NCBI GenBank assembly: GCA_963767545.1
Contig: CAVYEV010000018.1
Coordinates: 84,142 to 148,141 of the forward strand
DNA from: Terriglobia bacterium
GTDB taxonomy: Bacteria; Acidobacteriota; Terriglobia; Bryobacterales; Bryobacteraceae
Reading direction: 5' to 3'
Length of the DNA: 64,000 nucleotides
Shown piece after piece: positions 1-64,000 of this stretch. Within the stretch, counting starts at the first letter, position 1; each line of letters starts with the position of its first letter. The position numbers and the translations under genes were made by a program. The notes below the pieces were generated by a model. That model was not told the origin of the DNA and did not search any database. It worked only from the letters and a program-made list of their open reading frames with translations.

Positions 1-2
1 CG

Positions 3-812
3 TGGGCGACGGGCGCGTTGGCGGGAGGCATCTGGGCGCCTGGAGGTCTCGCCACCGACGGCACGTCAATCTTTGCCGCGACTGGCAACACAGGTGGTAC
101 GGACACCTGGATGAATGGCGAAGCTATCCTGCGCCTCGGCCCTGGCGCAACCTTCTCGAACGATCCCGCCGATTACTTCGCGCCCTCCAACTGGCTTTAC
201 CTGGATGACACCGACTCTGACGTGGGCGGTTCCGGACCCTTGTTGCTCGACGTGCCGGGAGCGACGCCGTCGCGTTTAGTCGTCGCCCTTGGCAAGAACG
301 GCGTCGCGTATCTGTTGGATCGCGATAACCTGGGCGGCATCGGAACAGGTGATGGAATTTCCGGCGAGGGACTACAGAGCGCGCTCGTGAGTAGCGGATC
401 GATCGTCAACGCTGCTGCCGCATATACCGCCGCTTCTGGCACCTATGTTGTCTTCGAGTCCACCACCAACGGAATCGGCTGTCCCGGCGCGCCCGGCGAT
501 CTGGTAGCGCTTAGGATCGGTGCCACGTCGCCTCCAACAATCACCGTCGCGTGGTGCGCCAATAACCTGGGCGGCGGATCGCCGATAGTCACGACCACGG
601 ACGGCACTTCGCAACCCGTTGTCTGGACCGTCGGCGCGGGTTACACCAATCAACTGCACGGGTTCAATGGAGAAAACGGAGAAGTCCTCTACGCCGGAGG
701 AGGCCCGGATGAACAGATGGGTAACGTCCAGCATTTCCAAGTTCCCATCGCCGTTAATGGACGCATCTTTGTCGCCGCCGACAACCAACTCTACGCATTT
801 ACGGTGCAATAA
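3..812 (+). CDS. PQQ-like/BamB-like beta-propeller repeat protein, C-terminal part (5' end outside window)
   Basis: The frame is open to the window start. Gly/Thr/Asp-rich repeated blade-like segments (GKNGVAYLLDRDNLGG, VNGRIFVAADNQLYAF) are typical of PQQ-type propellers. Confidence 0.6.
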   Translation, partial: WATGALAGGIWAPGGLATDGTSIFAATGNTGGTDTWMNGEAILRLGPGATFSNDPADYFAPSNWLYLDDTDSDVGGSGPLLLDVPGATPSRLVVALGKNGVAYLLDRDNLGGIGTGDGISGEGLQSALVSSGSIVNAAAAYTAASGTYVVFESTTNGIGCPGAPGDLVALRIGATSPPTITVAWCANNLGGGSPIVTTTDGTSQPVVWTVGAGYTNQLHGFNGENGEVLYAGGGPDEQMGNVQHFQVPIAVNGRIFVAADNQLYAFTVQ

Positions 813-873
813 AGTTAACGAGCTACCGCCGGCGTGATGTTTTTACAAACCGAATATTTAATCGCGTATTGCC

Positions 874-1107
874 CTACTGCCCTTTCGCGACGGTTTCTCG
901 GCATTTCTCGAATAACTGAAGCAGCGCGTCCGCATATTCTTCAGCCGTCTTCGACGCCTTGCCCGAGAATCCCGCCGCCGACGTCGCGCCTTTGCCGTAT
1001 CCTGTGGTAACGGCGATGAATTTCATCATCTCCAGCGCAACTTCGTTATTGGTCGCACCGGGGCGTTTTTCTTCCGGCGGTCGTGAACTTGTAGCTTCTT
1101 CAGGCAT
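874..1107 (-). CDS. small hypothetical protein (77 aa)
   Basis: Only an intact ORF divergent from the HipA-like gene; no recognisable motif. Confidence 0.3.
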   Translation of the reverse strand: MPEEATSSRPPEEKRPGATNNEVALEMMKFIAVTTGYGKGATSAAGFSGKASKTAEEYADALLQLFEKCRETVAKGQ

Positions 1108-1156
1108 TTCCCATCCTCTTGAGTGGAGTATTCCAAACTTCTAGCGTATCCGTCCC

Positions 1157-1987
1157 ATGCCAGTTACTGCAAGGAGGCACATACGAAAGATGCGAGGCGG
1201 CGCTCAATCGCATCTCATCGAGGCTTCGGACGGCCGCTACTACATCGTCAAGTTCCGCAACAATCCTCAGCATCGCCGCATTCTGGTGAATGAACTCATC
1301 GCCGCCGAAATCCTCTCGTATCTACACATCTCCGCTCCGCCCTGTGAGCTTGTGCGCGTCCCGGAAGAGTTCCTCCGTGAGAATCCCGACGCCAACATTC
1401 AACTGGGCAGCCGGACCATTCCCCTCGATCCCGGCTGGGCCTTCGGCTCGCGCCATCCGGGCGATCCCAACATCACCGCGATCTACGACTTCGTTCCCGA
1501 TTCGCTACTTGCCCAGGTTCACAACCGCGCCGATTTTCTCGCGATTCTCGTATTCGATAAGTGGACCGGCAACGCGGACGGACGTCAATCGATCTTCTTT
1601 CGCGCGCAGCTACAGGACTGGGTTCCGGCCGTGAAGGGTAGCGGAAAGAAAATGGGATTCATCGCGCTCATGATCGATCACGGATTCATCTTCAATGGCC
1701 CTCATTGGAACTTCACTGAATCGGCTTTGCAAGGCCTGTATCCACGCCGCATGGTATATGAGCCCGTGGCTTCGCTCGAAGACTTCGAACCGTGGCTCGA
1801 ACGCATTCTCCATTTTCCCGACGAAGTGCTGGACCGCGCCATGCGCCGCATCCCGCCGGACTGGATCGAGAATGAAGAGGATGACCTGCAGCGCCTCCTC
1901 GAATCTCTGATCCGCCGGCAGAAGCGCATACATGAAATCGTGGCGCAGTCCCAGGCAATCTTCCCCAACTGGAAAGAGCGAAGCTGA
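1157..1987 (+). CDS. HipA-like (HipA_2 type) kinase family protein
   Basis: Intact 276-aa ORF. N-terminal RGGAQSHLIEASDGRYYIVKFRNNPQ and DKWTGNADGRQ motifs resemble stand-alone HipA-family kinases. Confidence 0.55.
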   Translation: MPVTARRHIRKMRGGAQSHLIEASDGRYYIVKFRNNPQHRRILVNELIAAEILSYLHISAPPCELVRVPEEFLRENPDANIQLGSRTIPLDPGWAFGSRHPGDPNITAIYDFVPDSLLAQVHNRADFLAILVFDKWTGNADGRQSIFFRAQLQDWVPAVKGSGKKMGFIALMIDHGFIFNGPHWNFTESALQGLYPRRMVYEPVASLEDFEPWLERILHFPDEVLDRAMRRIPPDWIENEEDDLQRLLESLIRRQKRIHEIVAQSQAIFPNWKERS

Positions 1988-2001
1988 ACAGGGCCCGCTT
2001 G

Positions 2002-3144
2002 CTACACGTCCACCCACGCGCGCTTCTTCGAACTCTCCAGCACCTTCTCGACAATCTGCAAGCCCGCGCAGCCCATCCACGAACTGCCCGTATTCGACGG
2101 GCGCGCTGCGATCCTCCACCGTGCGATAGAACCGCCGCATCGTCTGCTTTGCGTGTCGTCGTAGCCTTCGCTATGGCCGCCAGGCAGATCCGCATAGGTC
2201 CGCGCGGCCGGCACATCAGCGACGGATCCTTCACCATGATGCGGTTCGGCTCATTGCGATGCCCGATCCACAACGTGTCCGGCGATTCCTGGTCCCAGTC
2301 ACCGAGGACTTCGTCCCGTAGATCTCGATGCGGAAGTAATTCTTGCGTCCGGCCGAAACCTGACTGACGGTCATCGCCCCGCGCGCCTTGTCGCCCAGGC
2401 GCAGAATCATGGCGCCGAAGTCTTCGGTGTCGATCGGGACCTCCTCGTAATCGCCCGGCTGAGCGTCTTGCCGGCGAACGTCTCGATCTCTCCTTTGGGC
2501 CGCTTGCGGGTATTGTGGAAAGTCGGCAGATCCGCGCAGAGCGACTTGATGCGCAGCCCCGTGGTGTGCTCGATCATGTCGCACCAGTGCGTGCCGATAT
2601 CGGCGAAAGCAGCGCGACGGGCCGTTCTCCTTCGGCTTCGATCCGCCAGTTCCAGTCGGTGTCATAGAGCAGCCAGTCCTGCGAATATGTGCCCTGCACC
2701 GCCAGATCTCGCCCAAGTTCGCCGCTCTCGCGCATGCGGCGGATCTGCTGGCACATCGGATAATAGCGCAGATTGTGAAAGGTGCAGTTGGCGAGATTCT
2801 TCTCCTTCGCGAGGTCGACAAACTGCTGCGCTTCGGCCGACGAAGTGGCCAGCGGCTTCTCGCAGATCACGTGCTTGCCCGCGTAGCAGAGCGTCCCGCG
2901 AGATCGGGAAGTGCAGCCCATTGGGCGTGCAGACGTGCACGGCGTCGATGGTCTTGTCGTCGAGCAGCGTCCGGTAATCGCCGGTGTAGCGCTCGACTCC
3001 GATCTGATTGGCGAAGGTTCGCGCCAGTTCATCGGTCGACGAGGCGACTCCCGCGATCTCCACATTGCCGAGACGCCGGACGGCTTCCGAGTGGGTGCGT
3101 CCCATGAACCCAGTTCCAAGTATTGCTGTTCTGATTTTTCTCAT
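2002..3144 (-). pseudogene. Gfo/Idh/MocA family oxidoreductase, at least 4 frameshifts
   Basis: N-terminal Rossmann motif [21 protein letters not shown] starts at ATG 3144. It continues colinearly ([34 protein letters not shown]) through ORFs 2662..3384, 2574..3119, 2231..2821, 1713..2273 and 2002..2214 in different frames. Confidence 0.7.
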
Positions 3145-3212
3145 CGAAGGAACAATGTATCGCAGTTTCCAACCCGGCAAAACATCGCTGAAACACCGAT
3201 GGTGTAAAGTGT

Positions 3213-3548
3213 TTGAGTATGGTCGTCCGAATTCGATTCCGCAGCGGTCCCCGAGTGGAGCGGAGGAAAGGCAAGAACAGCCGTGTGGCATGGCTGACCG
3301 CGAGCCTTCTGACCTTGGCATCGGTCTCGTGTCTGATCCTCGGTTTGTGGCGCCTCGGCGTTGACGTCGGCTGGACTGGAGCATTCGTCTTTCAGGACTC
3401 GATCTTGTCTCACTGGCAAATCTGGCTCGGCGCGGCGCTGATCATTCAGACGGCTGCCTGGAAACTCAACCGCTATGGAAAGCCGCCGCTCGAATCCGAT
3501 CCGGCAAAACAAGACGAAAAAGAACTCGCAGCCAACGCCAACGCCTAG
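3213..3548 (+). CDS. hypothetical membrane protein (111 aa)
   Basis: Intact ORF with two hydrophobic helices (WLTASLLTLASVSCLILGLW, IWLGAALIIQTAAW); no family recognised. Confidence 0.3.
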   Translation: MSMVVRIRFRSGPRVERRKGKNSRVAWLTASLLTLASVSCLILGLWRLGVDVGWTGAFVFQDSILSHWQIWLGAALIIQTAAWKLNRYGKPPLESDPAKQDEKELAANANA

Positions 3549-3564
3549 AAGTGCCGTGCCGAGC

Positions 3565-4890
3565 ATGACGATCGCCCGATTCCTCCTTCTCCTCCCTCTA
3601 TCGCTAACCCTCGCCGCCGCCGATCTCCGCCCGCTAGTCGACCCTGAGTTGCCCGCTCTCCTGGCGATCTACAAACAACTGCACGCGCATCCGGAACTGT
3701 CGCATCAAGAAGAGCAGACGTCCGCGTTTCTCGCGGCCGAATTGCGCAAGTCTGGCTATTCGGTCACTGAGCATGTCGGTAGATACCCCGATGGCAGCCA
3801 GGCTTTCGGCGTTGTCGCCATCCTCAAGAACGGCGCGGGTCCGGTCGTCCTTCTGCGTACCGAACTCGACGCGCTTCCCGTGGAAGAGAAAACCGGATTG
3901 CCATTCGCAAGTAAAGTCCGTGGCAAGAATGCAGCCGGCCAGGAAGTAGGCGTCATGCACGCCTGCGGACACGATCTGCACATGACATCCTGGCTGGGAA
4001 CCGCGCGTTTGCTTGCCTCATTGAAAGACCATTGGAGCGGCACCGTGATGTTCATCGGTCAGCCTTCCGAAGAGACGATTGACGGAGCGCGCGCCATGCT
4101 GGCGGATGGACTCTATTCGCGCTTCCCGAAGCCAGACTATGCCATCGCGCTGCACGACGAGCCGAGCATTGAAGCCGGAAAAATAGGCGTCATTTCGGGT
4201 CCGATGTACGCTACCGCAACCTCGGTTGAAGTGATTATCCGCGGCGTTGGCGGCCATGGCGCGCATCCGGAGGCGACGAAGGATCCCGTCGTCATGGCCG
4301 CGCAATTTGTCCTGGCTATCCAGACCATCGTGAGCCGCCAGAATTCGCCGCTCGACCCCGCTGTCGTTACCGTCGGCTCCATTCACGGTGGAACCAAGAA
4401 CAACATCATTCCGGACGAAGTGGTCCTCGAACTCACCACCCGGGCCTTCAGCGAGAGCGTTCGCGAGAACATCCTCGCGTCCATCAAGCGAATGGCTCGC
4501 GGCATAGCCTTGACCGCCGGCGTTCCCGAAGATCGCGCGCCCATCGTCAAGGTGAGCGAGACGGAGGTGGTCCCGGTCACTTACAACGACCCGGCACTCG
4601 CGGCGCGTCTCAGGTCCGCCTTCGCCGCCTCGCTTGGAGCGGGTAATGTGACGGAGCCGAAGCCGATTATGGTAAGCGAAGATTTCGGTCTTCTCGGACT
4701 GAACCGCCAGATTCCAATCGTGATGTTCTTGCTCGGCGCGAATTCCGCACACCAATTGCAGGAGAGCGAGCGTTCGGGAAAACCGCTGCCATCGCTGCAC
4801 TCGAGCGGGTTCTTTCCACAAGCCGAACCGGCCATCCGCACGGGCATCATAGCCTCGTCCTCCGCGGTTTTGGAACTGTTAAAGAAATAG
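3565..4890 (+). CDS. M20 family amidohydrolase (hippurate hydrolase/aminoacylase-like), secreted
   Basis: Start moved to ATG 3565 (MTIARFLLLLPLSLTLAAA signal peptide). HAHPELSHQE, MHACGHDLH, RGVGGHGAHPE and VSEDFG motifs are typical of M20D amidohydrolases. Confidence 0.8.
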   Translation: MTIARFLLLLPLSLTLAAADLRPLVDPELPALLAIYKQLHAHPELSHQEEQTSAFLAAELRKSGYSVTEHVGRYPDGSQAFGVVAILKNGAGPVVLLRTELDALPVEEKTGLPFASKVRGKNAAGQEVGVMHACGHDLHMTSWLGTARLLASLKDHWSGTVMFIGQPSEETIDGARAMLADGLYSRFPKPDYAIALHDEPSIEAGKIGVISGPMYATATSVEVIIRGVGGHGAHPEATKDPVVMAAQFVLAIQTIVSRQNSPLDPAVVTVGSIHGGTKNNIIPDEVVLELTTRAFSESVRENILASIKRMARGIALTAGVPEDRAPIVKVSETEVVPVTYNDPALAARLRSAFAASLGAGNVTEPKPIMVSEDFGLLGLNRQIPIVMFLLGANSAHQLQESERSGKPLPSLHSSGFFPQAEPAIRTGIIASSSAVLELLKK

Positions 4891-4894
4891 ACAG

Positions 4895-5074
4895 CTCCTG
4901 CTTATCCGGTTGTTTCAGCAAGCCACTAGATGTTGTGGTCGGCCACGGCAGGTGAGCGCCGACGTTGCGTCGCGCCTGCGGGCCTGTCGCGGCCCAGCGT
5001 TGGTCGCGCACTCGCGGACCACGCGACAAACGCTACCTATTGTATTTTGCTGAAAACAACCGGATAAGCAGGAG
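4895..5074. mobile_element. MITE-like 180-bp element with 27/28-bp terminal inverted repeats and ACAG flanking direct repeat
   Basis: 4895-4921 CTCCTGCTTATCCGGTTGTTTCAGCAA equals the reverse complement of 5047-5074 apart from a 1-nt indel. ACAG lies immediately outside both ends (4891-4894 and 5075-5078). It sits in a convergent intergenic gap and has no coding capacity. Confidence 0.5.
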
Positions 5075-5244
5075 ACAGCTAGCAGCTACCAAAATTGCAA
5101 TCTGAGCCGCGACTATCAAGGAGTCGGCACGACCGTGCCCAGGCAACGATCCTTGCTCATTTGTACTCACCGAAAGGGCCGATTAATGCAGATGCTTCCA
5201 GTGCACGCTTATGAGCCCATTCCGCCGAAGCGAAATGCCAAACG

Positions 5245-6214
5245 CTAGCGCTCGAAGCTCTTCAAGAAGATGTTCTCGAATCGTTCACGGCTGGCATCCA
5301 GTGCGACTTTCGCATTCGGTGCTCCTGGTTCGAGGACGCTGCGCCCGGCCTCATTTCCTCCAACGCGCAGGGTGACGTGCGCGGATGTCCAGGACGCGAC
5401 GGCCGGATCGAGGAGCGCTGCGGCGGCGAGCGGGTCCCACGCATAGAAGAATCCCTGGTGGATCATGTCGCGCGCACCCTCCAGCACGTGGCTGACGATT
5501 TCCGCCAGCGGATTCTTGGCCTGCCGGTTAAAGCGCTTGAGAAATGTGTCATCCAGTTTGACCCGGCTGGTCGCATCGAGCGGCACCACGCGGATTGGTA
5601 CGCCGGATCGGAAGACCTTTGCCGCGGCTTCCGGATCGGCGAAGAAGTTCCATTCCGCCGTGGTGTTGGTGGTCTTGTAGGCTCCGCCGTCGCCCAGGTT
5701 GCCGGGAACGCGGAACGCTCCACCCATGATGACGATCTCTTCCACGGATTTGGGACTGGCACCGTCCAGAGCCAGTGCCACATTGGTCAATGGTCCGAGC
5801 GCGAGAATACGAATCGGGATGCGATTGATCTTTCAACCGGCGATTCAACCAGTCTTCAGCGCGTTGAGCGTGATGCTCAGCCGGGGCCGGCATCCCGGTG
5901 AGCGGCCGATCTGACATCTCGCGCCATTCGCTGGGGAAATCCGCGGTTCGCTCCAGAGGAGTTTCGCGGCCTTCGAGCACCGGTATCGGACCGCGGCCCG
6001 ACGCCTGCACTAATCTTCGAGCATTTGCTGCGCCGGGCGCGACGTGCGCGAGTCCATTCACCACGGTAATGGCTTCGATGGGGATCTCGCGGTGAGACAG
6101 AAGAAGAGAGATCGCCATCACGTCATCCGATCCCATGTCGGTATCGATGATGACCGGCGTCGCGCCCTGTGCGGAGATGATGGCGAAGAGCAGCAAAGTT
6201 GTCTTCTGTACCAT
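5245..6214 (-). CDS. inosine-uridine preferring nucleoside hydrolase family protein, secreted (1 frameshift near 5800-5830)
   Basis: ATG at 6214 and signal peptide MVQKTTLLLFAIISAQGA, followed by the IUNH signature VIIDTDMGSDDVMAI. The C-terminal half continues in ORF 5245..5790. Confidence 0.75.
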
Positions 6215-6899
6215 ATCGTTAGTTACACGACTACACCGGATTTTACAATGCTCCTCGACAGACCAACTCTTTGCTTCACTGTCCCCAAAAGCGGCAATTG
6301 ATCGTACTTGGCTGCCGGAAAGGGCATCGGCACACAAGTGTTTGACTGGGAGCCGACCAGCGAGCTCTAGACGCACACCGATGCTTCCGGCCAGGTGAAT
6401 GAAGCGATGGCGCTGCAACTTTTTGAAAAGCGGCGCTCGATTTTGCCGAGTATGGCGTCGAAGCGGTTGCTGTGGGATTATTCTCGGTGATGCCGCCCAG
6501 CAGACGACTAGATCCTCGCCGAGTTCTGGAAGCGATGGAATCGGTCAGATGAAACTGAGCGGGTCGGGAAGGGTCGTTCGGTTGGGCGCAATACAGCCGG
6601 CCACCTTACCGCAGCGGCGCACACGGCTGCGACCGAACCAGGCCGCAAATGACCCAAGTGAAGAAATTCTCCAAGGAGTCCGGATCGATCGGCTTCAAGA
6701 GCATCGAGAGTAGCGGCATAGGCTTTCCTGTCAGGCGTTATTATACGCTCAGAAGAGTGTGGCAAAGAAAGAAAGAAATTGCGTTGCACTTCTATGTCGC
6801 GCACCCCACCGTAGTTCGGTGCATTGACAGCGATCTGTTTTGTTTGAAATACTTGCTTCAACACGGGTCCTGCCCGCGTACTTTGCTTCATGAGGTTCT

Positions 6900-9800
6900 A
6901 TGTCGATCCTGTTTCTCAGACTTGCTTCGCTGCTGCCGACCATTCTTGCCATAACTGTTTTGCCATTCGCCGCCGACGCGCAGGTCCTGTACGGCTCGTT
7001 AACCGGAAACGTGACCGACCCTTCGGGTGGCGCTGTACCCAACGCAAAAATCGAAGCTCTTAATGTGAGCACTGGTATCGCGAAGCGGTCTTCGACGGAC
7101 GACCGCGGCGTGTTTCTACTCCCGGACCTCCAGGCGGGCATCTACAAGGTGACGATCACCGCGCCATCCTTCGGTACGAGCATCCATTCCGGTGTTCAGG
7201 TGCAAGAGAACACGGTCCGCCGACTCGATGTGCAGGTTCAGGTCGCTGCCGTCGGACAAAGCGTTACCGTTGACGCGTCTTCCGCGGTCCTTCAGACCGA
7301 CCGCGCCGACGTCAACACGCAAATCTCGAAGACGGACATTGAGGATCTCCCGCTCACCGGAACCAATGGCAGCCGCAACTTCGAAAGTATATTCATCACA
7401 GTCCCGGGGTTCACGCCGCCGGTCGCGAACAGTTCCACAGCCTCGAATCCTACCGAGTCGCAGGCATTCTATGTCAACGGCTCGAGCATGACCGGCAATA
7501 ACATGAAGCTCGATGGCGCAAGCGATATCTATCCTTGGCTGCCCCAGATCGCCAGTTACATTCCGCCGGCCGAATCCATTCAGACAGTCAACATCGTTAC
7601 CAACAGCTTCGACGCCGAACAGGGGCAGGCCGCTGGATCGGCGATCAATGCGATCATCAAGTCCGGCACGAACCAGTTCCACGGCGGTGCCTGGGAGTAC
7701 AACACGAATAGCGATCTCAAGGCGCGCAACTTCTTCTACTATGGCGCGAAAAATCCGAAGAACATTTTGAACCAGTTCGGCCTGGACGTTGGCGGTCCGA
7801 TCATAAAGAACAAACTGTTCTTCTTCGCGGTGTGGGAACGAACGCTACGGCGCACGAATACCTCTCTCTTCCAGACCGTCCCGACCGACGCTTTGCGGCA
7901 AGGCAATTTCGCCGGCACCGGCACCACCATTTACAATCCCGCCACCGGGACGGCGACCGGGACCGGCCGCACGCCCTTTCCCAATAACGCGATTCCCGCC
8001 TCATCGATCAATCCGGCTGCCGCCAAGATGATCGCGCTGATCCCCGAGCCCAACGTGATCGGCGGTATAGGGAACGACTACGCTGCCAGCGGCGACGTCC
8101 GGTTCACGCGCGATAACGTCGACATGAAGATCAACTACAATCCTACCCAGAAGAGTTCGATCTTCGGCCGTTACAGTATCGCGCCGAGCCTTGTGTTCGA
8201 TCCACAGGCATTGGGCGCGGCGGGTGGACAAGCCGTCGACGGAGGGCAGCCAGGCAACGGTCCGGGCCGCATACAGAGCGTTTCACTTGGAGGGACTTAC
8301 ACCATCACTCCGGCGCTTTTGCTGGACGTCAATGCCGGTTTCACGCGCTTGCATCTTTCCGGCCAGAATGTCGACATCGGCAAGAACTACGGGTCCGACG
8401 TCCTCGGCATTCCCGGCACGAACGGTCCCAGTCCGCTCGATGGCGGCTATCCCAGTTTTGCGGTAAGCGGCTTTTCGAGCCTCGGCAATACGAATGCCTC
8501 CAACCCATTCCTGTTCCGCGACAATCTGTGGGTGGAGTCGGCCAATCTCAGTTGGATCAAGGGCGCTCATTCATTGCGCTTCGGCGCAGAGATCTTCCAT
8601 TACTCCATCATCGACTTCCAGGCCAACAGCACCGTAGGCGTGCGCGGAGGGTTCACTTTCAGCGGCGGATTGACGGACCTGAACGGCGGCGCTGCGCCAA
8701 CCCTCTACAACGGATTTGCCGATTTCCTCCTCGGTATGCCGACCGCCATGAACCACGATTATCAGTATGTCGATCCCGCCGCGATCATCGAGAGTTCGTA
8801 CGGCTTCTACGCCCGCGATCAATGGCAGGTGAGTCGCAAACTGACTGTCAATTACGGATTCCGCTATGAGATTTATCCTTACAGCCACGCGGAGCACGGC
8901 ATCGACGGCATCCATTACGATCCCGCCACGAACCTTGTTCATCTCAAAGGCACGAATGTCGATACCGGGCACGGATTCATTGCTCCACGACTCGGGATTG
9001 CTTATCGTCTGGATGAGAAGACGGTAATCCGAACCGGCTATGGAATCAATACCAACGCCGAGAGCTTCCGCAATAATGTACAAACCTATCCTGAGACGAT
9101 TACCGCGCAGTATAGCGGCGCCAACGCATACTCCGCGGCGGGCAACCTTGCTTACCGGCATTCCCGCCATTGTTGGTCCGAATCTCACGGCAAGCACTCT
9201 GGTTCTGCCGGCCAACTACGGTTCATGGAGCTATCCAACGCCTTACCGCCGCGGCTATGCCGAGTCCTATAACTTCACCATCCAGCGCGATCTAGGCAAG
9301 GGATACAGTCTCCAGGCCGGTTACGTTGGGACCCGCGATGTTCGCCCAGCGGCGGAGTTAATATCAACGCCGCTCCTCCCAACGGCGGTAAAGCGGGCCA
9401 GCCGCTGTATATTCTGTACGGCAATGCGTCTACGATCAGTTCCATGCTTCCGATCGACGCCTCGAAGTACAACTCGCTGCAGGTTCGCGCCACTCACCGC
9501 GTGGCGAATGCGAGCTTCGGCGTCTCCTATACGTTCTCGAAAGCTATGGATGCGGCCGACAACGAAGAAGGCGGCTCCCTAACTTGGAATTGGGCTCCGA
9601 TCATGTACCGAAATTACGCTCTCGCGGGTTACGATCGGACGCACAACTTCCAACTCTATGGAACATACGCGCTGCCATTCGGCAAGAGCCGGCAACTGCT
9701 GAATCATGGTATTGCCGCTAAATTGGCCGGCGGATGGCAGGTCAACGCCATCATGAGCCGCGAGAGTGGAACGCCTTTTACGGTGAGCGCTTCCGCGACG

Positions 9801-10172
9801 TCGTTAAATTCGCCCGGCAATTCACAGACTGCCAATCAAGTGCTCCCAACGGTAGAGATTTTGGGCGGCCATGGCCCGGGAAACCCGTACTTCAATCCGG
9901 CCGCATTCGCCGCGGTAACCACGCCGACTTTCGGGAACACTGGCCGCGATATCCTGCGCGGTCCAGGACTGTTTAATCTGAACGGCAGCGTCTTTCGCAG
10001 CTTTTCGATCAGGGAGTATCTGAAGCTGCAATTCCGCGCTGAAGCATTCGGATTGACGAACACTCCGCAATTCGGCAATCCGAGCGCCACTGTCGGCAGT
10101 TCGACGCTGGGCATCATCTCGTCTTCGAGCGGCGACAGGCAACTCCGGTTCGCGCTGAAATTGACGTTCTGA
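6900..10172 (+). pseudogene. TonB-dependent receptor with N-terminal carboxypeptidase-regulatory-like domain (2 frameshifts near 9145 and 9350)
   Basis: Signal peptide, then YGSLTGNVTDPSGGAVPNAKIEALN (CarboxypepD_reg), plug and barrel, ending in terminal RQLRFALKLTF. The three colinear ORFs are 6900..9272, 9040..9582 and 9444..10172. Confidence 0.8.
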
Positions 10173-10228
10173 ATTAGGGCAATTATAATACTTGCTAAAT
10201 CCTTAAAACCGGGATAGTATCGATCCGT

Positions 10229-10257
10229 GGAAGCCGCTCACCAGCTTCCGCAGTTTT
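10229..10257 (+). terminator. weak hairpin plus T-run downstream of the TonB receptor
   Basis: GGAAGC-9 nt-GCTTCC followed by GCAGTTTTGG. The stem is short, so support is low. Confidence 0.25.
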
Positions 10258-10419
10258 GGCGCAGGTGGCGGGCAAGAAACGATCTAATTGCGTTTAAGAC
10301 ATTGGTTTATCTGAATGTTAGGCTAAGGAGGCAATGGCGCCTTCCCCGACTTTGAGATTTTTGTCAGGACGAATCAGCCTGCCGTTTGTCCTCTGTGCCA
10401 ACAGATTTCGACGGCTACC

Positions 10420-11100
10420 TACAGTGGGTGCACCCGGCATCGGGGCGACCCACCGTGGCGCGCTTTGCGAGTGTCCTTCGGAGCAGAAGAATGACCTCCG
10501 CAAAAGTGCCGGGTCAGCAAGTCGGTTTGCTGTTTTGACAGAGCACATCCCAACAATGCGATGACATTGGGAAGCCCCGCCTGGGATGAACATTCATGCA
10601 GTCGAAAAAGCCCTCGACGAGCACCACGCGACGACACTGCCCGAGGACGGCGCGATGAAGGTTGAACAGTTCGGCGGTCTTGCGAAACGCCGGGGGCAGT
10701 TTGTACTTTGGTAGTTCGCCATCTACGGACCGGCCCGCATATGCGACGAGGGCGCCAGCCTGATTGTGAACCGGAATCGCCACCCTTCCCGACAGGAATC
10801 CCCGCCCGGAGTAGCAAGCGATTCCGAACACGCCGGCCGTCGCGAGTGATATGCCGCGACCGACGATATATTCGTGGGACGCATCAAGCCCGTACAGTCG
10901 GAAGCCCAGCGTACTATTTGGCCGATCCCGCAGTCGCCTTGCTGACGCACCTGACGCTGTTGTCCCCGCATGGTTCGGTTACGCTAAACCATTGTTTGAG
11001 TTGCAATCGCGACGGCCAAAGTGTATACGTACCGGGAGATCGCGCCCGTCGAAACACTGGATCTACCGGTACCCGAGCGTGGGCGAGCGTGGGCCGCCCG
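10420..11100 (-). pseudogene. DnaG/phage-type primase (Toprim) gene relic, multiple frameshifts
   Basis: ORF 10514..10831 carries GRVAIPVHNQAGALVAYAGRSVDGELPKYKLPPAFRKTAELFNLHRA and VVLVEGFFDCMNVH. These resemble the primase KYLNSPET..LF and Toprim EGxxD motifs. The downstream part (LPNVIALLGCALSKQQTDLL) is in another frame, and the upstream zinc-finger region is unreadable. Confidence 0.45.
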
Positions 11101-11384
11101 GTGGAGTTTGGATTTTGTTTGTGGTAAGTTTGACGATACGGTAAGCGCGAAAAGACGCTCGGTAAAGGTCAATGAGCTCTCTTCAGGGAATTTTTCTGCG
11201 TTGAAAGAGAGTCGGATTGAGGGAGGAATTTTCCGTGCCAGAACTGAACTGGCCGAGTAAACGGGGCTGCCGCGCCAGGGGTGCGCAGCGCCCTCCCAAG
11301 TCTTGCCTTCGTCCCGGACGGCTTGGTCCAGATCAACAATTTCTAGTGTCAGTGTGCCGTGAGCGCGGAGGGGACAGGTAACTC

Positions 11385-12002
11385 ATGGCGCCGGATCCTG
11401 AGAAAATCACTTTACTCTTGCAGGCAGTCCGCGCGGGCGATGCGGCCTCGGCGGACAAGCTCATGAGCGTCGTGTATACGGATCTCAGGAAAGTCGCGCG
11501 GCGCTACATGTCATCGGAACGGCAAGACCATACCCTGCAGCCGACGGCGGTGGTGAACGAGGTTTTCCTTCGGCTCTTTCGTCCGTCTGAAGACGGGGCG
11601 CACCGGGCGACTCCGGTTGACTGGCAAAATCGTGCACACTTTCTCGGCGTGGCGGCCAGGCAGATGCGCCAGATTCTGATCGATCATGCGCGGCAAAAGA
11701 AGGCCGCGAAGCGAAGTTTTGGAGTCAAGATCGCATTAGACGATGCGGAACCGGGCTCGCTCGCGACCCAGCCGGAGCACGACTTCGAAACTATCGACCA
11801 GTTGCTGGACCTTCTGGCGACCAAGGACCCGGAAGCGGCAAAGGTAGTCGAGTTGAAGTTCTTCGGCGGGCTGACTGATCGCGAGGCCGCTCTGGTCATG
11901 GGGATCAGCATGGCGAAACTGCGGCGGGATTGGGAATTTGCCCGTTCCTGGCTGCGGCACCGCATGGGCGGAGAAAAAAGTTTAAGTGGGAAAAAAAGTT
12001 GA
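11385..12002 (+). CDS. ECF-type RNA polymerase sigma factor (TIGR02999/Sigma70_ECF-like)
   Basis: ITLLLQAVRAGDAASADKLMSVVYTDLRKVARRYM, TLQPTAVVNEVFLRL, WQNRAHFLGVAARQMRQILIDHAR and C-terminal region 4 (ELKFFGGLTDREAALVMGIS). Confidence 0.85.
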   Translation: MAPDPEKITLLLQAVRAGDAASADKLMSVVYTDLRKVARRYMSSERQDHTLQPTAVVNEVFLRLFRPSEDGAHRATPVDWQNRAHFLGVAARQMRQILIDHARQKKAAKRSFGVKIALDDAEPGSLATQPEHDFETIDQLLDLLATKDPEAAKVVELKFFGGLTDREAALVMGISMAKLRRDWEFARSWLRHRMGGEKSLSGKKS

Positions 12003-12052
12003 GCAAAGCGGTAAGGTTTTGCCGCCTGCATACATAGGAAGGTAAGGTCATT

Positions 12053-13428
12053 ATGAAAATCAAGATGCTCTCATGTTTGACAGTGATTGGATTCGCGGCT
12101 GCGCTGGCGGCCGGACAAAACGCTCCGGCGCCCAAAACGGCTACGCCGGCCAAAGCGGCTCCTCGTCCGGCGGCGGCGAAGAGTTCTCCCGTGGACGATG
12201 TCATCGCGATGTCCAAAGGAGCTTTTCGGAGGCCCTGATTATAAAGAAGTTACAGAAGGAGAATAAGCCGGTAGATCTGACGCCGGCGGACATGGTGAAA
12301 CTGAAGAACGCGGGCATCTCCGAGGCTGTGATGGGGGTGATGATGGATCCGGCCAGCACGCCAGCAGCACCGGTCGCGGCTGCCGCCACGCCACCACCAC
12401 CTGCGGCCGAGCCCGCCCCCGCGCCGTCGTCCGCTCCTGCTCCCGCCGCACTCCCGGGCGGCGGCCAAGTGACACCTGCCAGCATGCCGACCGCGCCTTC
12501 GATCAATGCTGCGAAGAAGCGCGTGATCGTCGACGAGTTCGACTACTCGGCCGTCATGACGGGAGTTCAAGCGGTTTTCGGCACGCAACAGAATATCGGT
12601 AAAGGTATACGCGCGATGCTCACCAGCCGCTTAACGCAGCAGGGCAACGTCGTCATCGTGGAACGCGCGAAGATCGGCATGTTGCAGGCGGAGCAGGACA
12701 GAAATGCTGGTAACCGCGTGAAGCAGGGCACGGGCGCACGAATTGGCGGCATCAGCGGCGCCGATGCACTCCTGACCGGGGACATCATCATCTTTGGCCG
12801 GGACGATAAAAAGAAGGGCGGTGCGGCCGCCGCAGTAGGTGGCTTTTGCAGGCTTTGCGGCGCGATTGGTGGGGCGAAAAAAGAGGATAAGGCCGTCGTT
12901 GCCATTAATTACCGTTTCGTCGACGCCGAGACATCGGAAGTGATCGCCAGCGGTGAGGCGCGCGGCGAATCCAAACGCAGCGGCGTTAACTTTGGAGCTA
13001 TCGCTGGCGCTTGGGGAAAAGGCGCAGGCGCAGCGCAAGTCGATATGACGAGTTCGAATTTTGCCGAGACCATCATCGGTGAGGCGACTCAGGATTGCGT
13101 CAACAAACTTGCGGACATCCTGAATACGCAAGCGGGCGTAATGAAGAAAACAGCGCGTTCGATCGAGGGGATGGTCGCCGACGTATCGGGCAGCAGCATG
13201 ACAGTCAATGTCGGCGGCAACGACACGGTCGGCATCGGGGATGTGTTCGAGATTTTCAAGGTCGATCGGGAAGTTAAGGACCCGGTTACGAAGGAAGTTC
13301 TCGACCGGATCACCACGAAAGTCGGCGAACTGACGATCGGCAGCGTACGGGATAAGATCGCCAGCGGTAATTATTCCGGATCGCCGGCGGCGGTCGGCTT
13401 CATTGCGCGCAAGAAACTCGCGCAATAG
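12053..13428 (+). CDS. CsgG/HfaB-family (curli-secretion-like) protein with N-terminal extra domain and Pro/Ala linker (1 frameshift near 12212)
   Basis: Signal peptide MKIKMLSCLTVIGFAAALAAGQ in ORF 12053..12238. The rest, in ORF 12073..13428, has VIVDEFDYSAVMTGVQAVFGTQQNIGKGIRAMLTSRLTQQGNVVIVERAKI and GADALLTGDIIIFGRDD, matching the CsgG pattern. Confidence 0.65.
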
Positions 13429-13450
13429 CTCTATAAGAGAGGAGATCACC

Positions 13451-14416
13451 ATGATTGCCAGACGCTTATCGATTCTCGTTCTGATCTGCGCCTCAACTGC
13501 CGCGGCGCAGACCAAGAAAGCGATGTACATCGAAAACTTCGATTATTCGGCTGTGATGAGTGCCGTCCAGGCCATCTTCGGAACACAGCAGAATATAGGT
13601 CAGGGCATCAACGCCATGATGACGAAGCGCATCCAGCAGGATGGCCGCTTCACTGTCGTGGAGCGGCGTAAGGTCGCGGCTCTTACCAAGGAACAGGATT
13701 TCGACGCCAGCAACCGCGTGAAGCGCGGAACGGGCGCGCGCGTTGGCCAGATTCGGGGCGCGGACCTGACCTTGATGGGCGACATCGTGGTGTTCGGGCG
13801 CGATGACCGGCGGCGCAGCGGCGTTGTCGGCGCGGTGGTTCCAGGCGCCGGCGGCATCATCGGCGGACACAGCAATACCGACAAGGCCGTCGTGGTGCTC
13901 GATTACCGCATCGTCGATGTGGAAACATCGGAGGTGATCGCCAGCGGCGAGGCCCGCGGTGAATCGAAGCGCAGCAGTAAGGGTTTCGGCGCTGCTCTCC
14001 TTGTTGGCTGGACCGGCGCGGGTGGCGCATTCGACATGTCGAGCTCCAATTTCGGCGAAACAATTATCGGCGAAGCCACCATGGACGCCGTCAACCAACT
14101 CTCGGAGCAGATCAAGACGGTCAATCTCTCCGGCGGCGCGGGAGACCGGTCCGTAGACCTCGATGCCCGCGTTGCCGATGTCAGCGGAAACAGTGTCACC
14201 ATCAATGCGGGTCAGTCGGCCGGGTTGCAGGTGGGACAGACGTTCACGATTTATCACAAAGGTAAGGAGATCAAAGACCCGTCCACCGGCGAAGTCCTGG
14301 ATGTGCAGACTACTCCACTCGGACAATTGACGATCACCATGGTTCGCGATCGGATCGCGGTGGGTAATTTTAGCGGGACTGCCGCTCCAGTCGTGGGCGA
14401 CGTGGTTAGAAAGTAG
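13451..14416 (+). CDS. CsgG/HfaB-family protein, paralog of the preceding gene
   Basis: ATG 13451 preceded by GAGAGGAG. Signal peptide MIARRLSILVLICASTAAAQ, with the same motif series as the upstream paralog (IENFDYSAVMSAVQAIFGTQQNIGQGINAMMTKRIQQDGRFTVVERRKV, GADLTLMGDIVVFGRDD). Confidence 0.7.
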   Translation: MIARRLSILVLICASTAAAQTKKAMYIENFDYSAVMSAVQAIFGTQQNIGQGINAMMTKRIQQDGRFTVVERRKVAALTKEQDFDASNRVKRGTGARVGQIRGADLTLMGDIVVFGRDDRRRSGVVGAVVPGAGGIIGGHSNTDKAVVVLDYRIVDVETSEVIASGEARGESKRSSKGFGAALLVGWTGAGGAFDMSSSNFGETIIGEATMDAVNQLSEQIKTVNLSGGAGDRSVDLDARVADVSGNSVTINAGQSAGLQVGQTFTIYHKGKEIKDPSTGEVLDVQTTPLGQLTITMVRDRIAVGNFSGTAAPVVGDVVRK

Positions 14417-14423
14417 GCTAGCT

Positions 14424-14759
14424 ATGAAAACGTGGGAAGGTCTATTTGCCGCAATGCTGCTGATGAGTCCGGCAATGGGGCAGGACGCATCCGCAATGAA
14501 GGCCGCGCGTCTGCGCTTCGGACAGGTGGCCACGAGGGCTATCGCCAATTTTCGTTCCGCGGATTCTATTGAGGCGAGATTAAGAGCGCAGGGAAGCACG
14601 CTGCATCCTTCTCTGATCACGCTGCGTTTGCGCATCGAGTCAGCGCTCGATGAAGCTGAGGCCGCCCTTAAGAAGGGCGATTTGGATTCCGCCGGCGAGC
14701 AAATCAAAATGGCGGAAGGGATGGTCGATAAGTTCGCGCATAGACTTGGAGGCGACTAA
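14424..14759 (+). CDS. small secreted helical protein (111 aa)
   Basis: Signal peptide MKTWEGLFAAMLLMSPAMG. Starts 7 nt after the previous stop. The C-terminal motif is shared with the next two gene products. Confidence 0.5.
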   Translation: MKTWEGLFAAMLLMSPAMGQDASAMKAARLRFGQVATRAIANFRSADSIEARLRAQGSTLHPSLITLRLRIESALDEAEAALKKGDLDSAGEQIKMAEGMVDKFAHRLGGD

Positions 14760-14761
14760 CA

Positions 14762-15481
14762 ATGCCCCGATCAACGTGTCTGTCCCGCTCCGCATTGTTG
14801 CCGCTTCTGTGCCTATCAGCTTTCGGACAGGAACCCCAATGGCGGCGCGAGTTGACGGATCTGATGACAAAGCCGCAGGGTAGCGCGAACTTGCAGGATA
14901 TACGACGCTTCGAAGAGAATACTCGTCTGGCCGCGCCGTATCTCAACGCGCGAACTCCTGGAGATTACGAGGCGAATCGCGAATTGATCCGGCGCATGAC
15001 GGCGTATCTGGCAGCCATGAATATGATGGCGCGCGATCCCCAAATGCGCTTTGCATTGCGGCGCGCAAATCAGGCGCTCTTTTCATTACGTTATGCACCG
15101 AACGATGGCGCCGACGCCCGGACCGGACCGGAAAAGCCAGCTCCAGAAAAACCTGCCGAGGCGCCTTATGTGCTTCGCGCACCCGATATTCCGAACGTAC
15201 CCGAGTCCGATAAGCGCACCGCGCGAGACCTCCAGTCGCGCTACGAAGATGCTGCCTCGCGAGCGGTCGCGGCATGGCAATCGGCGGAGGTCATAAAACA
15301 GAATCTGGCCGCCGACGGAATGACGCTGAACACGCAAACCGCCACATCGATTACCCGCATTCAGCTCTATCTGGAGACTGCGGCGGACGCCTTGCGTGAA
15401 CAGGATTGGGAAGACGCGCGGCTCAACATCGAACGCGCCGAGTACGAGACAGAGAAAGTTTTGAAGACAGTCGGACGTTAG
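14762..15481 (+). CDS. secreted hypothetical protein (239 aa)
   Basis: Signal peptide. Starts 2 nt after the previous stop. The C-terminus is REQDWEDARLNIERAEYETEKVLKTVGR. Confidence 0.5.
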   Translation: MPRSTCLSRSALLPLLCLSAFGQEPQWRRELTDLMTKPQGSANLQDIRRFEENTRLAAPYLNARTPGDYEANRELIRRMTAYLAAMNMMARDPQMRFALRRANQALFSLRYAPNDGADARTGPEKPAPEKPAEAPYVLRAPDIPNVPESDKRTARDLQSRYEDAASRAVAAWQSAEVIKQNLAADGMTLNTQTATSITRIQLYLETAADALREQDWEDARLNIERAEYETEKVLKTVGR

Positions 15482-15508
15482 CATTCGAAATCTAAAACGA
15501 GAATTCAT

Positions 15509-17977
15509 ATGACTCCGCAAGCCACTCAATTCTGCGCCAAGTGCGGCGCGCCGATGTCCGCCGATGCGCGCTTTTGCGGAGGGTGCGGCACTTCGGCGGC
15601 CAGCAATGTCTGCGACACCTTCGGACGGATTGACCAATTTCACCCGGGTCCGCCAGTTGTTCGATCAGGCTCAATCGATTCCTCCCGCGCAGCGCGAAAG
15701 CTGGATGGCGGACGCATGCAAGGGCGATCCCGCGCTTCTCTCGGAACTGCGCTCCATGCTGCAACCCTCGAGTGGGTTCATGCAGCAGCCTGCGGGTGCC
15801 ATGCCAGGCGTCAGGCCGGCCGGATCGACGTTCGGAATGACGGTATTGGAGCCGATCCCCCAGTCCGGATACTCATCCCCACCTCCGCCCACATACCCGT
15901 CCGTGCCACCGCCCTCATACTCATCGGCGCCTCCGCCCGCTCCCCCGCCCTCCGCGCCGCCCTCCGGCCAGTTCGTCGGACCCTATCGGCTGCTGCGGGA
16001 ATTGGGACGTGGCGGCATGGGAGTCGTCTTCCTGGCCATGCGCGACGACGGAGCGTTTCGCAAGAACGTCGCGTTGAAGGTTCTGCTGCGGGATCAGGTG
16101 AATCAGGAATTCATTCTGCGCTTCAAGCAGGAACGCCAGGTGGTGGCCGCGCTTGACCACCCGAATATCGCCCGCATTCTGGATGGCGGAGATGCGCCGG
16201 ACGGCATGCCGTACTACGTCATGGAGTACGTCGAAGGGATGCCGCTCGATCAATACTGCGATCAGCAGCGTCTCTCGATCACCGGGCGGATCAAAGTGTT
16301 CCAGCAGGTCTGCATGGCGGTGCACTATCTGCACCAGAACCTGATCGTGCATCGCGACCTGAAGCCGAGCAACATCCTGGTTTCGTCCGAAGGCGTAGTC
16401 AAACTGCTTGATTTCGGAATCGCCAAAGTAGTGGGCGCGGCAGCGCTCTCTGCGCAGGAACTGACCAGCGCGCAAGGCCGTCCGATGACGCCGACGTATG
16501 CGAGTCCCGAACAACTGCAGGGCGCAACGCTGCAGAAAACGTCCGATATCTATTCACTCGGCGTGATTCTGTACCGGCTCCTGACGGGGCGCAATCCCTA
16601 TCAGGATCTCGACGACAAAATAGCGAAACTGGCCTCGCGCGAAGATCCGCCGCTGCCCAGCCAGAATATTCGCGAGGATCTGCGCGCGACTCCGGAGAGC
16701 ACCGCGCAGTTGCGGCGCACCATGCTGGGCGAGCTCGACAGCATCGTCTTGATGTCGATGCGCTACGACCCAAAGGCGCGTTACCAATCGGCGGCGGACC
16801 TTTCGAGCGATTTGCAGCATTTCCTCGATGGCCAGTCCGTTACCGCCTACCACGATTCGATGGCCGGCAAATCGATGAAGCTGATCAAGCGGAAGCGCGC
16901 GGCCATTGGCGTCCTGGTCGGCTTTCTCTTGCTTGGCAGCTTCGGCGGATGGCAGTGGTGGCGCGCCGAACAGCAGAAGACAGAAGCGGCGGCGTACCAG
17001 GCGCACCTTCGCGATGAGCTCGAGAAGCTGGAAAGCACTACCGGGACGCCACAACCTGGCCAGCCCGCTCTCACCGGCGAGGAATTGAACAAGGCCATCG
17101 CCAAAAGCCTTCACGATGTCCGGGCGTTGAAGAAAGCGTTCGGGACCGATTTCACCAAATCGCTCGCGATCCGCCCGGGATACACACCCGAACGCGCGGC
17201 ATTGCTCGACCGCGGCGTCCGTGACCTCGATAAGGTACGCGCATCCGCGCCCCCCGATCCCCAGCTCGGTATGGAAATGGCCGACGGGTATCACCAACTG
17301 GGATCTATTGCAGGAGACCACGGCGCAAGGAAAGAACTATCGGGCCGCGAGCAGCACCTATCAGAAAGGGGCCGACGTTCTGAGCGCGTATCCCGATAAT
17401 CCGGGCGCAAGGCAGCGGACCGCGGGCCTGAACGAGCGCATACGCTTATTGAAGAGCGGCCAGGCTTCCGGCCAGACAGCAAGCCAAACCGCGGCGGCGA
17501 CGGAACTCGGCAAACCGACGCCTATCGCCGAGGTTCAACCGCAACCTCCGCCAGTTACACCCGTTGCCCAACCGAAGCCTGTGATTGCGACGCCGGTGAA
17601 AGTCGCTCAAAAGCAGGCGACCGCGACCGCCCCGCCTGTCGAAGTTCCGCAGCCGTTGCCGCCCGTTGAAGCACCGCCGCCACCGCCTGCTCATCCGGGA
17701 GTCTCTGCCGCGGAGAAGGCCGATATTGAAGACCGGATGCTCAACGCGACCTCGAAAGTGCAGATCGCCGACCAGAGTATCGAGCCAGTCCGGCAGAGTC
17801 TGGCACGCACAGGACAATCCCTGAACCCCGACACGGCAGCGGCCGCGAACAGCATGCACGCAAGACTAGATAAGGCCAAACGCGAAATCGCCGCCGGCGA
17901 CATGGCGGCAGCCGAAGGAAGATATCGCCGCGGCCGATGGCTTGGCTGCCAAGGTCCTAAAAGCGGTGGGAAGATAA
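15509..17977 (+). pseudogene. Ser/Thr protein kinase with possible N-terminal double zinc ribbon, TM helix and Pro-rich C-terminal region (2-3 frameshifts; alternative start ATG 15606)
   Basis: FCAKCGAPMSADARFCGGCG at 15509. The kinase frame (15564..17399) has GRGGMGVVFLA, VALKVL, HRDLKPSNIL, DFGIAK and SPEQ motifs, then the TM helix AAIGVLVGFLLLGSFGGW. The C-terminus continues in frame 17221..18009 and, after a shift near 17915, ends AAKVLKAVGR-stop at 17977. Confidence 0.75.
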
Positions 17978-18005
17978 GGTACGCCGCGCGATCGATCTAC
18001 ACGGA

Positions 18006-18458
18006 TTAGTACGGCAGATTCTCCAGGTCGGCCAGATCCTTAGCCCGTCCGCTCGCCGCCTTGTTTTCCCGCAAACGAGCGAGACTGATCACCGGAATCA
18101 GAACGTCCTCGATCTGATTCATCTCCTTTTCGGCGTAACACTCTTCAAACTCTGCTCCCGAAATAGAAGTGAGAATCACAATCCGAATGGGTGGCACGCC
18201 CATCCGAACGATGTTATCTCTTGCGCGGAATAGGCCGGACGTCAGGCCTTCCGCGGCGAACCCGAACTCGCGGACTGCGCGCTCAATTTTTGCAGCGTTC
18301 TCCGGATCGATATTCACCCAAATATCGAGATCGTTGGTGGCCCTCACGTAGCCGTAGATCCCGACAGCGTAGCCGCCAATCAACAGGTATTCAACGTCGT
18401 TCGAGTTGAGCAACTTCAAGAACTCTTTGAAGTCCCTCACTAGCGCTGGTATAGCCAT
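18006..18458 (-). CDS. nucleotidyltransferase-fold protein (TA-like NTase family)
   Basis: ATG 18458. VEYLLIGGYAVGIYGYVRATNDLDIWV is a minimal NTase G-x-x and D-x-D style motif. Confidence 0.5.
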   Translation of the reverse strand: MAIPALVRDFKEFLKLLNSNDVEYLLIGGYAVGIYGYVRATNDLDIWVNIDPENAAKIERAVREFGFAAEGLTSGLFRARDNIVRMGVPPIRIVILTSISGAEFEECYAEKEMNQIEDVLIPVISLARLRENKAASGRAKDLADLENLPY

Positions 18459-18618
18459 AGAGGGTCCTTCGCAAAAGTTCGAGCGCCCGAAGGCGCTCCT
18501 CAACCGGTCGGGATAACCAGTATTCAAGCGAATCGTCCGGATCGGTCAAGCGCGCAACGGATAATGCCGTGCGGTCCAGCCGGAACTCGTCAGGCTTATC
18601 CTCGGATGTCATATTCAC
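18391..18618 (-). CDS. small partner protein upstream of the NTase (75 aa)
   Basis: Intact ORF that overlaps the NTase start by 68 nt. LEYWLSRPVEERLRALELLRR resembles small proteins I recall as often paired with such NTases. Confidence 0.4.
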   Translation of the reverse strand: MNMTSEDKPDEFRLDRTALSVARLTDPDDSLEYWLSRPVEERLRALELLRRTLYGYTSASEGLQRVLEVAQLERR

Positions 18619-18620
18619 CG

Positions 18621-19592
18621 CTACTTAGCATACTTCTTGTACTGCTCGGCGATCTTCGCGGTCTCGTAATCTCCCGGATGAATGAGTACACGGAAGCGGT
18701 AGCGCAGATTGTGGCCCGGCTCGATGGTGACACCGCCGGGTCCCGGCGCATTCTTATCGAAATCGTGCAGACCAAAGGGATTGATGCCGAACAGTCCGTA
18801 GCCGCGAGTGTGCCAGCGATTTGGATACCCGGGGTTCTTCGGATAATCGAACATCGCGATACCGATCTTCTCTCCATTCACCTCGCCGTAGTAGTCCATC
18901 CACGCGGATCGCTTACCCCAATCGTTCTCCTCGCCTTTGTTGCCTTCCGCATTCACCATCGTACCGGTGCGCTTGGGTTCCTGCGGCCCTTTCTTCTGCG
19001 GATACTCGAGCCACGGCGCAAGGCGCATTGAGAAGGTCCCTTCCTTGGTGTCGCCGAAATTGACCTTCGTCTTCGGCTCCAGGTTGAGATCGAAATCGAT
19101 CTGCCGATTTTGCGGCCCGGCCGCGTCGCCCGAGTAGAACGTCATGGTCCGATGCTCGACCAGCAACACCTTGCCGCCGGCGGTCCATTCGATGTCGCAT
19201 TGGATTATGCCAGTGGTATCGCCGCTCTTTACCTTCACGTTCTTGACGATCTGTTTGCCTGAATTCTTCGAATGGGCCGCCTGTTCGTTAGCCCAGAAGT
19301 TGAAGCCGTTCACGTCGCCATGACCGAACCACAGCCCGCGATGATGTGGATGGTCCGTGGACTCGCCCTGATGCGTTTTGTCCACCGGCCAATAGCGCGT
19401 CACCACGGTTCCGCTCGCCGCGCGCAAAGGCCACAGAAACGGCTTGGCGTAATCTTCGCCTTGGATCACGAAATCGGTAAAAGGCTTGCCGTCGATTTCG
19501 ACCGCGATCTTCTCCGGCCCCTGCGTGATTTTCACCTGCGCCCAGAGAGGCGCAAGGGCGAGAGAACAAGCGAGTAGAGCGTTCTTCAGCAT
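18621..19592 (-). CDS. PmoA-family (DUF6807) secreted protein
   Basis: ATG 19592 and signal peptide MLKNALLACSLALAPLWA. HPHHRGLWFGHGDVNG, GDTKEGTFSMRL and GYGLFGINPFG are characteristic. Confidence 0.7.
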   Translation of the reverse strand: MLKNALLACSLALAPLWAQVKITQGPEKIAVEIDGKPFTDFVIQGEDYAKPFLWPLRAASGTVVTRYWPVDKTHQGESTDHPHHRGLWFGHGDVNGFNFWANEQAAHSKNSGKQIVKNVKVKSGDTTGIIQCDIEWTAGGKVLLVEHRTMTFYSGDAAGPQNRQIDFDLNLEPKTKVNFGDTKEGTFSMRLAPWLEYPQKKGPQEPKRTGTMVNAEGNKGEENDWGKRSAWMDYYGEVNGEKIGIAMFDYPKNPGYPNRWHTRGYGLFGINPFGLHDFDKNAPGPGGVTIEPGHNLRYRFRVLIHPGDYETAKIAEQYKKYAK

Positions 19593-19617
19593 GAGATCAG
19601 TAAAACACAACGCGCGA

Positions 19618-20346
19618 TCAGTCGGCGAGCGGCCGGTACCAGATGTTCCTGAACCGCATGAAAGTCGTCTTGGCGTCCGGGTGATGATGATCTTGCAGCC
19701 GCAGAGGCGCGGACTCGCAGACATTCTGATCTGCCGCTCCCGGCGTCGGCCCTTTGATCGTCACGTGATCCTGGATTAGCGTGCCGTTCTGCAACAGCGT
19801 CAGCGTTCCCGGCGTAGTGACCTGCCCGCCTGTACACTTCGGCGCATGGAATATGATGTCGTAAGACTGCCACTGCTCTGGCTTGCGCGACACGTTGACC
19901 AAAGGCGGATACTGCCCATAGAGCGCTCCACAAGACCCATCGGCGTACGTCGGGTTTTCGAATGAGTCGAGGACCTGAATCTCGTAGCGCCCCTGCAGAT
20001 ACACGCCGCTGTTGCCGCGCGCCTGGTCATGCTGTTGCGGCATGTAGGGAATGGCGAACTCCACATGGATCTGAGCGCTGCCGATCTTGCGTTTCGTAAA
20101 GATATCGCCCGTCCCGGAGTTGCAGACGATCGCGCCCTTTTCGATGGGCCACTTGGCGGGACTTCCGTTCTTGTGAACCCACTCGGAGGCATCCTTTCCG
20201 TCGAAGAGGATCACCGCGTCGGACGGCGGCCCGCCAACCGCTTCAGGCGGCGAGACAACTTTAGGTTGCGGCAGACTGCGATTCTGAGCACAGCAGACGA
20301 TTACCGCCAGGATAACAGCACCGGTAAAAATAAGAGATTTGCGCAT
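19618..20346 (-). CDS. DUF1080 (3-keto-disaccharide hydrolase-like) domain protein, secreted
   Basis: ATG 20346 and a signal peptide. LFDGKDASEWV, NSGVYLQGRYEIQVLDS, LLQNGTLIQDHV and FRNIWYRPL match the DUF1080 pattern. Confidence 0.7.
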   Translation of the reverse strand: MRKSLIFTGAVILAVIVCCAQNRSLPQPKVVSPPEAVGGPPSDAVILFDGKDASEWVHKNGSPAKWPIEKGAIVCNSGTGDIFTKRKIGSAQIHVEFAIPYMPQQHDQARGNSGVYLQGRYEIQVLDSFENPTYADGSCGALYGQYPPLVNVSRKPEQWQSYDIIFHAPKCTGGQVTTPGTLTLLQNGTLIQDHVTIKGPTPGAADQNVCESAPLRLQDHHHPDAKTTFMRFRNIWYRPLAD

Positions 20347-20417
20347 CGGCTCTAGCATAATGCAATGCGGTTCGCCGCGGTGTTGGCGCGCCTTGCTACA
20401 GTTGAAGTTCACCCTGA

Positions 20418-21464
20418 ATGCGCGCTTTTACTGACTGGTACGGCCGCCGGATGATCGAATGGGAAAACCGGCTGGCGTTCCGCACGAACAACCGAGTAGT
20501 CCGGCCTTTTGCGTGGGGCCTGGACTGGGCACAACGGTGGCCCATAGCCGCGCGGTTGCCGCGCAATGGCCACGATCCCGAAGCCTATATTCGAGTGCTC
20601 AACAGCGAGGCGATCGCCAATAGCGATCAGTTCTTCGCATACCAAACGCCGCTCGATTTCCGCGTTGAGGGCGCCATGCTGCGCTTTACTTCGCCGGTTG
20701 ACACGCCGTATCCGGCGAACAACATAGTGAATGCCCGTTGGTTTCCAGCCAAGAGGCCGGGAAAGAAAGCGGTCGTCGTGCTGCCACACTGGAACGCGAG
20801 TTTTGGGCAGCACGCGGCGCTCTGCAAGGGGCTCGCGGCCTTGGGCGTTCCGGCGCTCCGCCTGAGTCTCCCGTACCATGATTTCCGCATGCCGCCTGAA
20901 TTGCAACGCGCCGATTACGCGGTATCGGCGAATATCGCACGTACCATCGACGCCACGCGCCAGGCGGTGATCGACTCGCGCGCCTGCTTCGACTGGTTGC
21001 AACAACAGGGCTACGAAAGCCTCGGGATCGTTGGCACGAGCCTCGGTTCCTGCTATGCATTCCTTGCGAGCGCGCACGACCCCCGGTTGCGCGTCAACGT
21101 GTTCAACCACTGCTCCACCTACTTCGCTGATGTAGTATGGACAGGCCTCTCGACCCAGCATATTCGTACGGGAATCGAAGCGGATATTGATCTCGATCGT
21201 CTGCGCGAGGCATGGAAAGCCGTCAGTCCCATTTTCTATATGGATCGGTACGCCGCCCTGCCCAAGAAGTCGCTGTTCATCTATACCTCGTACGACACGA
21301 CATTCCTGCCCGAGCTCTCGCGGCAGACAATTCAAGAAGTGCGGCGGCGCCGGATCGATGCGAAGATCGTGGAGTTGCCTTGCGGTCACTACACTCTAGG
21401 CGAGACGCCCTTCAAATACATCGACGGTTACCAAATCTGTTCGTTCCTAAAGCGCCATCTTTAG
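20418..21464 (+). CDS. alpha/beta hydrolase family protein
   Basis: Intact 348-aa ORF with nucleophile elbow GIVGTSLGSCYA (G-x-S-x-G) and C-terminal CGHYTLGE (His). Confidence 0.6.
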   Translation: MRAFTDWYGRRMIEWENRLAFRTNNRVVRPFAWGLDWAQRWPIAARLPRNGHDPEAYIRVLNSEAIANSDQFFAYQTPLDFRVEGAMLRFTSPVDTPYPANNIVNARWFPAKRPGKKAVVVLPHWNASFGQHAALCKGLAALGVPALRLSLPYHDFRMPPELQRADYAVSANIARTIDATRQAVIDSRACFDWLQQQGYESLGIVGTSLGSCYAFLASAHDPRLRVNVFNHCSTYFADVVWTGLSTQHIRTGIEADIDLDRLREAWKAVSPIFYMDRYAALPKKSLFIYTSYDTTFLPELSRQTIQEVRRRRIDAKIVELPCGHYTLGETPFKYIDGYQICSFLKRHL

Positions 21465-21480
21465 TACCCGTCCTTTCAAT

Positions 21481-21590
21481 CTACGCCGAAACCACCTTCT
21501 CGGAAGCCATCTTGAACTTCTTCATGTCATCCTGAGTTCCGAACGTCACCCGGACCTTCGTCGGCCATACCGGCCACACGCGGCCGACCT
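21481..21590 (-). pseudogene. C-terminal relic of a class I/II (histidinol-phosphate-like) aminotransferase
   Basis: Reverse frame reads VWPVWPTKVRVTFGTQDDMKKFKMASEKVVSA-stop. That is the typical aminotransferase C-terminal strand-helix, and there is no upstream body. Confidence 0.3.
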
Positions 21591-21601
21591 TAGCTCGGTC
21601 C

Positions 21602-22189
21602 TTACGAACTGCCGCGATCTTGATCCCCACTGAGCACGCCGTACAACCACGCTTTGGCACTCTTCCAATCGCGCTTTACACGCACGGGCGTGATTCCGAG
21701 GACCTCCGCTGTCTCCTCAACGCTCAATCCGCCGAAATAACGCAGCTCCACCACGCGGACTTTTCGGGGATCGATCTGGGCCAGCGACTCGAGTGCCTCA
21801 TTCAGTGCTAGTATTTCGATGCCCCCCGCCTGCGCCCCGAGCAGCGCCTCATCGAGCGGCACGCGCTCCGCCTGACCGCCGCGTTTGGCATAACCGCGGG
21901 CGCGCGCATGGTCCACTAATATTCGCCGGATAATCTGCGAGCAGATCGCGAGAAAGTGTACCCGGTTTTCACAGCGAATGCCACCCGCTCGAATCAGCTT
22001 GAGGTAGGCCTCATTGGCGACTGCGGCCGACTCCAGGGTGTGGCCGCCTTGCCGTCGCCCCAGGTGTTGCCGGGCGATACGCCGCAGCTCAGGGTACACG
22101 GAAGACACTAAGCCCGGAAGCGCCTGTTCATCGCCATTGCTCCAGGCCGCGATCAATGCGCTAATGTCCCGTAAACTCTGACCGGCCAT
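21602..22189 (-). CDS. ECF-type RNA polymerase sigma factor (TIGR02999-like), paralog of 11385..12002
   Basis: ALIAAWSNGDEQALPGLVSSVYPELRRIARQHL, TLESAAVANEAYLKL, ENRVHFLAICSQIIRRILVDHAR and ELRYFGGLSVEETAEVLGI. Confidence 0.85.
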   Translation of the reverse strand: MAGQSLRDISALIAAWSNGDEQALPGLVSSVYPELRRIARQHLGRRQGGHTLESAAVANEAYLKLIRAGGIRCENRVHFLAICSQIIRRILVDHARARGYAKRGGQAERVPLDEALLGAQAGGIEILALNEALESLAQIDPRKVRVVELRYFGGLSVEETAEVLGITPVRVKRDWKSAKAWLYGVLSGDQDRGSS

Positions 22190-22276
22190 GCTTGCGCGAT
22201 CTTACCAAAAAAATATTTCGCGCTGGGTGTACTTTTCGCAGCCCATTCCCGGAATAAAGGCAGGAGGTATTTCAGC

Positions 22277-22829
22277 ATGACACAGGTTTTCAAATCGTTA
22301 TTGATCATTTTTATCGGCGCGGGCTCTCTTGTCCTGGCACCCTTGGCGGCGTGGGGCGAGGACGGTATGCCCTTCCAGGGAACTATCGCGGTGACGGCCA
22401 CCGCAAGCCCGAATACGGGAAATCCGTCAGCCGTATATTGCGGGGGTGCGCCTCTGATGTTAGTGGCGGAGGGCCACGGCAATGGCCAAACATCGCTCGG
22501 TCCTCTTAACTTTTTCCTCCAGAAGACGCTTAACTTGCCTGGGCTCATGCACGGCTGTGTCATCTTGACTGCCCCGAACGGAGACGAATTGAAAGCCACA
22601 TACGATGGCACGGAAAGCGTCCCCAACGCGAATGGCTTTATAACCGCTACCGGCACGCTGACGTTCACCGGGGGAACCGGCAGATTCCAGAACGCCAGTG
22701 GGAAAGGCGAACTTTTTTGCAGCCTTCATCGGCATCTACCCTATGATCGTCGGAGGAACAACATCGCCACTAATCGTATCCGCTTTTTATACATTCGACG
22801 GGCGTGTGGTGCTCCGCGGCGACGATTGA
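22277..22829 (+). CDS. small secreted protein (1 frameshift in a T6 run near 22712)
   Basis: AGGAGG ribosome-binding site and signal peptide MTQVFKSLLIIFIGAGSLVLAPLAAWG. The C-terminus FFAAFIGIYPMIVGGTTSPLIVSAFYTFDGRVVLRGDD-stop is in another frame. Confidence 0.45.
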
Positions 22830-22870
22830 ATCGGATATTGCAAAAAAGATCACAAGAGAAGGAACTGTTT

Positions 22871-23352
22871 ATGAAATCAAAAAACTCGACCACAATTATT
22901 TCCGCGGCCACAATCTTGGCTGCAGGCGTTGCAGCATTGGCTGTGTTACTGAGCACAGGGAGTGGCCCCAGTTTCGGCACAAAACGGTCGGAATGGAGTT
23001 CTTCATGTGCAGAAGGATTGCAAAGATTACGATCAAACCGCAGGTGGGCATTGCACGATCGCGGCCTCCAACCTCGGAGAGATCCCGGTGCCGTCAAACG
23101 TCTACTACACCCAAGCGGCGGGAATTGTCACGGGCATGCTGGATAGTAACGTCGTCCTCGATGCAGGTAGCGGCAGCAGAGCTATCGGCCATTGCACGCT
23201 CGATTTCTCGACCGGTACTCGGACTGTGCACGTTTTCGGATGGGACCGGGTTGCTCGCCGGGTTCACTGCCCGTGTCGACGTCTCGTATATAAGCGGGAC
23301 CCTATGGGCGTGGGACGGGACGTACAGCTTTAAACCGCTGCCCGTTAGATAG
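22871..23352 (+). pseudogene. small secreted protein (2 frameshifts)
   Basis: MKSKNSTTIISAATILAAGVAALAVLL signal/anchor. It continues through ORFs 22962..23333 and 22804..23352 (HCTIAASNLGEIPV, GHCTLDFSTGT, GTLWAWDGTYSFKPLPVR). Confidence 0.4.
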
Positions 23353-23366
23353 CGAAGCCAGATATA

Positions 23367-26300
23367 TTACTTTACCGGACCGAGATACCGGTCGAACCAA
23401 TCGAGCGTCTCCTTGATGTTGATCATTATCTGACCATTGGGCGGGACGTGGCCTCCATCCCATAGGATCAGCCGCTTATCCCTTTCAGGAGCGCCCAGCA
23501 ACCGAAACATCGGACCTGCATGATGTTTGGAGCGGAAAAATGAAATCGAGCCGGCCGCCGATCATCAGCGTAGGAACCTTGAAGCGGGAAAGAAAGTTGA
23601 TTGGATCGGCTTCGGGCAACTGGTGCCGGTCGAAAGATAAACCAGAATTTTGAATCACGGCCGCTTTCAGGCGTCGTTCACCCACGGCGAGCACTGGAAT
23701 AACAGCACCACGGCTGAAACCAAGGACGCCAAGCCGGTCGCGATCCACATCCGCGCGGCTGACCAGATAATCGATTGAGCGGCGGAAATCTTTGGATTCG
23801 AGAATCAGCCGGTCGCGCGCCGCGTTGGGGCCGGCGGGTGGGTTAGCATACCGGCGTTGGTAGTGGCCCTTTAGAATCGGCAGCAGGAACGCCCGCCCGC
23901 TCTTGACAATGAAGTCAAACCAATGTTCCTCGACGGGCGTTAGCGACGGTACTTGCAGCGCCAGACTGGGCGCGGCATACAGGATCGTCTGATATGGAGG
24001 GGTTTTATGCTTCGGTATATATAAATAGCCGGGGATCCGCTCGTTTCCGTAGGCAGCGGCAAAAGAGATCTTCTCTCGCTTCCAGTAAGCATTCTCCTCG
24101 TCGATACCTTCGACACGCGAATCGAGCGCGGAAGGATCATACGCATAGAGGCTCCGATAAAGCCGGAACACTTCGTCCGGTACCGGTTTTTCTTTGTTGT
24201 AATCGCGAGTGGGCTTGGTAACCGGCGCCTGGAGCCCGGATTCCGCCCCCGCGTCGTAACGCACACAGCGGATACCATTCTGGGCGGAGCGATCCCAGGG
24301 AAGGCGAGCATCAAGCGCGGCGAACATGTACGCCGGCTCATTCCATGCGCCGCCACGGATAAAGCGTTGGCCACCGATCTCGTTCCAGCACCACTCTTTC
24401 ACGTTGCCGGCCATGTCCAGGGTGCCAAAAGCGCCCAAGCCTTTGTAAGCCCCGGCGCGCGCTGGACCGGAGCCGCCGAAATTGCTCACCTCCGCTACGT
24501 CCACGAAGAAGCCGGGACTCGCTGCCCGCTGCCAGTGGTAAATGGTTGGCAATTGTTTTCCTGCGAATTCCGCGTAAGCCGCGGCTTCATACCAACTCAC
24601 GCCGTTCACCGGATAATCGTCGTGGCCCTGCGGATAGTCGCCCAGTTCCCATGTGGAAGGACCCGGCCGGCCTGTGGTATCGCGACACAACTGCATAGCC
24701 TCGTCCCAGGAGATTCTGCGCCCGTTTTGGACGAAGTCCTGCTTCCAGTAATCCCGCTTCTGATATCCTCCGCGGTCAATGAACTGCTTGAACTGGCGGT
24801 TAGTTACTTCGTAGCGATCGATCAGGAACGTACCGAGCCTCGCGTCCAGGCCGTAAATACTGATAGCGCCGCCAGGCACGCGCACCATATCGGACGGGAT
24901 GCTGCCTACTGCATCCAGGATGAATTCCAGAGGAGGTCCGGGGAGTTCCCCGGCGCCCAGGATGGTTTGGAATCCGGGTTTCACGATGCGAAAACAGTAG
25001 TAGCCGATGGGCAGTTCGTTGGCCGTGAACGGCGTCTTTCCGAGACGCAGCCAGTCGTCATCCCCCGTGCCATACTCGGCCGCCCACACCTCAGCTCCTG
25101 GCGGATCGGTGTTGAAGGAGATGGGAAAGGATATATCGTGATGAATTTGTTTCAGCGTAGGATCGTTGGGAACAATGGCTTCGGCGCGGCGCAGGAGGCG
25201 GAAAACATCCTTCATCTGATTGGCATCCCTCAATCGGGAGATCTCCGGAATCGCCTGCTCTCTCACCCAGCGGGCACGAGAATTGTACTGATAGAGTCGT
25301 ACGCCCAAAGACCCGAGCAGTAGTAGAATCGCGGTTGCCGGGATCGCGAATCTGGGCCGGCGTGCCTGGATGGCCGCGGATCTCCAGCGGCTCCCGCTCT
25401 GTACCTTCTCAATCGCAGTGCGAGCGTCCGTGATACTGTTCAGCCGACGGTTCGCATCTTTTTGAAGACAATGCCGCAACAGTTCGCGAATCTTCGCCGG
25501 GGTTGCGGCGGGCAGAGGCTGCCAGTCCGGCTCATGTTCCAGCACCGCCGCAATGGTGTCCGGGATGGTCTCACCCTCGAACGCGCGTGTTCCGGTGAGC
25601 AGCTCGTACACTAAGCATCCGAACGCCCAGATGTCAGCTCGATCGTCGACGTCTTTTCCGCGCACCTGCTCGGGACTCATGTAGCTCGGCGTGCCGGCAA
25701 TGTGTCCGGCGAGAGTATCTATACTCGTCAGGGTCGCGGATTGCGAGAGATCCTGGTTTCGCTCTGGCCCCCAGATCGCTTTCGCGAGGCCGAAGTCCAG
25801 GACTTTCACTCTGCCTTGAGGCGTGACTTTGACGTTGGCCGGCTTCAGATCGCGGTGAATGATTCCTTTGGCGTGCGCTGCCTCCAGCGCCTCTGCGACC
25901 TGACGGGCGTAATCGAGCGCCCGCTCGACTGGCAGCGGCCCGCGGAGGGACTCCCCCTCGACCAGTTCCAGCACCAGGCAATCCAGATCGCCGGCCTGCT
26001 CCAGCCCGTAAATCGCGGCAATGTTGGGATGGTTTAGCGAAGCCAGCGTGCGCGCCTCGCGACGGAAGCGCGCCAGACGCTCAGGGTCGCGGGCGAACTC
26101 AGAGGGCAAGGTCTTGATGGCGACGTCGCGGTCGAGCTTGCTGTCGTGTGCGCGATATACTTCGCCCATGCCGCCGGCGCCGAGCGGAGATACGATTCGA
26201 TAAGGTCCGAATTGCCGGCCTGGAGGAATCGCCGTGGTGTAAACCATTGCAGGTGTCTCGAGGAAACTCCCGGCGTCTTCCGCCTTTGCCAACAGCAGTT

Positions 26301-26427
26301 CGACTTGATGCCGCATGTCGGCGTCTGCGCCGCATGCAACGCCGAGGAATGCCCTCCGCTCCTCAGGCTCTTGCTCCAGAGCCGAGTGGAAGAGCCCCAA
26401 TACTCTCCGCCGGCGTTGCTGGTCCAT
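23367..26427 (-). CDS. Ser/Thr protein kinase fused to FGE-sulfatase (SUMF1-like) and alpha/beta-hydrolase domains (1 frameshift near 23520)
   Basis: Kinase motifs GAGGMGEVYRA, VAIKTL, HRDLKPANV, DFGLAK and SPEQ, then a TM helix. FGE-like RVPGG..IDRYEVTNRQF..GVSWYEAAAYAEFAGKQLPT..RGGAW follows. The C-terminal hydrolase (GFSRGA) ends DWFDRYLGPVK-stop at 23367 in another frame. Confidence 0.75.
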
Positions 26428-26514
26428 GGCAATGACGTCCTTGCTGTCTCACAATGTTACTGCATTTGCAGCGCTCTGTGATTAACTTATCGCCATGAAA
26501 CCATCTGCCTCCTA

Positions 26515-27012
26515 ATGGCTGCCCTGCTGACCCCGTACGAAGCTCGTGCCGCGAGCGCAAAATCAACCGATCTCCGAGTGTTTGAACCGGCGCAGATACA
26601 AGCCGTCTACCGCGTGCTGCTCGATCGTGACGCTCTCCTACTCGAGTCGATCCTCGACGTTACCAAACAGAAAGGACATTCAGGAGGGATATGTCATGGC
26701 GACCTCCGGGTCGGTGCGGGAGTGTACCTATCACTAAGTAACCACCACCGATCTTATTGCCAATAACGCCTACAAGACTGTCAAAAGTCCATTTGAGATT
26801 CTCAATGCGGGCGGAATTATCGCCGATGGAGAGCCACATATCCACGTCTCGCTCTCAAGCCCGAAAATAGCGTTCGGCGGTCATTTGGGAAAGGCTGCTG
26901 GGAAACGCTGCAACATCCTCTGCCTCGCGAAGTGACGATTATCAAATATAGCGGGGCGCCGCTGACGCGGAAGAACAACGATAACGGAATCTCCCTTCCG
27001 CAGGTGAAGTAG
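26515..27012 (+). pseudogene. PPC/DUF296 domain protein, several frameshifts
   Basis: Fragments RVLLDRDALLLESILDVTKQKG, SPFEILNAGGIIADGEPHIHVSLSSPKIAFGGHLGK and EVTIIKY are colinear with DUF296 but lie in three frames. Confidence 0.4.
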
Positions 27013-27101
27013 CGGGATCAAATTCTGCCGAAGTATATCGTTTTGTGTCAATCACCATCCTCCGCGGCGTCACTCTATGGTGAAGCCAGCCTCGGAGTAT
27101 C

Positions 27102-27545
27102 TTACTTCGCGTTGACTTTTACGACCGCGTAAGTTATCTCTGTTCCAGGGTCGAGCAGCATCTGGTGAGGCACGCCCGCCGGTATCGTGAGAAAATCGCC
27201 CACGCCGAGCTTGCGCTTCTGACCGCCGCTAATCGACGCGCCACGAATCTCGTGCGGCTGGGTCACATGTTGCCCGGGAATCGTTCCGCCGGTCACCAGA
27301 GTGCAGCCGCCGCCAATTACGTAGAAGATGTCGCTCTTCGTTTGATGCAGTTCAGCCTGGCCGCTCGCGTTGCGATGAGCTACCGACATCTGGTAATTCG
27401 CGAAAACCGCGAGCGATTCGGTGCCGATCTTTTCATTCTTCGCCGCCATTTTCTTCTCGAGAGCCTGCAGTTCCGAGCTTGTCCAGATCTTCGTACCATC
27501 CGCTGCGAACGCGGTCGCGGCTACCAGTAACAGGACCGTACGCAT
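27102..27545 (-). CDS. cupin domain protein, secreted
   Basis: Signal peptide MRTVLLLVAATAFA. HQTKSDIFYVIGGGCTLVTGG and FLTIPAGVPHQM are cupin motifs 1 and 2. Confidence 0.65.
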   Translation of the reverse strand: MRTVLLLVAATAFAADGTKIWTSSELQALEKKMAAKNEKIGTESLAVFANYQMSVAHRNASGQAELHQTKSDIFYVIGGGCTLVTGGTIPGQHVTQPHEIRGASISGGQKRKLGVGDFLTIPAGVPHQMLLDPGTEITYAVVKVNAK

Positions 27546-28703
27546 TACAAATTCCCAGTGAGCTTCGGAATTCGTTCAGCCGCCGCAGGTAGTGGCGGGA
27601 AGTCGGTGTATGGCTGGTTCTGATACCAATAACAGACGGAGAAAAAATTGTCTGCGCGGTCGTTGGCGTGGCCGTGTTCCATAGTGTGTTTGAGGTACTT
27701 TGTGAAAGTCACCGGATTGTCGCCGTGCCAGCGATAGAGGCAGTAGCGGCCGCCCGTTTTTTCGGCATCCACGATCAACGGAGCGCCGTTGTAAAGATGC
27801 GCGAACGGGGTCGCGCCTTTTGCGCCCCCGAAATCCCACGCCCCGTTGATGTAGTCTTCCGAACCGGTGCCTGTGATCGCGGGCTTGGTCTCATCGTCGA
27901 TAAAGATCATATCGTCGCCTTCCCCCATCCAGCGATCGGAATTTTGCAGTACGCCGAGCGTGATGCCCATCAGGTGTCCTCGGCCACGTGTCTCGACGTA
28001 CACGTAATTATTTTTGCCATCCAGATTCAGCTTGGGCGATCCCGTCGGGATATTGCACTGCTACGTTGGGTGTTGCCTGGCGGTACTGAGCGTGGAAATA
28101 GACGGCGTCGGCTGGCAAAGAGGGCACCAGTTGGTAGTCGATATTGGAATAGAATGCCCCGACCTTTTTGTCGCTCTCATTGGTCGCGGTGAGGCGCGCG
28201 GACTTACGGAACGGCATCGCGAAATAACAGTTCAGCGCCTTCACCGAAGAACAGTTAAGAAACGCCGACTGGTAGACGAAATAAGTCCCGAGATTGAGTC
28301 CGAAAAAATCCCCGACGGGAACTTCGATGCTCGGCTTGTCGTTGCCGTCCCAATAGGCGCGGATGACGATGTCTTTCAGATGCGTTGGACTGTCCGCCGC
28401 AATGGTGAACCAGATGTGCGTAATCACGCCCGGGCCGGCGGAGTTGAACAGCTCGTGAGTCCCTCCGGGCGGGATCGGCCAGCGATCGGCATTGCCCCCG
28501 GTGCGATCGTAACTCGATTGTTTCAACGATTTGTAATTCTGCTGCCGCGCGTACCAGGGGAGCGCACCGGCGGGAGCGCCGGGAGCTGTCTGGCCTTTCG
28601 CCTGGGAAGTGCCCCCCTGCGAAGCCGCCGCGGCGGATAGCCCGGCCACGCCGATCAATCGCTGCAGGAAACCGCGTCGTGGAGGAGTCATTTGTTCAGC
28701 CAT
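27545..28703 (-). CDS. DUF2961 (GH172-like) protein with Tat-type signal (1 frameshift near 28040)
   Basis: RRGFLQRLIGVAGLSAAAA, SSYDRTGGNADRW, GVITHIWFT, PVGDFFG, GEGDDMIFIDDE and GTGSEDY. ORFs 28008..28703 and 27545..28003 are colinear. Confidence 0.7.
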
Positions 28704-29068
28704 TATTTCACCTCGATAACCAGCGTTCTGTAGGGCTTGTTACCCATGTTCGTCAGCACAGGCGCGTCTTCGCCCTTGTTATGCCAGATCACGTCACCGG
28801 ATTTATGCTCGCGGATCTCTTTCGCTCCGGTCTGCGAATCGAGCCGTTGATACCGGCAGTCGTCGAGAAAGACAATCACCTGGTCGGTCGGACGCGTGTA
28901 GCGCGGACGCGGCTGGTTGGGCTCATAGTCAATCTCCGAGACCCGGACGCGAGCGTTCTCCAGCTTCGCCGCGCCCGGCGAATGAGCTTGCGGCGCCCAT
29001 CCCAGGGCGCACAGAGTCAAGGCCGTCAGAGCCGTGGAGACGGCCGCGGTACAGATCAGTGTTCGCAT
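28703..29068 (-). CDS. small secreted protein (121 aa, possibly cupin-like)
   Basis: Signal peptide. Its stop overlaps the DUF2961 start by 1 nt. Confidence 0.4.
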   Translation of the reverse strand: MRTLICTAAVSTALTALTLCALGWAPQAHSPGAAKLENARVRVSEIDYEPNQPRPRYTRPTDQVIVFLDDCRYQRLDSQTGAKEIREHKSGDVIWHNKGEDAPVLTNMGNKPYRTLVIEVK

Positions 29069-29175
29069 TTTGTCACCTCATTATCCGCGACTTCAAACGT
29101 ATCATATGCCTTTTGTTGGCTCAGCAGATCTTTTCTGTTGCCATACGGCTGTTCTTGTCGGACAATGGCCTTGCC

Positions 29176-30429
29176 ATGAGAGTCACAGTTCTAGGAGTAG
29201 TCCTCGCCGGAGGGAAAGGGACGCGCCTCTACCCTCTAACCAAAGAACGTGCCAAGCCCGCCGTTCCGTTTGGGGGGAAGTATCGCATCATCGACTTCGT
29301 CCTCAGTAACTTCATTAACTCCGGGATTTACTCGTTGTATGTTCTGACGCAGTTCAGAAGCCAGTCGCTGCTCCAGCATCTGAACGAAGGCTGGCAGTTC
29401 GGCAACATGTTGCGGCACCAATTTATCATCCCGGTGCCCGCGCAGATGCGGTCGCCGGGCGAAACCTGGTATCAGGGGACGGCGGACGCCATCTATCAGA
29501 ACATCAATCTGCTGGAGCAGGCCAAGCCGGATGTAGTGGCCATTTTTGGCGCGGACCACATTTACCGTATGAATATCTCCAGCATGATCGAGTTTCATGA
29601 GGGGAAGAAGGCGGCAGCGACGGTCGCCGCAATTCCGGTAGAGAAGAAACTGGCTCGCGAATTTGGCGTCATCGAAACGGACGAATTCGGCAGGATTGTA
29701 GCGTTCCACGAAAAGAAGGCCGATGCTCCCACGATCCCCGGAGACGATTCCCGAGTATTCGCTTCTATGGGAAACTATATCTTTTCGAGGGATGTTTTGC
29801 TGAGGGAGTTGGCGGACGATGCTGCGAACGAGGAGAGTTCCCACGATTTCGGCCGGGACATCCTTCCCTCCCTTGTTCAACGGGAAGCGGTGTACGCCTA
29901 CGATTTTAAGACGAATAAGATTCCCGGTGAGCCTCCGGACGATGGCTCTTACTGGCGCGACGTCGGAACCATCGAAGCTTACTACGAGGCCAACATGGAT
30001 CTGCGGGCCGTCAAACCGGCTCTGAATCTATACAATCGCCAATGGCCGCTCAGAACGAGCGGCTTCCCCGATCCTCCAGCGAAATTCACGTTTGACGAGG
30101 AGAATCGCCGGGGCTCGGCAATCGATTCCATCGTGTCCGGCGGCTGCATTTTATCCGGCGGCACGGTCAAGAACTCGGTGCTTGCGCGCGGTGTGCGGAT
30201 TCACGCTGGAGCGACTGTGGAGGACTCGATCATTCTGGATAACTGCGATATCGGCCGGAGGGCGCACGTCAAGCGGGCGATTCTGGATAAGAATGTCCGA
30301 ATTCCACCGGGTACGCGAATCGGTTTCGATCCCGCGGAAGATGGTAAACGTTACCACGTGACCGAGACCGGAATCGTGGTGGTGGAGGGCAATCGCTCGC
30401 CGGTAGAAGTTGCCGGCATCAACGTGTGA
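29176..30429 (+). CDS. glgC: glucose-1-phosphate adenylyltransferase
   Basis: ATG 29176. VLAGGKGTRLYPLTKERAKPAVPFGGKYRIIDFVLSNFINSGI, WYQGTADA and FWRDVGTIEAYYEANMDL are classic GlgC motifs. Confidence 0.9.
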   Translation: MRVTVLGVVLAGGKGTRLYPLTKERAKPAVPFGGKYRIIDFVLSNFINSGIYSLYVLTQFRSQSLLQHLNEGWQFGNMLRHQFIIPVPAQMRSPGETWYQGTADAIYQNINLLEQAKPDVVAIFGADHIYRMNISSMIEFHEGKKAAATVAAIPVEKKLAREFGVIETDEFGRIVAFHEKKADAPTIPGDDSRVFASMGNYIFSRDVLLRELADDAANEESSHDFGRDILPSLVQREAVYAYDFKTNKIPGEPPDDGSYWRDVGTIEAYYEANMDLRAVKPALNLYNRQWPLRTSGFPDPPAKFTFDEENRRGSAIDSIVSGGCILSGGTVKNSVLARGVRIHAGATVEDSIILDNCDIGRRAHVKRAILDKNVRIPPGTRIGFDPAEDGKRYHVTETGIVVVEGNRSPVEVAGINV

Positions 30430-30439
30430 CACTGAAGAC

Positions 30440-30958
30440 ATGGCCACCGCGACTCTCATGGCCGTTGCAGAGTACCTGGCGAAAACGTGGCGTCCCGACC
30501 GCGAATATATTGATGGCGAGGTACGTGAACGGAATTTGGGCGAATTTGGACATGCGAATCTTCAATCGGCTTTAGACACCTGGCTGCGCAGCCGTCGGCG
30601 CAAATGGAACGTCCGGGTCGTTGTTGAGCAGCGAGTTCAGGTCTCCGCGACGCATTTCCGCGTTCCCGATGTAGCGGTTCTTTCAGCGGATCGCCCGATC
30701 GAGCAGATCATCACGCATCCGCCTTTGATTTGCATCGAGATCCTTTCGAGTGACGACACGCTGCGCAGCATGCGCGAGCGCGTGGCGGACTATCTCGCAA
30801 TGGGCGTGCCCGATATCTGGGTATTCGATCCCGAACGGCGCGAGGTTTGGACCTGGACGGATAACGCGATGACCAAGGTATCCGGCGACTTTGTAACGGC
30901 ATCCGGAAGTGAGGTCTCCATTCCGCTCGATGAGATCTGGGCAGACCTCGACGTGTAA
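30440..30958 (+). CDS. Uma2 (DUF820) family endonuclease
   Basis: YLAKTWRPDREYIDGEV, FRVPDVAV, PLICIEILSSDD and VPDIWVFDP follow the Uma2 PD-(D/E)XK pattern. Confidence 0.75.
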   Translation: MATATLMAVAEYLAKTWRPDREYIDGEVRERNLGEFGHANLQSALDTWLRSRRRKWNVRVVVEQRVQVSATHFRVPDVAVLSADRPIEQIITHPPLICIEILSSDDTLRSMRERVADYLAMGVPDIWVFDPERREVWTWTDNAMTKVSGDFVTASGSEVSIPLDEIWADLDV

Positions 30959-30967
30959 ACTGAGGAT

Positions 30968-31483
30968 ATGGCCACCGCAACCCTCACGCCGGTTGAAGAG
31001 TACCTGGCAACAACGTGGCGACCCGACAGAGAATATATCGACGGCGAGGTGTGTGAGCGGAATTTGGGCAAGTTTGATCATGCAAATCTTCAGACGGTGC
31101 TTGCCGTATGGCTCCATCACCGCCGGCGCAATTGGAACGTCCGCGTAGTTGTCGAGCAACGGATTCGGGTATCCGCGACGCATTTCCGCATCCCCGACGT
31201 GTCGGTCCTGTCAGCGGATCGCCCGATCGAGCAGATCATCACGCATCCGCCATTGATTTGCATCGAGATCCTTTCGAGTGACGACACGCTACGCAGCATG
31301 CGCGACCGCGTCGCGGACTACCTCGAAATGGGCGTCCCGAACATCTGGCTGTTCGATCCGGAACGGCGCGAAGTTTGGACATGGACGTACAGCGCCATGA
31401 CCAAAGTATCCGGTACCGTCTTGACAGCTTCCGAAACCGAAATCTCCCTTCCACTAGACGAGATCTGGGCAGATCTCGGATAG
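30968..31483 (+). CDS. Uma2 (DUF820) family endonuclease, tandem paralog
   Basis: About 80% identical by eye to the preceding product, and starts 9 nt after its stop. Confidence 0.75.
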   Translation: MATATLTPVEEYLATTWRPDREYIDGEVCERNLGKFDHANLQTVLAVWLHHRRRNWNVRVVVEQRIRVSATHFRIPDVSVLSADRPIEQIITHPPLICIEILSSDDTLRSMRDRVADYLEMGVPNIWLFDPERREVWTWTYSAMTKVSGTVLTASETEISLPLDEIWADLG

Positions 31484-33986
31484 CTACTTATACGTCACAA
31501 ACCAGGGGCTCGTCCACGCGACTTCCGGATCGCCTCCCGGATTCTCCGTGTCCGTCTGGAACACGCGCAAATAATAGTAAGACTTTGCCTGCTTTGGCGT
31601 CAGTATCTTGAAACCGCAGCGTCGTACTGCGAGCATTCGGCCTGGTGGTGAAAACATATTTGCCATCCTTCACCACATCCACGCGTAGAATCGTGTTCGG
31701 CGCGTCGATCTGAGCCTCAATCTTCGGGGCCTTACCGGCCGCCGCTTCGATCTGCCCGCCCACCATATGCCCGTCGGCCGTAGCTTTTACGATAATCTCG
31801 TCGCTCGCCGCATACGTGCGCCGCGCCAGCATGCCATCAAACAATCCTTCGCGATCTTCTTTGGGGGCCCAAACACAAGCCCAACTGTTGTGCGTCGAGC
31901 CATGATCGCTGAACGAGACAAACCCATACAGATCGCCTCGATTCAAAGCATCTTGCGCGAAATGCCCCTTCTCTGTAACCTGCGAGTTGCCGCGCTTCTC
32001 TCCAACAGGCAATTGCCAGGCTTCATAGCTCGATCGCGCGCCCTGATAAATCTCGAGCAGACAATCGAATGCCGGATTGTCCCACAGAAAGCTCCCCAAC
32101 GGCTGACTCACTTCGCCGAATGTGTGCGGTACAATCACGATCTTCTGTCCCGGTTGTTGAAACACATTGGCCTTCACCCACTCCCAAAGATTAGGCGGCA
32201 GGTTATCTTCTTTCTTGTTGACGCGATCGACGACGCGCAACGGCGCGCCGCGCTTGAGGAAGAGCATGTTGCGATGTCCCGACGGCGGACCGAGGCTGTG
32301 CTCATAGCTGTACACGCCGATGAAAACCGGCGGATGCGACATCAGGTCCACAGTCTTCTGCGTGTACCACCACTGGTAATCGCGCAGCCCGTCGGGCCAG
32401 TTGGTAACCACTTCGTTGTGATCCGACGTGCCCAGCCAATCGAGTTGCGCGGCGTCCATGGCATACCGGTACGTATCGAGAATTGAACCATCGACGCCGC
32501 TGTGGCCGCGAATATCGGTGTGGCGATGCGCGTCGCCCATCAGCAAATGGTAGTTCGTGCCGTTCCGCGACATCGTGGCGCGTGGACGCGGCGCGGGTTT
32601 GGTCTGAGGAGCCGGGAGTTGCACATCGGCGAACGTCACCGCCGGCGGCCCGTCGCCTTTCGTCAAGCTCGACACGTAGACGTTATAGTGGAGCGCGTGC
32701 ATCGGATTCGTCGGCAACACTGTCTGCGACCGCCCGTCGCTCGCATATCCGACCGAAAGCCCGCCATCTGGCGACTGGACCAGAGAGGCGTGTTGCGTAT
32801 TATGTCCTGAGCTTTGGCTGAAACGCACGGGCGTGGACCATTTATCCCCGGCGAGATGTGTCGCGTAGAAGTGATAAATCTCGTTCGGCTGCGAAAAGGT
32901 CCAATGGCGAAACACCATCCATAGCGAGCCGCTCGCATCGAAGGACAGATGCGGAAGCTCCGCGAACCGTGCAGCCCGGCCATCCATGATCGTGTTCAAA
33001 TCGGCTGACGGCTTCTGCACTCGACCATTTGCGTACACGCGCAAACCAATCTTGCGCGAGTAGTGCAGACCCCGGCTGCCCGGCGCGGCGCTGACCTTCG
33101 AGAAGTCCTTGCCCCAATTCTGGTCCGCCTCATCCCACGCCACCCACACGCGATCCTGATTATCCACCGCGATTGAAGTGTGGAACTGCGCGGCGGGTTC
33201 GGTGGTAATGGCAATCACGTCCCCCAGCTTTGGTTTCTCGTTGCGCGCGTCGAAAGAGCGGAGATAAACATCATAGTTACCTGTCTTGTAGCCGTCCCAC
33301 GATATCCAGGCGGTTCCATTGCGGTCGAGCGCGACAGCCGGGTCCCAATCGTCGGCAGCATCGTCGGAGATGCGTGTCTCCGGTCCCCACCGCTTGCTGT
33401 AGCGCCTCGCAAAGACATCCGCATTGAGGTTGCGGAATGACTGCCACACGACCGTCACATTGCCCGCGGCATCGGAAACAGCGCGAGCATTGAAGTCGCT
33501 GAAGCGCGCGGTTGTGAGACGTTCCGGTTTGGAGATCTTGCCATCGTTCGAGAGCGTTGACGCGAACAGGTCGTAGTTGCCGTCCGATTGACCGGACCAC
33601 AAAGCCATCACACCATCGGACGTCGCGACAATCGCAGGCGAATAGTGGTCCCAGTTCCCGTCGTGGATCTCAACCGGAGCTTGCCACGCGCTGTTTGGAG
33701 CCTTTCGCGCGACCAGCACGCGATCCGCGTCCTTGTCGTTCCATTCGATCCAGATAGCCCACTCGGCGCCATCGCGCCCGTACGTTATCGCCGGCCAATC
33801 GCCCTGTTTGTCAGGACTGCTGACCCGGTCTCCGGCGATTTCTCCGGCAACCGTCATTGGTCCCATGTTCAGCGCTACGGGGCCTTCGGGATTGGGCGAA
33901 TTCGGATTCTTTTTCTTTTTATTGGCTTGTTGTGCAGTGAGCGATAGTGTGCAGAGCAAAACAAAAGCGATAGAAATCTGGCGCAA
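31484..33986 (-). CDS. large secreted protein with an N-terminal repeat region (possibly BNR/sialidase-like propeller) and a PHP-like metal-dependent phosphoesterase-like region (1 frameshift near 31590)
   Basis: Signal peptide MRQISIAFVLLCTLSLTAQ. Repeated W/D-rich blades are followed by LLMGDAHRHTDIRGHSGVDGS..LGTSDHNEV. The C-terminus SYYYLRVFQTDTENPGGDPEVAWTSPWFVTYK is in ORF 31484..31666. Confidence 0.45.
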
Positions 33987-34064
33987 TGGAAGTCCTCGTC
34001 CAAAGAAATTATCACATGCGATGGGAGCAGCGGAACAATAACTTCATTCGCTTCGTCCAGTGCT

Positions 34065-34919
34065 ATGCTTGGGGCGAAGGCAACGATGGGCATACGGAAG
34101 TTGTTTCTGATTGCGATAGCGGCGGCCGCCTTTCTGGGCACGCTCTTCGCCTTCCAGCGTCCGTTCCGTCAGTATCGCGGGGTCGAGTACCGCAGCTTTG
34201 AACTCCCACCCGATTACCAGGAAAAGACAGAATGGGTGTTCGCCCGCCTCATGTACCCACCCGGACCGAACGATGGCTACCGCGGACGCTTTGACGGCGA
34301 CTGGCGCGAAGGCCTTTCTCTCTGGACACAGGACTATCCGCGAGCCGACCGTCACTTCTCCGAGGCGGTCCGGCGTCTGACCCGCATCCACGTGCGCTCT
34401 GCGGAACAGCCGGTTAATCTTGAGGACGGAGACGACGTTTACAATTGGCCATGGCTTTATGCGGTCCAGGTTGGGGAGTGGGGGCTCACCGCCGAGCAGG
34501 CCAAGATCATGCGCGAGTATCTGCTGCGCGGCGGTTTCTTCATGGCCGACGATTTCCACGGAGCCTTTGAATGGCAGATGTTTCAGGAACGTATCAAGCA
34601 GGTATTTCCAGATCGCCCAATTGTTGAGATTCCGGATAACGATGCAATCTTCCACACGGTGTACGATCTCGATGATCGCATTCAGATTCCCGGCTCCGAG
34701 CATCTCGGCTTGGGCTACAAAGGGTCCGGCGGCGACGGCAAGGGCGCGCACTGGCGCGGAATATACGACGACAAAGGACGCATCATGATTGCGATTTCGT
34801 ACAATTCCGACGTCGGCGATTCCTGGGAGTGGGCAGACGATCCGGAGTACCCGGAGAAGTTTTCGGCGCTTGGAATACGCTTGGGTGTGAACTACATTAT
34901 CTATGCCATGACGCATTAG
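34065..34919 (+). CDS. DUF4159 domain protein
   Basis: WVFARLMYP, WTQDYPRADRHF, YNWPWLY, LRGGFFMADDFHG and WADDPEYPEKFSALGIRLGVNYIIYAMTH. The start may be ATG 34086. Confidence 0.7.
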   Translation: MLGAKATMGIRKLFLIAIAAAAFLGTLFAFQRPFRQYRGVEYRSFELPPDYQEKTEWVFARLMYPPGPNDGYRGRFDGDWREGLSLWTQDYPRADRHFSEAVRRLTRIHVRSAEQPVNLEDGDDVYNWPWLYAVQVGEWGLTAEQAKIMREYLLRGGFFMADDFHGAFEWQMFQERIKQVFPDRPIVEIPDNDAIFHTVYDLDDRIQIPGSEHLGLGYKGSGGDGKGAHWRGIYDDKGRIMIAISYNSDVGDSWEWADDPEYPEKFSALGIRLGVNYIIYAMTH

Positions 34920-35551
34920 AGCAGCGAGCGTAAGGAGCTATGCACTTGAGGTTCGTACCCTTCACGAAAGCATTCAACAATGGGTCGCGGCGTCAAGACT
35001 GCCACCGTCAGTTCATCTGGCCGGCGACGTTTGCTTTTGTAGTGTTCAGGCGTCCACAGAGCCATTGAATCGTCCCACACTAAATACGCGGACCCGCCGA
35101 TATCGACGAAACAACCGTTGGGCAACGACTTCAACGCCGCCTCATATACAACTTTCTTCCCTCGGCGATCCACGCGGGTCCGATGGAGTTCTGCATCGAT
35201 ATCCGGCGCACGGAGATCTTTGCTTGATTGCCCCGGCTTGTCTCTGCGCGTCCAGGAGTTCTTGAAGTCGATGAATCGCTTCCATCGGCACTCCGCGCAC
35301 GGTCTGTGCCCCGCCGCAAACGCGACTGCTTCATCTAAAAAGAACAGCTCCGTATAACGCCCCGGAGACATCACCGATCGCCGCCGCCCTTTGAATTCCA
35401 AAACGCACGCAATCCAACGTTGGCCTTTGCAGTAGCGCACGATCTCGCGTTGATCGTTGTGCAGTGCCCCGCCCCGGTTGCCCATCATCGTCCCACGCGC
35501 GGGCGAACGAAAAATCGTACCATACGGGTCGACGCGGTTTTGCAAAGGCAT
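34916..35551 (-). CDS. conserved hypothetical protein (211 aa)
   Basis: Intact ORF. I cannot assign a family to the sequence. Its stop overlaps the DUF4159 stop (convergent). Confidence 0.4.
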   Translation of the reverse strand: MPLQNRVDPYGTIFRSPARGTMMGNRGGALHNDQREIVRYCKGQRWIACVLEFKGRRRSVMSPGRYTELFFLDEAVAFAAGHRPCAECRWKRFIDFKNSWTRRDKPGQSSKDLRAPDIDAELHRTRVDRRGKKVVYEAALKSLPNGCFVDIGGSAYLVWDDSMALWTPEHYKSKRRRPDELTVAVLTPRPIVECFREGYEPQVHSSLRSLL

Positions 35552-35590
35552 TGCGATGCTGCCGTTAAGTATGCCAAAACCGTAATTTGG

Positions 35591-35878
35591 TTAATGACCG
35601 GTGTTCTTCTCGTGCCGATCATACAGAGCGCCCGCTCCCGCGCCCGCTACTGCCCCTATACCGGCGCCCTTACCGCCGCCAGCCAAAGCGCCAATAGCCG
35701 CGCCACCCGCGGCACCCACGCCGACGCGTCTGGCCGTTGCCACATGGCGTCGATGGCGGACCCGCTGATAGTGCGTCCTGGATCTTCTGTGATGAGCTTG
35801 GGTTGCCGCCAAACTTGTACTGACTGTTCCGGAGAGCAACCCAATTGATAAGAGTGCTGTTAATATTCGACGCTTCAT
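35591..35878 (-). CDS. glycine-zipper (YMGG-like) small secreted/lipoprotein
   Basis: ATG 35878, a signal peptide, and GVGAAGGAAIGALAGGGKGAGIGAVAGAGAGAL. Confidence 0.55.
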   Translation of the reverse strand: MKRRILTALLSIGLLSGTVSTSLAATQAHHRRSRTHYQRVRHRRHVATARRVGVGAAGGAAIGALAGGGKGAGIGAVAGAGAGALYDRHEKNTGH

Positions 35879-35925
35879 GCTCTCTCTTCTTGCAATACGG
35901 CTGCCAAACAAAAGCAATTGTAAGC

Positions 35926-37074
35926 TTACTCACTCCGCAACCGTCGAATGGCATCCACCGCCCGCGTGTGCAGTGGCTTTCCATTCTCATCGAACAGGCC
36001 GAACCCAGGCTCGCGCGTCATAGCGGGCTCGAAAGCCTGCCAGAAGAAGACCAGCGGAACACTCGCCTTCAACGGCTCCAATGCCGAAACCATCCTGGCA
36101 TAGCGTTTATCCGGATTGTCCTTGATGCCAAGTTCGCCGACGACCACGTGAGCTGGAGCGCATGCCTTCATGATGTCCTGCAGATCCTTCGTGAGGCGAT
36201 TCCGATTGAAACTCTCCCAAGCCGAATAGGAGCAGATGTCGGGATGCACAGCGGGGACAACGGTGTCGAGCACGCCTTTATACTCCTTTGAACGGATACT
36301 CGCCCCGGAAACCTTACGCATGCTGAAGATGGTATTGAACTCGACTGCGTGATAAATCTCGACATCCATTGCTCCCCCTGCGATCGCGAGCTTGCGCCCC
36401 TCTGCGATCGCCTCCTGGCGGATGCTGAGCCACTCGGTCAGGCCGACTAGTCTGTCCGCCGGGCTCTGATACATGCACGCATACCGCTTGTCGTCGACAG
36501 TCTGGAAGTTGTAGCTCGACCCGCAGTAGATCTGGTTATCGCCTTCCCAATGGCCAATAATGAACACGCGCCCGCTACCGGAGTAGGAGTGCATAATGGA
36601 CTCGGCCAAATCGCGGTACTCGTCGAAAACTCGCTGCCTGTTAGCCTTGAGAAACTGCGGGTCCATAAACCGCTCGCGGCCAAACGAGGCGAAATCGTAA
36701 GTCGTGAGCATCACCGCCTTTAGCGATTTGGACGAGAGCGCCTCGCTGTAAGACTCGCTCTCGAACAGGCACTTGAGGCTCGGCCGCCGCTCGGTACAAC
36801 GCAGAGGCGGCATCGAATACGCCCGCAGGGATGCCGGCGACAACAGAAGCCGGATCGCGTGAATATCCTGCCGTTCCAACGCCGAAATATCCTTGGCCAG
36901 ACGGTCGCCGGAATTCGGGCCTCCCGAGAGACCGTCCCAGACATACAGACCCGGCTCCATCTTGAGCCGCGAAAGAAGCGTTTGCTGGGCTTGAATTTGA
37001 ACGGCTGAGGCGAGCAGGGTCAGCGCGGCGAATTTTTGAATAAGCAGGCTCACGGTTTCATGCGTTCGAGCCAT
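35926..37074 (-). CDS. secreted hypothetical protein (382 aa), last gene of the egt/ABC string
   Basis: Signal peptide LLIQKFAALTLLASAVQIQA. No family recognised; it is possibly TIM-barrel hydrolase-like. The start overlaps the substrate-binding-protein stop by 25 nt. Confidence 0.4.
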   Translation of the reverse strand: MARTHETVSLLIQKFAALTLLASAVQIQAQQTLLSRLKMEPGLYVWDGLSGGPNSGDRLAKDISALERQDIHAIRLLLSPASLRAYSMPPLRCTERRPSLKCLFESESYSEALSSKSLKAVMLTTYDFASFGRERFMDPQFLKANRQRVFDEYRDLAESIMHSYSGSGRVFIIGHWEGDNQIYCGSSYNFQTVDDKRYACMYQSPADRLVGLTEWLSIRQEAIAEGRKLAIAGGAMDVEIYHAVEFNTIFSMRKVSGASIRSKEYKGVLDTVVPAVHPDICSYSAWESFNRNRLTKDLQDIMKACAPAHVVVGELGIKDNPDKRYARMVSALEPLKASVPLVFFWQAFEPAMTREPGFGLFDENGKPLHTRAVDAIRRLRSE

Positions 37075-37932
37075 TCCTTTACCACCCTCGGCACGGAACG
37101 ATGCAAACCCTCGATCTGGTAATTCAGCTCGCGCATCGATCGATTGTTCAACGACCCGGAGAGTTCCCGCAACGCGTTCTCCAGACCCGGGAATTTTGAT
37201 AGCGATGCTTCGCGTACGACGAAGGCCGCTTGATACGGCGGAAAGTAGTGCTTATCGTCGTCAAGGGCGAAAAATTGATCGTTGGTAAGCTGGCCGTCTG
37301 TTGAGTTTGCCGCGGCCAGATCCACCTGATGCTGCTCCAGCGCTGCGTAAAGCAGGCCAAGATCCATGGTCCGGACCGGTTCCGTGAGTCTCAGCCCGTA
37401 CGCCTTCTGCAGACCAGCCAGGCCGTCGGCCCTTTGCACGAACTCATATCCGGCGCCCACCTTCCAGCCCGGCCGGTACGCGCCGGCGTCGCTCAGCGAA
37501 TGGACACGCCTGGCATCGGCATCTTTGCGCATCGTCACCATTGCGAACGTGTTATTGAAACCGAGCGGATCCATCCAGATCAGGTTCCATTGCTTGTAAC
37601 CGGCGCGCACTTCACTGAGCACCGCCGCCGGATCGCTGGTCGCAGCCTCTTTTCAGCACCGCCGCGAGCGCCGTTCCTGTGTATTCCGGGTAGAGATCGA
37701 TCTCACCCTTCACCAATGCCTCATGGGCCAGCAACGTGCCGCCAAGCTCCAACTTCCGTTCGATCGTGATATTCAGCCGGCGCTCGATCTGCTGTGCCGC
37801 GATCTCCCCGAGCAGCAACTGTTCGGCGAAATTTTTCGATCCGACTACAATGCGAGGCCCCGAGTGGCAACCCCCCAACAGTGCCGCCGCGATTACCGCT
37901 ATCGATGTTGCGAAAGTCTTCTTTCTACCCAT
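37050..37932 (-). CDS. quaternary-amine (OpuBC/OpuCC-like) ABC transporter substrate-binding lipoprotein (1 frameshift near 37620)
   Basis: Lipobox AALLGGC. IVVGSKNFAEQLLLGEI, DLYPEYTGTAL, NTFAMVTM and YFPPYQAAFVVRE match the OpuC-type betaine-binding fold. Confidence 0.7.
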
Positions 37933-38519
37933 CCCAGCCCTTCATCGGCTAAAAGTGCCATGATCGCAGCCGGTACCGCGCCCGAGAGGATCTGAGTGGA
38001 GTCGTTAAACGAAATTCCACGAAAGATCAACACACCCAGCCCGCCACCGCCAATTGCCGCCGCAATGACCGCGGTACCTATTGAAGTCACGGTCGCAATC
38101 CGCAAACCGGCCATAATCGTCGGTGCCGCCAGCGGAATCTCCACCTGCCGGAGAACCTGTCCCGGCGTCATCCCCATCGCAACCGCGGACTCACGTACCG
38201 CCGGATCAACGCCTAGTATACCTGCCAAAGTATTTCGAATGAGTGGAAGCAGCGCGTAGACTACCAGCGCGAGGATCGCTGTGCGTTTGCCTATTCCTCC
38301 AATGAATGGAATGGGAATCAGAAATCCGAACAGCGCCAGGCTGGGAATAGTCTGCAGTATATTCGCGAGTGCAACTGCCGCGCGCCGCGGCCCGGGTTTG
38401 CGGGACAGAAGAATTGCGCCGGGAATTGCGATTACGGACGCAATCGCAATTGACGAACCGACCAGCACGAGGTGCTCACCGCTCAGCGACAGAACCTCCT
38501 GTAACTCTTCAGTCCGCAT
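37899..38519 (-). CDS. ABC transporter permease (OpuBB/OpuCB-like)
   Basis: Six hydrophobic segments plus the EAA-like loop RESAVAMGMTPGQVLRQVEIPLAAP. Confidence 0.75.
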   Translation of the reverse strand: MRTEELQEVLSLSGEHLVLVGSSIAIASVIAIPGAILLSRKPGPRRAAVALANILQTIPSLALFGFLIPIPFIGGIGKRTAILALVVYALLPLIRNTLAGILGVDPAVRESAVAMGMTPGQVLRQVEIPLAAPTIMAGLRIATVTSIGTAVIAAAIGGGGLGVLIFRGISFNDSTQILSGAVPAAIMALLADEGLGWVERRLSQHR

Positions 38520-38522
38520 GGC

Positions 38523-39266
38523 TCAGGCTCCTGGCAACAGTTCCACCGTTTCAAGAAACGCCCGTGCCTCGGGATGCTCGCTCTTCGCAAACTCGCCTGG
38601 CGGCCCGGAAAAGATCAATTGCCCACCCGATAGCAGCGCGACTCGCGTTCCGATCAGTAGGGCTTCCCGCGTATCGTGAGTCACGAAGAGCGCGGTCTTG
38701 TGCAGCGCATTGCGCAGTTCAAGAAACTGTTTCTGCAACTCCACGCGAGTCACCGGATCGACAGCGCCGAAGGGTTCGTCGAACAACAAAATCGGAGGAT
38801 CGTTGGCTAATGCGCGTGCAACTCCGGTACGCTGCCTCTGTCCCCCGGAGAGCTGGTGCGGATAACGCGCCGCGTATTCGCCCGCCGGAAGCCCCACACG
38901 GTTCAGCAGATCGTCCACGCGCTGTGCGATACGAGCCTGAGCCAGCCCTTCGAGTTTAGGAACCAGTCCGACGTTATCGCGAACCGTGAAGTGCGGAAAT
39001 AATCCGGTCTCCTGGATCACATAGCCAATCCGGCGGCGCAACCGCACCAAATTCCACTCGCTGGTGGCCTTGCCTTCCACCAGCACGCGGCCGCTTTCCG
39101 GCATCAGGAGCCCATTTACGAGCTTGAGCGCGGTCGTCTTGCCTGAGCCGCTGCGCCCCAGCAGAACCAGCGTCTCTCCCTGCTCCACGGTCAGATTGAA
39201 ATCGCGAAGCACAGCGCGTCCACCAGCCGAGTAGGTTACGCCGGAAAACTCAATGATGGTCGGCAT
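38523..39266 (-). CDS. ABC transporter ATP-binding protein (no CBS domains)
   Basis: Walker A GRSGSGKTT, signature LSGGQRQR, Walker B LLFDEP and H-loop VTHD. At 247 aa it has no C-terminal CBS pair. Confidence 0.85.
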   Translation of the reverse strand: MPTIIEFSGVTYSAGGRAVLRDFNLTVEQGETLVLLGRSGSGKTTALKLVNGLLMPESGRVLVEGKATSEWNLVRLRRRIGYVIQETGLFPHFTVRDNVGLVPKLEGLAQARIAQRVDDLLNRVGLPAGEYAARYPHQLSGGQRQRTGVARALANDPPILLFDEPFGAVDPVTRVELQKQFLELRNALHKTALFVTHDTREALLIGTRVALLSGGQLIFSGPPGEFAKSEHPEARAFLETVELLPGA

Positions 39267-39282
39267 CAGGCAGCGGTCTGCT

Positions 39283-40257
39283 TCACGCGATCAGCAGACT
39301 CTCCGCGAACGGCCATTCGCGATCGATCCACTGTCCGCGGCACTCGAAGCCCGCGCGCTGAGCCATCCGCTCGATCTGTTCGGGGCGGAATTTATGCGAC
39401 GACTCGGTCCAAATGGTTTCACCTTTGCGAAATTCGATCGCGCAATCGAGGTCGGCAATACGGACCTGCTGTCTTCGACGGGAGCGCAAGTGCATCTCGA
39501 TTCGCGATCGTGTCCCGTTCCAGCGAGCCACGTGGCGGAAAGAGCGCAAATCGAATTCCCCGCCCAGTTCCCGATTGATGCGTGCAAGCAGGTTCAGATT
39601 GAATGCCGCGGTGGCTCCGATACCATCGTCGTACGCCTCCAGCATCTGCCGCTCGGGCTTCACCAGGTCGGCGCCCAGCAGTAAACCGTCGCCCGGTTGC
39701 AGTGCGAGCCGTATCTGCCGCAGGAAAGATTGGGCTTCGGGCATTGCGAAGTTTCCGATGGTGCTTCCAAGGAATAGGGCCAGGACCGATTGACCGGAAC
39801 GCCTGCGCTGAACCGCTTCGCTGAGCCCATCCAGATAACTCGCCGCTACCGGGCGAATCTCGACCCCAGGTATCGATTCGAGCGCGCGGCAGCACTGGCG
39901 TAAAGCCGCTTGAGAGATATCGATCGGGAGATAGCGTACGGGACCCGACGATCGCCGGTCCGCCGCGGCTTCCAGTAAGTGCCGCGTCTTAGTGCCACTG
40001 CCGCTGCCCAATTCGGCGATGAGCAGATCTCGTGGAAGAGCTGCGGCTATTTCCACAGAATGCCGGGCCAATAGCCGCGAATCGGCCCGTGTAAGGCCAT
40101 ATTCCGGCAATAAAGTAATTACTTCAAACAGTGCCGACCCGATATCGTCGTAAAGATATTGCGATGGCAGCGTTTTGCGTGATGAATCGATCAGTCCGGC
40201 GACAACATCGGAGGCAAACTGCACGGATTGCGGGCGTTCAACGGCAATTGCAAACAT
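39283..40257 (-). CDS. egtD: L-histidine N(alpha)-methyltransferase (ergothioneine biosynthesis)
   Basis: YLYDDIGSALFEVITLLPEYGLTRAD, ELGSGSGTKT, YLPIDIS, LGSTIGNF, GATAAFNLNLLARINRE and ESSHKF match EgtD. Confidence 0.85.
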   Translation of the reverse strand: MFAIAVERPQSVQFASDVVAGLIDSSRKTLPSQYLYDDIGSALFEVITLLPEYGLTRADSRLLARHSVEIAAALPRDLLIAELGSGSGTKTRHLLEAAADRRSSGPVRYLPIDISQAALRQCCRALESIPGVEIRPVAASYLDGLSEAVQRRRSGQSVLALFLGSTIGNFAMPEAQSFLRQIRLALQPGDGLLLGADLVKPERQMLEAYDDGIGATAAFNLNLLARINRELGGEFDLRSFRHVARWNGTRSRIEMHLRSRRRQQVRIADLDCAIEFRKGETIWTESSHKFRPEQIERMAQRAGFECRGQWIDREWPFAESLLIA

Positions 40258-40290
40258 GCGTCAGTTCTCGGTTTTTTCGGTCATTCTAGA

Positions 40291-41493
40291 TTATTGATCG
40301 ACCAGGCGAAAGCCGGTGTAAGTGTACGGATAGTCCGGCCGATACCAGTTGCGGAAGGATCGGCGTGTAAGCTGAGCGGCCGTGCGAGCCGATGCGCCCT
40401 TCACGACGAAATGCCGATTATCGAAAAAATCGGCCGAATAACCCGGATAATAGGGTGTGGTTTCGAAGCCGTCGAATGGACCGAAAACAGTGGAAGTCCA
40501 CTCCCAGCCGTTACCACCGAGTTGCTCCACGCCCCAGGCGCTCACGTCCTTGGGAGTCGAATTCACCGGCACAGCATCCCAGAAGCGGAAATCGACGTTG
40601 CAGCCGGGGAGCGAAGTAGCCTCACCTTCCGGAGTGCCGAACGCTGCGCGATGATATTGCGCTTCCGTCGGCAGAACCATGCCCTTCCATTCGGCATAAG
40701 CGAGCGCCTGATCGCGTGTCACATAGACCGGCGCATCGAGTGGCAGCGGCCCGGTCGCGAACATTCCGCGCTGAAGCCAGCCGTCGCCATTGCGCTGCCA
40801 GAAGTGTGATGGCGTGCCGCCCTCGCGTACAAACTCCAGATATTCACGGTTGGTCACCTTGTACTGCATGATGCGGAACTCGGGCACAAAGATACAATGT
40901 TGCTGGAATTCGTTGTCCCAACCGAACTCCCCATTGCGCGGTTGACCCAATGTCGCGATTCCCGCGGGAATCTGAATCAACGCTTGTCGCGGCTGTTGGA
41001 CTGCGGGAAGTTCCGGTTGCGGCTGGCGGCGCTTCTTCTCCGGCTCAAGATTGTGCAACATGTACGCGAAGGTCTCGGCGTGCATCTGCCGATGTTCGAT
41101 TGCCATTTGCCGCCTCTCTCGCGGGATGTCACTCCAAATCCTGTCGACCGTGTAGCGGACCTGTCTGTTATAGGACCGAATCTCGTCAACCGAGGGCCAA
41201 TCCTTCGGTTGATCCGATGGCAACTGTCCAGGCTCGGGATCGATGCCCCGTTCGAATAATCGATCGAATTCGGGATGAAAGGACGGAACATCGAAACACC
41301 TCCGTCCCAGTAGATTCCAATCGAAAGCCTCCAGATGGCCGAGGTAAAAGATAATTCGATGCCGCTCGGGAATCGGCCGGTCGTATAGTGCAGCCGGGTC
41401 CAGGAGGTCGAAAAGTTGGTCTGTCTGAGAACGGGATTCTATGAGTTCATGATGCAGGTCGGCAGAGAGGCGCATCTTTGGCAAGTGTAGCAA
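40291..41493 (-). CDS. egtB: ergothioneine biosynthesis sulfoxide synthase
   Basis: DinB-like N-terminus (IFYLGHLEAFDW), then FGWDNEFQQHCIFVPEFRIMQYKVTNREYLEFV and a C-terminal FGE-sulfatase fold (GNGWEWT, YTGFRLV). Confidence 0.85.
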   Translation of the reverse strand: MLHLPKMRLSADLHHELIESRSQTDQLFDLLDPAALYDRPIPERHRIIFYLGHLEAFDWNLLGRRCFDVPSFHPEFDRLFERGIDPEPGQLPSDQPKDWPSVDEIRSYNRQVRYTVDRIWSDIPRERRQMAIEHRQMHAETFAYMLHNLEPEKKRRQPQPELPAVQQPRQALIQIPAGIATLGQPRNGEFGWDNEFQQHCIFVPEFRIMQYKVTNREYLEFVREGGTPSHFWQRNGDGWLQRGMFATGPLPLDAPVYVTRDQALAYAEWKGMVLPTEAQYHRAAFGTPEGEATSLPGCNVDFRFWDAVPVNSTPKDVSAWGVEQLGGNGWEWTSTVFGPFDGFETTPYYPGYSADFFDNRHFVVKGASARTAAQLTRRSFRNWYRPDYPYTYTGFRLVDQ

Positions 41494-41547
41494 TCAAAAG
41501 TCCACTGTAGAGTAGCCTCCATTGCGGAACTTGGCGGAGTGTTACAT

Positions 41548-41940
41548 TTACCGCGACGCTGAACTCGAGTCTCGCGTTAGCTTAACCTTCCCGTTGATAT
41601 CGCCGGAATCAATGGAGCCTTTCATCGTCCCTTCCATCCGATCGCCGGCGATCTTGAGGCTAAACTTCATGGGGCCTGTGGTTTCGTCGCTGGCTGCCTC
41701 GAACGACAGAGTATCGCCGTCCGTGTGAGCATTCTTGATCGGCACGACATCGGTATCTTCAACCCTGCCGATTTTCCCGGATAGTCCGCTACCCTGCTGT
41801 TGCAGTTCGACATGGATCTGGGTCGTTATGGTGGTGCCGCTTCCGGCGTCGTCCACGGCAATGGTTCCGGTCCAACGGCCGGTCAAATCGGCGCCGAAAG
41901 CCAGCGCGCAAACAAGGAAGGTCGGAAGTAAGCGTTTCAT
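41548..41940 (-). CDS. small secreted hypothetical protein
   Basis: ATG 41940 and signal peptide MKRLLPTFLVCALAFGA. Beta-rich, with no family recognised. Confidence 0.4.
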   Translation of the reverse strand: MKRLLPTFLVCALAFGADLTGRWTGTIAVDDAGSGTTITTQIHVELQQQGSGLSGKIGRVEDTDVVPIKNAHTDGDTLSFEAASDETTGPMKFSLKIAGDRMEGTMKGSIDSGDINGKVKLTRDSSSASR

Positions 41941-41983
41941 GCGGCAGAGAGGAGTTCGCGATTCCAGTATAATCTTTCTCTTG

Positions 41984-42661
41984 ATGCGTATACAGGTAGT
42001 TATTGCTTCTATTTTTGCGGCAAGCATGGCCGCGGCCCAAACTCAGACTCTTCCCAAGGCTCCGGCCAAGAAAACCGGTACGACCGCCGCCAAGAAGAGC
42101 ACCGTCGCAAGGCCGTCCCTGTACAGGCCGAGTTCGCTTAAAGATACGGCTCCCGAGCAATTCCGGGCGAGATTCACCACCACCAAGGGCGACATTGTGA
42201 TTGAGGTCACGCGCGCCATGGCGCCACTCGGCGCGGACCGCTTCTATAACCTCGTGAAGTATGGCTTCTATAACGGAGACGCCTTCTTTCGTGTAGTGCC
42301 TGGATTCGTCGTTCAGTTCGGCCTGAGCCCCATTCCGGCGGTCAATGCCGCCTGGGAGAAGGCCAAGCTCCCCGACGATCCTGTGCAAGGCAGCAATGGC
42401 CGCGGATTTGTGTGCTTCGCCACCTCCGGACCGAACACCCGCACCACTCAACTGTTCATCAATCTGGGAGACAACGCGCGCCTCGATACCATGGGCTTTG
42501 CCGCATTTGGCAAAGTTGCGGAGGGGATGGACGTGGTCGATAAAATCTACGCGGGCTACGGCGAGGCGCCAGACCAAGGTCTTATCACCAAGGAAGGCGC
42601 GGCTTATCTGAAGTCGAAGTTCCCGGAGATGGACACGATTACGAAAGCCGTCATCATGTAG
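41984..42661 (+). CDS. cyclophilin-type peptidyl-prolyl cis-trans isomerase, secreted
   Basis: ATG 41984 and a signal peptide. FYNGDAFFRVVPGFVVQFG, FATSGPNTRTTQLFINL and FGKVAEGMDVVDKI. Confidence 0.85.
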   Translation: MRIQVVIASIFAASMAAAQTQTLPKAPAKKTGTTAAKKSTVARPSLYRPSSLKDTAPEQFRARFTTTKGDIVIEVTRAMAPLGADRFYNLVKYGFYNGDAFFRVVPGFVVQFGLSPIPAVNAAWEKAKLPDDPVQGSNGRGFVCFATSGPNTRTTQLFINLGDNARLDTMGFAAFGKVAEGMDVVDKIYAGYGEAPDQGLITKEGAAYLKSKFPEMDTITKAVIM

Positions 42662-43022
42662 CGCGAATTTCCGACATAAGCGCCAATAAATTCTGGTCCG
42701 GATCGCGGAAAAATGCCATCCACAAATCGTGATCCGGAAGCTTGGCGACAAGATGCGGCTCGCCCTCAAACCTTACCCCGCGCGAGAGCAGCGCCTGAGT
42801 TTCCGCCTGGATATCGGCGACCTTGAAGTACAGCACGGAGTTCCCGCTCGGGTGTTCGGCGCCTTCCGGTTTGCTCAGCATCAGGCGAACGCCGCCGCAA
42901 TTGAAGAATGCAAGGCCGGGAAACTGAAAGAGAAAAGGGAGCTGCAGGATATCGCGGTAGAAGGCCACCGCGACATCGAGATCCGCCACATTCATCGCGA
43001 TCTGGCTGAGTTGGGAGAGCAT
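42654..43022 (-). CDS. VOC (glyoxalase/bleomycin-resistance) family protein
   Basis: 122 aa. LSQIAMNVADLDVAVAFYRDILQLPF and DHDLWMAFFRDPDQNLLALM. Confidence 0.7.
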   Translation of the reverse strand: MLSQLSQIAMNVADLDVAVAFYRDILQLPFLFQFPGLAFFNCGGVRLMLSKPEGAEHPSGNSVLYFKVADIQAETQALLSRGVRFEGEPHLVAKLPDHDLWMAFFRDPDQNLLALMSEIRAT

Positions 43023-43047
43023 TTCGCAGGTAGCTTATCACGCAAGT

Positions 43048-43406
43048 CTAAGCGGCTTGCTCGAGCCCTACCGTCAATCGCATGAAGATCGCCCGGAACG
43101 CCGCGTCGCGTTGGTCGAGGCGCGAGGCGTGATAGATATCGAGCAGGCGGTCCCACCTAGCTGGGTGAGTACTTGAGCCGGCGTGAGCTCGATTTTCTTT
43201 ATTCCCGCGGCGCGCAGAGCGGAATAGAGTTTGAACTTGGCCTCTGCGAGCGCGGGGCGCTGGCGCGATGCGCATGCCGCGTTAGGGGCACGTGGCATCT
43301 CCTTTTCCGTCGTATCGCCTTGCGTTCGGGCTTCCTGGACATCGGGAAAGCTGACAACATAACCGCCAACTTCTTTGTCCAGGATGAATCTGGCTGGATA
43401 TTCCAT
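43048..43406 (-). pseudogene. HicB-family antitoxin-like protein with C-terminal DNA-binding tail (1-2 frameshifts); no hicA seen
   Basis: MEYPARFILDKEVGGYVVSFPDVQEARTQGDT (HicB N-domain). LAEAKFKLYSALRAAGIKKIEL and, in another frame, DRLLDIYHASRLDQRDAAFRAI..RLTVGLEQAA. Confidence 0.5.
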
Positions 43407-43489
43407 TAGCGTGTTCCTTGCTGCTGAGGCCAGGGCCTCTTGTGAACTTGCAGCCAAGGTAGACCTTACCTGCGGCTACACCTCACGCC

Positions 43490-44506
<1,017 letters not shown>

Positions 44507-44557
44507 TTATGAGCCGCGCGGCAGGTCGAGCGGCCGCCGGCAGTGCCGCCGCAACTC

Positions 44558-44845
44558 CTAGCTGGCAGTCGTAGCTGGAGCCGGTGTCACCGGTTCCGTC
44601 TTGATGCTGACGTACTTGCCCATGCGGCCGCGATCGTGGAACTCGACAACGCCCGTCACCTTCGCGAACAGAGTGTCGTCCTTGCCCCACCCTACGTTCT
44701 CGCCGGGTTTGAGCGGTGTGCCGCGCTGGCGCACGATGATCGAACCGCCGGGGACGAGTTGCCCGCCGAAAACCTTCACGCCGAGCCGCTGCGCATTTGA
44801 ATCGCGGCCGTTTTTGGAACTGCCTAAACCTTTTTTATGTGCCAT
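44558..44845 (-). CDS. rpmA: 50S ribosomal protein L27
   Basis: [43 protein letters not shown]. Confidence 0.95.
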
Positions 44846-45162
44846 CGAATTAGCTCACGAATATCGCGGATGCGCACTTCAGTGTAGTCCTGACGGTGCC
44901 CCTGAGTCCGCTTGTATTGCTTCTTACGCTTGAACTTGAAGACCAGAATCTTCTTGGCGCGATCGTGATCTTCGACGGTTGCGTTAACTTTGACGTTGGC
45001 GGCATTCTCGCCCGTCGCCAATTCGTTGTTGTCGCTGAAGAGCGCGAGAACGCGGCCAAGCTGGATCTCCGAGCCGATCTCGCCAGTCAGTTTCGGAATG
45101 CGGATCACGTCGCCGGAAGTAACGCGGAACTGCTTTCCGCCTGTCTCAATGATTGCGTGCAT
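44824..45162 (-). CDS. rplU: 50S ribosomal protein L21
   Basis: [20 protein letters not shown] and [21 protein letters not shown]. The 3' end overlaps rpmA by 22 nt. Confidence 0.9.
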
Positions 45163-45542
45163 TTTGTAGATTTCCTCGAATGGCCTGGACTAGGGTTGAT
45201 GTGACTAGATTGATGTGTAGGGCACACACGTATGCGCCAGTCTAGTGCCGTAACTTCTGATTCTAATACAACTGACTACCGGATGACAAATCGCTATTTT
45301 TAGGGGCGACTTTGTTGAGCGGCGATCGCGTCGCGAATTCCCTCAAATGTGCGGCGGATATAACCCGAGAGCGTTGCGCGTGAGCGTGGCCGTCGAGCTC
45401 GCTGATCTCACGGAGGAGCATGCCCTCAACTCGCCACTCGATAAATCTGGCGCTTGCGATTAGGAAGTTTGGCGACTTCCGCCGCGATAGCGCTGACAGG
45501 CGCCTCGTAATCCCCAGTCGCTTTTCGATACAGGTATTGAAG

Positions 45543-46265
45543 GGTTCTAGTGCAAACCGGCGTTGAGTTGGGGATGATGAACAGATGGCATGATTCATAG
45601 CTGTCGAGGAGTTATTCAAGGGGCGACACTTCGATCAGGAGATCGTGGTTTTGTGCGTTCTTGGTATTTAAGCCTCAATCTAAGCTATCGCGATCTGGTG
45701 GCCATGAGGGGGGAACGTGGCATCTCTCTGGCACACACAACCATTCTGCGCTGGGTCCAGCACTACACCCCAGAATTTGTGAAGCGATGGAACCGATATG
45801 CGCGGCCAGTGGGTGGCTCCTGGCGGTGTGATGAGACCTATATAAAGGTGAAGGGCGCGTGGGTCTATGTATATCGGGCAGTGGACAAAGCTGGCAAGAC
45901 GGAACGCAGGCAAGACGTTTCTGCGGAAAGCGATAACGGAGCAACGGATTCCGACGAAGATTACGCTTGACGCCTAGGCCGCTTCTCACCGCGCCGTGTC
46001 TGATCTGAAAGGAACCGGCGAGTTGCCGAAGCGCGTTCGGGTTCGAAGCAGCAAGTATCTGAACCACACCATCGAACAAGACCACCGGGGAGTGAAACAA
46101 CGACTGGCTCCGATGCTGGGGGTGAAGAGCTTCCGAACCGCAGCGGTAGTGATCAGCGGGATCGAACTCGCCGAGAAAATCAAGAAGCAGCAATTCAAGA
46201 ACGGGAAGTTGGGCGGTGCCACGGCGACCATGCCGGAAATCTGGCGGGCGGCACTGGCTGCATAA
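45543..46265 (+). mobile_element. IS6-family insertion sequence relic (transposase with lost start, frameshifts, internal deletion and in-frame TAG)
   Basis: FKGRHFDQEIVVLCV / WYLSLNLSYRDLVAMRGERGISLAHTTILRWVQHYTPEF / WRCDETYIKVKGAWVYVYRAVDKAGKT / FLRKAITEQRIPTKITLDA-TAG-AASHRAV..NHTIEQDHRGVKQRL..KSFRTAAVVISGIEL is colinear with IS26-type Tnp. GGTTCTAGTGCAAA at 45543-45556 matches the IS26 inverted repeat GGCACTGTTGCAAA at 10/14 positions. Confidence 0.7.
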
Positions 46266-47294
46266 CCGGAATTACTCCGAATGACAACACAAACATCGAT
46301 ACGCTGCCGACGGAGAACCATCGAAGTATCGGTCTAAGGCCGAGCGAATGCTTCACAAAGGTTGACAAGAAGATCGTGGTTGGACTTCAGCTCCTGTGTT
46401 GCCCAATCGTTCGTAGTGAGCCCTTGAATCGAATCTAGGTATTGGGCGAACCAATTTTGGGTGAACTTTTCGTAGTCCTCTTCGTCGCGTTCTTTTGCAA
46501 TTTCAAAACCTGACTTTTAAGAAGTTCAATGATGTCCATGGATTCTTTCTACGACCCCAAAAGTAACCAATAAACATTATGGGCCCCATCCACTCGATCG
46601 ACCCTGAAGCTTCGGCGTTCCGCCAAACCGCACGAGTTGTCTGGCCGGGGTCCGCCACTGATCGAGTCCGGTTATCGGAAAGTGACCTTTACCGTCCAGA
46701 TCGTCGGCACCCGGCACATCGTTCGGTATCCCGGCAAACTGGGCTCGTTGTAGTTCCTATGGCAGCCTCGCTCGGAAAGTTAACGGGTAATCCTGTCGCG
46801 CAGATAACCTGAATCGGCGCAGATGCCGAAGGGCGAACACCCGTTTATCGGTCTGTTGAAGCTGCGCGGCTACGTACTCAATTCATATCAACCGCGAGGT
46901 AGGTCCAAAGCCCGCGTGTTGCATCGCCAACCGAGATTTCCAGGCTGACGCGGCGTCTATGAGCAAAGTTGGATCGTGGACCTGGAGTGTATTCGGGGTG
47001 GGCGGAGCGCAATATTGCGCAGTCCATGGACTATGCTGACTGGCTTCGTCGTGGGCAAGCCGGCACTGCCGTTGAATCGCTTTCAACCGAAATCCACGAA
47101 GTTGAATTCAGTGGCAACCCAGGCAGCACCCATGCCGCTCTTGCAATCGCAGCGGATCGCCCATTGCCTATTCTCCACGAGCCTTCCTACCGAGCCGGTT
47201 AAGGCGCTTTGGCCGTATCGCGACAGGAATGCCGGGGCGATAGAGATTTTCGTAACGAACCGGCCGATGAGACCGGCGAAGACAAAAATCTAGA

Positions 47295-48907
47295 TCAGGC
47301 GGAAGATCGACACTTACTATGCACAGGCGATCTTACGCATACGTTATCCAGGCTGAACCTCCCCGCCACCTCCCGAAAAGCCGCAATCTGAACCGACTCC
47401 CAAGCTGCGTCGAAACCGAGCTCACGAGCCATCAACCCCGCGACCTTTGGAGCGGCATCCAGCGCCGCTCTCGCATTCAAAAAAAGAGCGCGCGTCCGCC
47501 GGCACAAAACATCCTCAACCGTTCGCGCCATTTCATGTCGAACGGCCCAGATCACCTCCGCGCCCACATACGGCAGTTCTCGCGTTAAGCGCTCCGCCAG
47601 CTCAGGTTCGCTCCTCATCAACTCCTGAATCGCCGGCGCGTCCGACCCGTAGAAAGATAAAAGACCAAAGTCGCGTGCCTGAGCATGGAATCCATGGATA
47701 TTGAGCCGCCTGGTGACGCAATCGCGTTCCGGCAGCTTTCCAAGCGTCGCGGCATGGTTCACACAATCTTCGGCCATGTTTCGATAAGTAGTCCACTTGC
47801 CCCCCGCAATATTCAACAGCCCCGATTCATCTATGTGTATCGTGTGATCGCGCGATAGTGCCGCGGTGTTGCTGGAATTGGCGGCCTTGACCAACGGTCG
47901 AATGCCGGTAAACACGCTTAGAACGTCTTTGCGCGTGGGGGCCTTATGCAGATATTCGCCCGCTGTCCGCAGAATGAACTCGATCTCCTCGATCCTTGGG
48001 CGATGGCTCCGGCGTTGGTTCCGGGATTGGCGTATCGGTAGTTCCGACCAGCGTATGGCCATGCCAGGGGATTGCGAACATCACGCGGCCATCGCTGGTA
48101 TGCGGCACCATGATGGCCGAATCGCCCGGAAGAAACGACTTATCGAAAACCAGGTGAACTCCCTGACTCGGCGTAGATCATTGCCTTCACTGACTTATCG
48201 GCAAGCCTGCGGAGGCTATCCGTAAACGGGCCTGTCGCGTTGACGACAACTTTGGCCGCCGCCGTAAACTCTTCGCCGCTCTCCTCGTCTGAAGCGGTAA
48301 CTCCATTGACGAACCCGTCGCGATCTTTCGTAATTCCCGAAACACTGCAATAGTTGACGAGCGTGGCGCTTTGTTCCGCCGCCGTTGCCACCATATTGAT
48401 GAGCAACCGCGCGTCGTCGAACTGACCGTCGTAGTAAACCACGCCTCCGCGCAAGCCGTCCCGATTGATCGTCGGCAAGCGTTGCAGGGTCTCTTCGCGG
48501 GACAGAATCTTCGATGGACCAAATCCATACTGGCCTGACAGGATATTGTAGATTTTTAATCCCAGACCATAGAACGGCGCTTCCCACCAGTCGTAATTCG
48601 GCACGACGAATGCCAGGTCGCTCACCAGATGCGGGGCATTCCGGCGCAAAATGCCTCGCTCTTTGAGCGCTTCCATGACCAGCGAAATGTTTCCCTGTTC
48701 AAGGTAGCGGACGCCTCCATGCACGAGCTTCGTGCTTCGGCTTGATGTGCCCTTTCCGAAATCGCCGCGCTCGAGGAGCAGCGTATCGTATCCGCGCGAA
48801 GCAGCATCGATCGCTGTGCCGACTCCGGTGGCGCCGCCTCCAACGATAACGATGTCCCATTCGGCAGTATGTGCCTGAAGCCGATTGAGCATTTTCTGAC
48901 GCGTCAA
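47295..48907 (-). pseudogene. glpD: FAD-dependent glycerol-3-phosphate dehydrogenase (at least 2 frameshifts near 48165 and 48010)
   Basis: N-terminus DIVIVGGGATGVGTAIDAASRGY..GTSSRSTKLVHGGVRYLE (48140..48907). The middle SQGVHLVFDK..IPWHGHTLVGTTDTP is in another frame. The C-terminal half is ORF 47295..48062 (FTGIRPL, GGKWTTYR, RRTR). Confidence 0.8.
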
Positions 48908-49289
48908 TTTATCCCGTCCTCTCTGCGTTTTTTCAGCGCTTCATTGAGCTACGCTCTTGGATCTGAGGAGAAAATGCACTGGTAACCATTCTGCCGTGGG
49001 AGTTTGGTGCCGATCGCCGCACAGCATAAAGCCACAACCCTCCCCGCTAAAGTGTACTTCCGGATCGACGCGGCCGATTTGCCGAAGTTAACCCTCGAAG
49101 TCCGTACGTTCACAACAAGACTCGTTGCTAGTACCAAATTACAAAAATTGGCGTACAGCACCCCTTGCTTACGCGCGAGGCCCAGCAATGAGTTATAAGC
49201 CGCGACCGTAAGGGAGTCGCTGCGCAGACTTTCGCACGTAGTTTCTAACTGGGTCAAATCTGAGAATTCATCTTTCAGAGTTTCAGGCC

Positions 49290-49925
49290 GCGAGGAGGTC
49301 GATCACACGTTGAATGGCATGGTCAGCCTTGTGGAAGGCGGTTTCGATCTTGTTGTCGGGCTTGAGGGTTTCGTCAGGCCGGTGATGGAACAGTGAGTTG
49401 GCCACTGGTCCACAGACGCGCTTGTGGAAGAGGATAAACACCAGAGCGGCTTTCACTACTTTGTCGCTGAGGCAGCAAGCCGCGGCCTTTCATCTTGCGG
49501 AGGTCGTAGCGTAGTTGGGTGACGGTATAGGCGGTGGCCGGTAGGCTCGATGTAGTAAGGATGCTTGCTGGATTTCAGCGGAACGCCATCCGTTGAGTTG
49601 TGTACCGCCGTGGAGCATTACCTTCAGCAGCCGGATCATGCGGGTGTCGTCGATCTTAATGCCTGCGATTTTGGTCTTGCGGACAGTGACCGCCAGAGCC
49701 ATTCGTTGGAACAGCGGGAAGTCGACGTGGACGTTCAGGGATTGCGCCTCGAAACCGGGCGAAGCGATCGGCACCCAGCCACGTTACGGGATGCATGGAG
49801 ATCACCACAGCGCCGCCAATTTCGCTTTTAAGTTCATCGGCGGCTGCCAGGACACTATAGAGGCTTATTTGAAGTACTTCTATTTCGCGTCGCGGGACTC
49901 CGTAAAAGAGACCATCAATTACCAA
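49290..49925 (-). pseudogene. frameshifted relic of a conserved hypothetical gene, possibly mobile-element associated
   Basis: Colinear pieces lie in three frames, ending YTVTQLRYDLRKMK.. and FHKRVCGPVANSLFHHRPDETLKPDNKIETAFHKADHAIQRVIDLLAA-stop. The family was not securely recognised. Confidence 0.3.
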
Positions 49926-50091
49926 GATGCGTTATAGATCATTTCTCCGGGAACCAAGTGACTGATAAAAGACACACACGATTTCTATAGACGGAATCGC
50001 TACGAACTTCGAACCAGTAGGCCGAGAGTCCAAGTCTCTCCGGGCGCAGAAATAAAGACCTAACTGGACTCAATGAGTGCTTGCTTCACCG

Positions 50092-51426
50092 TTAAATCGA
50101 AATATTGGCGCTGAATCGCGGACGTTCCTTGCGGATATAATCCGTATCCTGATGCGGCACGCTGTCGCATTCGATCGCGATGGTTGTCACTGGGCTATCC
50201 GGCGCGGTCTGCGGCAACCCGAAGAACTGCAATCGGAAATCGTCCTGCTTGAACTTCACCGGGGTATTCGTCGCAAACAGCTTCGCCGATTGAACTTTGT
50301 TCCGCAGTCCACCGAGATTAACCGTCGAACCCGGCCAGAAGTGCACGTGCATATATAGCGTGTTGCCCCGGCGCGTGAACTCGGCGTAGTTCGATCGCCG
50401 CACCTGGCACGGCTCGCTCTTATAAATGGTGTCGCCATTGCGATCCATCCACTTCCCGACCGCACTCATGATGCGCACCGACTCTTCAGGAATGGAGCCA
50501 TCCGCCTTGGGCCCAATATTGATCAGGTAGTTCCCGGTATCGTGCGCGCACGTAATAAGATTCCGCACCACCTGCTTGGGCGACTTCCAATCGTCGTCCG
50601 CAGCCTGATAGCCCCAGCTATCGTTCATTGTCATGCAGGATTCCCAGGCTTGCCCATCCTTCGTCGCTTCGATCTTCTGTTCCGGCGTTGAAAAATCGCC
50701 CTTGAGCTTATTGCGATTATTGACGATGATCTCCGGCTGTAACTGGAAGACCATGTCGTTCATCTTGTCCGATTCCCAGCCTTTCGCATCGAGCGGCCAT
50801 GAGACGTCGTACCAGAGCACGTCGATTTTGCCGTAGTTCGTGAGCAGTTCGCGGATCTGTCCGTGAATATAGGCGACGAAACGCTTGCGGGCTGCTTCAT
50901 CGGTCGCGCAGCGCGCGCCGTCCGGATGGTGCCAATCCATCAATGAATAGTAGAATCCAACGCGCATGCCTTGCGCTCGCGCAGCATCGACATACTCTCT
51001 AACCAGATCGCGTCCCGGACCCTGCTTAACCGCCGTATAGTTCGTCAGCTTACTGTCGAAATGGCAGAATCCCTCGTGGTGCTTGGTCGTCATGACCATG
51101 TACTTTTGCCCGGCCGCCTTGGCTAGTTTTGCCCAATCGCGCGCCGGATAGGGCTTGGGCTTGAACTTCTTCGCAAACTGTTCGTATTCCTTGACCGGCC
51201 AGCCTTCGTCTTCCATGGCCCATTCGTGGCGGCCATTGACGCTGTAGAGGCCCCAGTGGATGAACATGCCGAAGCGCGCTTCGTGCCACCACTCCATGCG
51301 TTGCGCGCGCGTGGCGTCGGGATTGATGGAAGCGCCCTTGAGATTCGAAATGGAGGAAAGCGCCTGAGCGCCCGCGGCGGCAAGGCCGAGAGCCTCACGG
51401 CGTGTGAGATTGCTTTTCATGATCAA
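50092..51426 (-). CDS. alpha-L-fucosidase (GH29), Tat/Sec-exported
   Basis: TRREALGLAAAGAQA, WWHEARFGMFIHWGLYSV, KYMVMTTKHHEGFCHFDS, GFYYSLMDWHHPD and DVLWYD. Confidence 0.85.
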   Translation of the reverse strand: MIMKSNLTRREALGLAAAGAQALSSISNLKGASINPDATRAQRMEWWHEARFGMFIHWGLYSVNGRHEWAMEDEGWPVKEYEQFAKKFKPKPYPARDWAKLAKAAGQKYMVMTTKHHEGFCHFDSKLTNYTAVKQGPGRDLVREYVDAARAQGMRVGFYYSLMDWHHPDGARCATDEAARKRFVAYIHGQIRELLTNYGKIDVLWYDVSWPLDAKGWESDKMNDMVFQLQPEIIVNNRNKLKGDFSTPEQKIEATKDGQAWESCMTMNDSWGYQAADDDWKSPKQVVRNLITCAHDTGNYLINIGPKADGSIPEESVRIMSAVGKWMDRNGDTIYKSEPCQVRRSNYAEFTRRGNTLYMHVHFWPGSTVNLGGLRNKVQSAKLFATNTPVKFKQDDFRLQFFGLPQTAPDSPVTTIAIECDSVPHQDTDYIRKERPRFSANISI

Positions 51427-51458
51427 TTAACATCATAACGCAATCCGTTAACGGTAAA

Positions 51459-51731
51459 CTACGCTCGTTCATCCAACAGTTCTTCGAGACTATGGGCATC
51501 GAGAATCCTCAATGCGAGGTCCTCCGTCTCAGTTTGCGAACTCCCGTTAAGCTGTTCTTCGGCCCAAGCCGGCAGTGCACCAAACCGCTGTTCGATGAGC
51601 CGCCGGACAACTTTCTTCGTCCCCTTCCTTCTCTTCCCTCTTCGCCGACCCTCTTCCCGGCCCTCTCGTTTCCCCTCGCGATACGGCGGACCCAGCACTT
51701 CGTTGTCCTCAATCCCGTAAGTGATCGCCAT
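51459..51731 (-). CDS. stand-alone DUF4351-like module (90 aa), tandem duplicate of the C-terminus of the upstream Rpn-like gene
   Basis: MAITYGIEDNEVLGPPYREGKREGREEG..VVRRLIEQRFGALPAWAEEQLNGSSQTETEDLALRILDAHSLEEL is nearly identical to the 51732..52022 product. Confidence 0.5.
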   Translation of the reverse strand: MAITYGIEDNEVLGPPYREGKREGREEGRRRGKRRKGTKKVVRRLIEQRFGALPAWAEEQLNGSSQTETEDLALRILDAHSLEELLDERA

Positions 51732-52022
51732 TTAATTCTTCCCGAATAATTCCTGGAGAGTCGGGGCATCGAGAATCCTCAATGCGAGATCCTCCGTTTC
51801 AGTTTGCGATCTCCCGTTGAGCTGTTCTTCGGCCCAAATCGGCAGTGGACCAAACCGCTGTTCGATTAGCCGCCGGACAACTTTCTTCATCCCCTCCTTC
51901 TTCCTCCTCTTCGCGGCCCTCCTTCTTCCCCTCTTCGCGACCCTCTTCGCGACCCTCCCTTTTCCCCTCGCGGTACGGCGGACCCAGTACCTCGTTGTCC
52001 TCAATCCCGTAACTGATCGCCA
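51459..52022 (-). repeat. tandem direct duplication (unit about 273-290 bp) of the DUF4351-encoding module
   Basis: ATCGAGAATCCTCAATGCGAG.TCCTCCGT.TCAGTTTGCGA and ATCCCGTAA.TGATCGCCAT recur at the same spacing in both units. Confidence 0.75.
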
Positions 52023-52614
52023 TGTTCTTCCACTCCTCCTTGGCCTCGACAGCCAAGCCTCTCATCCCGCATGTTAGCAAAAGCCGCTGTAGCGCGCCCT
52101 CTCTCTTGCCCTGCTCTAAGCCGATAATCTTTTTCAGAATTCGACGAATAGCATCCACCCGATCCTCAACGCTCGCGAGCAACGCCAGGATATTATCCGA
52201 AACTCTATCGCTGGCCAACAGTGCCTCTCCATCCAGGTCGCGGATGTCCACAAGCCGATACCAGAAGTTCATGCCTTCTTCGTCGATCCGTTCCTGCATC
52301 CGCGATTTTTCATTCCCCACGTAGAGCAGCACCTGCCTCGGATAGCGTCCGTCTCTTCGCAGGATGCAGGCGGCGTATTCCAGCATCCGTAAGGCCATCT
52401 CCGGATCATTGGTACTCTGCAATTCGATATGCAGCAGTTTCACCGTATCGAGTTCGGCCACCAGATCGACTCGCCGGTTCTGTACGCTCGGCAATTCCAC
52501 GTTAAGCCACCGCTTGACTTTGCCGTCAGCACCCAATTGCCGCAACGCCTCGTCGGCGGATTCAGCCAGCAGCAGTTTCAATGTAATGTCGCACTCGTGC
52601 ATCCTTTTCCCCAT
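51732..52614 (-). CDS. Rpn-family (YhgA-like PD-(D/E)XK) recombination-promoting nuclease/putative transposase with C-terminal DUF4351 (1 frameshift near 51950)
   Basis: RRVDLVAEL..LLHIELQSTNDPEMALRMLEYAA (D..E-x-Q core), then an E/G/R/K-rich linker. VVRRLIEQRFGPLPIWAEEQLNGRSQTETEDLALRILDAPTLQELF is in ORF 51732..52004. Confidence 0.6.
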
Positions 52615-52682
52615 AAATGAAGTGCAACCGCCTGCCGCCCGCTCTCAGAAAAATTCCGGCCGTGTGCTACGATTTCGAAATC

Positions 52683-54353
52683 ATGAGGTCCGCCGCCGGC
52701 ATCGCCGTATTCCTGATGTGGACCGTGATTGCTTCACCGCAAACGGAGTTCGGGCGCAACTACGGCCGCTCCATGGTTATCACGCAGCAGGGAATCGCTG
52801 CGACCAGTCAGCCTCTCGCCTCCCAGGCCGCCGCATCGATCCTCGCCCGCGGCGGATCGGCAATCGACGCTGCTATCGCGGCAAATGCAGTCCTCGGACT
52901 TGTGGAGCCAATGATGTGCGGCATCGGCGGCGACCTTTTTGTTCTTTACTGGGATGCGAAGACAGGCGAACTGACCGGCCTCAATGCATCGGGACCCGCG
53001 CCTCGGGGCCTGTCTCCCGAGTTCCTCGCGGCCCACAGTGTAAAGGCCATGCCAACTGCCGGCATTTACACCGTCACCGTGCCGGGTGCTGTTCGCGGCT
53101 GGGCACAGATGCAGCGGAGATACGGCAAACTGCAGTGGCAGGATCTTTTCCAGTCCGCGATAGCCTACGCGGAACAGGGATTCCCCGTCACAGAAGCGAT
53201 CGAGGAACAGTGGGCCGCACAGAACCGGAAGTTGCGCACCAACCCGGAGTCTACGCGCGTTTTTCTGCCGGGAGGTAAACCACCTCGACAAGGCGACCTG
53301 TTCCGCAATCCAGGATTAGCCCACGCCTATCGCCTGCTCGCGGAACGAGGACCAGATGCTTTCTACAAAGGTGAGATCGCCGAAGCCATCCTGAAGACCT
53401 CGCAACATCTGGGCGGAGTCCTCACTGCGCAAGATCTGACCGCGTTCTCGCCGGAATGGGTGAAGCCAATTTCTTCTGACTATCGCGGATGGCGCATCTA
53501 CGAACTTCCGCCCAATACGCAAGGCATGGCCGCACTCGAGATGCTGAACATTATGGAGACTTTTCCGCCCGCGCCAGCACCTTTCAGTCCAATGGAAGTA
53601 CACACCCGTATCGAGGCCATGAAACTGGCCTACTCGGATCTGCGCCGCTACGATGCCGACCCGCTCTTTACCTCAGTGCCCGTGTCCGGAATTTTGTCCA
53701 AAGAATATGCGCGGAAACGTGCCTCTTTGATAAATCCGAAGAAGGCCAATTGCGAAGTGGCAGCGGGACAACCGGTTGCGAGCGATACCACCTACTTGAC
53801 CGTGGTCGATCGCGAAGGCAATATTGCCAGTTGGATCGAAAGCGTATCCGCTATATTCGGCTCCGGTATCACGGTCGACGGGATGGGCTTCATACTGCAC
53901 AATCGCGGCTCCGGCTTCACGCTCCAGGCAGGTCATCCCAACGTACTCGCGCCGGGCAAACGCCCGTTCCACACTATTATTCCCGCGTTCATGGAGAAGG
54001 ACGGCCTGCACATCGGCTTCGGAATCATGGGAGGTCCGAATCAGCCGTTGGCTCATGCCCAGTTCGTTTCGAACATCGTCGACTATGGAATGAATATTCA
54101 GCAGGCGCTGGAATCGCCCCGTTTCTTCAAGGCTTCCGCGAATGGGTGCGCCGTATCCATCGAATCGCGCGTGCCCGCCGCGACAGTGAAGCAACTCTCG
54201 GAATGGGGGCATAAGATAGCCGTGCGCCGGGAATACACCCAGGAGATGGGACGCGGTCAGGCCATTCTGCATAATTCAAAAACCGGTATCAATTTCGCCG
54301 CTTCCGATCCTAGAGCCGACGGCTCCGCGATCCCCGAACCGCTCCAACCCTAG
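52683..54353 (+). CDS. ggt: gamma-glutamyltransferase
   Basis: ATG 52683 and a signal peptide. GGSAIDAAIAANAVLGLVEPMMCGIGGD, the autoprocessing site TTYLTVVD, and GFGIMGGPNQ. Confidence 0.9.
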   Translation: MRSAAGIAVFLMWTVIASPQTEFGRNYGRSMVITQQGIAATSQPLASQAAASILARGGSAIDAAIAANAVLGLVEPMMCGIGGDLFVLYWDAKTGELTGLNASGPAPRGLSPEFLAAHSVKAMPTAGIYTVTVPGAVRGWAQMQRRYGKLQWQDLFQSAIAYAEQGFPVTEAIEEQWAAQNRKLRTNPESTRVFLPGGKPPRQGDLFRNPGLAHAYRLLAERGPDAFYKGEIAEAILKTSQHLGGVLTAQDLTAFSPEWVKPISSDYRGWRIYELPPNTQGMAALEMLNIMETFPPAPAPFSPMEVHTRIEAMKLAYSDLRRYDADPLFTSVPVSGILSKEYARKRASLINPKKANCEVAAGQPVASDTTYLTVVDREGNIASWIESVSAIFGSGITVDGMGFILHNRGSGFTLQAGHPNVLAPGKRPFHTIIPAFMEKDGLHIGFGIMGGPNQPLAHAQFVSNIVDYGMNIQQALESPRFFKASANGCAVSIESRVPAATVKQLSEWGHKIAVRREYTQEMGRGQAILHNSKTGINFAASDPRADGSAIPEPLQP

Positions 54354-54354
54354 C

Positions 54355-57300
54355 TCAACCGCCGAGGACTTCGAAAGTCTCGGCGCCGCAGATCTGCTCG
54401 ATAGCGGCCCGGAACTCGCGGTCGGGGCGCACCTTCAGCCGGCACATCCAGAATCACCGAGAAGTCGCGCGGCGATTCCAGCCGCAGCCGCACTTGCGTA
54501 TCGCCCGGCTTCTTTTGGAAGAGCTGCTGCAACGCCTGCGCTCGTTCCTCCGTTGCCGAGCCGCACTCGAATGGAAATCAGCGACGGCAGCGGGACATGG
54601 GCTTTCTCAAGCGGCACCATCTCCTGGATGGAAATCTTCGTCGCCGCGCCTTCTTCCGGCAGTGCCACGGCGCGGACAAAGACCGCCTGATCCTCGATCA
54701 GCAGCGGCGCGAGGCGCTCATAATTGCGTGGCGAACAGCAGCGACTTCCGTGGTGCCGTCATGATCTTCCAACTGAAACATAGCCCACGGCTCGCCCTTC
54801 TTGTTGCGCTTGCGAACGATGCCGGTCATGACGCCGCACATCGCCACGTCCGCTCCTTTGGCCAGCCCTTCAAGCGAGGTGCTGTCGTGCGTCGACAGCT
54901 CCTTGGCCTTATCGAGATATTGATCCAGCGGATGCCCGGTGACGTAATAGCCGAGCAGCTCTTTCTCGCCTTGCAGCTTGTCGCGTAGACTCCACTCGGG
55001 AGCCTTGGGCAGTTCAGGTTCGGGCTGGTCGTAGCGTAAACGCCTCGCCAAACAGTCCGCCCTGACCCTGCTCACGGTCGCGCCAGACTCGTCTGTCCCG
55101 CTTCCATCGCCGCCTTCCACCGCCAGCATCTTCTGCGCGCGCGTGCCTGGAATCGAATCCATCGCGCCCGCCTTGATCAGGCTTTCGACAATGCGCTTGT
55201 TAACCGGCGCCGGGTCGATCTTTTCGCAGAACTGATAAAGCGAGCGTGAACTTGCCGGCTTCTTTCCGCGCTTTGATAATGGCTTCGCCGGCGTTCGGTC
55301 CCAGATTCTTGATCGCGCCCAAGCCGAAGCGGATGGCTTCTCCATCCGGCGTGAAATTCCAGTCGCTGTGGTGCACGTCGGGCGGCAGAACCTTGATGCC
55401 CATGTCGCGGCATTCGTTGATGTACTTCACCACTTTCGCCGACATTGCCGGTTTCCGACGTCAGCAGCGCCGCCATGAAATCGACCGGATAAGTGCGCTT
55501 TGAAGTAAGCCGTGACAAAGGCCAGATACGCGTAGGCCGCGGAGTGCGACTTGTTGAAGCCGTAGCCGGCGAACTGCTCCATCAGGTCGAATATCTTCTC
55601 GACCTTCTTCTGCGGGAAGCCGCGTTCGCAGCGCGCCTTCGACGAAGCGGTCGCGCTGCTTCGCCATCTCCTCGGCCTTCTTCTTGCCCATCGCGCGGCG
55701 AAGCAGGTCGGCTTCGCCGAGCGAGTAGCCCGCGACGCGGCTCGAGATCTGCATCACCTGCTCCTGATACAGGATCACGCCATAGGTCTCTTCGAGCAGC
55801 GGTTTCAATTCCGGCAGATCGTATTGAATAGTCTTGCGTCCGTGCTTACGCTCGATGAAGTCGTCGAGCATGCCGCCTTGAATCGGGCCCGGCCGGTAAA
55901 GCGCGTTGAGCGCGGTCAAGATCCTCGATGCGGCTTGGCTGATACCGGCGCAGAATGTCGCGCATGCCCGGCGATTCGAACTGGAATACGCCGCTGGTGA
56001 AACCCTTGCAGAAGACCTCGTAGCTCTTGGGATCGTCGAGCGGCAGATCTTCAAGCACCAGCTTTACGCCGTGACGCTTCTCGATCAGGTTGACGCGCGT
56101 CATGGATAAGCGTGAGCGTCGTCAGACCCAGGAAATCCATCTTCAGCAGCGCCAGCTTATCGAGCCCGTTCATGTCGTACTGGGTGACGATTTCGTCCTT
56201 GCTGGTCTTGTATAGCGGCACAAGATTTTTCAGCGGTTCGGGCGAAATCACCACGCCGGCCGCGTGGATGGAGCAGTTGCGCGCCAGGCCCTCAAGACGT
56301 TGCGCGATTTTCAGGATGTCGTCAACCCGCGGATCGGCCTTCGCCATCTCGTTGAAGCCGGGCTCCGCCGCGATCGAATCCGCAAGGCCGATATTGAGCA
56401 CGTTGGGGACGAGTTTCGTTAGCTTATCGACATCCGCAAAGCTGACATCAAGCACACGGCCAACGTCCTTGATAGCTGCGCGGGTGCCGAGCGTGTTGAA
56501 CGTGATGATCTGCGCCACCTGCTCGCGCCCGTACTTCTCGGTGACGTACTGGATCACCTCGCCGCGCCGGTTCATGCAGAAATCGATATCGATATCAGGC
56601 ATGCTGACGCGTTCGGGATTGAGGAAGCGCTCGAACAGCAGGCCGTATTGCAGCGGGTCGATGTCAGTGATCTGCATGGCGTAGCTCACCAGGCTGCCTG
56701 CTGCCGACCCGCGTCCCGGACCCACGGGAATGCCAATCGATTTGGCGTAGCGGATGAAGTCCCAGACGATCAGGAAATAGCCCGAGAACTTCATCTGCTG
56801 GATCATCTTGATTTCGAAATCCAGCCGCTCGACGATATTCGGCGAGATCGTGCTTCAGCCCGCCCTTTTCACGCAAGGCTTCGAGGCGCGGTCGGCGCTT
56901 CTCGAAACCTTCCCGCGCGACGTACTCGAAATAGGAGTGAACGTCGTGAGGCTCGCGGGACGGCGAACTTCGGGAACGGCTCTTTGACTTTGTCGAGACT
57001 GACATGGCAGCGCTGCGCGATATCCCACGTCCGGTCGAGAGAGTCTTCGAGTTCCCCGAAGAGCTCCATCATTTCGGCGCGCGATTTCACGATAGAAATC
57101 GGGATGATCCCAGTGCATCCGGTTGGGATCGGTCATGGTCTTGCCGGTCTGGATGCACATCAGGATTTCATGTGCCCGCGCGTCTTCCCGGCGCAGATAG
57201 TGCGAATCGTTGGTTGCCACCAGCGGAATGCCGGTTTCGTGCGATAGCCGGTTAACCTGCGGGACAAGGCGCTTGTCCTGCTCCAGACCGTGGTCCTGAA

Positions 57301-57823
57301 TTTCGAGAAAGAAGTTGTTTTTGCCGAAGATGTCCTGGTACGTGTAAGCGAGGCGGCGCGCATCGTCGTACTTATCCGCGAGCACGGCTTCATTGAGATC
57401 GCCGCGCAGGCAGGCGGACATCGCGATCAGGCCCTTGGAGTGCGTGTCAGCAGATCTTTATCGATGCGCGGCTTGTAGTAAAAGCCTTCGAGAAAGCTGG
57501 TCGAGACAAGCTTGATCAGATTGCGATAACCGTCCTGCGATCTCGCACAGCAGTACCAGGTGGTTGTAGCGATCGGTATCGGAACGGGTCTTATGACCCT
57601 GCTGCGAAACATAGACTTCGCATCCGATGACGGGATGAATGCCGCTCGATTTGGCGGTGTTGTAGAACTGTACCGCGCCGAAAAGATTCCCGTGGTCGGT
57701 CATCGCAACCGCGGGCATGTTCTGCGCGGCAACGGTATCCATCAACTGGCCGATCTCACAAGCTCCATCGAGGAGGGAATAATCGGTATGGCAGTGCAGG
57801 TGGACAAAGGGCTTATCGGACAT
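54355..57823 (-). pseudogene. dnaE: DNA polymerase III alpha subunit, colinear but broken by at least 10 frame changes as sequenced
   Basis: PHP N-terminus MSDKPFVHLHCHTDYSLLDGA (57823), then GFYYKPRIDK, FFLEIQDHG, FSGYFLIVWDFI, MPDIDIDF, HAAGVVIS, KMDFLGLTTL, LYRPGP and LYQEQVM. The OB-fold tail ends EVLGG-stop at 54355. The pieces spread over at least 12 ORFs in all three minus frames. Confidence 0.85.
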
Positions 57824-57863
57824 CTGGAAGTTACAGCGCTCTCTTCTGGGGGAGGGAACAGTC

Positions 57864-58400
57864 CTATTTTAGCGCGTGAGCGCGCATCCTTACCCATGCG
57901 GAATTGTCTTCGAAACGATTACGTCGCCGCAGGCATTGCGGATAAGATGTCATCGCCAACATGAACTTCTCCAATGTAGTATTTGTTGAAGCGCTTCCTT
58001 CGGATCGATTCCCTTCGCTAAAGAGTTCATCCAGAATGGTTGTGCGACCGATCTGGATATTCCTCACCCTCACACGAATTCCATTGATCCGTTCATCCGT
58101 GAGCATCGCCGCTTTATCGGGCAGGCCCATCCGGAACGGCGATTCGAGAGATGCCTGTCGTCCAAAGACCAGTACCGGCGTCCGGTTCAGTAATCGGTCG
58201 GGCCGTCGCAAAGGATGAATCGCATGTCGCTGTCGCCACGGCAGCAAACCGGTTTATTGTCCTAAAAGTCGCGGAGCTAGGGCGCGATGTGCAGATCGGG
58301 AGCGGTTCTCACTCCTCTTCTCGCGCGGTCAGCCTTGCATTGACCACGAAAGCGGCCGGGAAAGATAGCGACTAGCCCTATTGTCCGCTGACCCCCGAGG
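57864..58400 (-). pseudogene. relic of a MORC/HATPase_c_3-type (GHKL) ATP-binding protein, truncated at both ends and frameshifted
   Basis: INGIRVRVRNIQIGRTTILDELFSEGN / RKRFNKYYIGEVHVGDDIL / RRNRFEDNSAW lie in three frames. They follow the GIRxRxxNIxIGD..LF.E.RFN.Y.IGE.H...IPNARRDxFExN pattern that I recall from HATPase_c_3 defence-island proteins. There is no room for the ATPase N-domain. Confidence 0.35.
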
Positions 58401-58474
58401 TCTAGGACGCAGCTACAGAGACAAATTATTCCTCAGAACATCAAATGCCGGCCGGTCCAGTATGTCTAGTGCGG

Positions 58475-59487
58475 TTATGAATGTTTTTTCTCAAGGGCAG
58501 CGATTCGAAGTGCAATCTTCCGAAGTTCATAGAGAAGCTTGTCACGACTCTGCTAGGGCACGATGCCAGCAGCGTGTCGATTTCTGGCTCGGTTATCCAT
58601 TTCCGGAAGGCTGTTGCTCGCTTGTAGGGAACGCTGTCCGCACCCGAATCCACAGCCCTCTCATGGGCATCCGCCAGCGTAACTTTGCCCTCGGCAAACC
58701 TTTTTAGCACTACCGGCGATGCGCACACTACTGGAAGTTGGTCGCGCAAGTCCATGGCGCGCTCGATGTCGCCGTTCTTTATGCTTTCGACGACCAGGCT
58801 ATCCATCCCGGGATGTTGATTCCGGGCCTTCTTTATCTTGTTCGACTTGATATTCGTCGTAGTAACTCCACCGGTTGATGTCAACCTCGTCATGATCGAC
58901 CATGAACTGGTAGGTGTCAATGAGATGGCCGACTTTCTTCGAGCTCAGGCCAAGTTCGGATGCGAGAACGCTCGCGGACACATTATGCGTTTTGAGCGAC
59001 GGTAGAGAAAGCCAGCCTGTTCGTACGGTGCCCAATCCTTCTTTCCTTTGATGTGGAACTGTCCGAGAAGTGCAAAAATGAGCGATTCTTTCACGTCTGC
59101 CGGCAGTACAGTGCATTTGACTTCTGCCCATTTGATGGGTTCCTTAGCGGCGAGCTGCCTGTAGGCCGCCAGACGGCTGTTACCTTCCAGTACATCGAGC
59201 GTACCATCCCGAACCATCAAGGGTTCAAGCAGTCCGCCATTACGCCGGATGTCGTCACGAAGCTCTCGGACATGGTCTAGCTCGCTCAGTTGTTCTTGAA
59301 TCTCTTCCTGCGTCGGCACTTTGCCATTAGCACGCACGACAGAATAGACCCGGGGATTGTCCGCATAGAACTTGAGAGTGCTTTGCTTCAGCAACTGCGT
59401 TGTCGTGGGCACTTTCGCGCCAAGAATCACGATGGACTCACCGGTCGACGCGGGGATGCTTCCTTTGTTGGTATCAGGCATTGTCAT
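58475..59487 (-). pseudogene. ParB/Srx-like N-terminal domain protein, paralog of 61378..62391 (2-3 frameshifts)
   Basis: ATG 59487 overlaps the SNF2 stop. YADNPRVYS, NGGLLEPLMVRDGTLDVLEGNSRLAAYRQL (ParB-box-like) and WAPYEQAGFLY. It continues in ORFs 58799..59131 and 58441..58920. The likely true end, LLYELRKIALRIAALEKKHS-stop at 58475, is in a third frame. Confidence 0.55.
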
Positions 59488-60957
59488 GGTTTCCGTCGAG
59501 GCCGAGCACATCGCGTATCATTGCGCCGTATGCGTAGTTGGCCTGCTTAGAGTATTCGTCCAAGGTTATGTCGCCTTGGCCGAGCTGCGCCGCGAGGTGT
59601 TTTGCGGCCAGCAGAACATCGACCCATTCGTCGATGGTGTTGCTCGCGATGAGGTTCGTAACGTAGCAGGAGCGCGTCTGTGAAATCCGATGAATGCGGT
59701 CCTGCGCCTGCAGGTAGTCGTCAAGGCTGAAGGACCTGTCATAAAAAACAGCGTGGTTGGCGACGGTCAGCGTCAGCCCTTCTTTCGCTGCAGCCGGTGT
59801 AGCAATAAGAATCTTGCAGCTAGGATCGGTTTTGAAGCTCTTAATTGAGGGTCACGCTCAAAGATGCTGCGTTTACCGTGGACCCTGACAGCGCCGAAGT
59901 CCGCCAGCTCCCGCGCCAGCCAATCGACGTTGTCGGTGAAAGAAGTCCAGACGATCATCTTCTCCCCAACATCGACAGCGGCATGGACAAGGTTCAGAAG
60001 GATCTCGAACTTTCCGGGAATGGCGCGGTACGAATCGTCGACCAGAATCGGATTGGACGCGACTTGCACGAGGCGCATCAGGCGCTTAAGCATTTCCTCT
60101 GCGTCATCCAGCACCGCTTTGCCGTCCTTCACGACTATTGCGGACATTTCCTTTTGGAAATGCTTGTAAATTTCGCTCTGCCAGGATTCGAGCTCTACCT
60201 CGACATTGCGCAGCTCCTTTTCCGGCAGGGTTATTTCGACGGTACCCTTCGTTTCGCGAACGGTGAAGGGGGCGATTCGCGCGAAGACGCCGGCGAGCGC
60301 GCGTTGGAAGCGGTCCACGCGGTACGGGTCCGAAACGAGGTCGTTCGTGAGATCGAGATCGCGTTTGAAATCGTTGAAATCGGGTCCGAGCGCCACGCCG
60401 CCATCGAGAAACCGAATCTGAGCCCAAATGTCATAGGGGCGGTTCGCCACGGGAGTCCCCGTCATGATGAGCCGCCGGGTAAAGCCGGTGCCAAGCGAGA
60501 ACAGGACCTTCGCTATCGAGGAGTCCGGGTTTTTGATCTTGTGAGCTTCATCAAGCAGGACCCCAACCCTGCGTGTGCGCAGGAAAAGCGCGAGGCGTTT
60601 TTGCTCCGACTTTAGAACTTCGTAATGGGCGAGATAGATCCGGGCAGGGCTGTTGAACGCGAAAAAATTGGCTCGCTTGTCCTGACTCAGCAGCCGTGGC
60701 TCTAGATGCGTGTGGATTTTGAGTTCGTCCTTCCAGTTCCGCAGCAGCCCTTTTTTGGTCACGATGATGACGGAATCCACGATGTCGTGAGTCAGCCAGT
60801 AGAGGGCGAGATCGACCCCTATTTTCGTCTTGCCCAAGCCCTGTTCGTGAAACACTGCGGAGTAGGGGAGGTCCTTGACGGCTTCGAGTGCTTCCACCTG
60901 GTAGACGAATCCACCGTGCTTGGCTGTGAAGTCTGCTGGGCGATGGGTTTTCAGCAT
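59474..60957 (-). CDS. compact SNF2-family ATPase/helicase (1 frameshift near 59855)
   Basis: Motif I HEQGLGKT, II LLDEAHKIKN, III MTGTPVANRPYDIW. After the frame change come KILIATPAAAKEGLTLTVANHAVFYDRSFSLDDYLQAQDRIHRISQTR (motifs IV-VI). It ends GNHDNA-stop at 59474. Confidence 0.8.
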
Positions 60958-60963
60958 AGGGCG

Positions 60964-61374
60964 TCAGAGACCGAGGTCGTCGAGGGTCACGGTCCTGACG
61001 GATGCGGCCCCCGCCGCCTTCTGCAATGTCGAAACAATCGCCTGCGCGCGGCGCTTCACCTGCCACGGCACCGCCATGATAAAAACGCCTGCGTCCTGGT
61101 AGCGCAGATGCGAGAGAAAGGCCGCGATTTGCTTCTTGGAGCGCTCGGTTTCCAGGTCTTCCTTGGTCTTGGCTTCCCCGATGATCGTGGTCGTCCGAGG
61201 GGCGTCGAAGGCGTACACGTCCGGTACGAAGCCCTCAATGCGATTGGGTTTCTCTGCGCCGATGGCGCTGGAAAGATCGTCGACGATTCCAAGCGCCGTC
61301 ACTTGGGCGTGTTCGCGCTTGATGTAGCCGATGATGATTTGAACCAGAGCCGCGTGTTGACTGGATTCGGCCAA
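60964..61374 (-). CDS. small PD-(D/E)XK-like nuclease-fold protein (136 aa, TTG start)
   Basis: GFVPDVYAFDAPRTTTIIGEAKTKEDL gives a D...E-x-K spacing typical of restriction-endonuclease-like folds. It starts 3 nt after the upstream stop and ends 6 nt before the SNF2 ATG. Confidence 0.45.
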   Translation of the reverse strand: MAESSQHAALVQIIIGYIKREHAQVTALGIVDDLSSAIGAEKPNRIEGFVPDVYAFDAPRTTTIIGEAKTKEDLETERSKKQIAAFLSHLRYQDAGVFIMAVPWQVKRRAQAIVSTLQKAAGAASVRTVTLDDLGL

Positions 61375-61377
61375 TAC

Positions 61378-62391
61378 TCACGCTCCCGAGCCCGTGGCAT
61401 TTAGAAGGCCCGTCAAAGCCGTTAGGGTTTCGCCCAGAGTCTGGCCGAGTTCCGAACCGGGATCTTTACGGAGCCGCTCTGCCTCTGTCCAAGGCAAGGC
61501 ATAGATCGCCCGGCTGAGCGCCTGCGATAGCTGTTCGATATTCGCGTCACCAAGCGCCTTGTTGAGATCGGGCCTGTCGAGCGCTTCCATGGCTTTCTTC
61601 GCGTTCTGTTTCAGGAAGATTTCGCGCGCCTTCGGATGCGCAAGAATTCGGGTGAGCCAGCGGACAGTATAAAGGGGATAGAGCTTCTCCTCGTGAATCC
61701 ACTTCGCGAAATCGCCAAGGTCAAAGCCCGCCTTGGCGATGGCTTCCTTCACACCTGGCTTCTGAAGTTCGACAAATCCACTGAACCTGCTGGTGTCAAA
61801 GCTGCCGTCATCAGGAACCACCGGCCGGTAATACGCCTCCATCTCCGAAAAGGCGTTGATGCTCTCGAGCACGTCTTTCTGGCGCCCACCGCAGAAGTCC
61901 ACAATCTTGGAGAACGGCAACTGTTCTTGATTGCGGAGGTGATGCAGGTACTTCGCTTTCGAGTACGGGTCCCATGCGCGTGTGCCGACGAGGTGAACCT
62001 GCAAACGGATCGCATCGGCCTGATTCTCGTCCATCTCGTTATGGACCAGCGCTGGGATAGCCTGCCAGCTTCCCGGAACACTTTCCTTCAGGAAGTTTTT
62101 ATAAATCGCGACGCGGGTATTGCCCTCAATGCATATTAAGGTTCCGTCCGGCCTTCGGTTCAGGATGACCGGATGAATTATTCCGCCATTTGTGAGAATG
62201 GAGTTTTTTAATTTCTCGAAGCTTGTGCTGCTTTCGCCTTCCTCGTCTCCCGCCGCCCCCAGGGCGAGATAGATCTGGTCGCTCGTGGGTTGCTCCACGT
62301 AAAACTCCAGGAACTTCCGAATCCTCGGATTGGTACGATCAAGCTCGATGTCCGTTACGGGGACGAACTCCAGAACTCCGCTTTTAACCAT
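61378..62391 (-). CDS. ParB/Srx-like N-terminal domain protein (338 aa from ATG 62391)
   Basis: VPVTDIELDRTNPRIRKF, NGGIIHPVILNRRPDGTLICIEGNTRVAIY and WDPYSKAKYLHHL. The long 5' extension of ORF 61378..62847 is rejected because it runs antisense through the DGQHR gene start. Confidence 0.6.
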   Translation of the reverse strand: MVKSGVLEFVPVTDIELDRTNPRIRKFLEFYVEQPTSDQIYLALGAAGDEEGESSTSFEKLKNSILTNGGIIHPVILNRRPDGTLICIEGNTRVAIYKNFLKESVPGSWQAIPALVHNEMDENQADAIRLQVHLVGTRAWDPYSKAKYLHHLRNQEQLPFSKIVDFCGGRQKDVLESINAFSEMEAYYRPVVPDDGSFDTSRFSGFVELQKPGVKEAIAKAGFDLGDFAKWIHEEKLYPLYTVRWLTRILAHPKAREIFLKQNAKKAMEALDRPDLNKALGDANIEQLSQALSRAIYALPWTEAERLRKDPGSELGQTLGETLTALTGLLNATGSGA

Positions 62392-62601
62392 ATGTATTGT
62401 TTCTCGCGCTGGTAGTAAATTATGGCAGATCAGATGCCTCTGCGCTCGATACGCTAAAGTGTTGATGACAGGCGGTTTTGTCTGTTTTACCGAGACTGGC
62501 AAGCGCGGCTTCCAAAAGCGCATCGGATGGCTGACAAATCTGCATTGGATAACTGCAACTTCGGTCTCCGCCGCTGCCGAAAATGCTGATATGATTGGTC
62601 C

Positions 62602-63634
62602 GTGACCTTCGACGGTATCCTTGGAATGTCGGCCGGGCGGGAAGTTTTTCTCGGTTTCGCGCCAGCTAACGTGTTGCACGCCTTTGAGCTTCGCGGACGT
62701 GCTCGATGAAGATACCGGACGCGGATACCAGCGCCGTTTCAATTCTGCGCATAGCCTCGATTTCCGGAGATATATCCAGCAGGACAACAGCTCAACGATC
62801 CCGCTGACGTTCAACGCCCGCAAGCGGACGGACGGGGCGTGGCGCATCGAACGTCTGAAGTCTCCCCACGCGCGGATGATAATCGCATCCGAAGGCCAGA
62901 AAATTGTTCACCCAGGTGGACTGCCAGCACCGCCTCGGGCACCTTAATGATTTGTACTCGAGCTGCCGTTCATGTGCTTCATCGGGCTGACGGAACGCGA
63001 GGAGATGGAGGTCTTCAACGTCATTAACAGCAAGGCGAAGGGACTGAGCACGAGCCTGCTGGATTTCCACGACGCACGCTGGCGCGCGATCTGGCTGCCG
63101 AGCGGCCGGAGCTTTTCATCGCCCTGCACCTCAACAATGAAGCCAGTCCCCGTGGTATCGACCAACTCGACCTCGGCGGCAACATAACCTCCGGGCTGAC
63201 CCGGCGCGCTTCGCTGCGCACGATGCAGAAGGCGATAAAGCGGTTCCTTACGCAGACCAAGATTCTCCATAAGCAGCGCCCTGAAGTGGTCGCGCAGATG
63301 GTGCTGGATTTCTGGGCGGCCGTCGCCCTGTTTGCTGCGCGATGCATGGGACAACCCTCGGAGAACTCTTCTTTGCAAAGGCGTCGGCGTTTACGCGCTG
63401 ATGGGCATCGCAGGTGACCTGGTTAACGAGGCGGGACCGCCGGCGATCGACAAGCGTATTTCAGCAACAAGCTCGCGGATTTCATTCTGGAAGTCGACTG
63501 GAGCAACAGATGGGCCGCTTCAGCGGCCTGGGCGGAGAGGCCGGGGTCAAGGCTGCCTCAATGCCCTCCGCGCTGGAGCGCGGAACGGAAAGCTGCAGGG
63601 TGATCTCAAATGGCTAACAAAAACATCCTCCTGA
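62602..63634 (+). pseudogene. DndB-like DGQHR-domain protein (motif reads DCQHR), at least 6 frameshifts
   Basis: Colinear pieces are FDGILGMSAGREVFLGFAPANVLHA / SFADVLDEDTGRGYQRRFNSAHSLDFRRYI / KLFTQVDCQHRLGHLNDL / LELPFMCFIGLTEREEMEVFNVINSKAKGLSTSLLDFHDA / LARDLAAERPELFIALHLNNEA / LGGNITSGLTRRASLRTMQKAIKRFL..VLDFWAAV / KGVGVYALMGIAGDLVNEAG. The start could be GTG 62602 or ATG 62591/62626. Confidence 0.55.
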
Positions 63635-64000
63635 TCGAGCCCGGCTACAAGAACAAGTACCCGCCGCTCGGCCTGATGAAGATCGCTCAGTATCACGGCC
63701 CTCACGGCAAAGGGACAGGGTCAGGTTCATCAAGGGTGAGGATGACCTTCGGTCTTTGGGACCGCATGGGACCGGATCTACATCACGACGCTCTTCTCCT
63801 TCGAATTCGCGCGGATAAGCACAGAGCATCGACTTCGCGCTGAGGGTCGCGAACGGTCACGCCGACAAAATTTTCGTCGGCGGCATCGCGGCTTCACTGA
63901 TGCCCGAGCGGTTCGTCGAGAACCGAGCTGGCACGGCATCCGGTTCATCAGGGGCCTGCTGACGGGCCCCCGTCAAATCCCTCCAGCTCGACGAATTCTC
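63610..64000 (+). pseudogene. B12-binding-domain-like N-terminus of a probable radical SAM enzyme (at least 3 frameshifts; 3' end outside window)
   Basis: [30 protein letters not shown], then in other frames DRVRFIKGEDD, WDRIYITTLFSFEFARI and IDFALRVANGHADKIFVGGIAASLMPERF. This follows the pattern of class-B rSAM B12-binding domains. No CxxxCxxC is visible within the window. Confidence 0.3.

What the first reader, a model, noticed from the sequence alone, without database searches (positions are those of the whole stretch)
58475..62391. Translationally coupled four-gene cassette: ParB-like / mini PD-(D/E)XK / SNF2 / ParB-like
All four genes are on the minus strand with tight junctions. The gap from ParB-1 stop to the TTG start of the 136-aa gene is 3 nt. 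The gap from the 136-aa stop to the SNF2 ATG is 6 nt. The SNF2 stop (59474-59476) lies inside the start region of ParB-2 (ATG 59487 or 59481). The two ParB-like proteins are about the same length (337-338 aa). They share an NPR motif, an (N)GG-hydrophobic-x-P...EGN(T/S)R ParB-box-like segment and a W-x-PY segment, so they are paralogs bracketing an ATPase and a putative nuclease. ParB/Srx folds can be CTPase clamps or nucleases. Pairing two of them with a SNF2 translocase and a restriction-endonuclease fold suggests a DNA-sensing and cleavage machine rather than chromosome partition: no parA or parS context was recognised.
Basis: partly seen in the sequence, partly recalled or inferred. Interest (0 to 1): 0.75.

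Follow-up and report, generated by a model that had tools for sequence, protein, structure and literature searches.

The report
ParB–nuclease–SNF2 arm of radical-SAM defence system
The four tightly packed genes are real and form one arm of a widespread six-to-seven-gene system (with a radical-SAM enzyme and an Hsp90-like ATPase) that I could not find described; it most likely marks the cell's own DNA and cuts foreign DNA.

Summary
On the minus strand lie ParB-like 1 (61378-62391), a 136-aa gene (60964-61374, TTG start), a minimal SNF2 ATPase (59474-60957) and ParB-like 2 (58475-59481). The junctions are +3 nt, +6 nt and an 8-nt overlap. SNF2 carries one frame-breaking indel and ParB2 three.

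The domain calls are supported. ParB1's predicted fold matches ParB/KorB/Noc CTPase clamps. The two ParB-likes are paralogues (hhalign 99.5%). The small protein has an invariant E…PD…ExK signature on an αβββαβ core.

The cassette is not autonomous. All four genes lie in the same order in 73 of 80 genomes from more than ten phyla. Of 56 loci with enough flank, 55 also carry a divergent radical-SAM enzyme and 52 a GHKL ATPase; 20 carry a DGQHR (DndB/DpdB-like) protein. In the window these genes lie divergently from 62626 and run off the end.

The radical-SAM module also occurs without the cassette, paired instead with other partner genes, among them PIN-like and possible HEPN nucleases.

Best reading (about 0.5): the cassette is the restriction arm of a Dnd/Dpd-like modification–restriction system. 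No paper, PADLOC or NCBIfam model describes it. Function is inferred, not shown.

The parts
61378..62391 (-). ParB-like 1 (337 aa, intact): ParB/Srx N-domain, an HTH-like middle domain and a helical C-terminal region
   Evidence: ORF. 1506 homologues at 60-95% identity. AF2 pLDDT 84. Foldseek top 27 hits are all ParB/KorB/Noc/Spo0J. Invariant NPR, GG-I-P, EGNTR and WDPYSKAKYL. Pfam ParB_N gives no hit for the window protein.
60964..61374 (-). 136-aa stand-alone putative PD-(D/E)XK nuclease (TTG start)
   Evidence: Invariant P51-D52, G66-E67-A68-K69 and D73; E3 in at least 90% of sequences. AF2 pLDDT 87 with α-β-β-β-α-β order. Foldseek hits are weak (E about 3e-3, TM 0.43-0.5), but six of the top nine are PD-(D/E)XK nucleases. 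847 clusters in an exhaustive search, almost all 131-145 aa. No Pfam, NCBIfam or PADLOC hit.
59474..60957 (-). Minimal SNF2-family ATPase/translocase (494 aa after repairing a 1-nt deletion near 59849)
   Evidence: Pfam SNF2-rel_dom 9e-30. The C-terminal helicase lobe is in another frame. Best solved relative is the Sulfolobus Rad54-like core 1z63, E 3e-35 over residues 38-468. Motifs GLGKT, DExx, TGTP..NRP and QAQDRIHRISQ are conserved.
58475..59481 (-). ParB-like 2 (336 aa after repairing three deletions near 58997, 58849 and 58547); alternative ATG at 59487
   Evidence: Paralogue of ParB1. Invariant NPR, VLEGNSRLAA and WSYY. TIGR00180 parB_part 3.7e-05 for the Mesorhizobium orthologue, below the curated cut-off.
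62392..62625 (.). Divergent intergenic region between ParB1 and the DGQHR gene (presumed promoters)
   Evidence: No promoter-like or terminator-like excess over shuffles. One weak inverted repeat only. No palindrome conserved across 78 loci.
62626..63617 (+). DGQHR (DndB/DpdB-like) gene of the partner module, broken by about 9 small indels in this sequence
   Evidence: tblastn to the L010 orthologue, E 3e-98, spread over frames 1, 2, 1 and 3. Indels listed. Orthologue hits TIGR03187 DGQHR at 1.3e-36 (above cut-off) and DpdB at 1.7e-15. dN/dS 0.069 after frame correction.
63610..64000 (+). N-terminal ~130 codons of the radical-SAM gene (about 540 aa in relatives), cut by the window end and also carrying indels
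   Evidence: tblastn. Relatives have an invariant CxxxCxxC and an N-terminal Rossmann/B12-like domain. RefSeq calls it 'radical SAM protein'. The GHKL ATPase gene that follows it in relatives lies beyond the window.
57876..58130 (-). ~85-aa remnant of a second GHKL ATPase (the paralogue that elsewhere pairs with a PIN-like protein), between ParB2 and dnaE
   Evidence: tblastn E 4.8e-10 to L013 GHKL2 residues 283-363. Similarity of the window to the closest genome locus (L013) ends at 58481, just downstream of the ParB2 stop.

Best explanation
The four genes are the effector (restriction-type) arm of a conserved two-module system of six to seven genes.

The constant arm, seen here from 62626 to the window end, encodes a divergent radical-SAM enzyme with a B12-like N-domain and an Hsp90/MutL-like GHKL ATPase. 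In about a third of the loci with both flanks available (20 of 56) it also encodes a DGQHR protein of the DndB/DpdB kind. By analogy with Dnd (Fe-S enzyme + DNA-clamping ATPase + DndB) and Dpd (DpdA + DpdB), I infer that this arm puts a covalent mark on the host's own DNA.

The cassette would then police DNA in these steps, all inferred:
1. The two ParB-like paralogues, probably as a heterodimer, bind a nucleotide through their G-x-x-R pocket and close on DNA like ParB/KorB/Noc clamps.
2. They recruit the minimal SNF2 motor, which pulls double-stranded DNA through the complex.
3. The 136-aa PD-(D/E)XK subunit cuts DNA that lacks the mark.

Shown here: gene order and coupling, the folds and motifs, the obligate linkage to the radical-SAM module, the one-sided dependence between modules, and horizontal spread in islands and plasmids.

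Inferred: DNA modification, clamp behaviour, the heterodimer, cleavage, and defence itself.

The frame breaks in this copy are most likely sequence errors rather than decay.
For: (1) Synteny. All four genes lie in the same order in 73 of 80 genomes spanning Acidobacteriota, Alpha-, Beta- and Gammaproteobacteria, Verrucomicrobiota, Chloroflexota, Planctomycetota, Thermotogota, Atribacterota, Spirochaetota, Binatia and others.

(2) Linkage. Of 56 loci with at least 5.5 kb on both sides, 55 carry the radical-SAM gene, 52 the GHKL and 20 the DGQHR. The relative position of the two modules varies: upstream, downstream, divergent or convergent. They therefore behave as two operons that travel together. 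No other gene family is conserved in the flanks.

(3) Asymmetry, as in restriction-modification systems. The radical-SAM module occurs without the cassette in 6 of 13 plasmid records with a radical-SAM match; one of the 6 is a distant Bacteroides match. It also occurs without it in 2 of 3 contigs picked by the radical-SAM protein. In those cases it has other partners: PIN_8 + a second GHKL, a 770-786-aa DGQHR protein with a weak HEPN match, or a HerA/FtsK-like ATPase.

(4) Active-site motifs are conserved in all proteins: SNF2 motifs I, II and VI; GHKL N-box and DxGxG; radical-SAM CxxxCxxC; PD…ExK; G-x-x-R.

(5) DGQHR proteins are otherwise known from DNA-modification systems. The orthologue matches the DGQHR and DpdB models. 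DpdB's role is described in PMC12839542 and DndB's in PMC10853773.

(6) Context. Plasmids and islands with integrases, toxin-antitoxin pairs, AbiEii, a weak Shedu SduA_C match, Gabija-like genes, a type II methyltransferase and a dGTPase-like HD protein. Similarity between the window and its closest genome relative stops just past the ParB2 stop.

(7) Purifying selection on all six window genes after frame repair, dN/dS 0.03-0.11.
Against: - No DNA modification, nuclease, NTPase or anti-phage activity has been measured for any member.
- The radical-SAM enzyme matches known families only around its cluster-binding loop, so its substrate is unknown.
- About two thirds of systems lack a detectable DGQHR gene, which weakens the Dnd/Dpd analogy.
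- A constant core with swappable effectors is also the pattern of signalling systems such as CBASS.
- The structural support for the nuclease fold is weak (E about 3e-3, TM about 0.45-0.5).
- ParB Box-III catalytic residues (ENxxR) are not evident, so CTP hydrolysis is uncertain.
- The defence-island context is anecdotal, not tested statistically.
- One locus (L066) has the cassette with no radical-SAM gene within 6.9-10 kb.
Confidence: 0.5

Rival explanations
1. A single integrated defence machine with no self-marking. The radical-SAM/GHKL core senses infection, or makes a nucleotide-derived product or signal (as viperin-type radical-SAM enzymes do). This activates whichever nuclease module is attached: ParB/SNF2/REase, PIN + GHKL2, or DGQHR-HEPN.
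For: - A constant core with swappable partner modules, among them PIN-like and possible HEPN nucleases, is typical of sensor-effector systems.
- Radical-SAM enzymes already act in defence without modifying DNA: viperins (my own knowledge) and Ophion (bioRxiv 10.1101/2025.09.30.679545).
- DGQHR is absent from most loci.
- ParB/Srx and GHKL domains bind nucleotides, so they could read a nucleotide signal.
Against: - The partner modules have no recognisable signal-binding domains (no CARF, SAVED, SLOG or TIR hits).
- They carry their own motors and NTPases, as restriction complexes do.
- The cassette essentially never occurs without the core whereas the core occurs without it. This fits protection from self-cleavage, although it also fits a simple dependence on the core.
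- The radical-SAM enzyme has the B12-like/methylthiotransferase-type layout rather than a viperin match.
Confidence: 0.22
2. A DNA-maintenance or silencing system rather than a cutting one. ParB-like clamps plus an SNF2 motor and a MORC/MutL-like ATPase would compact, partition or transcriptionally silence plasmid or foreign DNA (KorB-like or MORC-like). The small protein would be a structural or inactive subunit.
For: - ParB1's model resembles ParB, KorB and Noc over both the N-domain and the HTH region.
- Several carriers are large plasmids.
- GHKL ATPases of the MORC type compact DNA (my own knowledge).
Against: - No gene family other than the system's own (so no parA) is conserved in the flanks, and no conserved palindromic site lies upstream.
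- Carrier plasmids have their own repABC partition genes.
- Most carriers are chromosomal and the distribution is patchy.
- The PD…ExK residues of the small protein are invariant across 38 aligned homologues and conserved in at least 90% of 88 further copies, which argues for catalysis.
- One alternative partner module carries a PIN nuclease domain and another a weak HEPN match.
Confidence: 0.08
3. In this particular genome the locus is a decaying pseudogene cluster with no current function. This is independent of what intact copies do.
For: - Frame-breaking indels: 1 in SNF2, 3 in ParB2, about 14 in DGQHR plus the radical-SAM N-terminus.
- A truncated remnant of a second GHKL gene sits next to ParB2.
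- ParB1 and the small gene have no indels while their neighbours have many, which is unlike uniform sequencing noise.
Against: - After frame repair every gene shows strong purifying selection against L013 (dN/dS 0.03-0.11, 88-94% amino-acid identity at about 84% DNA identity).
- The essential dnaE gene immediately downstream is split into eight or more pieces in the same way, which points to sequence error in this stretch.
Confidence: 0.15

Closest known systems
Dpd system (DpdA/DpdB/DpdC 7-deazaguanine DNA modification with the DpdD-K restriction genes)
   Same: - A DGQHR-type ParB/Srx protein sits in the modification arm. The orthologue matches the DpdB models at 1.7e-15 and 8.7e-16.
- An SNF2-type helicase sits in the restriction arm, with DpdE domain-level hits down to 1.3e-21.
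- Two-module island architecture.
   Different: - No further gene family (so no DpdA/TGT, DpdC or preQ0 genes) is conserved near the system.
- The enzyme here is a radical-SAM protein with a GHKL ATPase.
- The SNF2 is a bare 494-aa core, against more than 1000 aa for DpdE.
- All hits are far below the curated cut-offs.
Dnd / Ssp phosphorothioate systems (DndABCDE with DndFGH; SspABCD with SspE)
   Same: - Logic: an Fe-S enzyme, a DNA-handling ATPase and a DndB-like protein as the modification arm.
- Restriction arms are interchangeable and often uncoupled (PMC10853773).
- SspE and GmrSD pair a ParB/Srx-type NTPase domain with a nuclease (my own knowledge; the GmrSD ParB + HNH architecture is in PMC12839542).
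   Different: - No further gene family (so no DndA, DndC, DndD, DndE or Ssp proteins) is conserved near the system.
- The Fe-S enzyme is a true radical-SAM TIM-barrel protein, not a PP-loop ATPase.
- The ATPase is GHKL, not SMC/ABC.
- The nuclease is a separate PD-(D/E)XK subunit, not a fused HNH.
- Two ParB-like proteins with HTH regions and an SNF2 motor are present.
ParB-family CTPase DNA clamps (ParB/Spo0J, Noc, KorB)
   Same: - ParB1's predicted structure aligns to these over 235-275 columns, covering the N-domain and the HTH region.
- The NPR and G-x-x-R motifs are retained.
   Different: - Sequence similarity is marginal: Pfam ParB_N E 0.07 or no hit, and no PDB hit with sequence profiles.
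- The GERRxR box is reduced to EGN(T/S)R and the ENxxR box is not evident.
- No parA partner is conserved and no parS-like site was found.
- They are embedded with a nuclease and an SNF2 motor.
SNF2-containing defence systems (DISARM DrmD, Zorya ZorD, BREX BrxHI)
   Same: The SNF2 ATPase core is homologous at domain level: ZorD 3.8e-24, DrmD 1e-9.
   Different: - Only the helicase core matches.
- Scores are far below the equivalog cut-offs (58 bits against 1500 for ZorD).
- No further gene family (so none of the other DISARM, Zorya or BREX components) is conserved in the flanks.
GHKL/MORC ATPases linked to restriction-modification-like operons (prokaryotic MORC/paraMORC systems; my own knowledge of Iyer et al. 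2008)
   Same: A HATPase_c_3 ATPase sits in an operon context with helicases and nucleases.
   Different: A radical-SAM partner and a ParB-like pair are not, to my knowledge, part of those systems. I could not check this paper in the library.

Membership tests
ParB/Srx superfamily (ParB N-terminal domain, PF02195) | ParB/Srx alpha/beta N-domain fold | tested here: met
   ParB1 AF2 model (pLDDT 84). Its top 27 PDB hits are all ParB/KorB/Noc/Spo0J, followed by PadC, SbnI and sulfiredoxin. ParB2 is covered through its homology to ParB1.
ParB/Srx superfamily (ParB N-terminal domain, PF02195) | Conserved G-x-x-R phosphate-binding motif (GERR / DGQHR / GCHR equivalent) | tested here: met
   E89-G90-N91-T92-R93 is invariant in ParB1. 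E99-G100-N101-R103 is invariant in ParB2, with S102 conserved in at least 90%. The equivalence to GERR rests on my own knowledge of the superfamily.
ParB/Srx superfamily (ParB N-terminal domain, PF02195) | Score above Pfam's gathering threshold | tested here: not met
   ParB1 has no hit. ParB2 scores E 0.07, 13.6 bits, against a cut-off of 26.3. Some homologues carry a precomputed PF02195 hit.
Partition-type ParB (ParABS) | Adjacent parA ATPase and parS sites | tested here: not met
   No gene family other than the system's own (so no parA) is conserved in the flanks of 80 loci. No conserved palindrome upstream. Carrier plasmid pR132505 has a separate repABC.
Partition-type ParB (ParABS) | CTP binding and hydrolysis, and clamp closure on DNA | not testable with these tools
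   Needs purified protein. The Box-III ENxxR residues are not evident in the conservation strings.
PD-(D/E)XK nuclease superfamily | Catalytic D…(D/E)xK on the second and third core strands, plus an N-terminal helix acidic residue | tested here: met
   Invariant P51-D52 before strand 53-56 and E67-A-K69 at the end of strand 63-68. E3 in helix 1 is conserved in at least 90% of sequences.
PD-(D/E)XK nuclease superfamily | αβββαβ core with significant structural similarity to known members | tested here: inconclusive
   The topology fits. The best Foldseek hits include PD-(D/E)XK proteins (CdiA-CT 4zqu and 4g6u, SfsA 4dap, Can2, Cdn1, AF1548, PaqCI), but E is only 3e-3 or weaker and TM is 0.43-0.52. 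No Pfam hit.
SNF2 family ATPases | SNF2-related N-lobe plus Helicase_C lobe with motifs I, II (DExx) and VI | tested here: met
   PF00176 at 9.4e-30. Orthologues carry SNF2-rel_dom + Helicase_C. 1z63 at E 3e-35. GLGKT, DE..K and QAQDRIHRISQ are conserved. The window copy needs a 1-nt repair.
Dpd (7-deazaguanine) system | DpdA (TGT-like transglycosylase) and DpdC next to DpdB | tested here: not met
   No gene family is conserved in the flanks of the 80 loci other than the ParB-likes, the small protein, SNF2, radical-SAM, GHKL and DGQHR, plus clusters of short antisense ORFs taken as spurious. The DpdB model scores 56.8 bits against a cut-off of 300.
Dnd phosphorothioation system | DndC/DndD/DndE (and DndA) modification genes | tested here: not met
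   None is conserved among the neighbours. The short system DGQHR did not match the DndB equivalog (TIGR03233); only the 778-aa neighbouring DGQHR protein did, at 19.7 bits against a cut-off of 328.
Radical-SAM superfamily (partner gene 63610 onwards) | CxxxCxxC cluster-binding motif at the start of a TIM-barrel core | tested here: met
   C175, C179 and C182 are invariant in 22 diverse members. PF04055 at 4.6e-05 is below its cut-off. RefSeq names it 'radical SAM protein'. Only the first ~130 codons lie in the window, upstream of the motif.
Known, named defence systems (PADLOC v2, NCBIfam 2026) | Model hits for the system-specific proteins | tested here: not met
   ParB1 and ParB2 give only weak domain-level hits, best 2.7e-10 for the Mesorhizobium ParB2 (PDC-M38A, PD-Lambda-5_A). 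The small protein, radical-SAM and GHKL give no PADLOC hits. There are no equivalog-level NCBIfam hits.

The most novel reading that the evidence does not exclude
The system is a previously undescribed kind of DNA modification-restriction. A cobalamin-type radical-SAM enzyme, helped by a GHKL clamp ATPase, would install a new carbon-centred mark directly on double-stranded DNA. A heterodimeric ParB-like, nucleotide-gated sliding clamp would be used for immunity rather than segregation: it would load an SNF2 motor and a minimal restriction-fold nuclease onto unmarked DNA.
Probability: 0.3. Interest if true: 0.9.

Novelty: new variant of a known kind. Interest (0 to 1): 0.77.

Why it matters
- It would add a new enzyme chemistry (radical SAM) to the short list of ways bacteria mark their own DNA: methylation, phosphorothioation and 7-deazaguanine.
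- It would give ParB-type nucleotide-gated clamps a role in immunity rather than segregation.
- The system is widespread: at least 154 of about 185,000 species genomes, 847 sequence clusters of the nuclease subunit, more than ten phyla, and rhizobial plasmids.
- Its proteins are annotated as hypothetical or generic.
- It is directly testable because cultured carriers exist. Rhizobium leguminosarum WSM1325 plasmid pR132505 has the full system. Novosphingobium aromaticivorans DSM 12444 plasmid pNL1 has the radical-SAM module without the cassette.
- An unknown DNA modification would also matter for sequencing, cloning and transformation of these bacteria.

Tried and rejected
- Sequence-profile searches of ParB1 and ParB2 against PDB sequences found nothing useful. 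Only the fold comparison worked.
- hhalign of the DGQHR family against ParB1 and ParB2 gave no signal. The three are related only at superfamily level, by outside classification.
- I looked for a parS-like site. One weak inverted repeat lies in the divergent intergenic region. No palindrome or k-mer is conserved upstream of ParB1 in 78 loci.
- The promoter and terminator scan of 57700-62800 was at shuffle level. It neither supports nor contradicts a single operon.
- Phage origin is unlikely: 6 IMG/VR loci and no close match in isolated phages.
- An apparent ParB1-nuclease fusion (P0393) looks like a frameshifted gene call and is not evidence of interaction.
- I tested whether the window's indels cluster at a sequence motif, as modified-base basecalling errors might. 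No 4-mer survives multiple testing. A GC3 frame-tracking attempt to map frameshifts over the whole window was too coarse.
- The exact-sequence look-up of the window's ParB1 found no source contig.
- Ten literature searches found no description of the system. Ophion, a radical-SAM defence system, is unrelated in composition.
- The radical-SAM enzyme is not QueE, viperin or MiaB by any model above threshold.

Full report
**1. The observation**

ORF listing and three-frame translation and direct reading of the junctions confirm four co-directional minus-strand genes.
- ParB-like 1: 62391→61378, 337 aa, ATG start.
- A 136-aa gene: 61374→60964, TTG start, 3 nt after the ParB1 stop.
- An SNF2 gene: from the ATG at 60957, 6 nt after the small-gene stop.
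- ParB-like 2: its ATG (59481, or 59487) overlaps the SNF2 stop (59476-59474) by 8 or 14 nt. It ends at 58477-58475.

ParB1 and the small gene are intact. SNF2 changes frame near 59849. ParB2 changes frame near 58997, 58849 and 58547. These positions were located by tblastn and DNA alignment to intact relatives. After repair SNF2 is 494 aa and ParB2 is 336 aa.

The two proteins align at 27% identity over 200 residues, E 2e-14. Their family profiles match at 99.5%, E 5e-23.

**2. What the four proteins are**

*ParB1.* Pfam and NCBIfam barely see it, and sequence profiles find no solved relative. The AlphaFold model built on 32 homologues (pLDDT 84) retrieves only ParB-family CTPase clamps as its top 27 PDB hits: Myxococcus, Caulobacter and Bacillus ParB, KorB, Noc and Spo0J, at E 1e-6 to 2e-4. 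The alignments span 168-277 columns (235-277 for the top 20), covering the N-domain and the following HTH region. More distant ParB/Srx members (PadC, SbnI, sulfiredoxin) follow. The superfamily's G-x-x-R motif is invariant as EGNTR in ParB1 and EGNSR in ParB2.

*The 136-aa protein.* It has no family hit. Its alignment shows invariant P51-D52 and G66-E67-A68-K69, with E3 conserved in at least 90% of sequences. The model (pLDDT 87) has helix-strand-strand-strand-helix-strand order, with D52 and E67/K69 on the second and third strands. Foldseek matches are weak (E 3e-3 or weaker, TM about 0.45-0.5). Six of the top nine are PD-(D/E)XK nucleases: CdiA-CT toxins, SfsA, Can2 and Cdn1, with AF1548 and PaqCI further down. 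I regard 'mini PD-(D/E)XK' as likely on motif plus topology, but not proven.

*SNF2.* It is a bare ATPase core. The best solved relative is the Sulfolobus Rad54-like core, E 3e-35. Motifs I, II and VI are conserved.

**3. The cassette is one arm of a larger system**

Context look-ups for ParB1 homologues showed the same four genes in Mesorhizobium and in metagenomic contigs. They always lay next to a DndB-like gene, a gene of about 540 aa with no Pfam hit, and a HATPase_c_3 gene.

These three are:
- a DGQHR-domain protein (TIGR03187 at 1.3e-36; DpdB at 1.7e-15);
- a divergent radical-SAM enzyme with an invariant CxxxCxxC, an N-terminal Rossmann/B12-like domain without conserved cysteines, and only weak RimO, MiaB or B12-radical-SAM similarity;
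- an Hsp90/HtpG-like GHKL ATPase with an intact N-box and DxGxG.

In the window this module lies divergently from the cassette. The DGQHR gene is at 62626-63617 and the radical-SAM N-terminus at 63610-64000, where the window ends.

A scan of one genome per species found 154 carriers, and 80 loci were fetched. All four cassette genes lie in order in 73 of the 80; the other 7 are cut contigs or disrupted copies. Of 56 loci with at least 5.5 kb on both sides, 55 have the radical-SAM gene, 52 the GHKL and 20 the DGQHR. The two modules sit in every relative arrangement: radical-SAM upstream on the same strand in 23 loci, downstream on the same strand in 26, downstream on the opposite strand in 13, and upstream divergent in 8. 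Clustering all flank ORFs found no other conserved partner.

RefSeq annotates the locus on R. leguminosarum WSM1325 plasmid pR132505 as hypothetical / hypothetical / DEAD-DEAH helicase / ParB N-terminal domain protein / DGQHR protein / radical SAM protein / ATP-binding protein.

**4. Which arm is constant**

Searching plasmids with the radical-SAM protein gave 13 records, against 7 for ParB1. On Novosphingobium pNL1 and an Agrobacterium plasmid, DGQHR-radical-SAM-GHKL occurs without the cassette. There it is accompanied by a PIN_8 protein with a second GHKL paralogue, and by a DGQHR protein of 770-786 aa that gives a weak C-terminal HEPN match in two of the three copies scanned (pNL1 and Mesorhizobium, not the Agrobacterium copy).

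Three contigs were chosen by the radical-SAM protein alone.
- One has the full system inside an island with AbiEii, a weak Shedu SduA_C match, Gabija-like genes and integrases.
- One has the module alone, near integrase and TIR/NACHT genes.
- One has it with a HerA/FtsK-like ATPase and a GHKL2.

So the cassette depends on the radical-SAM module, but the module does not depend on the cassette. The module takes several alternative partner modules, among them PIN-like and possible HEPN nucleases. The PIN + GHKL2 pair also sits beside the full system in at least 9 of 80 loci. An ~85-aa remnant of a GHKL2 lies in the window at 57876-58130.

**5. Mechanism**

The pattern is a constant enzyme module, interchangeable nuclease modules and one-way dependence. 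It spreads patchily and horizontally on plasmids and islands, and its boundary in the window falls just past the ParB2 stop. This is the pattern of modification-restriction systems such as Dnd and Dpd, whose modification arms are often uncoupled from their restriction arms (PMC10853773). DGQHR proteins are otherwise known from exactly those systems (PMC10853773, PMC12839542).

I therefore favour, at about 0.5, a model in which radical-SAM + GHKL (with or without DGQHR) marks host DNA. The ParB1/ParB2 clamp-like pair then loads the SNF2 motor and the small nuclease onto unmarked DNA. A precedent for a radical-SAM enzyme acting directly on DNA is spore photoproduct lyase (my own knowledge).

Only the anatomy, conservation and linkage are shown. 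Modification, clamp action, the heterodimer, cleavage and defence are all inferred.

The main rival, at about 0.2, is a sensor-effector system without self-marking. A partition or silencing role is unlikely: no further gene family (so no parA) is conserved in the flanks, no conserved site was found, carrier plasmids have their own repABC, and the catalytic residues are invariant.

**6. State of this copy**

The window has about 14 small insertions and deletions in DGQHR plus the radical-SAM N-terminus, 3 in ParB2, 1 in SNF2, and none in ParB1 or the small gene. After frame repair, all six genes show strong purifying selection against the closest genome locus, with dN/dS 0.03-0.11. The essential dnaE gene just downstream is fragmented in the same way.

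Sequence error in this stretch is therefore the simplest reading. Its unevenness is unexplained: the indels are not at homopolymers, and no motif is enriched around them.

**7. Novelty**

PADLOC v2 and NCBIfam (2026) have no models for the system-specific proteins. Only domain-level hits appear for SNF2 (ZorD, DpdE, DrmD), for the ParB-likes (PDC-M38A, PD-Lambda-5_A) and for DGQHR. Ten full-text searches found no description. The library lacks most subscription-journal papers, so an earlier comparative-genomics mention cannot be excluded.

I rate it a new variant of a known kind: a multi-gene, modification-restriction-like island system with an unprecedented combination of parts. An exhaustive search for the nuclease subunit gives 847 sequence clusters, nearly all stand-alone proteins of 131-145 aa, so the family is sizeable and specific to this system.

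Noticed in passing
window 54400-57823 (- strand): The dnaE gene (DNA polymerase III alpha; it starts MSDKPFVHLHCHTDYSLLDGA at 57823) is split into at least eight ORF pieces in different frames. Other long genes of the window are intact, for example 23485-26448 and 52617-54353. This suggests locally poor sequence quality near this end of the window.
   Followed up: partly
window 57876-58130 (- strand): An ~85-aa remnant homologous to residues 283-363 of a second GHKL ATPase (tblastn E 4.8e-10), squeezed between ParB2 and dnaE. In other genomes this paralogue is full length and paired with a PIN_8 protein.
   Followed up: yes
window 62626-64000 (+ strand): Indel density is very uneven. There are about 14 events in DGQHR plus the radical-SAM N-terminus, against none in the adjacent 1.43 kb of ParB1 plus the small gene. 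dN/dS is low everywhere. No motif or homopolymer association was found. Unexplained.
   Followed up: partly
L013 2110-5573; L093 20274-23790; L100 7090-10643: A recurring two-gene module sits next to the radical-SAM module, with or without the ParB/SNF2 cassette: a PIN_8 protein of about 640 aa and a second HATPase_c_3 ATPase of about 510-530 aa. It has no PADLOC match beyond a weak TmtA hit.
   Followed up: partly
L001 15628-17964; L100 15183-17492; L101 8499-10859: Long (770-786 aa) DGQHR proteins with a central DndB domain flank the radical-SAM module. The Mesorhizobium and pNL1 copies give a weak C-terminal Swt1-like HEPN match; the Agrobacterium copy does not. They may be a further alternative effector.
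   Followed up: partly
L103 6165-13149: A variant in an integrative element: a HerA/FtsK-like ATPase, a GHKL2, a 262-aa protein, radical-SAM and GHKL, with no ParB/SNF2 cassette and no DndB Pfam hit on record for any called gene.
   Followed up: no
L104 1-21638: The full seven-gene system plus a second short DGQHR gene lies between AbiEii, a weak Shedu SduA_C match, UvrD + AAA_15 (Gabija-like) genes and two integrases. This is a clear defence-island setting.
   Followed up: no
window 61378-62847 (- strand): The longest ORF containing ParB1 is 489 aa. The extra 152 N-terminal codons run across the divergent intergenic region and into the DGQHR gene, and they have no counterpart in homologues of 337-341 aa. 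This is a spurious extension that gene callers may report.
   Followed up: yes
P0393 (489 aa, metagenomic): An apparent fusion of ParB1 to the 136-aa protein. The linker region looks like an out-of-frame translation of the ParB1 C-terminus, so it is probably a frameshifted gene call and not a natural fusion.
   Followed up: partly
L066 10001-14068: The only fetched locus with good flanks that has the full four-gene cassette but no detectable radical-SAM or GHKL gene within 6.9 kb downstream or 10 kb upstream. It may be a split system or an exception to the dependence rule.
   Followed up: no
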